From assembly GCA_965112155.1 (NCBI GenBank), contig OZ218099.1: a DNA stretch of 64,000 nucleotides. One strand, given 5' to 3'. Positions 1 to 64,000 of the stretch are shown here, piece by piece. The first letter of the stretch is position 1. Each line of letters opens with the position of its first letter. Position numbers and translations under genes: made by a program. Below the pieces are notes generated by a model. The model worked only from the letters and a program-made list of their open reading frames with translations, searched no databases and was not told where the DNA came from. Origin of the DNA: Podarcis liolepis. Lineage: Eukaryota.

Positions 1-200
1 TTTTTTCTCTGCGAAGCATGCGCATCTGCAATTACTGCTGCTGCAGCTCCGGCGGCTGGTTGAGGCAGTGGAGGCCTTAAGACCGCGTCCCACAGACCCT
101 TGGCTACCAGCCAGGCCTTCAGCTTTCTGCTCCATTCTCCCCAATTTTGGCCGTTTAACTTTTCGAAAGGTACGGAGAATGAATCATGGCCGTCCGCCAT
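1..200 (-). CDS. Copia gag(-pol) N-terminus, open to the window edge (DUF4219-like motif)
   Basis: Manual translation MADGHDSFSVPFEKLNGQNWGEWSRKLKAWLVAKGLWDAVLRPPLPQPAAGAAAAVIADAHASQRK. KLNGxNxxxWxxxxxxxLxxxxLWxxV is the typical copia gag start. Good Kozak context (AAGATGG). Absent from the ORF track because no stop lies in the window. Confidence 0.88.
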   Translation of the reverse strand, partial: MADGHDSFSVPFEKLNGQNWGEWSRKLKAWLVAKGLWDAVLRPPLPQPAAGAAAAVIADAHASQRK

Positions 201-440
201 CTTCTTCCGTTCTCCCAAGGGGGCCCCAAGCTGTACTTACAATAACGTCAGCTCCACTGGCTTCTCTCCCTGGAGAAACGATACCCTGCTGTTCTCAGCT
301 CCTGGCTCCACAGCAAACCTCTGCGTTTTTCAGCTAGCTGCTTTCAAACTCCGCAGCTGCTCCTTTGCCTCCTGCTCGACACCGCAGACTTCAAACGCAT
401 TCCAGCAGTATCTTCCGTGACAGTTTTACAAGCGATGATT

Positions 441-454
441 TAGGATCCATAACC
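441..454 (-). promoter_or_regulatory. Primer-binding site, half-tRNAiMet (Hemivirus/copia) type
   Basis: GGTTATGGATCCTA directly after the LTR terminal CA. The first 8 nt match the copia PBS GGTTATGGGCCCAG, which is complementary to the anticodon arm of initiator tRNA-Met. Confidence 0.8.
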
Positions 455-846
455 TGTGACTTTTGGTTATTAGCCGTGACCCCCGCTAATTGATTTACGA
501 ACCTCGATTAGCGATTTATGGCTGACCGGTCCGGCGCGCTTCCCTCAGCTGCGCCACTCAGTCACGGCTCAGCAGAGTTTCACACAGCGGTGTAGAACTG
601 TCACCAGCTTGATTCAGCTTCCAGACAAACACACAGAGTCCAGCTTGTCTATTTACAGCATTTATTCCAACATTTCTCAGGAATTTCCAGGACTATTTGC
701 AGCCATGCCAGACTTGCGTCTTTTCCCCACGGAACACAGAGTGGGACTGGCTAACTCCTCCCAAACTCCTCCCAGCTTCGAAAGCTGACGTCAGAATGGT
801 GTGGCATCATGGGAAGAACTTAACTCGTTAAGTTCCAACTCCCACA
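455..846 (-). repeat. Copia 5' LTR, about 392 bp
   Basis: TGTG/CACA termini; AATAAA (666-661) followed by a GT-rich element; CRE-like TGACGTCA at 786-793; palindrome 816-835; CpG enrichment ends near 846. The outer boundary is inferred because the second LTR is not in the window. Confidence 0.7.
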
Positions 847-937
847 CTTCCTTGAGGCAAGAAGCACTCGTGGTGTTACCACCAGCCAATATTTTTCTCC
901 CCCCCCCCCAAATTGAGGCTTTGTTCACCATCTAGCC

Positions 938-1189
938 TAGGGGTCAGCAAACTTTTTCATCAGGGAGCCAGTCCACTGTCCCTCAGACCTTGTGGGGGGG
1001 CCGGACTATATTTTGAAAAATAATAATGAATGAATTCGTATGCCCCATAAATAACCCAGAAATGCATTTTAAATAAAAGGACACATTCTACTCATGTAAA
1101 AACACGCTGATTCCTGGACCGTCCATGGGCCGGATTTAGAAGGCGATTGGGCCGGATCCGGCCCCCAGGCCTTCGTTTGCCTACCCATC
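938..1189. mobile_element. Non-autonomous hAT (Charlie-like) element
   Basis: Imperfect TIRs (TAGGGGTCAGCAAACT ... GTTTGCCTACCCAT), GGGCCGG subterminal motifs, degenerate TCTAG-centred 8-bp TSD. Confidence 0.7.
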
Positions 1190-3178
1190 GTGTAGACTAA
1201 TGAAGAGTTCTGCAGAACTCCAAAGCTTGTGGTATTTTGGTTGGCTCTAATAACGGTACTACCAGAATACGGATTTTGAATTGGCCCTTCTGAAGAAAAG
1301 GAGGGAAGAGAGATGAAGGAAAATAAGCCACCCTCAGACTGTGTGGAAGGAGGAGTAAGTACATACCTGTGTATGTGTCTGTAATTCTGAGGACATGTAT
1401 GTACACAAAACCCACAATAGTAGGAGTATATCATTGAAAGTACCACCATATTTGTGGAAAAGACACATTATTATATATGTATATCATACCTCCCAGTGTG
1501 GGCAACCAGCTACTGTGTGTGGTGGTGGTTTCTTCTGCTCGTTCTTTTTTTCTTGGTGGATTTTTATGCTGCTTATAACTCAAGGTAACCAGTTGCAAAG
1601 GCAAATTCAAATGTTTGCTGCAACAGTTTTGCTACATACAGATGGCACAGAAGGATTTTCTCATGCAAGAGAACACACAGAGTCTGGGCTGTGGTTAGCA
1701 AAGAATATAAATAAATGCAGTGGCTGCAAATAAACAGTAACATTTGTTGCTGGCCGGGCATGCATATATTCCTCAACACTATGGAGTATTGTTAGAAAAT
1801 TCTCAAAGCAAGATCAAGACAAATGAATGTCTCCCTCCCACCCCCAGTCAAATAGGGATCCAAAATTGAGGGAGGAGCAAGTACTTGCCTAACCCTTTCC
1901 AGTTGTGTATTTGTGCTTTGAATAAGCCAGGAAGCACCAGGCTGCCTTTTCCTCCCATTCAGTAAGGTTGATTCTTTGCTCCTTATGTTGAGTGACTGGA
2001 AGTTGCTATGTTGGGTTCACAGCAGCTTCCAAACATGTCACTTCAGCAGAATAAGCACTCGAGCAGTTTACACACCTGACAGTGTAAACAGTTAGTCATG
2101 GAGGTCCTTGACTCTTTGATGACTAAGTACCATGATCCACCAGGCTTTTGATCTTGCAGATCCCCTTTACAAAAATTCTTTCATTTACATAATGCTGAAG
2201 CCGGTTTCTAAAGAAGAATTCTTTTTGATCTGCAGATACAACACTTCCACATTACTTGCAAGGACATTTATTGACTTGACTTCATAGCAAGGTTTTATCT
2301 AATCAGAGGACAAAGTACTTCTAGACTAAGAGCTGCTTCAAATGTCAGATATTTTCTGCATAGAGCAAGAGTGATAAATTTGTGGCCCTACATATGTTCT
2401 TGGGTCTCTGGCTCCCATCAGTACAAGCCAGCATGGCCAATGGTCAGGGATGATGCAAACTGCAGTCCAGTATTTTTTGGGGGAGCACAGTTTTCCCACA
2501 CAGGTGTAGAAATCAGAATTGTTTGTAGGCTGTCATGTTTGGACTGTGATGCCTTTGTGAGTATAAATGTGTCAGGAAGTTGGGAATGACTGTGTATGTG
2601 CAGAGGAACAGGTGTACAAACAATCCATCACATGGATTTAAGCAAATCTTCTACAGTACACTCTTTCCTGTGCACAATTGCTTTTTATAAAAAACTGATT
2701 TGATGTGAAAACAAGCTGGCTTATTTGGTATAAACACTTGTAGGTTACAGGCTGTTAACTTAGCTTGGAAGGGAAATGTGGAAAATTTACAAGCTCACAA
2801 AAATGTTTGCCTGCTTGTTTGCTGATCTTTTGAAGGAGGTTTTATTTGCCCTCACTGGGGTGTTGTGAATGTGGTGCCTGTGGTGCAATGACGTCCTTGA
2901 GGTCTTTCCTCACTGCCCACAAAGCCCCAGAGGTTTTCCATCCTACTTCCCTTTCCTTAATGAGCTGCTGAGGATGGTCCCCTTGTTTTTCTCCCTTGAA
3001 AAGTACATAGAACCAAAGAAGGAAATTGGAAGAGGGTCTAATGCTTTCCCTCGCTTCATCTTTAAGCTCCATGTGCTTTCCAAGACTCAAGATTCATTCT
3101 TCTTTTACCCAGATCCTCTGGAAAAGCAAAGTTTGTGCATGCACACCTTCTCTCTACGGGTGAGTTGTATATGTGAGG

Positions 3179-3605
3179 CAGTGGCGTAGCGTGGGGGGTG
3201 CAGGGGGGGCCGGCCACACCGGGCGCAACATCTGGGGGGGACGTGCTCGCACTCACAGCTCTCTGCCCCTACCTGGCTCACTCACTCTCTCTCACTGCAG
3301 TGCTGGCTGTGCGAATCCAATCCGCACCGCTGGGTCGCCGCCCACTGTGGAGGGGGTGGGTGCCAGGCATGCGGTGCGGATAGAGAGCGAGGGACTATCT
3401 GGGGGAGGGACAGTGCAGCGGCTGCCCAGTGCAGCGCTGAGCGCGGGAGAAAACCACACCAGACCAGACCAGGCAGCAGCAAGAAGAAGCTGGCAGCGGC
3501 GGCAGGTTAGGGATTAGGGGGCGCAAATTACTTGCCTTGCCCCGGGTTAGGGGGCGCAAATTTCTTGCCTTGCCCCGGGTGCTGACAACCCATGCTACGC
3601 TGCTG
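3179..3605. mobile_element. hAT MITE, GC-rich
   Basis: TIRs CAGTGGCGTAGC / GCTACGCTGCTG; perfect 8-bp TSD ATGTGAGG (3171-3178, 3606-3613); internal duplicated motif of about 33 bp near the right end. Confidence 0.88.
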
Positions 3606-3721
3606 ATGTGAGGTGGGTGGCGCTGATTCAGGAGAGGGCGGGGGAAAGTTACCATGGAGGGTGGCATCCACAGTACTCACTTAAACATTGATTTTCAGTG
3701 ATTCAACAAGAAACATAAGTG

Positions 3722-4253
3722 CTCCTTGAGCAGCGCTGTTGGGCTGCTGGATCTGCTGGGCTGCTCTGGTTCCCTTGTGCTTTGCCTGCATCATGCTGTC
3801 ACTGTACACCCTACTGCTGGACAAGGCACGATCACTGCCACCCTTGCTGCTGTTCAATAAGGGCTCAGTCTCTGAGGCCTTCATGGGCAGGATTAGTGTC
3901 ATGTTAGAGAATGCCATCAACAGGAGGCCCATCGCCAAGTCCTGTGGACATCTGTTGGCTTCTATATAGGCTATTACTTCTGTAAATGAGCCAATTACAA
4001 TTACGCTATATAGGATAGAGATCTTTCAGAGTACATAAGGCTCTGAGGCTCCTGAGGAATTTAAGGGAAAAGATAAGTTAAACCACAGCAGAAGATCTTT
4101 CAAGCAGTTGGTTGTCTCATTCATTGCTTTGTATCTCACGAGTAATCTGTTGAGCGTGGGATTTGTGCATAATGCATGTCGGTAGTTGGGATGAAATACT
4201 TGATTCAAACACTTGGACTGTGTAATCTTATCAAAAAAGCTATGACTAAGTAA
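3722..4253. other. Unclassified 532-bp segment flanked by a perfect 17-bp direct repeat
   Basis: AACAAGAAACATAAGTG at 3705-3721 and 4254-4270. Confidence 0.5.
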
Positions 4254-4304
4254 AACAAGAAACATAAGTGTTTTTTAGAGTACAGAAAGTCACTTGGTGT
4301 GTGT

Positions 4305-4610
4305 TTAGTTTATTGGGAGCTTACCATAAAAGATTTAATGCACCGTACTATAAATACGTACTATAAATAACAGCAAACCTATAAAAATAATATCACGATC
4401 TGTGTAGAACAGACTTTTTTTAAAAAATTGAACGCCTGGGAAAATAAACACACTTTTGACTGGCACTAGGAAAGTATCTGAGACTGCGTGCCAGGCTCGC
4501 CTCTCTGGGGAGAGTATATCACAGCTGGGTTGCCCTCATTGAAAAGGCAATCTCGCCATTAATCACCCACCTCGCCTCTGATGACAGTGCAATCCAGAGA
4601 GGGGACCTCT
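4305..4610 (-). mobile_element. Old L2-like LINE 3' fragment
   Basis: Degenerate resemblance to the reverse complement of the L2 3' ends seen elsewhere in the window. Confidence 0.35.
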
Positions 4611-6298
4611 GATTAACTCCATGGAATTTGCAGAAATAGTTTTGCTTCTGAAATTTTTTTCTACAGAGATTACACTGTCACTGCTGCTGCTTTTTTTCTT
4701 TGTGCTGTGCTATATGTAGACTGTTTGCATTTGATCTGTCACGTACCCTGGCCTGGGTCACCTATTAGTATTCAGAAAGAGCTGTGTGTTAGAAGTTTCT
4801 TAGGCATAGTCATCAGAAAAGTTAGTTGTAACATTGAAATTGGCTGGTTTGACTGGCATTGTATCCATTTATCGTTACCAATTTATTTTGCTGAATACAG
4901 TAATGCCAGTGCATTTCCAGAAACTGACACATTTCGGTGGAACGATACTGCAGCAGAAAATTTTCTACCCCCATTACTTGATTGCAGCACTGCTCAAGCA
5001 AGCCCTCATCCCATGACCGTATTTAAGATCAGGCTCATAATCCTACAACATGGATACTCAGCCAGTATTCTCAAGGGCCATTCTGTTCTGTAGCAGCATT
5101 TTCTCAAAGCATTTCCCCTGAGCTCTATTTTGTCCAAAACCTGAATCCCTTGTCAGTAGTCATCCTCTCTTGTAAAGTTGGCATCATCTAGTACCTTAAT
5201 TGAAAAGCGAGTTCTAGCATTCTTCGGGTTTCTAAAGTGCAGTCTGCTTACGTTGCCCAGACTCATTTCAAACTGTGGAGTTAGCAATTTGCTGACAGAG
5301 CCTATACTGAAGAAATCGGAAATGAAAGGGATAATTTTAGAGGATTTCTTTAAAACTATGCCTGTATTTTAAATACTTTTGAACTGTTTCTGATGGACCG
5401 TGTTACAGGAGGGGAGCTTTAACTGACATGTTGGTTTTTCTATAGTTAGTTACAGAAAATTCAGCTTAAATTTTCAAACGAAACGAGGACAGTATGCTCC
5501 TGGAACATTTTGGGGAAAAACCAAACCAATCTGATGTCTTCCAGTTAGTGTGTGCGCATTTCCCTCCTGCAGAGAGTGAGATTTAACTTCTTTATATGTG
5601 TTACTGATTCTGATTCACCATCAACTGTTGCTCTGGTTTCTCAAACAGATAAAAGACCATCCAGCCATATCTGCTTCCCCCTTCAGCCTGATTTACCACC
5701 TTCTCATAAACCGTTAGGCCTTCACAGCCTTTATTCTTGGTTGTGTAGTTGATTGCCCTGTTACTGAAGGAGCAGTTTACTTCCTTTTAGAACCAAGGAT
5801 TGATCTGAATGTAGGCAGCTTTCCCTTCATTAGTATTTTCTCTGTAGCAGATTTTGTTTTGTTTTGTTTTGGAGGGGCCCACACATTTGATTTGCCTTTA
5901 GTGTGAATTTAATTAAGTGATAGCATTGGTTTACTTATGTTGAATCTCAAAGCTGCTTTTATTGCCACAGTTCTAAGGGATGTTGCTGCTTTGGACTCTT
6001 AGCAGGATATGTAATAGCTTAGTACAAATCCAGAAACAAAAGGGGAAATGTACAGTGCCTTGTGTCACCACAGAATGGTCAGGCTAGTGACTTAGCAGTG
6101 ACTTTCAAAACTAAAATTGGTTACTTGAGGAGAGGAAAGATATGCAACAAGCCACTGGGCTAAGCATGCTAGGGAAAATACCTTTTTTTCTTCTTCTTTT
6201 AAATGTGTTTTCTGTGAAACTTTCTGTTGACACCCTCAAAGCAACCATCACAATCAAAATTGCACAAAGCAATTAAGAGAAAAAATGGTTCTGACATG

Positions 6299-6301
<3 letters not shown>

Positions 6302-6343
<42 letters not shown>
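6302..6343. repeat. (GA)n microsatellite
   Basis: Seen directly. Confidence 0.97.
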
Positions 6344-6345
<2 letters not shown>

Positions 6346-6679
6346 CATGTCATGACAAGTTGTAATAATCTGACAAAAAGGCTGATGTTTAGCTTTAGTA
6401 CAACCCTCCTCTCCTGTTGATGGTTCATCTTCAGGCCAGCATTGCTTATGGCAGTTTGGAAACTGCTATGGGAAGCTGATGTTTACCCATGTGATTGAAT
6501 ACCATAGACATAGGAGTTGGTGGGCTCTAACAAACAGAGGCCTCCTGGTTTTTCCACTGCTGGTGTTCCCTGCTGTTCTTGCAATAGCAGCAGTATGCCA
6601 CTTTAGGAAGCTGCCTTGTACCAATTGTAGGAGAGAGAAAGAACAGTGACCTTTCTGTGGGTGTCTTCTATAGACATGC

Positions 6680-7030
6680 CTCACAGTGCATTATATGTGG
6701 GGCTGTCTTTGAAGATGGCCCCAAAACTCCTTGAACTTTGGCTTTGGGGTAACACCTTGCCATGGTTGAAAGAGCTCCACTGGCTGGTAGGCAATTGTGA
6801 GCACTACACTGTCTTGGACCCAGGTATCTAAAGAAGTGCCTGCTCCCTTATTGCTGCACTGCACACAGCAGTCATCCATTGATGCTCTCTTCCAGATGCC
6901 TGAACATCAGAGGAGAGAGAGGTGTCTAATGGCAAGAGGGCTTTTTCAACTGTGGTGCCCTTTTCTGGACCTCCTTCTACAGGGAGGCCTACCTCATTCC
7001 TACCTTGTTACCCTTTAGGTGCCAGGGGAA
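6680..7030 (+). mobile_element. Degraded L2 LINE ORF2 C-terminal fragment
   Basis: Translation ALYVGLSLKMAPKL...PWLKELHWL resembles the L2 motifs LYxGLP..KLQ and TPxLxxLHWLP. Confidence 0.65.
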
Positions 7031-7083
7031 GATTAGAGAATTAATTCACTTGTGATAATTTTTGCCTTCTGTTTAATGTAGTT

Positions 7084-7089
7084 CACACA

Positions 7090-7135
<46 letters not shown>
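7084..7135. repeat. (CA)n(GA)n compound microsatellite
   Basis: Seen directly. Confidence 0.95.
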
Positions 7136-7139
<4 letters not shown>

Positions 7140-8753
7140 TCTTAAATTGTTGCAAGTTTCCTTGGAATGAATGAAGAAGGGTGGTATAGGAAGGTGTTAA
7201 ATAAATACATTTTCCATTCTTAAATTTGTTTTGACTTGCCATAGCATGACAGAGGGGAGAGGTGTGGCAGTCTGACTTAGATTATATAGTTATTGCCTGA
7301 GGTGACACAAAGCTTCACTTCTCAACTGCGAATGGAGCCTGAGAGCCACTTTACATGCAGTCATGTTGGCTTTTGTGTAATAGCAATTTCACAATTCCAA
7401 TATCCGCAAAACTTGTTTTGAAGGCCAACACTGTCTCCTAGAATCTTGAATGTACAGGGCTAAAGTGACAAGCAAGCCGTCACCTAACCCCAGACAACAG
7501 TCATTTCTGTGTTTCCTGCCTTTTATACCTGAAGATGAGAATGCCAGTTGTTTAAGGTAATATGGCTCAAGGAACATATTTTTAGTCTCAGAACAAGTAC
7601 CGGTAGTGATTTTGAATGATTGGGTCAATCATGTCATTTTGGGGTTTCCACAGGCTTGCTAGGTATGTGAGCTGTTTGTCCCTTCTGTTGTCCACCTGGT
7701 AAAATGAAGATAATGGTTGCTGTGCTTTGAGGTGCAAGTTGATTAAAAAGAAAACATTAAATATCAATTAGGTGGGCCAGAAGCATTTGGGTGGAGAATT
7801 TGAGGGGCTTGACTCTCTTTACCAAAGTTCAAGCTTTCTCCAAGAGATCTAGATCAGCAGTTTCCCAACAATTCCCTCCACAGACTAATTAAAAATGGCT
7901 GATAGTCTTGAGAGACCACTTAATGGTTTTTCTGACTGTTGTAGCAATTGCTGTGCACTGTGCTAGATAGTGTCTGATTTCTAGTTGTATTTTGTTGCTT
8001 CTTTTATTTCTTATATTGGTGGAATTCAGTGTAGTGCTAAGCGGAGTGTGCGTGCGAGGTCTGCTCATGCAACTAGACCTATCACTCTGTCATACCCCAG
8101 TGCACTCCTTAAATGTGTTCTTGATTTCTCCCCCAATCCTCCAGAGTTGATTTAGGGGGCATGGAAGAGGAGAGGGCAGAAGAATCCTGTTGCGCAAGCA
8201 GACCTCGTTCCTTGCATGGAACAACTTGGTTAAATCCCGCCCACTGCCTTTTATTATATACTATGATAAAAATAGTTTGTGTCCCATTGAATACAAATTA
8301 TAACACAACAAAATACATACAGTACCAGAAAAAGCAATACAAATACAATTTAAATGATTATGAATATTTAATGTGAACATGCCACAGACCACCTGAACCC
8401 CCAATCTAGGACATCACCCGATATCCATTGTATTAAGTATTCATGATGAGTTGTGTTGATGGTGCCATTGGGGAGGTCAAACACAATCCTGCTTTCAGTA
8501 CTGTTTGCAGCTGCAAATCTTTTGGGGCTGTCACACTGCTTCATTTCCAACCAGTGCACGTCTCGTAACTTTCCGTGGAAATCCCATAACTTTTAATACC
8601 ATAAATATTCTGGTTTATTTTTCTTCTGCTCTTACTGTGTTATAGCCCCCTCCACTGATGCAGTGGCACTGGAGAAGCATCACAGAACAAACTAAAGCAG
8701 AATCAGCCCACTACTGATGTGCTATTATTGTGTCACGAACATGTTGCCAAATA

Positions 8754-9096
8754 TAGGTAAAGGGACCCCTGACCATTAGGTCCAGTCGTGGCCGACTCTG
8801 GGGTTGCGGCGCTCGTCTCGCTTTATTGGCTGAGGAAGCCGGCGTACAGCTTGCGGGTCATGTGGCCAGCATGACTAAGCCGCTTCTGGCGAACCAGAGC
8901 AGCGCACGGAAGCGCCGTTTACCTTCCCGCCAGAGTGGTATCTATTGATCTACTTGCACTTTGATGTGCTTTCAAACTGCTAGGTTGGCAGGAGCAGGGA
9001 CCAAGCATCGGGAGCTCACCCCATCGCAGGGATTTGAACCGCCAATCAGCAAGTCCTTGGCTCTGTGGTTTAACCCACAGCGCCACCCGCGTCCCT
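8754..9096 (-). mobile_element. Sauria SINE (Squam1 type), full length
   Basis: Minus strand starts GGGACGCGGGTGGCGCTGTGGGTTAAACC with A/B boxes and ends in an ACCTTT tail; 13-bp TSD ATGTTGCCAAATA (8741-8753, 9097-9109). Confidence 0.93.
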
Positions 9097-9499
9097 ATGT
9101 TGCCAAATACACCCACAATAAAACACCAGTTCTCCTCTTCCTTCAACCCTTAGAGCAGGAAAATTGAGGAAGAAGGCAGCGCTGCAGAGATAGTTAAAAT
9201 GTTTATGGGTTTCCTGCTTTTCTCCCCTATCTTAATCCTTTCATATTTTAGCCTCTTTCCTGCCATTCAGATAAAAATGTGAGAATTTATAGAGTGAAAG
9301 ACAATCAGCCAGATGGCTCTTCCTGTACATCAGACAGATCAGTGTCAGGGAAAATAGTTTAATAATAGTCATATACTGTACTTACGCGGCGTTTTGAATT
9401 TCACAGCACCCCCATAGATGTTTCTGATCTGCTTTGAATAAATGCATTAATAATGACGTTGGAGATACAAAGTTAATAGCAGATGAAAAACATATGGCA

Positions 9500-9592
9500 G
9501 TGCAATCCTTTCGATGTCTACTCAGGAGTAAACCCCATTGAGTTCAGTGGGGCTTACTCCCTTCCTGCCACGTATGTCTAGAATTGCAACCT
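9500..9592. repeat. Short semi-palindromic reptile interspersed repeat (related copies near 34555-34635 and 47612-47700)
   Basis: GCAATCC...GAGTAAACCCCATTGAGTTCAGTGGGGCTTACTC...GAATTGCA hairpin-like unit recurring in the window; family not assigned. Confidence 0.5.
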
Positions 9593-9791
9593 TAAACCAT
9601 TTCACACCATCTGGTACAACAGCGAAGGGCTTTGAGGGTAATTGCCAAATATAATAGCTTGTATAATACTGTTGCTGCTGGAGGCAAAAAAAAGAGGGTC
9701 CAAATGTCATGCAAACACTTTTTAGGTCTTTCCTTTTCTTTTCCAAATGTGGCAACACATGTTTGATTTCTGCTTCCTTGGTTTCTTTTAG

Positions 9792-9863
9792 GGGACATTA
9801 CGCAGAAGGGGTATGAGAAGAAAAGGGCAAAGCTGTTGGCTCCGTATTTTCCACAGACCCAAG
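9792..9863 (+). CDS. DIP2B: DIP2B coding exon 2 (72 bp, phase 1-1), DMAP1-binding domain
   Basis: ttttag|GG GAC ATT...CAA G|gtaagc; (G)DITQKGYEKKRAKLLAPYFPQTQ matches the DIP2 N-terminal domain. Confidence 0.96.
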
Positions 9864-10306
9864 GTAAGCCTTGTGTTAAGAGTTCAGAATAAGACGTGCT
9901 CTTGTCTCAGAGAGTTAATGCTTATGGTAGGGACACCCATTCTCAACAAAGCTAAAATTTGAACCAGTGCAGCCATTATGGCTTCAAGACAGCTTTTTCT
10001 TTCTCTCTCCCCCACCTTCGCTTTGCTTGGCACCTGAGTAAGAATGAGTGCTTGTTCATGATTTTGTGACATTTTGATTGGTTATAATAAAGGGACTTGG
10101 GGAATTTTTCAAAACACGTCTTGAGTGCATTCTAAGGGTAACCTACCTCTTCCTCTGCTTAGCGTAGATTTTTGGGGGATAACTTGTTTATTTGGCACAT
10201 GTGGCAGATTGGCAAGTAGCATCCCTGGAGATAATCTCATTGCCCGGCTGTTAGATAAATGGTGGTGCCCATCCCTGCTCCACTACACCACTGGGGATGG
10301 GGTGGG

Positions 10307-11338
10307 AGGTAAAAGTAAAGGTAAAGGGACCCCTGACCGTTAGGTCCAGTCCATAGCTGTCAACTTACAGATTTGAAAATAAGGGACCAGCAGCCTCGAA
10401 AATAAGGGCTCAGCAGCCAAAATAAGGGATTTTAGACAAGCAGCTGAAATGCGAAGTTAAAAGGGACCAGATAATTTGGGAGAGCAGCGTCGGTTTTTAG
10501 CCCTTCGTTTCCAGAGGTTGCTGCTCAAGACACCAGCTGATGAAACACTGCAATTAAATAACTACAAGCAGCAACCACTTTTCGCGCAAAACGAAGTCCA
10601 AGCTACGAAGATGCTGCTGCAGTTCTGTATCTTTTCTCTCGTGCTCCATCTGCAGCTCTCAGTTCCATCAGATGGGGCAGGAGGAAGCAGGGGAGAATAG
10701 CGCCTGAAGTAAACCCGCAGATCAGACCATCTATGCTAGGCTACCACTACAAATCTATGGGAGAAGTGCTTGCGGTCCTTCCTCCGCTTTCCCCCCTCTA
10801 TGGTTAGCCCTTGGAACACCTGCCTGTGCCTGTGCCTCCTCCTCCTCTCTCTGAACTGCTTTCTCTATGGTTGCCCTCGCTCTCCTCTCAAGGCTCCTCA
10901 GCAGTTCATAGGCCGGCAGGGTGGGAGGGAGGGAGGGAGAGGAGCTGCTTCCTTTGAAACCCAGGAAATTTAAGGGACATCATCAATAAGGGACAGCAGC
11001 GGGACACGGCGCTGGGATAAGGGAGTTTCCCGCCAAATAATGGATGGTTGACAGCTATGGTCCAGTCGCGGATGACTCTGGGGTTGCGGCACTTATCTCG
11101 CTTTACTGGCCGAGGTCATGTGGCCAGCATGACTAAGCCGCTTCTGGCGAACCAGAGCAGCGCACGGAAACACTGTTTACTTTCCCACTGGAGTGGTACC
11201 TATTTATCTACTTGCACTTTGACGTGTTTTCGAACTGCTAAGTTGGCAGGAGCTGGGACCGAGCAACAGGAGCTCACCCCGTCACAGGGATTCGAACCGC
11301 CGACCTTCTGATCGGCAAGCCCTAGGCTCTGTGGTTTA
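10307..11338 (-). mobile_element. Sauria SINE split by a nested DNA transposon
   Basis: Tail portion 10307-10351 and body 11060-11338 rejoin into a sequence collinear with the 8754-9096 copy, apart from a small internal deletion and a missing 5' tip. Confidence 0.9.
10352..11059. mobile_element. Non-autonomous hAT element, 708 bp, nested in a Sauria SINE
   Basis: Perfect 13-bp TIRs CATAGCTGTCAAC / GTTGACAGCTATG; perfect 8-bp TSD GTCCAGTC; repeated subterminal ATAAGGG motifs. Confidence 0.93.
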
Positions 11339-12479
11339 GGGAGACAGAGTGGCAATCTTGCTACATGAGAAGAAATCCACTTGCGAATTGTTGAGTGTCA
11401 CCCAATGATTCATACACATTTTGATCATCTTGTCCATTAATACCAATGAGCTTATTCTGTACTGTCAGTGAGAATGCTTTGTGAATGTTGTTAGTTTTCA
11501 TTGAGAATGTTCTACAAGCAGGGGTGGCTAATTAATGAAGAATAATTGTACTATCCACCCAGAAGTAGGAAGAATTAGCAGAAGAGGCTTAACTCGAAAT
11601 AACTGTAGTATTGATGCTTACCGTGGTGTTTTTTTAAGGGAAACTGTAGTTCAAGGCCATTTTTCAGTGGAGGGAATTGGTTGTATATGCAGAGAGTTTT
11701 GCGATGCAGTTGTTACTGTTATTAGCTGTTGATTAGCTGAATTTATGCCAAAGAAGAATAAGGGTAAAAGGGCATTGAATGTCAGTGCTTCAAAATTGTT
11801 TTTGCTTTGTCAGTGTGAATTTGGGCTGATGGTGATTATCATTACCTTCAAGGTGATTTCATCAATGGCAGAAAAGAGAAAAACTTTTCAGTTTTCATGT
11901 TATATTAAATATGCCGTAGGGCTGCATTTTCAAAAGAGCTTAGAATTCATAATTCAGGCTGCAATAGGAGAGGGGGGTGGGAAATTCCAACTCAGCTTCT
12001 TCTTAACCAGGTGTGCTAAGCTGCATGGAAAATCTGGAAAGTAGCACAGCTGGGTTTTCTGGCATACAAATAAGCTGTTTCACTATACCTAAATAGAAGC
12101 TGGACCCTTAAAAAAATTTGTCTCTTAAATTCTCACATTTTCTCACTCCACTTTGTCAACTTCATATGTTTGTGAAACCCACAAAAGGTGAACATATTTT
12201 ATATTTCATCCTGTGTTTAGAGTTGTTCACCAGAATAACTTAGAAAGATGCACTGAAGGCCCCTGTACACAGTTTAGTATTTAAAGTCTGTTGCTTTCAG
12301 TGGACATTGGGCGTGTCTGGATTTTGCCTAAAGGCACTGGGGATGAACTTAGCGAACTGTAACCAAACTGAAAAGCTGTAGGGCAAATGAATGTGCTGGC
12401 ACGTGAAGGCTGCATTACAGTGATTTGATGGAAATGTGTTTAAAACTTCTCCCACGAAATAACTCACCTCATTTTCAGA

Positions 12480-12594
12480 GAGGGTACATCTGACGCTCAG
12501 ATGTTGTTGGACTCACAACTCCCAGCAGTTCAAGACAGCATGTCAAAATGGACAGGGGTGATGGGAATTGTAGTCCTAAACATCTGAAAGGCAC
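12480..12594. mobile_element. Short old MITE-like repeat (related copies near 2370-2503, 42983-43107, 44455-44550 and 50038-50176)
   Basis: Recurring CAGATGTTGTTGGACT..CAACTCCCA...GATGGGAATTGTAGTCC..AACATCTG inverted structure. Confidence 0.55.
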
Positions 12595-12596
12595 TA

Positions 12597-12822
12597 CAGT
12601 GGTACCTCTGGATGTGAACAGGATCTGTTCCGGAGCCCCATTTGCATCCTGAGCAGAACGCAACCCGTGCGTGTGCGGGTTGCAATTTGCCGCTTCTGCG
12701 CATGTGCATGATGTAATTTTGAGCGTCTGCGCATGCGCGAGTGACGAAACCCGGAAGTAACCCGTTCAGGACGCAACCTGAAAAGATTTAACCCTAAGCA
12801 ACTTTAACCCGAGGTATGACTG
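12597..12822. mobile_element. Tc1/mariner (Tigger-like) MITE, family A
   Basis: TA|CAGTGGTACCTC ... GAGGTATGACTG|TA; related copy at 46356-46574. Confidence 0.85.
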
Positions 12823-12825
12823 TAT

Positions 12826-13093
12826 AGGCTTATCCACACTTCCATTTGGTTCATGACTCCTAGGCTGAGAGGTTTTTCTTTTGTCACATGGGAAAACCTG
12901 CTGCTTACTTCTGAATTGGAGCAAACATCTATCGGGTTTTTCTGCAGATAGACATTTGTTCCAATTCAGCGGTAAACAGAGGGTTTTCCCGGGGAAAGTG
13001 GTAGGTTGAAAGAAAAACCTCTTAGACCTGTGCTTAGAAGTTGCAGACCAAAGGGAATAAATCTGTGGGACAAAGGGAAGTGTGGGTGAGCCC
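12826..13093. mobile_element. PIF/Harbinger-like MITE
   Basis: TIRs AGGCTTATCCACACTTCC / GGAAGTGTGGGTGAGCCC with 3-bp TAT on both sides. Confidence 0.6.
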
Positions 13094-15069
13094 TATGTTG
13101 GGGAGGGCAGACCTTGTTGTGTACGTGGTTCTATATAGGGACATGATCTAGTGAGCTGGAGCTTGCATGTTGAGCCCCTTAAAATCTCAGCAGATTTTCT
13201 CTCATCTTAAGAGTTTAAATCCAAGGACCTCTTGAAAGCTAGTGTGGCTCTTTGTTCCCTGGCACACCTGTCACCTTGCACTATCACTTGGTTTTATTTT
13301 CCTTGCTTAAATTCTATTTAATAACTAGGAGAAGAAATGTAAGTGAACCATCCCAACACCTTCTTTTTCTTAATTGCCAAAGGAGTCAACCAGAGCACTG
13401 GCAGAAGGATAAACCATGTTGCTGATTAAGGTGGGGTTTACTGCTGCCGCTGTGACTCAGGTGTGCCCTGTGCAGCAGTGCTTGATGACAGATTTCCCAT
13501 TCATTTCAGTGCCAACAGAGCATTTATGAGTAATGTAGAATGAAGTCCTTAGTTTTGGAATCTGCTGTATTTCTACTTTTGTAGGGAACATGAAAGAGAT
13601 ACTATTCAATTATGCTTGCCTCTTTTTCTTAAAAAAGAAAATCAAAGCATTTCCCACTGTAAACTAAGGCCTCTGTTCACCTTCTGACGCAGTAAGACTT
13701 TCTGTTTCCAATTAGCAGATAAGACCCAGGAAAGGTGTGCCACAGTGATGGTTAAAACTCCAGGCTTCTTTTCATGCAAAACTACCAGGCCACATTGTGT
13801 CAAGGAAATTCCTCGAAGGTGGTCTGATAAAAGATAGCACCTTATCTATTTTGGATTTTGATTTAAGGAAATTGCTTAACTTTAGCAGCGAGAGTCAACA
13901 GAGTGACCCTTAAAAGATATGTCATTAGGGGCAGCTGTAAAAATTAAGATTTTGCTTTGAACAATTGTATAGGAAATAATGTGCCTATTGTAATATAATC
14001 ATCACACAGTTTTGGATTTTATGATTTATTCCTAAGGTGTCTAAAACGTACTAGGGTGCTGTAAGACTAAAACAGAAGACAGCCCCTGCCGCAGGCAAAC
14101 AATCTAAATTACAGACACAGCATGGTACAGGGAGCAGGAAGGGATTTGAGGGTGCTTGAGGCTGAGATTTAATTGAAGTGTGAAACAAATCTCTGGATTT
14201 GAAACTTTCCTCTCACATTATCCTTATTAATTGCAAAGTCCCCTTCCAAATGTGTAGAATGTCTGTTCTTGTCAAGAGGTAGCTTGCAAATGCATACATA
14301 GATGTGGATCAGTTCAGTTTTCTCATGGCTTGGTGTGCCTGGCAATGCATCTTGCGCTCTTTGGTCAAGAGAAAGTAAATGTAGTTCCAATCTGAGCAGC
14401 ATTTTCTCAGCTTCAGCCAAGTGTGTTTCCTCACTCTTCAAAATTTTGTGTTTCCTATGGTCAGGCAGTAGAATCCTCTTCCCAATGCATGATGATTAGA
14501 TTCACAAAGCCCTCATGGCTTGTCATCCAAACCTCTCTCTGCACTATACTAAATGGCTTGTCATGCTACAGTAATCAAGCAACTTTCTTGAATGTGAGTC
14601 ATATGTACATTTGCATTCTCCACCCCTGCAGAAAATAAAACTTTGCAAACCTGTACACACATGTGCATACTTGTCCCTTTGAAATCAGTGGAGTTTAAAG
14701 CCCATCTAACTTCATACTCGATTGTACCTATTGCTAGAGAATGACCATAATCTGCCAAATGATGGTTTTCTTCAATTAAACTTCTGGTTCTTGCTTTTAT
14801 GCTGTTCCCACTCTGTGACTATCACCCTTTCTTTTCTCCCCTTCCCTATTTGTAAATTTATATCAGTTATGCTTCCTCTTTCTGCCCCACTTTGCTTGGA
14901 ATAGCATCTCTGTCAATTCAACTTCCTCTCCTCTGTTTTACATGCAGTTTAAAACAAATGTAGTTTAAAACAAACTGGGAGATGGCTTAAATGTGAGTGG
15001 AGGAAAATTCCAGACAAATGCAACCGAACACTAGTGAGGGCTCATGATCAAGTCTACCTAACGGCAGTG

Positions 15070-15370
15070 GAGGCAGCAAAGAAGGCAACATGAGAACGGG
15101 CCTTTTCCATGGTGGCTCCTCATTTGTGGAATACTCTCCCCAGTGTAGCTTTCCTGGTACCTTCATTACATAACTTTAGGCACCAGGCAAAAACGTATCT
15201 CTATAACCAGTCCTTTGATTAACATTCTGTGGCCTATAAATGTGTTGTGGGAGGGCGGTTATTGGCTTCTTTTTGTTTTATCCTGTATTTTATGTCCTCT
15301 TTTTGTATTTTTCTCTGTGAACTGCCCTGTGATTTTTGGATGAATGGTGGCATACACATTTAATAAATAG
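15070..15370 (+). mobile_element. Old L2 LINE 3' end
   Basis: Encodes an RAFSMVAPHLWNTLP-like motif, followed by a 3' UTR ending in TAATAAAT. Confidence 0.7.
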
Positions 15371-15386
15371 TAATAGTAGTTATTGT

Positions 15387-15525
15387 CAGTGCTTTTTTTT
15401 TCTAGGAAAAAATGGTGCTGGTACTCAATGTGAAGTTGTTACAGTAAGTGCCACACTTTTTAACAACAAAAAGAGAGGAACCGGTACTGCATACCCTTGA
15501 TTACCCTCTGGGCAAAAAAGCACTG
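15387..15525. mobile_element. Small hAT MITE
   Basis: TIRs CAGTGCTTTTTT / AAAAAAGCACTG; 8-bp TSD GTTATTGT / GTTCTTGT. Confidence 0.8.
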
Positions 15526-18199
15526 GTTCTTGTATAATGTAACTTCCTTTGGTGCCACAAAGGCACTGCACATTTCCAGCCCCATCTCCCATTGTTCTTG
15601 TAGATGTTTCCTCAAAGCCCACTACTTTGGCAAAGCTTTTCCAGGACCCCTGACCCATTCCTCTTCAGTGCTGTCTCTTCAACAGTTAACTGTCATTGGT
15701 TTTTATTGCTCCTTTGGTTGACAGTATGATCTGGGTTTCTCAGGTTTAGTTTTCAGCTCCCTGGTGGCCTTAGAATAAGCCATAGGCTCTCACTCGTAGC
15801 CCTTGTGCCATCTTTTAAATATGGGGATAATAATAGAGGCTTCTGCTCAGTTGTTATGCTTATATCATTTTAATATGTTCTGTAAACCTTTTTGACATTT
15901 GATAATAGAAGGCAGTAGTAAATAAACCTTTTAAATAAAGTACCAGATACATTAACAAGAAACGAAAAGAACCTGCCTCGTTTTATGTCAGTTTGTAGAC
16001 AGTAAGAATTGCCTCCCAGTTGACCAGGCAGTGAATTTTCTGTAAATTGTGTTATCTCCCCTCCCGCTTTTAATGTTATGTGAGTATTATGAAGTTACAT
16101 GAGTTTTACGATGTTATGAGTATTCTGATGCTATGTGGATATTATGTAAATGTTATGTGAGTCCAGATAGACCAGTAAAGCATTTCATGAGCAAGTAGTT
16201 CTGGACTTAATTTGGAAGGTCGTTTGTGTTATTTTTCATGTTTACATAGTATTTTTAATTAAAATGATTAAAGCACAAAAACTAAAGTGACAGTTGACTA
16301 CTTGTGCTGTCATGGTGAGGAAGTTTTAAATTTGAGATTTTTTTGCTGCCATGCTTGTAGAGCTCAATTATGCGTTCCTGTCTAGGAGGTCATTCACGCT
16401 GGATTTCCTGTTAGCTGATCTACGTATTCATATTTTCAGATTACATTGCTAGTGTATTTCTACTTCTAATTTTCAGCAGATTTAAGAAACTTCCATAGTG
16501 CAAAAAATAAAAGGAAAGAGAGGATCACTCTAAAATAGGAAAGGGGGTGTTAAAATGCAGGGTTCCTTGTTGCAGGGAGGGAAGAAAGCACACGGTCATG
16601 CACATTTCTCGGGAACAAAACAAATGGGTATTCACAGCTGGCTTGATAAATGTTGGACTGTTCTGGACAAAGGATTAGCGTTGTCATTCTCTACAGGATG
16701 CAGAAGAAAAGCAGCAACGTGAATCTCTTCACTAGTGCTGTTCCTCTGGGTTATTGTTGTTTTTGTATGCCTGCAATCAAATTGTAGCAAGTGTATATGC
16801 ACACTTTGAATTGTGGGCTTCAAAGGATCCCGTGAGCCTTCACCTTTGGCTTCAATTCCTGGGGCTGCAAGGTTAGCAAATCAATGCTTCAGTGACATCT
16901 CTGCAGCAGAGTGACAGCTATGCCGAGAAGGGTGGGTGAATGGGACGGACTGTCTGTCGTCAGATTGGCTGCAGAAGAGCACTTCCCAAGGATATGGTTT
17001 CACAAGATGGTGGGGTAACATTTACTGTCACTCCTGGTTCTCAGACTTAGTCACCTGTGTTCCCTAGCACCGTATGCATTGCCCTGCTTGCTTCTTGCCT
17101 CTTCTTGTCCTAACAGGAAGCCGCTTCCAGGCTGCAATGTGAAAAGCACTGGTTCCCTTTTCAGAATCTCATTCCTTTGGGTTTGCTGGTGCAGGTTGAG
17201 TCCTTGTTTACACTAGCACCCCTTACTGGCTGAAGTTGAAAATACTGCTTTAGGCATGCAATATTGCCATGTTTGCAGAATCCGGCTCCCCATCTGATCT
17301 ACCATAGCAGAAGGAAATTTATCCTTTCATCAGGTTGTCAGCAGCTGGGTAGATTTGCCCATCGCTTTAGACTGTAAATATCAGGATTTAAGTAGTCTTT
17401 ATTAAGAAGTAGAGAAAAGATCAATAAGAAAAGTATGCTATAGTTTTTGTTGAGCAGTGGTGCTTATAAAATATAAATAGAGGTTTCAAACAGGGTGCAA
17501 GGAAAGTGACATTTGTGAATGGTTATTATTTTCCACCTATTTGTTTAATTCAATTGGTTTTCTGCGCCCAAACATTCACAAAGTGACATACAGAGAAAAA
17601 TGAAAAACAATAGAACATCAGGCAAAATATGAAACATTGTGTGGATAAAAATTAGACAGAGATGCTAAATTAGAAGGAAGGACCACAGTGAAGCAGCAAC
17701 AGCTGCTGTGGCCTTTACAACTTTCTAGAATGGAAGGGGCCAAATGAAGATTAACTAGAAGAGAACTCAACAGCTCTGGAGCCACCACCAAGAAGACCCT
17801 GTAATGAGAAATGAAGGGCAATGTAAAACTATTAACAGTGGGGTGTTCCTGCTAGTGACTCAATTCAGGGCTCTTCATTAAAAGCATCAGTCAATCCCAG
17901 GGTCTTTCATTCCTTTCATCTTGTTAATTGCTAACTCTTTTTATTTATAGAACCTTTAAATGTGCACAACCATTATTATGCTGCTGTTGAACAATCCTAT
18001 ATAAAAATTTCAGCAACATGGCATTGAAGAAACAAGTGCGCATGTGGTGGTTTGTATGGTAAAGTCTCAGAAAGCAGAATCTGCGATAGGCTTCCAGCAA
18101 TCATGGTGAAAGACTCGTCTATGTCCACCTCTTTGTTCTCCCAACCTATGAACCCCTAAACCCTTCCTTTCTGCCTCTTTCTGGTGGTAGTTTCTAGTA

Positions 18200-18413
18200 C
18201 AGTGGTACCTCGGGTTACAAACATTTTGGGTTACAGACTCCGCTAACCCGGAAGTAGTACCTCAGGTTAAGAACTTTACCTCAGGATGGGAACAGAAATC
18301 ATGCGGCGGCAGCGGGAGGCTCTATTAGCTAAAGTGGTACCTCAGGTTAAGAACGATTTCAGGTTAAGAATGGACTCCAGAACAAATTAAGTTCGTAACC
18401 AGAGGTACCACTG
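18200..18413. mobile_element. Tc1/mariner (Tigger-like) MITE, family B
   Basis: TA|CAGTGGTACCTC ... GAGGTACCACTG|TA; internal CAGGTTAAGAAC repeats; closely related copies at 35458 and 43986. Confidence 0.9.
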
Positions 18414-19546
18414 TATAGCATTCCCAGTCATCAAAATATTCCAAGATCAATATGTGCATTAGGGGCAGGGCTGTAGTGTTTGGAAAATGATGCACATTCA
18501 TTCAGAAGATTTTGTTCCTGGAAGAAATTGGAGCACTGTGTATCATTTTGCCTGATGCATATACTATACATACATATAAATCGATTGTGTGTTTTCTTTA
18601 AATACAATGTTCTTAACTGCATATTACTACTTCTGCATGGCTCCCTTTAGGGAATGGATCTAGCTTTTTACAACTGTTATTTGGATAACCAGGCCTTTAT
18701 TTTGTAAAAATTAAGAATAGCATTTATAGTGGTGCGAACAGGCTCTTCTCAAGGATCTTTGTGGCTTGTATTAGGCAACTTTTTCAAATAACCAACCTCT
18801 GTTCATTTACCTTTTCTTTTTGCTCTCCCCTCTCCCCCCGCCTTGCTGAAAAGGAGAGCCCATAGCAAGCCCTGTCTTCTTATCACCTTTCTCAAATGCA
18901 GGCGGATCAATAAGTAGGTCAATGCCATTGATTTATTTTTTTTAAATACACCATAATTTCAGCCACCCCCCAAAGAAGTTGGTCTACATCACTAGGCAAT
19001 TGTGTTATCTTCTGTATGCTTATTCCCCAATATACATTTTTTTCTTACACTCTTTGGACAACAGGGACTGTTTTATGATAGTAGCTTATAATAATACTTT
19101 TCAGCCACTAGACTACTTATTTAGACATACTTTAGTGGAATCATTTCCCTTAACGGTTAACCCATATTGTACATTCTTACAAAGCACAACTGGTTTGCAC
19201 TGGATAAAAACATCACTATTCAGTGTAGATGAAAAAGACAAAGGCCTGCTTCTTATACACCCCACTTTTTGTACTGCATGAAATACATGTTCAGGCATGG
19301 ATTTGAAATAAGAAATGTCGAGTGTAATCTGCCCTGAATTACAGGACCTGCCATATGTGTAGCTCTGCACCTTCAGACTACAGTGTTGTGATCACTGTAC
19401 AGGCCTCATGATGCCTCATATGTCTGCTTTCAAGCTCCATCTTTCTTCTTCTATAAGATGCAAGACCAGCATGCAGAGGTTTGAGAGCCTAACTGTGGTG
19501 CTGGCTTCTAGGAATTTTAAATAAATGTCCATATCTCATACAGGTA

Positions 19547-19548
<2 letters not shown>

Positions 19549-19578
<30 letters not shown>
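19549..19578. repeat. (GT)n microsatellite
   Basis: Seen directly. Confidence 0.95.
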
Positions 19579-19581
<3 letters not shown>

Positions 19582-20776
19582 AAATTGCTACTAAACTCAA
19601 AGTTGCCAACAAGCATGGATCTACCTATAACATCCATACGCATTTCCTTTCACTTCTGCCTCTCTGGCTTTGTTACTGATTATGAATGAGCACATTGTTG
19701 ACTGTTTGTCATTGAGGCCTAATAAAGGAACAGTTCTGCCAGTTTTGCCCCCCCCCCAAAAAAACCCCCCATTGTCAGCCATTTTGTTTATGAGATGCCT
19801 TTCCATGTACTAAAGGGGAGATGCAGCTAAAAACTAATGGCAGTTAAACCTTCAGCAGCAGCTCATAAAACCCCCCAACAAAACTACTGCTACCGCGTTG
19901 CCTATCTAGAAGATCCCGCCAGCAGAAACTGCAGATCCAACAGGATTATTCTAAAGGGAATTCTAAATACAGCCACCTAACATCTGCCAGGCTTAGCCGA
20001 CTCCTGTTTGCTTTGTCAGGGAGCAGTACAGCAGTGCTTGATTTACTGTAAATACTATGCAGCCTGCCTCCTCCCCTAATCTCAAAATCTTGCTTGGCTG
20101 CTTTTTGTTATAGAAGGCCCAAAGAGCCAGCCATCAGCGAGTCTCATTCCCGTCCAGGTGTGTTAGCTGCCAGTGAAAATGAATGGCCTTGCTTCCAGGC
20201 CGGAATAGGAGAAAAACAAATCGCTTCTTGGAAGTGAGATGTTTAATTGGGCTTAGAACTTTGAAGAAACTGTTGAGGAAGCATGCAGCTTTTGAATGTG
20301 CTGCTTTCTGTAAAGGAAGAGCAACTCACGTGGGGGTTGAGGCAAAATGTCTTACTTCCTCTATCCTTGATTTGAACTTGTAGTTTTCCACACCACTGAG
20401 ACATGCGGAATATAGGGAAGCTCCGGCCGGTGGGGGAGAAACCAGCATCTTTCTGTTATCCTGGCATAATAAATGCTTGCATGATTTTCACACAAGGGTG
20501 TGCACATTCTCTCCTCCCCACTCCCTTGGAGGTTATCCTTGCACTGAGAAACATCAGGCGAAAAGCAGCCTCCCAAATCCTCATGTTGAAAGGGATGCGA
20601 AAGTTGAGCACAACTTTTGTCTGCTACCAGGAAGCAGAATCCTTCACGTGTGGCTCCTTGCTTCACATGTCAGCTCCTTGCATAACCTGACTGTGTGACT
20701 CTACTAACCTTAATCACAACGGCAACAGATCAACACCTCCTCCTACCCAGGGCTGGCCCACCCATGAGGCAATATG

Positions 20777-21175
20777 TTCGTTTGTTGGTATGCCTCTGTG
20801 TCTCCCATCTCTATCAGCAGAGTTTATTGTATTTAATCGTAACTCTGTAAAAGCTTTCCGAAGTTGTGCAAAAGCCAATTCATTAAAATAAGATGTATGT
20901 TCATTGGCCTCTCTAAGTATAAAATATAATGGGGCGCATGTAGATGTGTACATAGAGTTTAGATCGTTTTTAGTTGCCACTGCCCTTATGGTTCGTTTAA
21001 AGATATTTTTCTGGGAATATAAGGGAAGTTCTTTGATCTCAGTCACTGAGAGGTCATATCTGCCCATCAGTTGGGCAGCGTGATGTATTAATCCAGTATA
21101 TTTTCTTTTAATTGTTGAATGATTCTGTGTACATTGTGGTAGCCTTTGGCTATGTGCAATAAAACTGACTGACTG
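20777..21175. mobile_element. Truncated LINE (RTE-X/L2-like) with a 5' inversion
   Basis: 13-bp TSD ATGAGGCAATATG (20764-20776, 21176-21188); plus-strand AATAAA + (CTGA)n tail; minus-strand ORF2-like C-terminus LRKAFTELRLNTINSADRDGRHRGIPTNE. Confidence 0.8.
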
Positions 21176-21204
21176 ATGAGGCAATATGAGGTGACTGTCT
21201 CAGG

Positions 21205-21325
21205 CAGGGGTGTCCAAACTTTTTTCAAAGAGGGCCAGATTTGATGAAGTGAAGGGCCGCGAGGGCCGACCAAAGTTGTTGAGCTTTTCTTAGAATTTTA
21301 CCACAGGAAATAAATTGCCACAGCC
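21205..21325. mobile_element. hAT (Charlie-like) terminal fragment
   Basis: CAGGGGTGTCCAAACTTTTTTCAAAGAGGGCCAGATTTG terminus; no matching right end found. Confidence 0.55.
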
Positions 21326-23463
21326 CCCCCATGCCGCCTCTACAGTGGCCTATAGGAGGTCCTGCTGGTCTCCACCTACCCCTAGGGAGGGAATAGTGGG
21401 TGCTGCCCTCTGGAGTCTCATCGGCTCTGCACCCACTTGGTGTGGTTCAGAGCAGATCCCCTTCCCCCCTCGCAACAGCCTTTGATTCCCTGATTCCCAT
21501 TTCAAACATCAGGTAAGGTTGATTTGATTCTCCCTTTCCTGTTCCCAATGTAGATCTTCACTCACCCCTTCTTCTCTGGCTGGTGTGTGTATGGGGAGGG
21601 GCATTTTGTGGTTCGCCTCCTGTGCCAAAATGTCTTGGGCCAGCCCTGTGCTTACCCTCAGGCAAATAATTGAAAATCGGAGCCAAAAATGAGATGTTTA
21701 GAGATAGACATGCTGATCAATCCTAGTGGCCTGAATCAGTGCACGCTCCTTAAAAGGTGAAGATGCGGGCAGCTTACTCAGCACTTGATAGAAGTAGATC
21801 ATGTCCTAGAAAAATTCATTTTATTTGCTTAATTAATGGCATGTGGTTATCAAAATTTGCTGGTATCATCTTCATGAGTTGTTTAGGTACTCAGGTACTG
21901 ATAGTGATCATGTTATCTTCATTCTTGTTATTAGACGCCTGTCAAAGGCTTTTTTTGTTTCAACAAGCTTACCCAAATATTTGAGTGACCTCTATTTTTT
22001 AAAAAAAGTTTTATTGATTTGTTTTTAATGATGATGATTTTATGTACGTTTGTTTTTAATTGGTTTGTGGATTTTAGCTGTGTTTTATTTACAATTTTAT
22101 TTGTACACCACTTGGAGAGCTCTTTGATAAAGCAGTATATTTCTGCCCTGGTGGCTGACAATGGGAGCATTATCAGAGTTTTTGTAGGGAGCATTTTCCG
22201 GGGTTTTGTAAGTAAGGGTACAGAAATCTTTTAGCCAGTGACAAAAAAAGCTAGGTTAGGCTCCAACTCCAGATGATGATTAGTAATCAGTGTGAGTGTG
22301 GTGAATATATCCTTTCAGAATAGGTCTTTTGGTTTGCAATCCCACCACTTATGAACAAAAATGCCTGGTGAATTACAGCTGCTCCAGCACTGAGGAGTGC
22401 TCAGTTGAAGTTTTATTGGTGTCCAGTGCCAACGGAGTAGTATTATCATTGTGGGGTTTTTTGGATCTTGGCTGATAATGATGTAGATTTCATCCTGCTT
22501 TAACATTTCTTTGTACATCACCCAGAGAATCACAGTTATGGGCCATCTAATAAATCAAGTTAAATAAATAAACAAATAAACCACATTGTCCTTCTGGAAA
22601 AGTAGAAGAAATTAGGGCAAGGGTAAGGTTGTATATCATATTCCTTTGCTTTGTTAATTAAACTAGGCAGCCAAATGCTTGCATTGATTCTTGCCAATTT
22701 CCTGCCATTGATCTTTTTGGCATTCACTACACACTGGCATAAATTTGAGGAGAGGAGTAAAACCACCCAGCTTCAGGAGAAGGCCAAGAATGGTGAAGCT
22801 TTGTAAAATAGTGCAGGCAGCAATTTCTGCATTAAACGCATAAGCAGGGGATATTCATTCTGTATTTTTTATTAGTCATCCTCTGTGTTTTGCATGTTTG
22901 CTCTTTGGCTTACCATATGGGCAAATTATTCTATGCAAAGCATCCAGGTGGCTGAATGGAATTCCCACCCAATCTTGCATTATGCATAAATGCAGGCACA
23001 AAAGTACAGTTTTGCATGTCACCTAGGTCTTTAGCTCCGCTATTGTGGCTTTTGCTCAAAAGTCTACCCTTAGGTTTGTGAGCAAGTATAACAGAGCAGG
23101 GAAGGACAGACTTCAGGTTTGTTGGCTCTGCTTTGTTTTTTTACCCCTAGAACACCAAAATCTACCATCCAGAGCCATATGCAAAAGATAAACACTTAGA
23201 ATTAACCTTCGGAGGATGTTCTAAGCCTAATTGGTTTTAAGTTCCAGAATGAAACTTACCTCACAGTCCTTTCACACACACAATGTCCACTTCTGGTTAG
23301 GCTTCTTCATTTCATCTGTCTAATTTAGGTGGGGGGCAAGGGAAAGGCTTTGTTGTTGTTAAACAATATGGAAGTCTCCTTATTGATCTACGGCAAATCA
23401 CCCAGCATTTCCAATAGATCCTGGTCTCCTCACTTCTGTTAATATACACCTTATCCAGAGGTA

Positions 23464-23843
23464 GGAATGCAGTTGGCACTTTGGTCTAAACCACTGAGCC
23501 TTTTGGGCTTCCCGATCGGTGGTTCAAATCCCCGTGACGGGGTGAGCTCCCATTGCTCTGTCCCAGCTCTTGCCAACTTAGCAGTTTGAAAGCACACCAG
23601 TGCAATTAGAGAAATAGGTACCACTATGGCAGGAAGGTAAACGGCGTTTCCGTTCATTCCAGTTTCCGCCACAGTGGTCCGTTGCTCCAGAAGCGGTTTA
23701 GTCATGCTGGCCACATGACCCGGAAATATGTCTGTGGACAAATGCCAGCTCCCTTGGCCTGAAAGTGAGCTGAGCACCGCAACCCCATAGTTGCCTTTGA
23801 CTGGACTTAACTGTCTAGGGGTCCTTTACCTTTTACCTTTACC
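23464..23843 (+). mobile_element. Sauria SINE, full length, older subfamily
   Basis: tRNA-like head, TTAGTCATGCTGGCCACATGACC core, (ACCTTT)n tail; 12-bp TSD TATCCAGAGGTA. Confidence 0.92.
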
Positions 23844-24068
23844 TATCCAGAGGTAATGACAGACTTCTTCCTGTACTGTTGCTGCATGATGGCACTTGGA
23901 ACCATTGAGTACAATTGTTTCAATGCTACTGAAGCAGTACACATGCCAACCCTCAGTCTTAAATCCTTCCTCACTTTATGAATCCTCTTAAATTTAAGGT
24001 GATGTTTAATAATAATAATAAAAATCAGTATTAATCTCAAATTGGAATATGTTCTCACATCTTAATTA

Positions 24069-24569
24069 GCGTATTTTTTGCTCTATAAGACGCACCAGAC
24101 CATAAGACGCACCTTGTTTTTGGAGGAGGAAAACATGAAAAAAAATATTCTGAATCCCAGAAGCCAGAACAGCAAGAGGGATCTGGTTTCTGGGATAGCC
24201 TCTTGCTCTTCTGGTTTCTGGGATAGTTGCGCGAAGCCTCTTCAGGGCTGAGGGCTCCCCCTGCCCTCAAGAGGCTTCACGTGGCTAAGCCAGAAGTCAG
24301 GACAGCAAGCGGGATCACTGCGCAGCGATCCAGCTTGCTGTCCTGGCTTATGGGATAGCCGCGCGCAGCCTCTCCCGGGCAGCGGGAGATTGCACGGAGC
24401 GTGTGTGTGGGCTTTTCCCCAAGGAGGGAGAAGGGCAGCCGTTCCACGCGGCTCTTTAAAGGGAGCGCTGAGCAGAGCCTCCCGCTTGCATTCGCTCCAT
24501 AAGACGCACACACATTTCCCCTTACTTTTTAGGAGGGGAAAAGTGCGTCTTATAGAGCGAAAAATACGG
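24069..24569. mobile_element. Tc1/mariner (pogo-like) MITE
   Basis: TIRs of about 30 bp (CGTATTTTTTGCTCTATAAGACGCAC / GTGCGTCTTATAGAGCGAAAAATACG) flanked by TA. Confidence 0.88.
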
Positions 24570-25310
24570 TATGTGACATTTACCACAGGGTGAATCAGCC
24601 TTTACTTTGCCCCGTGCCAGGAGTGGGTAGAGGGTGTCCATCTGCCATTAATGAAGCATCCCTAGCTACTGCTTTTAAATAGCTGTGCTGTAGTGGTAAG
24701 TGTAAGAGCAACCAAAGGAATGAGTGATGTTCATAAACATCATCATCATTTGCCAGCCAGCTAAAGCAAACCGGGCACTGCACAGAGATGGAATTTATTC
24801 CTCCATGTCCATTTATATAATAGAGGAGTCATTGCAGTGTGTTAGTGGCAAGGCTGCCCACACACCTTACTTGACATGTTTCACACACAATTATAGTGCA
24901 CAGATTGGGTATGACAAATGGCATGCCAAAGTTCCTTTAAAAAAAGACTGAACTGACTCATTTCTAGCAAGCCCAGACACAGTCATGATCCTGGGGTTCA
25001 GGGTGGAGTAGAGAGGAGGCAGCAGACAAGTAAATAGCTAACCTGGTAACCCTGCCAAAATACAGACAAGGTGTCAGCTGCTTTTATTTTAGTCAGCATA
25101 AATGTCATGTCATACAGATTTCCTACAGGAAGTTCAGCTCCCTCTCCTCCCCACTTCATTGCAGTATAATTGCTGCTTTCTTTGTTCCCCTGTAGTTCAG
25201 GATTGGGTTTGCTCCAAAAGGCATATATTGGACAGCTTTTTTTAAAAAAAAGTAAGTTTGGGTCTTTAATTCTATAGAAAACTCCAGTTAGGAAAACAGT
25301 CATATCCAAG

Positions 25311-25500
25311 CATAGGAGTCAATTCCTAGGGGCCAAAGTCTTTCCTGCCTCCAGTAAAATATTTGAGGGGACCATGGACTCCCAAAGTTCATTGGCATTG
25401 CCATTCAAATGGTATGCATGTGCCACATCTTGTGATTGATTATGCAAGGCGGGGCTTATTCCCCCCCCCCGGCAATAATTAATTCAAGTTGGCACCCCTG
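25311..25500. mobile_element. Old hAT-like MITE
   Basis: Imperfect TIRs CATAGGAGTCAATT / AAGTTGGCACCCCTG. Confidence 0.45.
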
Positions 25501-26567
25501 TCTCCAGGTCCTGCCAGAGTGTTTATTTTTAATTGCCCCATAAATGTACAGTTTTGGGTCATTTGTTGTGGAGGGCTTAAATGCCTTTTCCTCAATATAA
25601 AATACTGCATTTCCCCTATATTCAAGCTGCAGTATTTGCCATTGGAAAGTAATGAGATTATTTCCTCCAGGTAGTGTATCGGTTGCCCTTTGGAATATTG
25701 TTGTGTGGAATAAGGTTGTGCAGGTGCGAGAAGTACCTGTTGCCTAGTTCACACAATTCATGACAAGTCAGAGTCTTTCTATCCCCAGTAACAAACCATC
25801 GTAAAAAGTATTTCATTGTTTTATTTTAGAGGTTGAGCCCTCCCACTTTGCCATCCCCAAAACATGAGACTGTTCGAATATGGACACATTTTGTGACCAG
25901 TTCCCTAGTCAGTGACAAGGTAATGGTACCCTCTCCCCCTCAATAGTGTATAGCTGATAACTCGTAGTTTGTACACCTAATTCCACCCCAATCCCCTGGT
26001 CTGCTGATGCCAATTTTGCTAGGCTTTGACTACCGAAGGCAGCAAGGAATACCTATATTCTTGGTTTCTTGACAGTTTTGAAAACCAAATGACTCAGCTT
26101 TTGTTGCTCTAAAATAACAGCTTGGTTCACATGTCACATTAAATGAACCATGGTTGAAACCCGGGGTCATAATTTGTTTCTTTCCATTACAATTATTGTG
26201 TCTTAATAATGTGTGAACCTGGGATTGTGAAAGCATTTAGCTATTCAAGAGTCCTTGGCTACCGCTGAATGTGTGGATAACATTGGCTGATTTTCTTGTG
26301 GCGGGCTCTGTACTGCATGTGAGTTGAATGGCAGCTAGCCATGGGGGTGGGGAATGTCAGTGGGTGACAGCACTGCATTGAAATTGTACCTAAGATTACC
26401 TGAAAATCAGTCTTACATTTGGGGAAAGAACTATATTCTCCTATGTGAACTCTGATATAGTGCTTGCTTAGTGCTGCTTTGGGTACCAAAATAGAGAAAC
26501 CTGGTTGCCCTGCAGCTCACTCGCATTCAAGTACACTTTGCTTGTAGGATGGCAGCTGTCTCAGGAT

Positions 26568-26962
26568 GTTATTGTTGTTGTTCAGTTGTGTCCGACTCTT
26601 CGTGACCCCATGGACCAGAGCACGCCAGGCACTTCTGTCTTCCACCGCCTCCCGCAGTTTAGTCAAACTCATGCTGGTAGCTTTGAGAACACTGTCCAAC
26701 CATCTCGTCCTCTGTCGTCCCCTTCTTTTTGTGCCCTCCATCTTTCCCAACATCAGGGTCTTTTCCAGGGAGTCTTCTCTTCTCATGAGGTGGCCAAAGT
26801 ATTGGAGCCTCAGCTTCAGGATCTGCCCTTCCAGTGAGCACTCTGGGCTGATTTCCTTAAGAATGGATAGGTTTGATCTTCTTGCAGTCCATGGGACTCT
26901 CAAGAGTCTCCTGCAGCACCATAATTCAAAAGCATCAATTCTTTGGCGATCAGCTCTCACTT
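26568..26962 (-). mobile_element. RTE-BovB LINE 3' fragment
   Basis: RIDAFELWCCRRLLRVPWTARRSNLSILKEISPECSLEGQILKLRLQYFGHLMRREDSLEKTLMLGK is the BovB ORF C-terminus; (CAA)n tail. Confidence 0.95.
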
Positions 26963-27150
26963 CTCTTTCTCTGGATGCCTTTTTAAGCCTGGACTTTGAA
27001 AGTCATCTAATCTTCCTTGCTGTATTATACTGTATTGTTTTAATTAGTGTTTTTATAGTTGTTTTGATTTTGTGTGGAGTGCCCTACCTGGGTGGATGGA
27101 GCAGCCAAGTAATTTCGTTGTCCCCGAGAGGGGGCAAAGACAATAAAGAT

Positions 27151-27178
27151 ATTATTATTATTATTTATTATTATTATT
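27151..27178. repeat. (ATT)n microsatellite, probably the tail of a degraded L2
   Basis: Seen directly; upstream sequence resembles an L2 3' UTR. Confidence 0.8.
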
Positions 27179-28886
27179 AAAAAGGTGGCAAATTGCGAGT
27201 GGGAATAGGGTGCATTTGAATGGGTTACCTTCAGTGCTAAAGTATGATACAGTGCAACCCTCTGATGCAAGCACTTGCAAACTCAAGTGGAACTTACTCC
27301 CAGATACATGTGTGCTGGATTGGAGCCCTTCGATAGGCTCTGCTAGGCACTCTATTTTCAGTTTGTTTGTTTTTAAAGTGGCCTATTACCTTTGCTTGGT
27401 ATTAGTCCAAAGATTGTTACAGTCAATATTTGGGTTTCTTAGCATTAAACAAACTGCGTAAACTCTTCTGGAAAGAAGTTATTGCTATGTGGATTGTAGA
27501 AGCTGTTAATGCTTATTTAATTTGACATTTCCAGCAGAGATCAAGTATCCCCCGCAGTTTTGCGGGCAAAAATGTGTATAAGGTGCCCTTGAGCTGACCA
27601 TAGTTAATTTTAAAAATCTTTCAGTATTGTATTTCTGCCATGACATTGTTGACCCCACTGTTTTACAAGTATAGTACTTAAATGTTTACCGGCATGAGTT
27701 GGTCCAAGTTGACTTCCCAGCTCTGCCTAACAGAATTTTGAAGATAGTCCTGTATAAGGGTGGGGGTGGAAATAGTCTAAAAATTCAGGGAGATCTCTGC
27801 CAAGAAAAAGAAAAAGAATCCTTTGAGCTGGCTAATCGATTTTCTGTTACCAATTTCAGGGCTTACAGATATACAATTGAATCTCAGGTTCTCTCTCTTT
27901 GTGCTTTTCAATATGTACCTGAAACTACTGGAAGAGGCCATCTGAGGTCTGGGTTGAGCAGCCCTCAATATAGGGGGTGGTAGCCAGCTCTTTTTCTTTA
28001 TTTCATCACATTTTTGATTTTCCAGAATAAGCAGTTTGAGGCAAGACAGGTCCCAAGCCATTTAATTGCAGTTCTGTTCTTGAATCTAAACTCTTAAATG
28101 ATTTTGAATTTGGACTACACAAACCTCTCCCCAAGCCATGGCTTAGGCTACTTTATAGTTGTACCATTAGCTGCAGGACTTTTATTGAAGCACTCTAAAA
28201 TACTTTTTTGCTCTTTTACTCTCACTTATATCTCATATGGTTATCCAAGGTAAGCTATGCAACCCTTTGTGGAAGTAAGTGCTGTGGTTTGTAACTTATT
28301 AGTGCTGATATAAATCCATTGCTTGCATTCTCTCTAGAATACACTAAAACAATTGTTGAATAGAGTTTCTTCAGAGATAAGTACTGGAGTGGGATAAGCA
28401 ACTATTCTGGAAGTCTTTTGAGTATACGTATTAAAAGTCTTAATACCTTGTGTATGGGACACATATTATAAGTGCTTCAAGAAAGGTAGTTGTCTCTTTT
28501 CCAGGTACTTCCCCCATTAATTCATTTAGTTTACTTTGAAGCCATTTTTTAATGTTGCGGGTTATCCCAAGAGAAAAATGTCTAGGATTGAAAGTGAAGC
28601 TGTGGGTATGAAGTGTATTTCTGACTGTTCTCCATTATTTTGTAATCCTCTGCAAACCTGAATGTTATTGTAAAGATGCATCATTTTTTTGTAGAAAAAT
28701 TTCCATGTCTGGGCCCATTTGAATGAATGACAGTATGTTTTAGTTCTTTGTTAGTCTCACCCTCTGGGACCAACATCGCAAGCATGCTGTTCTTACAGAA
28801 CTTTTTTTTTTGGGGGGGGTAAACTTGTGAAAATTGGGAACCAAAGCCATGAAAGAAATGAGAGTTGAAATGTAAACACCCACCCA

Positions 28887-28889
<3 letters not shown>

Positions 28890-28949
<60 letters not shown>
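28890..28949. repeat. (CT)n(CA)n compound microsatellite
   Basis: Seen directly. Confidence 0.96.
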
Positions 28950-29023
28950 TATGTCTGTATCTTTGTCTGTATTTGCCTGTAGTATTTTGCCTGTTTGTAA
29001 GAGGTCCCTACCTATAGCCCCTA

Positions 29024-29358
29024 CAGTGGTGCCCCGCAAGACGAATGCCTCGCAAGACGAAAAACCCGCTAGACGAAAGGGTTTTCCGTTTTTCAATGCG
29101 CTTCGCAAGACGAATTTCCCTATGGGCTTGTTTCGCAAGACGAAAACGTCTTGCGAGTGTTGCGATTTTTTTCGCTCCCCCCCTTTTCTAAGCCGCTAAT
29201 AGCCTTTTAGCTGCTAATCTGCTAAGCCTTTAATAGCCGCTAAACTGCTAATAGCGCTAATCTGCTAAGCCGCCAATAGGGTTGCTTCGCAAGACGAAAA
29301 AACCGCTAGACGAAGAGAATCGCGGAACGGATTATTTTCGTCTTGCGAGGCACCACTG
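29024..29358. mobile_element. Tc1/mariner (Tigger-like) MITE, family C
   Basis: TA|CAGTGGTGCCCCGCAAGACGAA ... TTCGTCTTGCGAGGCACCACTG|TA; internal GCAAGACGA and CCGCTAA repeats; CpG-rich; second copy at 36134. Confidence 0.92.
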
Positions 29359-31037
29359 TACATTTATTTGCTACCAAACATTGGACATCCCATTTGGCTA
29401 GCCAGTAAAGAACGTTCAGCATCTTCAGTTATCGGTTCGTCACAGCTCAAAATGTTTGGCACAAAATCCCTCTATCATGTTACATTCATCCCGTTGCAAT
29501 GAACAGAAAAGAAGAGGAGAAAAACAAGAAGGGGAAAAAATGGAAGAAACACTTATGAATCTTTCTGCTCCCCCAGGCTTCAATAGTCTCTGTAATTTTC
29601 CCATTCTTGCTCATTGGTGAGCTTTCCCCAGCAATGCTACAAATAAGTATATTTTATTCTTTGGGGATTTCCAGCTAATTTTAGAACGTTGTTATTTATC
29701 TACAAAAAAGCAGTTTGATCTCTTCTTATAACTCTGCTTTTCATGCAACACTGAGCTGATACCCAGTGTGACTGCTAATTAGCAGCTGAAACGACAGTAG
29801 AAGAAAACTATAATTAACAGTGCTAGGTTCATGGACTGATGGGCCTTAAATAATTATGTGGGTATGTTAGAGCGAGCATTGTATGTTTAACATGAAAATT
29901 GGATACTAAGTGAAGAGTGAATATACAGGTAGGGCTTAGTGTATACCACAATTTTGTGCAAGTACAGACAAAGCACATAATGTAGAAATCAGCATCCTTA
30001 GAAGTTCAAGCTTGTATTTAGAAAACAAAGCAAGTTTATAGTCCTTAATATTTTGTCGTTAGGCTTGAAATTATTGAACCAGTGCCTCCTGAAATCACAT
30101 TTTATTCAGGAGTGTTTTCCTGTGGTCAAAAGTTGTGTCTCCAAAGCTCCATATAGGCTCTTGTGCTTTTTGTGTGTCACGTAGAAGCAGAATGAATTAT
30201 GCAGAATAGAAAAAACATGCAGTTGATTATGCAAAGTAATAAAAACATGTCCTGGGGCAAGGGCTGAAGGCTCACAATGCAGTACCTTGGCTGAAGCTAA
30301 GTGCGTCTGTTGAGAGACCACTAGATGGGAGAATGGCTAGAAATGCCTGGTATGGTGCCAACTTCCTTGGTGGAAGAAAGGTGAGATTCAAATGAAATGA
30401 ATTAAATTATAAAATGAATTAAATTATAAACATAAGCATATATTTTTTTACAAGTTGCAGGGCTAGGTTTTCCTTGTTGCAGAATTGGGTTAACTTTGGT
30501 TCAGATTTGCTTATTTTATTTCACACAGCTTTTTTTAAGTATTCCCACTCCCGCCCTTTCTGCTCCTTTCATTCTTCAGGGATTGTTTTAAAGATTAGAA
30601 ATTTATGAAATTCTATAAATGTTTGATTCCATGTATTAGTGGTAAAGGCTTACTTTCTCTTCAGAGACAGTTCACCTCTTCATCCAAAACCGCCCAAACA
30701 CATTTAATGATTTTTTTAAAAAAATGGCAAACTCTCCTAAATGTAGCCTACTTTTCATTGGATAGACTGTCATCAGGGGCTGTTCATTGAAGGGGGTCGG
30801 GAATCTTGTGGTTTGCAGCTATTTTCCTCAGTTGTGAAACTATTACTTGTTATGTATGTGATCAATTTTATATTGATGCCAGCAAGTTATGTTTTAGGAG
30901 TCAGCACTGAATTTCAGGTACTTACGTGACCCAGGCAGTTGGATTTTTCAAACCTGACCCCAAGCAATAAAGAATTTAGCCATACCAGAGAATATTGAAC
31001 TCATTATATTGGTCTTCAAACTGTGTACCTTGTATAT

Positions 31038-31622
31038 GTTGTTGTTGTTGTTGTTATTTAGTTGTGTAGTCGTGTCCGACTCTTTGTGACCCCATGGACC
31101 AGAGCACGCCAGGCACTCCTGTCTTCCACTGTCTCCTGCAGCTTGGTCAAACTCATGCTGGTAGCTTCGAGAACAGTATCCAATCATCTCGTCCTCTGTC
31201 GTCCCCTTCTTTTTGTGCCCTCCATCTTTCCCAACATCAGGGTCTTTTCCAGGGAGTCTTCTCTTCTCATTAGGTATTGGAGTCTCAGCTTCAGGATCTG
31301 TCCTTCCAGTGAGTACTCAGGGCTGATTTCCTTAAGAATGGATAGGTTTGATCTTCTTGCAGTCCATGGGACTCTCAAGAGTCTCCTCCAGCACCAGAAT
31401 TCAAAAGCATCAAATCTTCGGCGATCAGCCTTCTTTATGGTTCAGCTCTCACTTCCATACATGACTACTGGGAAAACCATAGCTTTAAGTATACGGACCT
31501 TTGTTGGCAAGGTGATGTCTCTGCTTTTTAAGATGCTGTCTAGGTTTGTCATTGATTTTCTCCCAAGAAGCAGGCGTCTTTTAATTTCGTGGCTGCTGTC
31601 ACCATCTGCAGTGATCATGGAG
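31038..31622 (-). mobile_element. RTE-BovB LINE 3' fragment with small deletions
   Basis: SMITADGDSSHEIKRRLLLGRKSMTNLDSILKSRDITLPTKVRILKAMVFPVVMYGSES plus downstream BovB motifs; (CAA)n tail; imperfect TSD CCTT(G/A)TATAT. Confidence 0.95.
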
Positions 31623-32449
31623 TCCTTATATATAGAGTTGCTTAATGTGAGGATCTGCAGTGTCAGGCAAAGTTTGCCTTTCCCTACCAATTTTCTTCTG
31701 TAATGTGTCCATCTTTAGGAGATGGTTTGTTGTGTGTGTTAATACAGGAATTCTCAAATTTCCAACTCCCAGGACCTATTTGAGAGGACTGAAAATTACT
31801 GGGGCTTAGCAGGGGCAGGAGTGAGTGAGGAGAGATAGGGCAAGCTGTGGTACGGAGACCCAGCCATAGATGTCCCCTGGTCCACCATTTGAGAACTGCT
31901 GAGTTAGGATATTGGTCCAACTCTGACCATGAAGCACAGCCAGTATCTTGTGTGAGCAGAACCCTAGAACTTGCTACAGAATTCTTCAAATGCAATTCCT
32001 TGACAGGCAAATCAATGCGGAAGGTGGAAACATTGAAAAATGCTGATCTAAGCTATGAATTTATTGCTAAACTGGGGATAACATCACTCATCCTGACTAG
32101 TGAATGCCTCCACTTCCACTCTAAGGCCCTTGTCTCCCAAATTGTAAACAACTTATTTTTCAAGCACTTCCTGCCAATCTTTTAAAAATGATTGTACTGC
32201 ATATCAGATTTCCAAGTCAGGTAGCCTTCTGTGAAATAATCCATTTCTTTATTGTGGCCTACTTAGTAAAAATAGCAAATTCCAATTGTTCATTCAGAAA
32301 GGTCAGCAACTTTTAAAATAACAGATTTCCCTTCCCACATCCAAACAAACCTATACCACCGTGTTTATAAACTTTTTGTATTTTGCTTTATTGTGCTTGA
32401 ATGCTTTTATTATCCCTATAAGGCTTCAGGGCCTTGGTTGAAAAATATC

Positions 32450-32793
32450 TGACTCTCCAAGTGTCCCTGTTTTCCAGAGACGTCCCTGATTTAGAAAAGC
32501 CATCCTGGTTTCTGATTTCATCTTGGAATGTCCCACTTTCCCTTAGGATGTCACTATTTTCATTGGAGAAATGTTGGAGGGTATGGAGTTTTCCGACCCC
32601 CGAGCCACCTGAAGGCAAACCTGTATAGGGAAGGTTTTTATTTAAAAAAAAGTTTTACATGTTTTTATATATGTTGGAAGCTGCCCAGAGTAGCTGGGGC
32701 AACCCAGCAAGATGTGTGTAGGGTATAAATAGTAACATTATCATTATGGAATGGGACGTCCCAATTTTCATCAGAGAAATGTTGGAGGTTATG
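32450..32793. mobile_element. Composite hAT (Blackjack-like) MITE with a duplicated right end and an internal L2 tail
   Basis: Left GACTCTCCAAGTGTCCC; right terminus GAGAAATGTTGGAGG(G/T)TATG occurs twice (ending near 32585 and at 32793); AAATATC on both flanks. Confidence 0.7.
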
Positions 32794-33788
32794 AAATATC
32801 AGGAATTAGATTGACATACTCTGATCAGTTTCTTATTTGACTCAAGTTTGGAAGGGTAGAAGTAACAAGTTCCATGGGTAATATTTTCCTCCCCAAATGC
32901 TTTTTCCCCACTGCACTCATCCTTCTGGGTTCATGAATCTACATGCATACATTTGCTGATAAATGTGCATACAAGAATAAACTGAACCTAGCTGCAAATA
33001 TTTTCCCCCAACCTCCTCATTCTGACACTCTCCTTTTCCTAAAGAATAAGGAAGGGGGAAGCATATGCAACTACGACTGTTGTGTTGGGGGAAAACATTG
33101 CAAGGTTATTCAGGTTGCTCCTCATAGATTTCTAGGGCTGGGAAATGCAGCTGAGATAGCTTTGCTGTTCCTAGAGGAGGTATAAAGTGCCACTTACTTG
33201 CTCAGCTGGGAGATGTTGTTATCAGCCCTGCTAGGAGAATGCATTTTTTTGCCTATGTTTCAGCCTGCAGAAGCTAAAGGCTTGTGCCTAGTTGTGCGTC
33301 ATCTGCACTGCACTCTGTCAGTTGCTGTTCATGTTCCTGATAAAAGCATAATGACTTAATTATTAGTTCCTTCATGGGCAGTGTAATTGGGGTGGGAGTT
33401 AAGACTCTCCAAATGTTGCTTAAATGTGCAGGCATCTGGTCAGCACATGCTCCAATTTCTGCCCTCACTTCATCCTTCCCTCTGCTTAAAACCTTGTGGC
33501 CCCTATGCATGCTCTACAAGTACTGTGTAAGGACCAGATAAATTAACATCATGAGCTGGATGCTGTTTGCTATTCTAGACCAGGGCTGAATGCTGTTGTG
33601 TGTTCCTTGCTGTTGGCAACTAATTTTTAAGTTAGCAAGTTGACCCTTGGTTGAATATTTTATAAGCTTAGACAGCACTATATCATATGTATGGATATAG
33701 GCATTCAAAACTCATGGGATTTTTTCTACCTGTGCTGTAATATTCAAAGAATCTTTTTGTGGATGGTCATGTAGCCTGTTCTTAAAAG

Positions 33789-34111
33789 GTTTGAATCCCT
33801 GCGACTTGGTGAGTTCCCATTGCTCTGTCCCAGCTCCTGCCAACCTAGCAGTTTGAAAGCACACCAGTTCAAGTAGATAAATAGATACCGCTGTGGTGGG
33901 AAGGTAAGCAGCGTTTCTGTGCGCTCTGGCTTCCGTCACAATGTCCCGTTGCACCAGAAGCGGTTTAGTCATGCTGTCCACATGACCTGGAAAGCTGTCT
34001 GTGGACAAATGCCGGCTCCCACGGCCTGAAAGCAAGATGAGCACTGCAACCCCATACTCGCCTTCAACAGGGCTTAACCGTCCAGGGGTCCTTTACCTTT
34101 ACCTTTTTACC
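33789..34111 (+). mobile_element. Sauria SINE, 5'-truncated
   Basis: Collinear with the 23464 copy; (ACCTTT)n tail; TSD TTCTT(A/C)AAAG. Confidence 0.9.
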
Positions 34112-34333
34112 TTCTTCAAAGTCTCAGTAAAGGAAATACCACAACTTGATGCAATTGTGTAAGATTTTGCTGGAAAAAATTCTGCCAGTTGTCAATTTCT
34201 CATTTGCGTGCAAAAGTACCTATATCGTTACTGGGCAATCAGCCAGTACAAATCCTGAATGCTGGTCAGAAGAAGCCATTTATTTTCTTTGACTCTTTCA
34301 TAAAGTAGTATTTTTTGGGTAATGTTTCCCCAG

Positions 34334-34456
34334 GGGTCGACCCAGGTCTGCAAAAGGAACCCCGAAATCAGACACCCACTCCAGCAGCAGCACCGTCTTC
34401 ATCCAAGTATCATCGGGCACGATCCGGGGGAGCTAGAGATGAACGCTATCGATCCG
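34334..34456 (+). CDS. DIP2B: DIP2B coding exon 3 (123 bp, phase 1-1)
   Basis: ccccag|...TCC G|gtaagg; (G)VDPGLQKEPRNQTPTPAAAPSSSKYHRARSGGARDERYRS. Confidence 0.95.
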
Positions 34457-34954
34457 GTAAGGCTACTACAAATTCATCTGAGAAACATTGAGGGGTTGTT
34501 GTTTTTTACCTTTTTTTAAAAATCAAATCGGGAGATTTTGGCCAATGGTAGTCATCCTCAGAGTAGACCCATGAAAATTATTGGAGATCACTAACTTAGC
34601 TTTGTTGATTTCATATGAGTTTACTCTAAGTAAAACTTAGTTGAGTGCAGCTCCAGGGTTTATACATTGGGGCTATGAGTTTAGCATTTTCATTCCAAAT
34701 CCTTCCTGTAGAATTTGCTGCATCTTTCTTCTGGCTGGGATTTGAGTTCTGCTCTGTTGTCCACTTCAAGCATGTTTGCAGAGGCAAGCCTTCAAGCTGC
34801 CTTTACTAGAGTCTTAGATTTTAAAGGAGAAAAGGCCTTTCGTGTCGTACTTCTTTTTCAGTCTTTTAAAACGCTTTTCTAAAAATACATCCTTAAGTAG
34901 AGCATTCACTACCAGAGGCCAGCGTCTAGCATGTTGGATTCAGATATGGGAATG

Positions 34955-35275
34955 GAATAATAGAATTGTAGAGTTGAAGGGTACCCCGAGGGTCATCTAG
35001 TCCAACCCCCTGCAATACAGGAATCTCAACTAGATCATACATGAAAGATGGTCATCCAATCTCAGCTTAAAAACCTCCAAGGAAGGAAAGCCTGTCACCT
35101 CCCATGGAAGTCTGTTCCACTATCAAATATCTCTTACTGTCAGGAAATTCTTCCCGGTGTTCCATCAGAATCTTCCTTCTAGTAACTTGAATCCATCAAT
35201 TTGGGCCCTAGCGTCCGAAGCAGGAGAAAACCAGCTTGCTCCACCCTCCATGTGACAGCATTTCAGGTTTCTGAA
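34955..35275 (-). mobile_element. CR1 LINE 3' fragment, older
   Basis: Reverse complement resembles the CR1 3' end at 48354-48800 (TAGAATTGTAGAGTTG, TAGTCCAACCCCCTGC, TCTTACTGTCAGGAA). Confidence 0.8.
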
Positions 35276-35389
35276 GATATGTTTACCTGTGTTAAAATCC
35301 CCCTGCAGCAATGCAACTCAATATATCTTACCACAAGCTATCTCACAGGGTTGTGAGAATAAAATGAGAATTTTATTTATGCTGTCTTT

Positions 35390-35392
35390 TAT

Positions 35393-35460
<68 letters not shown>
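35390..35460. repeat. (TA)/(GACA)n/(CA)n compound microsatellite abutting a MITE terminus
   Basis: Seen directly. Confidence 0.95.
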
Positions 35461-35462
<2 letters not shown>

Positions 35463-35688
35463 GTACCTCGGGTTACATATGCTTCAGGTTACATATGCTT
35501 TAGGTTACAGACTCCGCTAACCCAGAAATAGTACCTCAGGTTAAGAACTTTGCTTCAGGATGAGAACAGAAATCGTGTGGCAGCAGCGGGAGGCCCCACT
35601 AGCTAAAGTGGTGCTTCAGGTTAAGAACAGTTTCAGGTTAAGAACAGACCTCCAGAACGAATTAAGTACGTAACCAGAGGTACCACTG
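35458..35688. mobile_element. Tc1/mariner MITE, family B
   Basis: Collinear with 18200-18413; right TIR followed by TA. Confidence 0.9.
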
Positions 35689-36133
35689 TATGTCTCTTCA
35701 CATTTTAGAATCAGTTATCACACCTCAAACTCTGTTTCACTGGCTGACATGTGCACCCTTTGTTTCCAAGACCTCGGGACAATCTCCTACCAAATACCAA
35801 GGTTCACTCCATCAGACAGAAACCTGCAAGATGCAGTGCAATCCAAAATGTTTCCATGTGCAACATATCATCTCTGCCCACTGAAGGCAACTTGAGACGT
35901 TCACATAAAGTGAGCCTCTCAGCACCTCTGTCTGCTGTTTCCAGCCCTTGTGAGAGAGCGGAGTGAGGAGATTCATCCATCCTCTGTGGCAAGTTATGTG
36001 TTGCTCCTTGCAGACATGCATCTTGGTATGGAGGATACATGCATCCACCTAGTGATGAGAGAAATAATCAGACTTCTGTCTGCTTCTTGTGAGCATCCTG
36101 CAGCTACCATGAGTCTCCAAACCCCAGCAGGTA

Positions 36134-36481
36134 CAGTGGTGCCCTGCAAGACGAATGCCTCGCAAGACAGAAAACTCGCTAGACGAAAGAGTTTTCCGTT
36201 TTGGAGGTGCTTCGCAAAACGAATCTCCTATGGGCTTGCTTCGCAAGACGACAATGTCTTGCGAGTTCCTGCTGGGTTTTTCCCCCCTTCCCCCCCTTTT
36301 GCTAAGCCGCTAAGCCGCTTATCAGCTGATCCGATCAGCAGATAAGCCGCTAAAAGCCTCTAAAAGCCGCTAATAGCGCTAATCCGCTAATCCTTCAATG
36401 GGCTTGCTTCGCAAGACGAAAAAAACCGCTAGACGAAGAGAATCACAGAACGGATTCTTTTCGTCTTGCGAGGCACCACTG
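36134..36481. mobile_element. Tc1/mariner MITE, family C
   Basis: Collinear with 29024-29358; TA on both sides. Confidence 0.92.
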
Positions 36482-36780
36482 TATTAGATCTTGCCAAGAT
36501 CTTGCAACTAGGATTTTAGGCTCATTGATGTCCAAATTTCTACTACTTAGTGCTAGATAAGACAGAGGGAGAAGATGCGGTAGCACTTTGAATTTTCTAC
36601 TTGCTTGCAGCTCACAAACCCCTCCTGTCTATATTTTGGAGGTGCTGCAAAGGATCCTGCATAGCAGTACTTAAAACCACCACCACTAGCACAGCTCTGG
36701 ATTCAGATGATCTCATGTATTGGCTGGATCAACAAGTGAGAGGAAATTGGGTGGCAGGGAGAAGTGCCCAAATTCTGATC

Positions 36781-37000
36781 ATTTATGTATTGATTGCATT
36801 TACCCCACCTTTTCCTCCAAAGAGCTCAAGGTGGCATAGGTGGTCTCCCCCCCATCTGATTTAATCTGCACAACAACCCTGTGAGGTAGGTCAGGCTGAG
36901 AGGCAGTGACTGGTGCAAGGTCACCCAGCGAGCTTTGGATTTGAACCCCAATCTCTTAGGTCCTAGCCCAACGCTCTAGCCACTACTCCCCACTGGCTCT
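36781..37000 (-). mobile_element. Older tRNA-derived SINE (Squam3-like)
   Basis: Minus strand AGAGCCAGTGGGGAGTAGTGGCTAGAGCG...GGTTCAAATCC...CTGGGTGACCTTG...CCTCACAGGGTTGTTGTG. Confidence 0.75.
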
Positions 37001-37058
37001 TCGGGGCTCATGTCTGACTAGTGAGCATTTATTAAAAATTAGGAATGATTTTCTTTGC

Positions 37059-37397
37059 TTTTTAGTCGTTTAGTCGTGTCCGACTCTTTATGACCCCATG
37101 GACCAGAGCACACCAGGCACTCCTGTCTTCCACTGCCTCCCGCAGTTTGGTCAAACTCATGCTGGTAGCTTCGAGAACACTATCCAACCATCTCGTCCTC
37201 TGTCGTCCCCTTCTCCTTGTGCCCTCCATCTTTCCCAACATCAGGGTCTTTTCCAGGGAGTCTTCTCTTCTCATGAGGTGGCCAAAGTATTGGAGCCTCA
37301 GCTTCACGATCTGTCCTTCCAGTGAGCACTCAGGGCTGATTTCCTTCAGAATGGAGAGGCTTGATCTTCTTACAGTCCGTGGGACTCGCAAGAGTCT
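37059..37397 (-). mobile_element. RTE-BovB LINE 3' fragment, frame intact
   Basis: 109-aa ORF matching the BovB C-terminus and the other two copies. Confidence 0.95.
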
Positions 37398-38149
37398 TAG
37401 CTTTTCTTAGTTTTAGTATTATGTTCCTCAGCTTGCTTGCGTTATCTGCAATTCTGTGCCTTGCAGGTAGCTTTTGATGACGTCCTTGCTCCACCCTCGT
37501 GGAGTTTAACATTGTTAAACTCTTGAGTCCTGAATCATAATTTGCTTTTCTGCCTTTGTCCAATTTGTGCACCACCACTCCAAAGTCACCAGCCAATCCG
37601 GAAATTTGTTTTCAGCCCCGCTCAGCTAAATCCTCTCAGCATACAAGTGTTTCCTGCCTTTCTTGGTAAAATAACCTTCCCATCACCATTTGTTCCCTCT
37701 TATTGTGCTCCTGAAAAAGAAGTCGTTCCTGAAGTATATGAATCATGTGGCATTTGTTTCATCTGTAGCATTGAACTACTGTGCCTGTCCAGATGAGTCA
37801 TGTTCAGTAGTTGGCATTTACAGCATGAACTCTTTTTCTTTTTGCCTAATCTCCTTCAGGCTAATCCCCCTGGTCCCTGTCAGCTTGCTGAAATGGCCCT
37901 TCTGGAGCACAGTGTTCAAACATGAACAGGCTGCTGCTGCTGCTGCTGCTGAACTCACAAAGCTGTACCAGGCCTTTGAGACCAAAGCATCAGATATGTT
38001 CAAATGCTGTTAGGAAAAATTCTATTGAGGGCAGAATTGACTAACAGCTGTAGCTATATGTGGGTGTGTGGATAGAGCCCAACAATTTGCACGGGATATG
38101 ATTTGGGGTCTATGGGCTATGTGACTTGTCAGCCATACTTACTGTTTTA

Positions 38150-38824
38150 TTTTTTTTATTTTTTTTATAAATATTTATTAAGATTTTACAAATTATAACA
38201 GACATATCAATACACACAAACACAAAATAAAAAAAAAAGAACAAGTATAATTTCCAAACCTTATTTTCTTAAAACTTATTTCACCGACCTCCTCATACCT
38301 CCCCTTTCTGCATTCCCATTTCAAAATTTAGTTCAGCAAATCCTCCCCCTTAATTTTATCTAATTGTCATCCTTACTTTTCTTTCACTTAATCTTTACAG
38401 CTGTACTCCATTTGATTTTGAAAACCACATCATTCTAAGACTCATAAATTTTACAATACTTCTTAAGATAATTCTTAAATTTCTTCCAATCTTCTTCCGC
38501 CGTCTCTTTTCCCTGGTCTCGGATTCTGCCAGTCATTTCTGCTAGTCCCATGTAGTCTATCACCTTCATCTGCCATTCTTCCAGGGTGGGTATATCTTGT
38601 GTCTTCCAATACTTTGTGATGAGTATTCTTGCTGCTGTTGTAGCATACATAAAGAATGTTCTATCTTTCTTTTGCACCAATTGGCCGACAATGCCCAGGA
38701 GAAAGGCCTCTGGTTTCTTAGGAAAGGTATATTTAAATACCTTTTTCATTTCATTATATATCATTTCCCAGAAAGCCTTAATCCTTGGGCACGTCCACCA
38801 AAGGTGAAAAAAAGTACCTTCAAT
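38150..38824 (-). mobile_element. L1 LINE 3' fragment, young
   Basis: ORF2 C-terminus GTFFHLWWTCPRIKAFWEMI...AARILITKYWK..PTLEEW open to its stop; AATAAA and A-rich tail; perfect 16-bp TSD CATACTTACTGTTTTA (38134-38149, 38825-38840). Confidence 0.93.
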
Positions 38825-40221
38825 CATACTTACTGTTTTAGCTTTGTGCAAATTGGTGAACTTTTCTCCTCTTCTTCCCAACAGCAAAGTTGCCATGCTT
38901 TTGTGTAGGGTTCCAAAACTCTACCACACAGCCACACAGACAAATAAACACACTTTAAGACTGGTAACAAAAAAGGAACTCAAATCTGTACTGGCATATC
39001 CCCTGGGTGGGTGTTTTGCTATGCAGTTTAAGTTGGGGGTTTTCACTGAATTAAAGGATGCGGATCCTATGTTGAATCATATTCTGGGGCTCTTATATCT
39101 CTATAGTACAGAGAAAGCTGGTTGTCTAGCATGAGTTGGATTTAAAAAGAGGCAGCTATAAAAACATACACTTTTCTCAATGATACCCCCACTTTAGGAC
39201 CTTTGTAGTAAAGTAATTTCTCCACAACTGGCAGTACTGGTGCTGTTCCCCTGTAATGTGGTTAGAAAACAACCCCACACGTTCAGGGTTCTGAATTGAA
39301 AGAAACTTTGCACTTGCAGCATTTTATGTGCATGTCTCATACAGGGGTGTTCACAGTTAGTTTCACTTATAGCAGGCACCCTGTTTAGAATTGGTTCTCA
39401 CTCCCTAGAATGTTTGGGCATGGCTCAGTCAAGTTTCCTAGACCTTGACATGGGTGAGGATGAATGATGGCAGAAAATTTTTAATTGGTAATCAGTTGGG
39501 ATTTCATGTCCCATATTTGGACCATGCTCTTTTGGTTTTAATCAATCTCTTCTTTTCTGCAATTCTGGTTTGCAAATAAACATTTGGGGGGGGGGAAGAA
39601 TGTTAATTGCACCTTTGAAAATATATTGTATCTATTCATTATATTATAGGGTTGCCATATTCCCAAAAGTGAAAATCTGGACAAAGTCGTTGAGCTCTCT
39701 TTTTGGGGAATCATCAGTTTTGGGGAGTTAAGAATTTGTAAGAATGGCATAAAATCTGATATTGCAAGTTCACTTTATTTTAGGTAGTTTGTAAGTTTTC
39801 ATGGCACTTTGTAAGTAATTGTCTCTTTCTCACATATTTGATAAATGGTGTAAAATTATTTCCGAACAACTGTGTGAATATTTGTTGCCAATGTGCTGTA
39901 CAAGTTGCACTATCTTTATTAACGGCACAGGTTTCATTTTTCTAGCAACACTTACGAAGTAAGCAGAAAGCAAGTTAAAATAGGTGTGTAGCAGGGTGTG
40001 TATATGAGAGAGACAGAGAGAGACAGAGAGAGATGCAGCTTTGGCCAATTTTGTGGGATTTGTAAGTATGCCCAGTTCCATTACACCTAACCTTGCCCAA
40101 GTGGCTGGATGCTCGGCATTTCTTACACAGCTACAGAAGGATAGCCCAATAGGTGGCTTTGACGTCGTCTTCTACCATGCAGATTTCTGATGTACTCACT
40201 GATTTCCACCCCCATCTGCAG

Positions 40222-40347
40222 ACATCCATACGGAGGCAGTGCAAGCTGCATTGGCAAAACACAAGGAACAGAAGATGGCCCTGCCCATGCCAACAAAAAG
40301 ACGGTCCACGTTTGTACAGTCTCCAGCTGATGCCTGCACCCCTCCAG
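40222..40347 (+). CDS. DIP2B: DIP2B coding exon 4 (126 bp, phase 1-1)
   Basis: ctgcag|...CCA G|gttaga; (D)IHTEAVQAALAKHKEQKMALPMPTKRRSTFVQSPADACTPP. Confidence 0.97.
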
Positions 40348-41565
40348 GTTAGAGATCTACCCCTATCTGCTTGAATTCCTGATTGGAATCTTAAATTTGC
40401 AATAGCGTTTCAGTTGGCTCTTCTTTCACACTTGAGCCGCGGTTAAAGAATTCCATTTTTTTCTCTTTATGTCCTCACACTTATGGTTGGTGTTTGTTTT
40501 GATAAGAGGTGAAAGCTGTTTACCCTTCATAAGTCTCTGAAATGAAAAATCTTTGTGTTTTTGTCTTAATCCATAATTTACATCCAAAGGATCTGAAGCT
40601 TGCACATGGGTAATGAGAATTAAAATACTTTACAATTAATCAGTTCAAGTGCAGCAATTGTTTTCAGCGTTTGGAGGGCTGAGTCCTACTACTTAAGAAG
40701 AAATAGTGAAGAATGGAGTGCTCCTGAGTGTGTGCAGAGTTGATTTTTCTCACTGCTGTCTCATCAGATTATACTGGATTAGGCTACAGGGCTTTCATAT
40801 GGTAGGGCAGGGCTTCCAGGCAGGCTTTTAAACGTTAACCGCAACCACTTACCGTGTGGTTGGCAGGCGTTTCCTGTTCATAGAGCGGCCTGAGGTGGTC
40901 CTTATTTACTGAGATCTCCAATAAAAGAGATCAGATGGCTTTGCTACAGATCCCGGTGGTTTTGCTATCAAACATTAATGAGTACACATTTCTTTTTCTC
41001 AGGCTGCACCGTGAGTGAAGTGAAGGGCTGTGTAAAAACAGCTTTACACACTTAGTGTGCTTAGGCTCATGCCAACAGTCCTGTAATGTCTGGGTGTTAC
41101 ACTCTTCTCATTCAAGTAAAATAGGGGAAAAAATCAGCATTGTAGTGAGACGGTGGTGAAGCTATTCAGCCTTTTTACAACATAAGTTGCTTTATAGTCG
41201 GGGTGGGGCCCATATCTTGACCCCCAGCCCCCTGCCATATTTACCAGCAGTAGTTGTGCTGTTCTAAGAAAAGTCAGATGTAGCAGTGAGGATAGCAGCA
41301 TAGGGGGCTTGCGAGGGTAAGGGAACTACACAGAATTCAGCAGAAGAGCTCAGTGTGCTTCTGGGAATTTTTATAGGAGCACATGGAAATCATTTGAGAG
41401 GATCAGAAATGAACATATGAACATGGCCAGCCTTGGGACCAAATTGGAAGTAGTGATCTCCCCACATCCTTTTCGCAGCTCCAAATCACTAACCAACTTT
41501 AAAAGTCTTCAGGACTGTCTGTGGCCAAAGTGAACATCTTACACATCTTACTAATTCCTGACCTA

Positions 41566-41757
41566 AAAGGTAAAGGTAAAGGGACCCCTGACCATTAGGT
41601 CCAGTCGTGACCAACTCTGGGGTTGCGGCGCTCATCTCGCTTTATTGGCTGAGGGAGCCGGCGTACATTTTCCGGGTCATGTGGCCAGCATGACTAAGCT
41701 GCTTCTGGCGAACCAGAGCAGCGCACAGAAACGCCGTTTACCTTCCCGCCGGAGCGG
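41566..41757 (-). mobile_element. Sauria SINE 3' half
   Basis: Closely matches the 8754 copy; perfect 13-bp TSD AATTCCTGACCTA. Confidence 0.93.
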
Positions 41758-43985
41758 AATTCCTGACCTAGGATGTAATTAAAAAAATGTAAACATTGGG
41801 TGGTGTTGGAGTTTGAATTATCTACAAGTTAATTTTCAGTTTGAGTTTCATTTATTGTCAATTTGTTTTCAATTCATTTTAATCATAAAAATAAATAAAT
41901 GGAGACCCCACAGTAATTAGGATTGCCCTTCAAGTTAATTTAGGGAGTTAATTTAGGTTGCCCTCTAAACTTCTAGTTTAGCCTTGGAAAGGGCTTTCTT
42001 TCTTTCTTTGGCCTCACCCTGTTTTAGCTTTGGCCCACACACCTTTTTGCCATGTGGACCCTCCAGAGAGTTTGCCATGAGGCTTATCATAAGATTCTCT
42101 CTTGCCTGGTTACAAGATGGCTTCCTTGGTTGATGTGGCAGGTTGGTCTGCATTTCCTTCTTTTGAGCAGAGCTAGATGGCAGCACATAAGCTAAACTCT
42201 TCCCTATTTGACATTTCTTGAACCCAAGTTCTAGAGCCACTGTGGGGTCAAGTTAATTGCTTTTGAACACGCCGTTATGACTAATGAGCTAGTAAATGTA
42301 CAAAGATGGCATTCAGATGCTCCCATTCTAGTGGAATTCAGGGAAAGCTGCACGATTTTATGGCCCCTGATTATGCATTTGAAAAAATTCCGTATACTGT
42401 ATAGTCAACAGAGTCTATTCACAGGAGCAATTACTGCTCCCCTTATTGTAAACTTGCGATATTAGAACTGAGCAGCTTATTCAGCGTAATAATTCTCATT
42501 AATGTGCCAGTGATTTGGGGACACTCATTTCTGTCAGTCTTCTGGGTGTTTGATTAACAGGAATTTGGGGTTCATGGTGCCAACCAGCTGTTAACTGTCA
42601 GTGGGGACAGACAGCAGCCCTGGGAAAAGTGAATCTCCTTATGGCTTTGATCAGCCTTGACAGCACTACTCAGGATAGCTGATTAATGGTGATCAAAGTG
42701 GTGGAGACATAATTGCTTGGCTCATGAGCTTTAAGCAGCATTTGGGCAATGGAGCGCCCACTCCATAAATAAGAAGCCATGTATAAGTTTAGTTGAACTT
42801 TCTGTTAGTGCACCCCCTACCCCCCCAGCAGCATCATAACATTGGATAGGTTGTAAGTGTGGGTAGCCTCTTCCAAAATCTGAATCCACTCGGAGCATGA
42901 GACTCTTAATCTCTAGTGAGAATAAACTAACATCTGAAACCACTGTTTTATCCTGGCTTGTTCTCACTAACCATAGTTTAAACAGGTAATTGGGAACTTG
43001 TAGTCCTCCAGACACTGATAGACTACAGCTACCACCCCGGCCATTGGCACTGCTGCTTGGACCAAATTCAACATCATCTGAATGCCCCGCAGATTCACGA
43101 ATCCTGGTTTAAAGAAACTAGTTTCATGAGCTCAGATGTCACCTTTAGAAATCACTACCACCTTGGCCTTTTAATGCTTCTGCTGCAGCCAACTTTACTC
43201 AGTCAAAAGCACAATGTAGGCTTGACTACAAACTCACACACAGGGGGGTGAAGGAGAAATATCCTCAGGATTTTAATCCTTGTTGTACATGTGGCTGTTT
43301 GCTGATATGCTGGTCCACATGACTGAGTAATATCTAAGGACACAAAGGACCCCTACAAATAGAGATGCTGAAGTAATATAACCTCATGACATTAGGGAAT
43401 GAATTCAGGCTCACACTGAGAAATGAGATGGCAGTAATTCAAGTCCTCTGAAAAGAATCTGAATTTCTACACAATTAGGTCACCCACGAGGAACTTGGGA
43501 GCCCTCATACTGGGCTAAATGCTACAAACCCCCTCCCCATGTGTGCAGTCTTCTGCATTTGATCCGGAGAAAAAGACAGCATTAAGGTTCATTAACCACT
43601 CCCAGTAGGGCTTGTAGTGGTTTTTAAAGACATTGAACATTTAAAGGCATAACCATAACCCACAGCACATGACAGGTTTAATGGAGGATATCACTTCCTT
43701 GGAGCCAAAACAAGAGACTTGTTCAGCCTGAATTCACAGGGAAGAGAAACCAAGTTGCTCTGTGATCTCAGGGCAGCTCCATGTTTTATGCTAATATATT
43801 TGCTGCCAGCATATCATAAAGTACCCTGCAGCACATGCATGATATGCACATCACACATATATGTACATATCATGGGTGGCCTAAATAAAGGCATTGTCTA
43901 AATATGAATTCTCTAATCTTTTTTATGGGTCAAGATGACTACCTTTAGTTTTTGCATGTGCGCACACACATTAAAAACCATTGTA

Positions 43986-44218
43986 CAGTGGTACCTCGGG
44001 TCACATACACTTCAGGTTACATACGCTTCAGATTACAAACCCAGAAATAGTACCTCGGGTTAATAACTTTGCTTCAGGATGAGAACAGAAATCGTGCTCC
44101 GGCGGCGCGGCAGCAGCCGGAGGCCCCATTAGCTAAAGTGGTGCTTCAGGTTAAGAACAGTTTCAGGTTAAGAACAGACCTCTGGAACGAATTAAGTACT
44201 TAACCCGAGGTACCACTG
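43986..44218. mobile_element. Tc1/mariner MITE, family B
   Basis: TIRs CAGTGGTACCTCGGGT / ACCCGAGGTACCACTG; collinear with the other family B copies. Confidence 0.9.
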
Positions 44219-44857
44219 TGTATGTATCTAGATAACCTGGCCCAATAAAGTTTTCCAGGCACATGCATAGATCCGTGTGTATCTGTGTATCATCTATAGT
44301 GTATTTGTTTGCTGCAAAAAACACTGACATAACAGTAGTGTACACAACACAAACCTATTTGCAGCACAAAGCATGGAGCTTCGCTTTACAAACGAATGGT
44401 TCACTGTGGGATGAGCTTCCATTGGGCAATACTCCTTAGAAGCCATTACCAACTTGGTACCCTTCCTATGTTTTACAATTCCAATCAGCTCAACCAGCAC
44501 CTGAGAGTTGTAGTCCAAAACATCTGCCAGGCACCAGGTGGTCAAGGGCTGGTCTACAGCATCAGATGGAACCCTAGAAAAGAACCTCAAAGGTCACCTT
44601 GTCCAAACTCGTGCCAAGACAGGAAATCTAGTTACAACATTATTGATAGTTGAGCATCTAACCTCTGCTTAAAACAGTTTCTGAGTTCAGATGCCACAGG
44701 GAACTGTAGTTAGTTTATAACCAAAAGCTTCTTTTTCTTGTAGGAAACCATGGTTTTCCGTTGCGTCTAAATCAGGTGATTGAGGGTAATTTCGAGGCTG
44801 AGCACATGAATGCTCATATGATGGTTCAGGGGTAGAATTTCCTGGGCTCAGGACCTT

Positions 44858-45110
44858 AGCCAGTGTGGGGTAGTGGTTAAGAGCGGTAGTCTCGTAATCT
44901 GGGGAACCAGGTTCGCGTCTCCGCTCCTCCACATGCAGCTGCTGGGTGACCTTGGGCCAGTCACACTTCTTTGAAGTCTCTCAGCCCCACTCACCTCTCA
45001 GAGTGTCTGTTGTGGGGGAGGAAGGGAAAGGAGAATGTTAGCCGCTTTGAGACTCCTTAAAGGGAGTGAAAGGCGGTATATCAAATCCAAACTCTTCTTC
45101 TTCTCTTCTT
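44858..45110 (+). mobile_element. tRNA-derived SINE, Squam3-type with (CTT)n tail
   Basis: A box (GTGGGGTAGTGG), B box (GGTTCGCGTCTCC), CTT tail; highly similar to the copy at 61397. Confidence 0.9.
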
Positions 45111-46355
45111 AGAAGACTGAAGCAGAATGTATTGATGGGTATTTCTTTTGACCTTTGCCAGACCAGATGCTTTAAATGTAATGTGTTCCCCTTGCAGGAA
45201 AAGCGAAAAAGGAAAAAAATTATAGACCCTCTCAACACCCATTGCTATTCTCCCAGAATGGACCGGTATGGGGCAAAATTGAACTGGACACATGTGCAGC
45301 AGGGGTGTCTTGGAACGTTATAGACTGGTCTGGAAGTGTATCATGAACCAGAGGGCTGCAGTTAATTTTTATCTTCTAGTTTCATCTTAACCAAGGCATC
45401 CATTTATTGCAAATGTAGAGAGTACATTTGGTGGACCTCCTGTTCCTATTCTAAAATATTATTCCGAAGTCCACATGGGGGTAGAAATTGAGTTGGCCTT
45501 TTGAAACATTTTAGTTAATAAGAGTTTAAATGAAATAAAACAGATTTGCTTATCTTTCTACTCGCAATTTGTTACCCAGCAAGCTTTATTTTATTTTTTT
45601 GCCCTTACACACATTTCCTTCTGCAGCTGAAGGAACCTTCTGATGTTGTCTTAGCAGCATAGAAACTGTTGCAGTGTGTTAACAGAATGGCACAGGCAGA
45701 ATGGGCAGTGCAGCAGCTGCTGCCATGCTGCTAAGATAATGTTGAACGGCCCTATGAGAGCTAAAATATGTTTTTTATTTATTTACCTACATTTATATAT
45801 CCTGTCCGAATGCAGGGCAGCATGCATGTGGTTCCCTGGTAATCACCTTCAGACCGTACCCAGACATTGCAAATTAAAATTACCATTTGAACCATGAATC
45901 CAGTTTAGGATTAGGGTCAGGAAAGATTGGATGCTTTCATGGAGTGTGCCATAGCTTCAGCCTGTATCTTCCTCCCTTCTTTCTGGAGAATGTTTAGGGT
46001 TGCGGGATAAAGGTGCAGGCTCTCTGTGTTCTGTGTGCTTCCCAGTGGAGAATGCTCAATTTAGATGATATTTTCCAGCTTCCTGGTCTACAAAGCTGGG
46101 AGTGAGTGTTGGAGCTGATTGTTCCTCTGTCTCATCCTTTCCTCCTTTGCCAAATGCCAGTCTCAGTGCAAAGAATCTGGCTTGTATTAAACCAGAGTTC
46201 CCCATTATAGCTGAACCAGGGATCTCTGCCTTAATACTGTATTGGTTAACCAACCAGGAAAACTAAGTTATGATGTGATCCATGAGGTATGAAGCCAGGA
46301 ATGATCTTTTGTGTGTGTGTCTCAGGAGAAAGATCATCTGTCTGTTTTGCGAATA

Positions 46356-46574
46356 CAGTGGTACCTCCGGTTGTGGACGGGATCCGTTCCAGAGCTCCGT
46401 TCGGATCCCAGGGTTTCCACAACCGGAGGTGCCTGTTCTGCGCATGCGTGTGGCGCAGTAGAGTGCTTCTGCACATGCGTGAGCAGCGAAACACAGAAAA
46501 ATACTTCCAGGTTTGCAGCTTTCACAACCCGAAGTTTATGTTACCCAAGGGTAACGTAAGCTGAGGTTCTACGG
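46356..46574. mobile_element. Tc1/mariner MITE, family A
   Basis: TA|CAGTGGTACCTC start; collinear with 12597-12822. Confidence 0.8.
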
Positions 46575-48353
46575 TATCTCCTTTGAGTACAGGTTGCATG
46601 CTATTCAACCTACATTTTAAAACTTTGTCAAAGTTAAACAAGACGTGCTTTTTAAAGCAACCTACATAAGCTTTAGTGAAATGATACAGCAAGGAGTTTA
46701 AAAAACAACTTTGATGCTGAATCATGTAGCTGACTCAAGTTATAGGCAAGCCTAGGATGTGACACTTTGAAAGATGTTAGATATCAGTTCAGTGGGTGCG
46801 GATATTTTCCATACCTGATTATCATATAGCAATAGTCCCTACAATAACCACTCCGTGTTTTCCATTCAGCTCTAGGAATGCTGGGCAGACATGGAATGTT
46901 TCCCACCCAGTGATTTGAATTCTCCAGAGTCTATTAAAAGCCAAATTTAACACAGGATGCTTTTAGTGAATCAAGTATTTTCCTAATAGTTTATCACTTT
47001 GTTCTTGACTAGCTCGACAGCAATTTTGTGTGTTTTTTTAAAGGGAGGTGCACTTTTATGCCCAGCAACACATTATCTTTGCCAGCCCTGAGTTCTTTCT
47101 CCAGCACTGCCTGTTTCAAGTTTTAATTATTTATATGGCCTCTTTTTTTAGTAGCTGGGTTATATAATCCTGCAAAAGATGCATATAGAATTAACTTTGC
47201 AAAGGCTTTTGCCAGCCTTGAAGCTTAAAATCTATCGCTTTGCTTTTGCATGGTAAAAATATTCAGCATTTATTTTTGATGGCTGTATTAATTGTGGTGT
47301 TCCATTTAGGCACCATTTTTTTATTATTTGAGTGCTGGCTTAGGCAAATCTATTGAGTCACGTGACTGGAAAATATCTATTGGTTGCCAGTCAAGATGTC
47401 AAATGAAAGCACAAAGCTTTTTTTACTTGTGTCCCGCCAGCCACTTGATCTCATGCGCAGAGATTGTTTTGGAATGTGGTAAAAAATAAGTGATGATTAG
47501 ACTGAATCAGATTAAATCTTCTGCATGCAATTTCTATATGCTGGAGTAGATGGGGAGGGAGCCTTTTGTCCCTGCTTACTGGATACTCTTGGGTCAATTG
47601 TCTTTTAACTTAGGCTAGAATTCTAATCCTACTTACCTGGAAGTGAGCCCCATTGAATTCAATAGGATGTAGTTATGAGTAGACATGAATTCAATTGCAA
47701 TGTTACTCCACGGTGGTGTTCTGAGGTTAAATGGGTTTCCCCACCCCAGTGTAGGATGCCCTGATCTCCCTGGTGGAGAGGCTGGCACAGTTCAGCTCTC
47801 TTCTCAACTTCTGAACTTAACATCAATTGAGCCAACTCTGCAGTACCCTTCCCGTGGCCTTCCCAGGGTCCATTTGCCCATCAAAAAACAAAACAAAGCT
47901 TTGTTTCCCTCTCTTCACTACCACTTCCTGCCTGCCATGAATTTTACATGCATAAGAAGGGCTGCTGTCAAGAATTCTGAGCTTACCAGCTGGAGGTCAA
48001 CCATTCAAGGAAACCACCTCTCACTTCATAGGGGGGGGGGTAACTTGGAAAGTTTATTAGTTGCATTGCGCTATTAGGTGCACCCAAAGTATTCTCAGCC
48101 ACTTGTTGGTCGGCGCTTCTAGATTTGTGCACATTTCCTCTACAGTTGTTAAAGAAGCAAGACAATGGTCCTTTCCATGCACTTATTTACAAAGAGGAAC
48201 AGTCTTCGGGGAAGGAACTAGGTCTAAGAATCGCCTCTTCTTGGCAAGACCAGTGCAAGTGCAGCATAGTTTCCTGTACCAACAATATCTGTGAGTCACA
48301 GATTGCAAGGAAATGGAGACCTTATTCTTGATAGCAGCCCTTCTAAGGCCAGG

Positions 48354-48800
48354 TGTCCAGAGGAGGGCAACCAAAATGGTCAAAGGCCTGGAAACGATGC
48401 CTTATGAGGAACGGCTAAGGGACCTGGGCATGTTTAGCCTGGAGAAGAGGAGGTTAAGGGGTGATATGATAGCCATGTTCAAATATATAAAAGGATGTCA
48501 TATAGAGGAGGGAGAAAGGTTGTTTTCTGCTGCTCCAGAGAAGCGGACACGGAGCAATGGATCCAAACTACAAGAAAGAAGATTCCACCTAAACATTAGG
48601 AAGAACTTCCTGACAGTAAGAGCTGTTTGACAGTGGAATTTGCTGCGAAGGAGTGTGGTGGAGTCTCCTACTTTGGAGGTCTTTAAGCAGAGGCTTGACA
48701 ACCATATGTCAGGAGTGCTCTGATGGTGTTTCCTGCTTGGCAGGGGGTTGGACTCGATGGCCCTTGTGGTCTATTCCAACTCTATGATTCTATGATTCTA
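48354..48800 (+). mobile_element. CR1 LINE 3' fragment, young
   Basis: [44 protein letters not shown] is the CR1 ORF2 C-terminus (one premature TGA); (ATTCTATG)n tail. Confidence 0.95.
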
Positions 48801-49590
48801 GGTCTTAAATCACTGCACAACATTTAGGCTGCAAACCTAAACCAACATAACTGAAAACAATTTGGTTAATTGAAGTATGTTGGCACTGGTAACAGGAAGG
48901 AAATCTTGTTCTGTTGCATCTTAATCAACAGAGGTACCCTTTTTTTTAAAAAAACCCAACAACTCTGTTGGTATTAAATTTCATTACACTTCAGTATCTA
49001 GTCAGAGCTGCAGTACAGACAGTATGACAAATGTGCTTTGGGTTTATCTGTCTCTTCTACAGATGCAAAATTCCCTACTATATGGTGTATTGTTCAATTT
49101 GCTGCTGCACTCAGTGAGTTTGCTACCTCTTTGACAAGTAATTTAGGCTAGCTGGGCTTACTACACATGGCAGTGTGAATAAGTTGCTGCTTTGGCACTC
49201 TCAATACACAATTTTGGGATATTAGGACTGGGCTCTTGTCTTGAGATGCAGCTGGCCGCTTTACTCAGGTTCTTGCTTGGTTATCTTGCCATGGCAATTA
49301 CTTGTGTTGCAATAAATGTTTGAAATTTATTGTATGTGGATGTTCAAATGAGTATGCCGGCAACCGTGTTTAGCAAATCTCCTGGTGTCTCTTGAATTTT
49401 CAGACCTTTTCAAAATTATCTGGGATTGTCAGTATTAACACGTGTATATTGACATTCGGCACATTCTGGGCATTCATTTGCTAGACTTTACTAGTAATTT
49501 GTATTGGAAGGGGCTGTAATTCTGGGGCAGAGTAAACTATTTTTATGCAGAAGGTGCCACATTCAGTCCTCAGCACCTTCAGATAAAACA

Positions 49591-49912
49591 ATACCCGAAG
49601 GAGCATCTCCACCTCCATCGTTCTGCCCGGACACTGAGGTCCAGTGCCGAGGGTCTTCTGGCAGTTCCCTCGCTACGTTCTGGCAGTTCCCTCGCTACGA
49701 GAAGCCAAGTTACAGGGAATCATGCAGAGGGCCTTCTCGGTAGTGGCACCCGCACTGTGGAACGCCCTCCCACCAGATGTCAAAGAGAAAAATAACTACC
49801 AAACTTTTAGAAGACAGCTGAAGGCAGCCCTGTTTAGGGAAGCTTTTAATGTTTAATGGGTTGTTGTATTTTAGTGTTCTGTTGGAAGCCGCCCAGAGTA
49901 GCTGGGGAATAA

Positions 49913-49963
<51 letters not shown>
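49591..49963 (+). mobile_element. L2 LINE 3' fragment with (ATT)n tail and a 22-bp internal tandem duplication
   Basis: RAFSVVAPALWNALP motif; TTCTGGCAGTTCCCTCGCTACG x2; long ATT tail. Confidence 0.88.
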
Positions 49964-49965
<2 letters not shown>

Positions 49966-50476
49966 GTAGCAGCAGAAGGGAGATACCCTTTTCTGCCTGT
50001 GACTCTGGATATGCACTGCTATTCAGAGTAGACAACACTGGCCTTCCCCATATGGGGACCTGCAGATGTCCTTGAATGCCACTTCCATCATTCCTGTCCA
50101 TTTGCTATGCTGGTTGGGGCTGATGAGAATTGTAGCTGAACAACATCCTGAAGGTACCAGGTTGAGGAAGGCTGGGCTTGATGCATCAGTAGTCTGACTA
50201 TTAGGCAACTTCATAGGTTCATACACAGGAAATTCTTTTTTGCAAATTGCATGTTCAACAAAACGTCCTACATTCACATTTCTCCCCAAAGCTTATAGAG
50301 GACGAAGAAAAGTATTGTGTTTCATGCTCAGTGGCCAAGAGGTCACAGCTTGCCCCTTTGAACTCCTCTATACCTCACTTTTCCTGACATTTCCTTCTCT
50401 GGTTTTTACATTTTTCAACTGGGTGCATTTCTTAGAATCATAGAATTGTAGAGTTGGAAGGGCCCCTGAGGATGTT

Positions 50477-50478
<2 letters not shown>

Positions 50479-50521
<43 letters not shown>

Positions 50522-50849
50522 TTATTATTTATACCCCGCCCATCTGGCTGAGTTTCCCCAGCCACTCTGGGCGGCTTCCAATCAAGTGTCAAAAACAATA
50601 CAGCATTAAATATTAAAAACTTCCCTAAACAGGGCTGCCTTCAGATGTCTTTTAAAGATAGGATAGCTGCTTATTTCCTTCACATCTGAAGGGAGGGTGT
50701 TCCACAGGGTGGGCGCCACTACCAAGAAGGCCCTCTGTCTGGTTCCCTGTAACCTCACTTCTCGCAATGAGGGAACCGCCAGAAGGCCCTTGGCGCTGGA
50801 TCTCAGTGTCCGGGCTGAACGGTGGGGGTGGAGACGCTCCTGCAGGTAT
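50479..50849 (-). mobile_element. L2 LINE 3' fragment with (ATT)n tail, adjacent to a short CR1 tail remnant (50433-50470)
   Basis: Reverse complement is collinear with 49591-49963. Confidence 0.88.
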
Positions 50850-52087
50850 CATTTATAGTTAAATATATGTGTATTCAAACCCATTTCCTGTTGTTTGGGA
50901 ACAAAGAAGCAGATTTGCCCCATATGTGCAAATGAATTCATAATCTTATGGGTGAGAGAGATCCCCCCCCCCCGAAACTGTCTTCAGCATCACTATAAGA
51001 CATTTGAGGCTGACTGGGCAGTTGCTTCCCATCTGTGTCAGGAGGGTCCCAGGATCATATTGATATGGCTTGTGGGCCACATTCTGTTTTAAAGCTCTAC
51101 ATGTCCGGTCTTCCATCTGATGGGTCAGATGAATGCCTTCTTAGAGGTTTATGTCCATATGGGGCCTCTACTCATTCAGTTGTGCCATCTCCTAGAAGTC
51201 CATGATATGCTGAAACCCATATATTATCTGCAGATCTCTGAATTAACATTTGTATAGTCTTTCTCTTCCTTTCATATTATCAAGATTTGACAAATTGATG
51301 ATTTGGTATTCCCTAACCAATTGCACCTTGTTATTGCAAACTGCAGTTATAGACAGCCTACATTTTCAGGATATTGACAGGCAGGTGCCATGGTGTTTGC
51401 AAACAAATGTGAGTGTACACATGCAAATAGATGCACAAACAGAAAAAAAATCTTTTACATCAGTGGCACTGTATGGATAGCTGAAGATCTGTTTCCATCA
51501 CTCTTTGTTTGTAATTATTTAGAGTCCCCTGTTGTAACCAAGAGTCTGTTCTACTGATGCTGATTTCTCTGTATGGAAAAAACAGTGACAAAGGAATTCT
51601 TCCATGTATACAGCCTTGGGCATTGTAAAGAAGTTCTCTTTCATCTGTGTCCTCCTGCAAGCCAGTAATCGCAGAACACAGGCAATTTCCCAGAACACCT
51701 ATTCCCAAAACTCTCCATGGAGATGGGCTGATTCTGATGTTTTCCATTTCAGAATTGTTGGCCGTCGGGGAAAACTGCAGCCAGGTTCCATAGCATGCAA
51801 AGAGCAGGGTTGTGACCTACAAGGGCATGCATTGGCCTTTAAGGATGGGTGGGCGGTTAAATGTTTGACTGGGTTTGGAATATTTGTACCAGCTTTTTCC
51901 TTTGTAGTAAGGAAGAAGCTGGCCCACACTGGGGCAGGGAGCGGGGCTTGCTACCAGCTTCCCCTCCACGTTGGCCCATGTTTGAACACACTCTGCATTG
52001 GGTGGTACGGAGCCTTTGCCAGTGTTTCCTCGGTTGCAAAGAGAGCATGTTAAGTGCGGTGTGCTTCCCTTTTCTGATCCCCCACAG

Positions 52088-52300
52088 ACACGTCTTCTGC
52101 ATCCGAAGATGAAGGGTCGCTCAGGCGCCAGGCTGCTCTATCTGCTGCATTGCATCAGAGCTTACAGAATGCTGAGTCATGGATCAACCGATCTATTCAG
52201 GGGTCATCCACATCTTCATCAGCATCTTCTACACTATCCCATGGAGAAGGCAAAGGGACCAGTGGGTCACTAGCCGATGTATTTGCCAATACTCGAATAG
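52088..52300 (+). CDS. DIP2B: DIP2B coding exon 5 (213 bp, phase 1-1)
   Basis: ccacag|...ATA G|gtagga; (D)TSSASEDEGSLRRQAALSAALHQSLQNAESWINRSIQGSSTSSSASSTLSHGEGKGTSGSLADVFANTRI, a sequence characteristic of DIP2B rather than DIP2A/C. Confidence 0.97.
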
Positions 52301-54679
52301 GTAGGAGCTGGGGTGCGGACAGCAAAACCAAGGGCTTCACGTCTTCTTTTTGTGTCAAAAGTTTAGAAATCTCCCAGTGTCAAAGGCCAAACGGTTTAAA
52401 AACTCTGCCCACTATAACTAGAGGCCTACCCATGGGTGAGGGAAGGCAAGTCTGTTGGCCTAGAGAAAGGATCCCAGTGACATCAATAGTCATGAAAGAT
52501 GTGCACAGTAACCTGGCACTGTTCGTCATGCACATGGGTGTTGCTTTATGCTTGTGGCTGCTCTTTACACTAAGTGTTCTCACTGCTGGGTGAGCAAAGA
52601 GATTGCTGTAGCCTACATGTCCTGTGTTGTGTTGCAGATGTCTATCCCTTATCCAGCCAAAAAGATCGCCATGCTTCTTTTAAATTTATCCAGCAAGGCT
52701 GTGCTGCAGCCTTCCGCATAACGGCCTAACTTGTGGGGATGGGGAAAGCTTTTCAAAAGCTTCACTCCCTTGTTACCTGCAAGATATTTTACTCATCATA
52801 GGTGACTATGTGAGTGGCTATATAACAAGGCAATTTTTTCAAAAAAAAATTTTTTTTTTGCTTTATCCCACCTGACTGGTAGACCAGGAATTACATCCCC
52901 AGCCCCCAAACACCCAATTTTAAAGCATATTTAACCCCTGAACCATTTTCCCAGCTACGTGTACACATTTGTTGGGGGATTTCAAGATCTGGATACCCCA
53001 GGCTCAGTTTTTTGATGCTCTGAGGTGCTCCTTGCTGCTGGTGCTGCTGTATGAATTTTTTGTAGGGTTTGTTTGGCTCCACTGTATGTGTTTTCTTGTT
53101 AATGTGTTCCAAAGGATATCGCTGCATCCCAGGGGGATTGCTGTGTCTCAATGTGCTCTCTGCTTTGGCTTAATTGGTTTCAGGCAAGCAATGTGTAGCT
53201 GTTTGGTGTCTCTTAATTGCTTCTTTTTTATTTCTTTTAACCTGTATGTTGCTGATGTCTTTGTCTCTTACTGGGATGCAACTCATTTTCTAAAATGGAA
53301 AACTTGGGAGATTTACCTGTTTGAAATTCCATCAGCATAAATAATGCTTTCTTCAAATGGAAGATACTCTCATTAAAGCAATGGTGAAATATGGTCCCAA
53401 ATTGGAACAGCCAGCTATTTGGTTGCTGAATAGCTAATGTCAAATTGGTGCTATAAAATACAGCTCTTTCTTCTAAGTGCAATCTTGGGAATATGAAGCA
53501 CAGTTAACTTAGGAGCAACGTTTCTACTGGTACTGTTACATTTTCAACACAGAGGTAGACACAGATAAACATACGGCTACCTCGATAAGTTTTGAGCATT
53601 TAAAAACATAGCCACAGATATACTCAGCACAGTAGATCTGAAGTTTATTTATCTCAGGCTTAAGAGCGCAAGGCAAGAAGCCACTTCACAAGGATAGGAT
53701 TGAAATCAACCACAGAATCGGCACTTTGTCAACATTTAATACACCTAAGTTGGGTTTGATACAGGGCCATTTCTAAAATCTATTAATGTTGCATGGATTT
53801 TTGAGGCCTTACTCTCACGCAACTCTAGCACAGGGTGCTTGTATGAAAAAGCTTTGTTTTATGCCAAGTTTCATTTATTTAAGAGTACTTAGCAGCCCAA
53901 TCCAGCATGGATCAACCCAGACTGAATTCTGTGCCCAGCTGCCTCACCATAGGCTGACAGGATCAGACCTTGGGCATTTATTGAGGATTTTCCCTGTGGC
54001 CACCACAGAGTGAGAACAAGCCCTTGGACAAAACTGAAGCATGTGCTATTGCTGATCAGATGAGCCCTCAAGAGTGTGTCTAGCATATACTTCGAAATGC
54101 ACACTAAATCCTATCCTGCCTTCTGTTCCAAGGGAGGTATTTCTGTTTTGTACATCTTGGTACAATGATGGAAAGGACATCAGTTCCCTTACCCAAACTG
54201 CAGTACACCATAAAGCATTTCTGCTTAAGAAGTCAGGGAACAGCTCAGCAGGATACTTTTAATTAATATGATATTCTTCTGAATGGTTGTACATTTACCT
54301 AATGATGACATTGGTGTGCACAAAACTCACTGAACACATGCAGTACATTGCAAGCTTTCAATCTGTGTGTCTTACAATATTGCGTGGATGTAAGCAAACT
54401 TGTATGCTGAGTTTTTCCACATCAGTGCTGTTAACTGAATGTGCTACCTGCAGAAATTAAATACTTGACTTGCTAACCTTTATTAAATCTGTTGTGATAA
54501 CTCTATCCCTGAAATGCTCTCCCAGTAGCCTATTTTTTTTTGGGGGGGGTATAAAACTATTCAATTATATATATTCTCACATCAGAGAAATGCAACTTGT
54601 TGAATTATGAACCACTTAGCTGCTTAAAACACACAATTACATAGCAGTTCAGCAGAGGATGGAGAAGATTGGACACAGT

Positions 54680-55097
54680 GGCCTGGTTCACACATTATGC
54701 CAAGCCAAACAGCAGCAGAGCACAAGCAAGCATGTAGGCTCCAGGAGAGGAGATTATGGTTGCTTTATTTCTCACTGGTAGTTCTGCTGTGCTGCATTGA
54801 ACTAAGAATGCCTTGATTGAGCATGTTGTCCAAACCCAGGTTTCTGTTTTAATTCTCTCCAGGCTAATCACACCCTAAAACCAATGTTTGTTCTACAGTA
54901 TTTGGCCCAAGGTTTGTCTGGGAGAGCTAAACTGTGAACGAAATGTTTGGACAAAATGCTAAGCCCAGGCCATGGTTTTAGTGTGGTATAGCTGCAGAAC
55001 AACTAGGGAAGAGCAAAGTGACTGCAATTTCCTCTCTGGGAGCTCACACATGTGCACTAAGCTATGGTTTGGCTCAGCCTGACATGCAAATTAGTCC
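54680..55097. mobile_element. Old Harbinger-like palindromic MITE
   Basis: GGCCTGGTTCACAC start and long imperfect internal inverted symmetry (CCAAGCCAAAC / GGTTTGGCTCAG; GTCCAAAC / GTTTGGAC). Confidence 0.5.
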
Positions 55098-55706
55098 GCA
55101 GTATCTCATTAAAGGGCATTGCAGTTAACTAGACCAGATTTCAGCCTGCAGTGCCACCATTTCTGTTGTGATACAGAAATGTATTCAAGATCTGGAAGTT
55201 TGCATAAGGAATGAGGAAGGGGCTTAGTCTTGCACTCAGTGCACTATGGAGACAACATGGTCAGCTAGCTGGGTAATCTTTTCTGTTGGCAAAATGGCAA
55301 ACAAAAAAAATTGAAAAATCAGGAGGCCTTTTCTGAGACTCTAGGAAGTTCTGTTGAAGACTACATGGTCAAAACTCTCCTGTTCTTATCCTTTGTCCAA
55401 TTTTTACTTAGGAGGAGATATGGGGCAATGGTGATATGTCCCACAACATTTTTGCTGCCCTTGTACGAGTTAGTCTAGTTAACCTTTGGAAATGGGCAGT
55501 GCAATATGTGGCCTAGAGAAACAGGGGTGTGAAATAGCCCGTGGCACTGTAATGAAAATGGAAAGTAGAATCAATCTTGCTGTTCAGTCAGGTGCCTTTG
55601 CATCAGACCAAGGAAAGGTGGGTAAATGAGATATCGCATCTTAGGCCACCTGGTTGCAAAATGATAATATGAATCTCAATTGTTTTTTTCTTGATCCTCC
55701 TTCTAG

Positions 55707-55856
55707 AAAATTTCTCAGTTCCCCCGGATGTTACTGCAACTACCTCCACACCTGCTTCCTCTGCCCGCCCATCTGCTATTGACCTCCCTCCATCAGGAAT
55801 AGTGAAGGGCATGCACAAAGCATCCAACCGGTCTAGCCTTATGGACACAGCCGATG
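55707..55856 (+). CDS. DIP2B: DIP2B coding exon 6 (150 bp, phase 1-1)
   Basis: ttctag|...GAT G|gtacat; (E)NFSVPPDVTATTSTPASSARPSAIDLPPSGIVKGMHKASNRSSLMDTAD. Confidence 0.94.
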
Positions 55857-58614
55857 GTACATCTGCAAATCCAGACTATGGGATAAAGCCAATAGGGCAC
55901 CAGTAACATGGTTTTATTTCTACAGCTCATCAGTGCAGCATTGCAGAATGCATGTTATCCATCTTAAAGGTCTACCATGTCAGCCATTAGTAGGCACCTG
56001 CCTCACACAGCAACAAATTTTTCTGTTTGCTTTCTTGTGAAATTTTGAGAACAATGGGGCCCTGAGACCCAGGTTGGGCAATTGCATCTTGGGGAGAAAG
56101 GCAGCTGATTAAGTTTCAGCTGTTGGCATTAAGCTCTTATGTCCAATACCCAAATGGTAGTTTGTTTGTTTTTGTGTGTTTCTTTTAGAAAAGAAGCCTG
56201 TGCTTCTTAACTTCTTACCCTGCAACATTCATACTTCGTGGAAGAAGCAAAGGTGTGAATACTCGTTGCCCTTCCAGATTTTGAGCAAAAGTGCCAGCCC
56301 TTAACATCAGCATTTCCTCCAACTTTTAATTGTGAATCGGCCTGCCAGTGTATTCTGCTTTGCATTGCAGAAACAACTGAGAAACAATTGAGGTGGGCAG
56401 AAAAAACTGAGACCCTCTCAAGTTTGATTCATGTAGGGGCAAAGAACATGTACCGCAGGGTGGAAAAGTGGAAGCAGTCAGCAGGCTAGATCCCCAAGTC
56501 CTCCACAACCTGCAGGCCACTTTGACAGGTAGGTGGGGTCACCCACCTGTCAGATCACCTTGTCCCGCTCACCTGTCCAAGTCACATGATGTCAGGCAAG
56601 CCAGCTTCAAAGGAAGAATCCTTTGAATGCAATAACCACAATTGCCTTGATATAGAACGGTTCTTGCACCCTTGCCACCCGGAAGAGAGCAAAGACGCTG
56701 TATGCCCTTTCCGCTAGTAGCAAAGTGAGAAGCTGAGCCTAGCTCCAACCTCAGAATATCTCCACTGCTGCAGCAAGGCCCAGTAAGGGAAGTAAGGGAG
56801 TAAGGGAAGGCAGTTGCTCTTTGAACTTTCATCCTGTCTCCAGCCCCTGCTGTTAACCCAAACAGTTTTGTGGATTCCCAGAAAGCTTCCGGAAAGCTCC
56901 CCTTTTCCTGCTCACTATTTTGTGTTGTTTCTGTATTCCACCCCTGTGAAAAGTGTGGCAGATCCCAAATGGCTCATACAGTCGGAAGAGGAAACAGGAA
57001 GCCTCTCTGACATGAGTGTGTGGTTCCTAGAGAGTGCAGTTTCTTAAGGGCTCCTATTGTTGTTTTAAGCAGATACCACCGCTGATGCATTTCCTCAGCA
57101 TAGCTGGAGACCAGTGATTGTGGGTATCTCATTAGGAGCTTCAGTTCTTTTGCTGTGCCTTGTAATCTAAAGAAGAGCGATAACTCAATGCACGCAGAGT
57201 AGCAGGAAACTGCTTTTCTTGTTAAATACCACTGGCTTCAAGAATTAACCCCTGAGCACTATGGATTAGGAAAGGGGAGCAGGGAGTTCTGGTGAGGAAA
57301 TTGCAATTTTATTTTGTGTGTGCGTTGAAAAGAAAAGTACAGAATGTGTTTTACAAAGGAATGAGAGCCCTGCATTGGGTATTTGAGAGGCATTGGGCGT
57401 TAAAGTAAAGTGAATCTTAGGAGTCTTGGAACAACAGGCCCTCTCCTTGGTCCCATATTTGATCGTTCTGTGGTTCTGTATAGTCTCCACAGTCATTTGA
57501 TTAGAGCTTTCAGATTACACAACCTGGCTGTAAAATGAGCTCTTTGGTTGTACAGTGTCAGGTGCTGAAACAGAAGCAAAAATAGCTTTTTAAACTCCTT
57601 TCGCCAGCACCTAACCACCTACAGGTGGTCTTGTTTTGCCACACCAGATCTATGTTTGTCACAGCACTGCTCTATTCATTTCCCCTTGTTCCTTTCTTTA
57701 AAGATGTGAATTCTCAACTAAGTAATTCACACCTTGCAGAGAGAGAGGAAAAATGCATGAACTAGCTGATCTGCATTACTGACAGTTTGCATTGAACTCT
57801 TTTGGTCAGAGAACGCTGTTGTTGTTCTTATGCAGAATTTCCAGGGCCTCAGCTGTGGTGCCCTGAGATTTCACTCCTAAAGCCAGCGTCTTCTTAACCT
57901 TGGAGAAGAGGCTTCGCTCTCATTTGTTGGCAGTACTATTTTCAGTATAAAGCAGCCAATGAGTGGTAAAGTAGAACCTGCACTTCTAAAATGCCTGCTG
58001 CGCTGGAGTTTGTTATATACAGGTAGAAAAGCACCCAGCTGCGGTGACTAGAATAACCTTGAGGATAAACTGCTGCCTTGATTTGAGTCTGTGAGAAAAC
58101 CTTTGCCAAATCTCAGGAGTTCCCATAGTGCCCTCTGGTGGTCAAGTCCTAAAAGGATCCTAGAAAGACCATTTCAATCCGGCATGCACAATTTGTGACC
58201 CACCAAGCCAAACATATCCCATTAGTCAAGAATTGTGATCTCAGAGGTGCCCGACTCTGTTTCTGCAATCCAAGGAAGGAATGGGAAGTTTGTCTAGGCC
58301 TTTGCAGCTTGCCATATACGGCCTGGTCTTGAGAGATGAAAAACATACATAGACAGTGTTGTGCAAATGCTGAAAACAGCTTTGAAAAGGAAATAAATGA
58401 CCCTTTTATTAGCAGCCGTACCTTCCAGATAACCTTCTGGATAGCCCGTGTTCCCGTGTTTTACATCAGGCTTTGATCACTGCAATTTCTGCTCATGTAT
58501 ATTGTAATTTGCTGCATCAGAAAGGGAATGGTTTGGGTAGCTCTTTCTACAGAGTGGCAGTTGCCCACAGGTGACCTAGCCCTTGATAAACTGAATTAAT
58601 TTCCCACACTGCAG

Positions 58615-58734
58615 GTGTCCCTGTAAGTAGCAGAGTCTCAACAAAAATCCAGCAGCTGCTCAATACTCTGAAGCGACCCAAGCGGCCACCTCTGAAGGAG
58701 TTTTTTGTGGATGATTTTGAAGAAATTGTTGAAG
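58615..58734 (+). CDS. DIP2B: DIP2B coding exon 7 (120 bp, phase 1-1)
   Basis: ctgcag|...GAA G|gtattt; (G)VPVSSRVSTKIQQLLNTLKRPKRPPLKEFFVDDFEEIVE. Confidence 0.97.
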
Positions 58735-60936
58735 GTATTTGGATATGCCAGTGGGCTGGTTGCAATACGCAGAAAACTTTGCGTGTCTTGTTCTTTTGCT
58801 TGGTTTTGCTTTTCTTCTTTCGATGCCTGTCAAGTTCCAGTAGTTAAGGGGGAATCCTCTTCCTTCTATCTGTGCCTTCCTTCTGTGAGGTTTCCAGATC
58901 AATATGGATTAGAAAACAAATGGGCTGTTGTATCTTAGCCTCTTACATAGAAAAGCTCATGAGTTCCATCTAGCTCCTCCTGGTCGTATGCTTTTTCTGT
59001 AACTGCACAAGGGGAACCTCATACACAACCTTCCAAGCCCCACATCGTCAGGGGTTGTGGGGCTGGAGGCAAACAGTGGGTGGAACAGCATATTGGAGAG
59101 TCTTTGTACACTAGATTCTTGCACGCACACACACACACACACACTCCAGATACATAATGACATCATCACAATTGAAGGACCTATTCAGACAGGCAGAATC
59201 ACTCCAGGGTGCAGAGCACAGATAGCAAGGGCTGTTGCTTGGGAAGAACTGGATAGGGGCACCTGGAGGTCACATTCAGCCCATAGGCTGGAAAGTTCCC
59301 CTCCTCTGGAGTAGGCACAGAGCTACTCTGTCAAGCCCACAGGTTTTCTTAAAGAGAAAAAGGGGGAGAGATGAGCTCTTCTTGCTTAAAACAGGGTGCA
59401 CCAGCTTCTCCCAACTTCTTGCTTCTTGTAGTCCAGCAGGAGTAGGGCAGCTCCTATCATCCCAGATTGTTGGCTGTGTCGACAGGAACTCGTGCAAGTT
59501 GTTGGGGTCCAACAACATTCCGGAGTTGGGAAAGTCTGGGAATATACCATGCCATCATTGGGTATATATGCCAAATCAGTCTTTTTCTTGCAAGAGGGAT
59601 GGGAGAGCAACACTTGGCATAGCATGTTCCCCCCCCCCCATTTCTTTTGTTGTCTCTTCTTCCTCCCCTCCCACACCCCTCCCCTTTTCAAATCAGGTGG
59701 TCACACTTGACACTTTGTCAGAAATGCTGGTGCCCAAGAAAAAAAGGATGGAATTGGGCCGCAGACACGGCGAGGGTAGTTCAAGCCTTAAATATGAGTA
59801 CGGAGAAACCTGGGTTATTGCTGCTTCATTTATGCATCTTTAACTTCCACTCCGAAATTCTGTGCGGCGTGTGTAGCTCCCACTGAGAGACAGATGGCAA
59901 ATAGTAAATTTGGATTATTCCTCTGAGAGCTGGCCCCAGAGATTTTGTGGCCCACGCAGCTGCGTTGTGTGATCCGGGAGCTGTGCTCAGACTTCCTCAT
60001 CAACATTGCAAGTGAGGTTCACCTCTCAGATTGCGTGCTGCTCTCCTGGTGGCCCTAGAGGGGCTATTTACCCAAACAACTGCTTGGTGTTCCATGGTAC
60101 ATTTTTGCGCTAGTGCTGACTCTGCTGGTCTTAAACAGCTTTATAGCAACTCCAGTATACAGCATTATCTATTAATATACTACCTAGGCACTGTCACAGG
60201 GGCAAGTTGCTTTTGACTATCTCAACCTAATTTCCCTCTCCTGGATTTAAATACCACCCTCCTTTTTTTAAGCCACAAATTTTCTCCTCCTGTAAATGGC
60301 TCTGCTCAGTTGACAGTTTTTGTTCTCTTCATCTGCTCTCTCTTTTGACCTGCTGCTCTTTACGTCTTGATTAACCTTTATCAAGTTACCACTTCAACTT
60401 TTCAAAACTCCATATACAAATCCTTGCTGGACCACACCTTCCTGCTCTTTCTGCTACCTGTTATTTCTGTCCTACTCTGTCTTTGGTGCCTTTTATTAAA
60501 GTCAAACTTAATCTTAGTTTGTCTTGGCTGACTGGCTGAGATTTTAGACTTTCTGCTCACTTCTGTGTTGCGTATTGTACCTAGCACACAGATTGATGCT
60601 ACGTAATTGTATAGTAGCAGCAGCAGCAGTAATAGTAGGTTCTTGCCAAATGCAATCGAGTTAACATCTTCAGTTTCTGTGTTTGAAAATAATACAGTTT
60701 TCCTGTCTCCTACTGGGCGGTATCTATCCTTAGCAACAAATACGTTCAAATTGCTTCGACCTTTTAAAAGTGGATTTTGAAACAGCGATTTCCAAAATGG
60801 GGAAGAAAGGGGGAATCCTTTGCACCATGAAGGCAGGGAGCTATAGACTTTGTTTAGCACCATTTAGTCCTCCATACGCAGCTTGCTCCTTTCCTCAGTG
60901 GATTTAACACTTGATCTGGTGGTGTTTTCTTTGCAG

Positions 60937-61134
60937 TTCCACAGCCAGACCCAAATCAGCCCAAGCCAGAGGGACGTCAGATGACGCCTGTGAAGGGAGA
61001 ACCCCTGGGAGTAGTTTGCAACTGGCCTCCTGCTTTAGAAGCCGCTTTGCAACGCTGGGGGACGACGCAGGCCAAATGCCCTTGTTTGACAGCCCTGGAT
61101 GTTACTGGGAAGCCAGTCTACACACTGACATATG
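60937..61134 (+). CDS. DIP2B: DIP2B coding exon 8 (198 bp, phase 1-1), start of the first AMP-binding/adenylate-forming-like domain
   Basis: ttgcag|...TAT G|gtgaga; (V)PQPDPNQPKPEGRQMTPVKGEPLGVVCNWPPALEAALQRWGTTQAKCPCLTALDVTGKPVYTLTY. Confidence 0.97.
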
Positions 61135-61396
61135 GTGAGAATCTTTATAGAGTCTTGTTAGCCTGTACACTTTACCATAGTGGGCTTTTCAAGGCATGTG
61201 GGTCTTTGTGGTTTGCCTGCCTTGACTTGGCACATAAGCAGCACTTTGGCAATCCTGCGTTGATTCTGCACTGGCTAAGATACAGGATACAGATATTTTC
61301 CAGCAACAATAATAATAATAGACGTGTGTCGTGAGGGGCAGGGGAGATGCTGCACCTGCTGCTGCCTGACTGATGTGTAGCCTCATTGCTTTCTCT

Positions 61397-61650
61397 CGAG
61401 AGAGAGAGAGCCAGTGTGGTGTAGTGGTTAAGAGTGGTAGTCTCGTAATCTGGGGAACCGGGTTCGCGTCTCCGCTCCTCCACATGCAGCTGCTGGGTGA
61501 CCTTGGGCTAGTCACACTTCTCTGAAGTCTCTCAGCCCCACTCACCTCACAGAGTGTTTGTTGTGGGGGAGGAAGGGAAAGGAGAATGTTAGCTGCTTTG
61601 AGACTCCTTCGGGTAGTGATAAAGCGGGAGATCAAATCCAAACTCTTCTC
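61397..61650 (+). mobile_element. Squam3-type tRNA-derived SINE ending about 10 nt upstream of DIP2B exon 9
   Basis: Highly similar to 44858-45110; (GA)n at the 5' end; candidate TSD TTCTCT (61391-61396, 61646-61651). Confidence 0.92.
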
Positions 61651-61660
61651 TGCGTTCCAG

Positions 61661-61752
61661 GCAAGCTGTGGAGCAGAAGTCTGAAGCTGGCCTATACGCT
61701 GTTGAATAAACTGGGCACCAAAAATGAGCCTGTCTTGAAGCCTGGAGACAGA
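61661..61752 (+). CDS. DIP2B: DIP2B coding exon 9 (92 bp, phase 1-0)
   Basis: ttccag|...AGA|gtaaga; (G)KLWSRSLKLAYTLLNKLGTKNEPVLKPGDR. Confidence 0.97.
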
Positions 61753-62014
61753 GTAAGAAGCCTTAACAAACGGTTTATAGCTCCCTTTCTGAAAAATGAA
61801 CGGGGGTGGCGCATGAATGTATGTGCCTCTTCCCCTTTAAATGTTTTTTTAAAATTACTTCTTTAAAAAATTGCAGCACGTGAGTTAATTTTGCAGTCAT
61901 CTGATGAACATTCTTTGAGTTAAACAGCCTGTTTTGTGCTTTGCAGTGTAATGGTCCAAGCTTGACTGCTGTCTGTCCTACCTTCTCTAACTTAATGATT
62001 TCTGTGAATCACAG

Positions 62015-62125
62015 GTAGCCCTTGTTTATCCCAACAATGATCCTGTCATGTTCATGGTGGCGTTCTATGGCTGTTTGCTAGCTGAAGTCATCCCAGTGCC
62101 GATAGAGGTACCTCTAACCCGAAAG
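62015..62125 (+). CDS. DIP2B: DIP2B coding exon 10 (111 bp, phase 0-0)
   Basis: tcacag|...AAG|gtaacg; VALVYPNNDPVMFMVAFYGCLLAEVIPVPIEVPLTRK. Confidence 0.97.
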
Positions 62126-63309
62126 GTAACGTTGATGGAACTTAGAGGAGTGATAGGCTGTGGGATGAGAACCAAGTCAGGCTGTCGCCCTTGGATACAT
62201 TTAGACTTTGCGGCTTCCAGTTCTAGAGAGCCTGCCTTTCACAGCTGTTGCACATCCAGGCTGATATTTCGAAATGCTGGTGTTCTGTCATGCCTCGCTC
62301 TTCCGTCGAGCACATGGTAAAAGAGATCGAAGTATCTCACCTCTCCCTCGGTCAGTACCCTGGGCCTTATTCTCACCAGGGCTCAACACCTGCATTTTAG
62401 AGAACGTTATTTAAACAGCAACAATGGGGAGCTTCTTTTGTTATTTTGCAGTCCTACTGATTTCCATGGCACTGTGCTACTCCATAGGAATTGCGGTTTG
62501 CTCCCTTGCTGAAAAGCCAAATATTTCATTGTTTTTTTAAAAATAAATAAATCTTGAAATGCATTTCGGTAGTTGAAATGCAGGCAGTTTCCGAGCTACT
62601 GCTAACTACAGACACCAGAACTATAAGACACTATATCCGTTCCAGAGGGGAAAGTGAGTATAAGGCAAAAAGATGGTAGCATTTTGAATTCACTTCCCCA
62701 AACAGATATGTGTATTAACAAGTTCTGACATTGTTTTTCAAGACTTTTCGGGCATAGTTTTGTATCAGTGCCTATCAGAGGTAGCTTGAGAAACAGCCCT
62801 GATTGAAATGGGTTTCAGTGTAGATTTTCTGGCCAGCTTGTGTCCTGAGCACTGCTGAGAATAGGTCCTGGTGTTCTCGCTGAGTCCGTGTGTCACGTAA
62901 AGGTCACCTCTACCCTTACCATAATTGGAATAACACGCCATGCTAAGGTATTAAGAGTGTCTTTCAAGAGACGGCTTGGCAAAGAGCATGGTGAGAGAAG
63001 TGGTAATGAGGTGGTAACCTAGCCTGGTGATGCTATGGGTCTCCTAGGGGCATCTCTTTGATTTGTGGTCTCAATATGACAACTGCCATAACAACCCGCA
63101 TATGGAAACGGATTCCCCGCACTGACTCTATACGCTCAGTAGACCAGCCTGTCCATTTCAGTGCTTTCTTCCCTCGCTTCTGTTGTGTTGCAGGGGATTC
63201 TCTGATCATCTGCTCATTCCAGCTCGTTCCAGCCTAGTAAATTCCCCTTCTGTAGTTAAGGGATGCTGGGATTGGAAGAGGAGGGGTAGCTTCTTACCAA
63301 TATGCTGCT

Positions 63310-63310
<1 letters not shown>

Positions 63311-63353
<43 letters not shown>
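63311..63353. repeat. (ATT)n microsatellite
   Basis: Seen directly. Confidence 0.96.
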
Positions 63354-63875
63354 GTATGTGATTTCTGTTTGGCCTTTTTTTGTACGGAAATGCCATGTGT
63401 TCAGTCCATTTTTTAACAAATCAAGTTAACAAATAAAGACAAATAGCTTTATTTTAACAAATAAAGTTTGAATGCAATATGGATTTTGATATGTAGCCTG
63501 CTATTGTCTTGGGGTAGTTTTTTTTTTAATATGTTGAATTTGGGGGCAAATAGGAAGGAGTGCAGCCCTGGCAATGTTCTGTAGCAAGTCCTGCAGGTTA
63601 TCCTGCTGGGTATTTCACAAACTCCTGCTGTCTGGACCATTTAGGAACCTGTCCCACTGATGATTTCAAACTGTGACTATGAGCTCATCTACAGAGGTCC
63701 CTTCCTTTCGCTTCTTACATGGTAGTCTTGCCAATCTAATGCTTCCCCCTCCCCCTGTGGCTAGAGGAGAAAAGACCTGTTTGAGATTCTGTGGGCAACA
63801 GTTTGGCTACATTTCAGAACCTAGTAGTGAAGGGATTGGAGAACTGGACTTCAGGACCCTGCAAGTAAAATATAT

Positions 63876-64000
63876 GCAGGCAGAGGGCCTTCTCAGTAGT
63901 GGAACACCCTCCCTTCAGATGCCAAGGAGATAAAGAATTACACAACTTTTAGAAGACATCTGAAGGCAGCCCTCTATTGTGGGGTTTTTAATGCTTCATG
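63876..64000 (+). mobile_element. L2 LINE 3' fragment running off the right edge
   Basis: CAGAGGGCCTTCTC..GTGGAACACCCTCCCTTCAGATG..AAGACATCTGAAGGCAGCCCT matches the 49591/50479 family. Confidence 0.8.

Follow-up and report, generated by a model that had tools for sequence, protein, structure and literature searches.

A sense-orientation copy of the initiator tRNA 5′ half in the U5 region of a lizard Ty1/copia element

The U5 region of a Ty1/copia-type element in Podarcis liolepis contains a block that reads, in sense orientation, like the 5′ half of initiator tRNAMet (tRNAiMet), the same tRNA to which the adjacent primer-binding site (PBS) is complementary. The locus lies in a 64,000-nt stretch of contig OZ218099.1 (assembly GCA_965112155.1), which is called the window here, and all features of the element are on its minus strand. 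How could a copy of the primer have come to stand inside an LTR, and does it serve the element in any way? A first-pass annotation made from the letters alone had offered an internal Pol III promoter, a tRNA mimic, a self-encoded primer, and a PBS-masking switch as possible answers.

The 5′ LTR of the element spans positions 455-846 (TGTGGG...GTCACA, 392 nt, with the TG...CA ends read in the sequence), and the multi-copy depth of contigs from four public sequencing runs is very high over it and ends between 851 and 852. A likely polyadenylation signal, AATAAA, can be read at 666-661 and assigns the tRNA-like block to U5, although we infer the U3/R/U5 borders rather than place them by mapping. 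The PBS GGTTATGGATCC (454-443) abuts the terminal CA of the LTR and is complementary to tRNAiMet nt 28-39, forming 10 Watson-Crick pairs, one G.U pair, and one A.C mismatch, with a computed duplex energy of -13.7 kcal/mol for the primer half. About one tenth to one third of the depth of other copies has a G instead of an A at position 446 (element strand), which abolishes the A.C mismatch and strengthens the primer/PBS duplex to -20.7 kcal/mol, so that the window copy carries the weaker PBS. A leader of 242 nt separates the PBS from the gag open reading frame (200-1, ATG at 200-198), which extends past the window edge together with the rest of the element. Over its first 66 codons, the frame has a Pfam match to DUF4219, the N-terminal domain of copia gag (E 6.8e-08), and this 66-aa piece had no match in a word-based protein search that covers only proteins of 36-115 aa and is uninformative on relatives. 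Judged by these sequence features, the element is of the Ty1/copia type with a PBS for the 5′ half of tRNAiMet, and the first-pass annotation had recognized both this PBS and the gag-coding capacity. PBSs of the Drosophila copia type are primed by a 5′ tRNA fragment; according to Kikuchi and colleagues (1986), the Drosophila element is reportedly primed by a 39-nt 5′ fragment of tRNAiMet. The lizard element resembles Drosophila copia in the position of the PBS directly after the terminal CA of the LTR, in its complementarity to tRNAiMet nt 28-39, and in its copia-type gag.

The block itself (559-516) sits about 60 nt upstream of the LTR end and reads GAGTGGCGCAGC (559-548), TGAG (547-544), GGAAGCGCGCCGGACC (543-528), GGTCAG (527-522), and CCATAA (521-516), corresponding to approximately tRNA nt 5-37 with inserts of 4 and 6 nt; in other copies of the element it reaches nt 1. 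Compared with the initiator tRNAMet sequence printed in PMC8216282, which served as the reference for the alignments, the first two tRNA-like segments are identical at 12/12 and 13/16 positions, respectively, with the 4-nt insert between them, and the tRNA-like text, coordinates, and identities of the first-pass annotation all proved correct. A local alignment of tRNAiMet with U5 (650-455) scored 30, vs. 15.0 ± 2.2 for dinucleotide-shuffled sequences, none of which (0/2000) reached this score (z 6.8), and the match thus beats shuffled controls. The reverse strand, elongator tRNAMet, and tRNALys(CTT) gave scores at background level. Given this significant match and the background-level controls, the resemblance is genuine and sense-oriented and singles out the initiator tRNA, confirming that U5 contains a true sense copy of the primer 5′ half. 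The homology ends at the anticodon loop. Neither after CCATAA, where 558 of 2000 shuffles were equally good, nor upstream of the block did the tRNA 3′ half match significantly. The heptamer CTCTGCT (577-571), which equals the tRNA 3′ acceptor strand and was considered as the acceptor-strand partner of the block, was dropped because it lies within the shuffle background (346/2000). As nt 1-37 are covered and the 3′ half is unmatched, the source looks like the 39-nt primer fragment rather than a tRNA gene with flanks. In the part of the literature that our search covered, no copia U5 with a sense copy of its primer is described, which we take as weak evidence of novelty; to our knowledge, none has been described for Drosophila copia.

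Other copies of the element were viewed as loose ends of 22-30 nt and as difference tables from contigs of the four runs, representing organisms A, B, E, and F, in all of which the family is abundant. Five variants from these organisms, taken in reverse complement, score 27-35 against the tRNA 5′ half, four of them at least as high as the window copy, and the block is thus present across subfamilies and species. The tRNA-identical runs differ by variant: organism F has AGCAGAGTG (nt 1-9) and the window GAGTGGCGCAGC, whereas AGCGGAAG occurs in E and GGAAGCGTGC is found in A, B, and E. Such a pattern fits independent decay from one complete ancestral copy. Combined, the variants span tRNA nt 1-37, ending within 2 nt of the end of the 39-nt primer fragment. 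At position 525, nearly all other copies have a G where the window has a T (element strand), and this G moves the anticodon-stem part nearer to the tRNA; the majority letter was substituted in one 40-nt non-coding snippet for scoring alone, and no consensus element was built. Most variants have in common the core GGAAG(C/T)G(T/C)GCCGG followed by CCATAA, whereas the A-box-like motif of the window copy is not among the common parts. Many contigs cease to align at 520-529 and continue with different letters. In a diverged contig of organism E, five positions of the D-like hairpin are changed and, read against the predicted fold, three pairs are broken and none is compensated. By comparison with its neighboring bins, the stretch 462-519 has a 3- to 8-fold higher depth in three of the four runs and an approximately 2-fold higher depth in run X10, and no variant at 10% or more falls into it among those listed for the four runs. 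This stretch, comprising hairpin 2, the 3′ arm of the closing stem, and the hexamer ATAACC, is the most conserved part of U5.

These conserved parts belong to a structured domain. The closing stem of the tRNA-like domain pairs 569-561 with 480-472 (9/9) and appears in the minimum free energy folds, and hairpin 2 (513-484) pairs 513-504 with 493-484 (9/10 bp) around the loop GGTTCGTAAA and is the best conserved part of U5; both stems, described in the first-pass annotation, do exist. For the 100-nt domain 570-471, a four-way junction is predicted with -40.8 kcal/mol, compared to -31.5 ± 3.3 kcal/mol for shuffles (3/500 as stable, z -2.85). Its arms are a 10-bp closing stem, a GC-rich arm formed by the D-arm part of the tRNA copy, a vestigial 2-bp arm, and hairpin 2. 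A looser fold of 191 nt is not significantly more stable than its shuffles (z -0.93). Farther out, positions 604-591 pair at 13 of 14 positions with 430-417 in the leader, and this outer stem, which is present in the predicted fold of 606-415 (z -2.73), encloses both the U5 domain and the PBS. In run X3, one loose end belonging to another copy carries the letter that would raise the stem to 14/14. The outer stem also resembles a U5-leader stem. The hexamer ATAACC (470-465) repeats the final 6 nt of the primer half and, in the predicted folds, forms a hairpin of -4.4 kcal/mol with GGTTAT, the hexamer at the start of the PBS. The proposed pairing of these hexamers thus holds and falls within the invariant part of U5. 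Of the PBS-masking switch built on it, the short pairing stands, but strong masking is unsupported at -4.4 kcal/mol compared to -13.7 to -20.7 kcal/mol for the primer duplex. Constraint in U5 thus appears to fall on hairpin 2, on the closing stem with its 3′ arm, and on ATAACC as an anti-PBS. By analogy with the U5-IR and U5-leader stems and the primer activation signals of retroviruses, where similar elements bracket the PBS as the outer stem, the closing stem, and the anti-PBS do here, the constrained parts probably shape the site at which the primer anneals. The retroviral elements, however, are complementary to parts of the primer or the leader, whereas the lizard block is a copy of the primer.

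Is such a copy a general trait of elements that use a half-tRNA primer? When metagenome contigs were scanned for exact occurrences of a CA with a 15-nt tRNAiMet-half PBS directly behind it, at least 120 loci in approximately 75 clusters were recovered, and copia gag-pol genes lie just downstream of the PBS in all nine loci tested. In the 300 nt upstream of the PBS, the sense tRNA scores of these clusters are at background, with the same mean as the antisense scores (15.2). The idea of a general trait was accordingly rejected, and the absence of the feature from these clusters marks the block as a lineage-specific event that is not a requirement of half-tRNA priming. The single outlier, locus L124, belongs to an unrelated copia and has a sense match (score 28) to the T arm and 3′ acceptor strand of tRNAiMet, not to its 5′ half, in the LTR about 150 nt upstream of the PBS. 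A scan of viral contigs for the PBS pattern gave 15 IMG/VR matches, which we take as chance. Several of the metagenomic copias (L077, L119, L135, and L123; L044, L084, L127, and L133) have a PBS extended antisense to tRNAiMet nt ~9-39, the footprint expected of plus-strand synthesis that copies the primer half in its entirety. Primer-derived sequence has joined the element both in these cases (L077, L119, L135) and in the lizard LTR, but the extended PBSs are antisense and downstream of U5, whereas the lizard block is sense and inside U5. The orientation of the block is thus opposite to that left by primer read-through, as had been pointed out in the first-pass annotation, and a different event is needed, in which the tRNA fragment was copied as a template. 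Two further clusters, of about 20 and 5 loci, contain sense tRNA-like modules that span the PBS (L094:354-456 and L121:186-284), in which U5 provides D-arm-like text and the leader a canonical T arm plus a CCA-like end. Both have weak full-length matches to the Rfam tRNA clan (15.4 and 14.3 bits), and one apparently ends in CCA. These two clusters suggest that tRNA capture near the PBS recurs in copias.

Among the other explanations for the lizard block, an internal Pol III unit or promoter that makes a small tRNA-like RNA would find a parallel in Cassandra TRIMs, which have a conserved 5S sequence with its promoter in the LTR, and the lizard LTR likewise contains a sequence of a Pol III-type RNA, and in the window copy a GGTTCG loop lies about 53 nt from the A-box-like TGGCGCAGC. 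ARAGORN, however, called no tRNA at the site in the window (60 fetched loci were also searched), and searches with the Rfam tRNA model RF00005 at E ≤ 10 came back empty both for 1500 nt and, under the laxest filters, for 171 nt. Other subfamilies read GGAGTGGAAG, GCAGAGCGGAAG, or GTGTGGCAGGGAAG instead of TGGCGCAGC, and the A-box-like text is interrupted by the 4-nt insert where the consensus requires AGTGG. The B-box-like GGTTCGTAAAT, lying in a 10-nt loop, is wrong at three of the nine specified positions of what we take to be the consensus. Between 560 and 1 the element strand is free of TTTT, as correctly reported in the first-pass annotation; a terminator is thus missing for 560 nt, which speaks against rather than for a Pol III unit. 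Unlike Cassandra, the lizard element is autonomous, its boxes are unconserved, and its LTR contains the tRNA 5′ half alone, in a form that varies among copies. We consider a Pol III unit very unlikely, and calling tRNA-like text in an LTR a Pol III gene requires support from tRNA models and from comparison. Hardly credible, too, is a self-encoded primer, for which the U5 copy or the ATAACC end would be cleaved to prime on the PBS. As in Tf1/sushi elements, part of the element RNA is complementary to its own PBS, with CCATAA and ATAACC both able to pair with the 5′ half of the PBS, but this complementarity amounts to 6 bp and -4.4 kcal/mol, compared to a PBS whose 12 nt fit the half tRNA of the host. 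Moreover, in Tf1-type priming it is the very start of the transcript that serves as primer (the first 11 nt in Tf1), whereas the only internal complements of the PBS here are the 6-nt stretches 521-516 and 470-465, well downstream of plausible starts, which are presumed to lie upstream of the AATAAA. Both candidates lie inside U5, where cis cleavage would detach R from the template. As for chance resemblance in a GC-rich hairpin, 0.13 matches to the 12-mer (≤1 mismatch) and 0.37 to the 16-mer (≤3 mismatches) are expected in 64 kb, but the joint collinear match was not equaled in 2000 shuffles, is initiator-specific, and recurs in better form in other copies, which refutes chance at the level tested and makes it exceedingly improbable. 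Even jointly, Pol III transcription, self-priming, and chance have a slim probability. Somewhat more is to be said for an origin at the DNA level, by which the LTR acquired, through insertion or recombination and independently of priming, part of a tRNA-derived SINE or of a tRNAiMet gene or pseudogene, since the homology to tRNAiMet is real and tRNA-derived repeats are common in squamate genomes. Still, a tRNA-derived SINE would be expected to have a head that includes the B-box region and a body after it, whereas the homology stops at tRNA nt 37, within 2 nt of the primer 3′ end, and homology to the 3′ half, the B box, and a tail is not significant. The identity of the tRNA with that of the adjacent PBS would also have to be a coincidence, and we regard such an origin as quite improbable.

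A harder case to weigh is a tRNA mimic under selection that takes part in priming, which we see as possible while leaning clearly against it. The cDNA complement of the block could pair with the RNA primer on the minus-strand strong-stop DNA and lead to its removal by RNase H, or the block could compete for or recruit a tRNAiMet-binding factor, or it could modulate access to the PBS. Selection of this kind would be consistent with the persistence of the block, with its core GGAAG.G.GCCGG...CCATAA, in diverged subfamilies of four organisms, with the stability of the domain 570-471 relative to shuffles, with the location of the block within the outer stem that also encloses the PBS, and with the recurrence of tRNA-like modules beside the PBS in other copias. 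On the other hand, U5 shows no excess of pairing with either tRNA half beyond the PBS, as 194/1000 and 838/1000 shuffles, respectively, were equally good, and the duplex that the block's 3′ end can form with the PBS is weak (-9.4 kcal/mol). The D-like hairpin is not kept in the diverged contig, alignment within U5 is poorest over the 5′ part of the block (loose ends at 520-529), and approximately 75 clusters with the same mode of priming do without the feature. The related idea that the block acts as a surrogate 5′ half holding the tRNA 3′ half has no support in the window copy, where this pairing is at background level. In its most specific form, the sense copy would be a working replication part, either because its DNA copy folds back onto the attached 39-nt RNA primer or because its RNA acts as a decoy or recruiter of tRNAiMet within the particle. 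The fold-back would yield a full-length RNA:DNA hybrid for RNase H and would thereby time primer removal or strand transfer. A working part of this kind appears unlikely to us.

We favor, with a probability of about 0.55, the explanation that U5 captured the element's primer as a sense copy: the block at 559-516 would stem from tRNAiMet nt 1 to ~37-39, would have been decaying since, and would be mostly passive. A sense copy in the plus strand means that the tRNA must have been the template. The capture probably took place in a virus-like particle of an ancestor of this family. During minus-strand synthesis, reverse transcriptase would have left the genomic RNA within U5 and copied a co-packaged primer fragment to the 5′ end of that fragment, and its return to the genomic RNA would have fixed the fragment in U5. 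The block would then have diverged separately in each subfamily by substitutions and small indels, and at present it may at most form a stem, as one GC-rich arm of the structured U5 domain. Both the template-switch origin and the mostly passive present role are what we infer, as distinct from the homology itself with its specificity, orientation, and extent, which the sequences show. A point against capture is that a sense insertion demands two template switches. The core GGAAG(C/T)G(T/C)GCCGG with CCATAA could reflect constraint, contrary to pure decay, and the retention of the block while the family has become very abundant in at least four organisms may count against a reading without any benefit.

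If the capture explanation is true, the block would be a molecular fossil indicating that a vertebrate copia family packages and uses the 5′ fragment of tRNAiMet, since the captured piece spans nt 1-37. Half-tRNA priming is known experimentally mainly from Drosophila. The block would also document template switching by reverse transcriptase onto the primer species itself. Should the block instead be under selection, it would represent a new kind of cis element for primer handling that is specific to half-tRNA priming.

Along the LTR, the highest summed contig depth is found at 462-513 and 774-825 in three of the four runs and at 488-513 and 748-825 in run X10. These high-depth segments are apparently common to subfamilies that are too diverged to align elsewhere in the LTR, and 462-513 and 774-825 are likely the functional cores of U5 and U3, respectively. 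An exact scan of metagenome contigs with the 22-mer of hairpin 2 gave no match. Within U3, the minus strand contains the CRE-like palindrome TGACGTCA at 786-793 and a perfect tandem repeat of an 11-mer at 753-774, both of which are possible promoter elements of the LTR. Just outside the LTR, at approximately 960-1200, lies another kind of repeat, whose GC-rich palindromes (GGGCCGGAT / ATCCGGCCC among them) are nested and which looks like a MITE or a foldback element.
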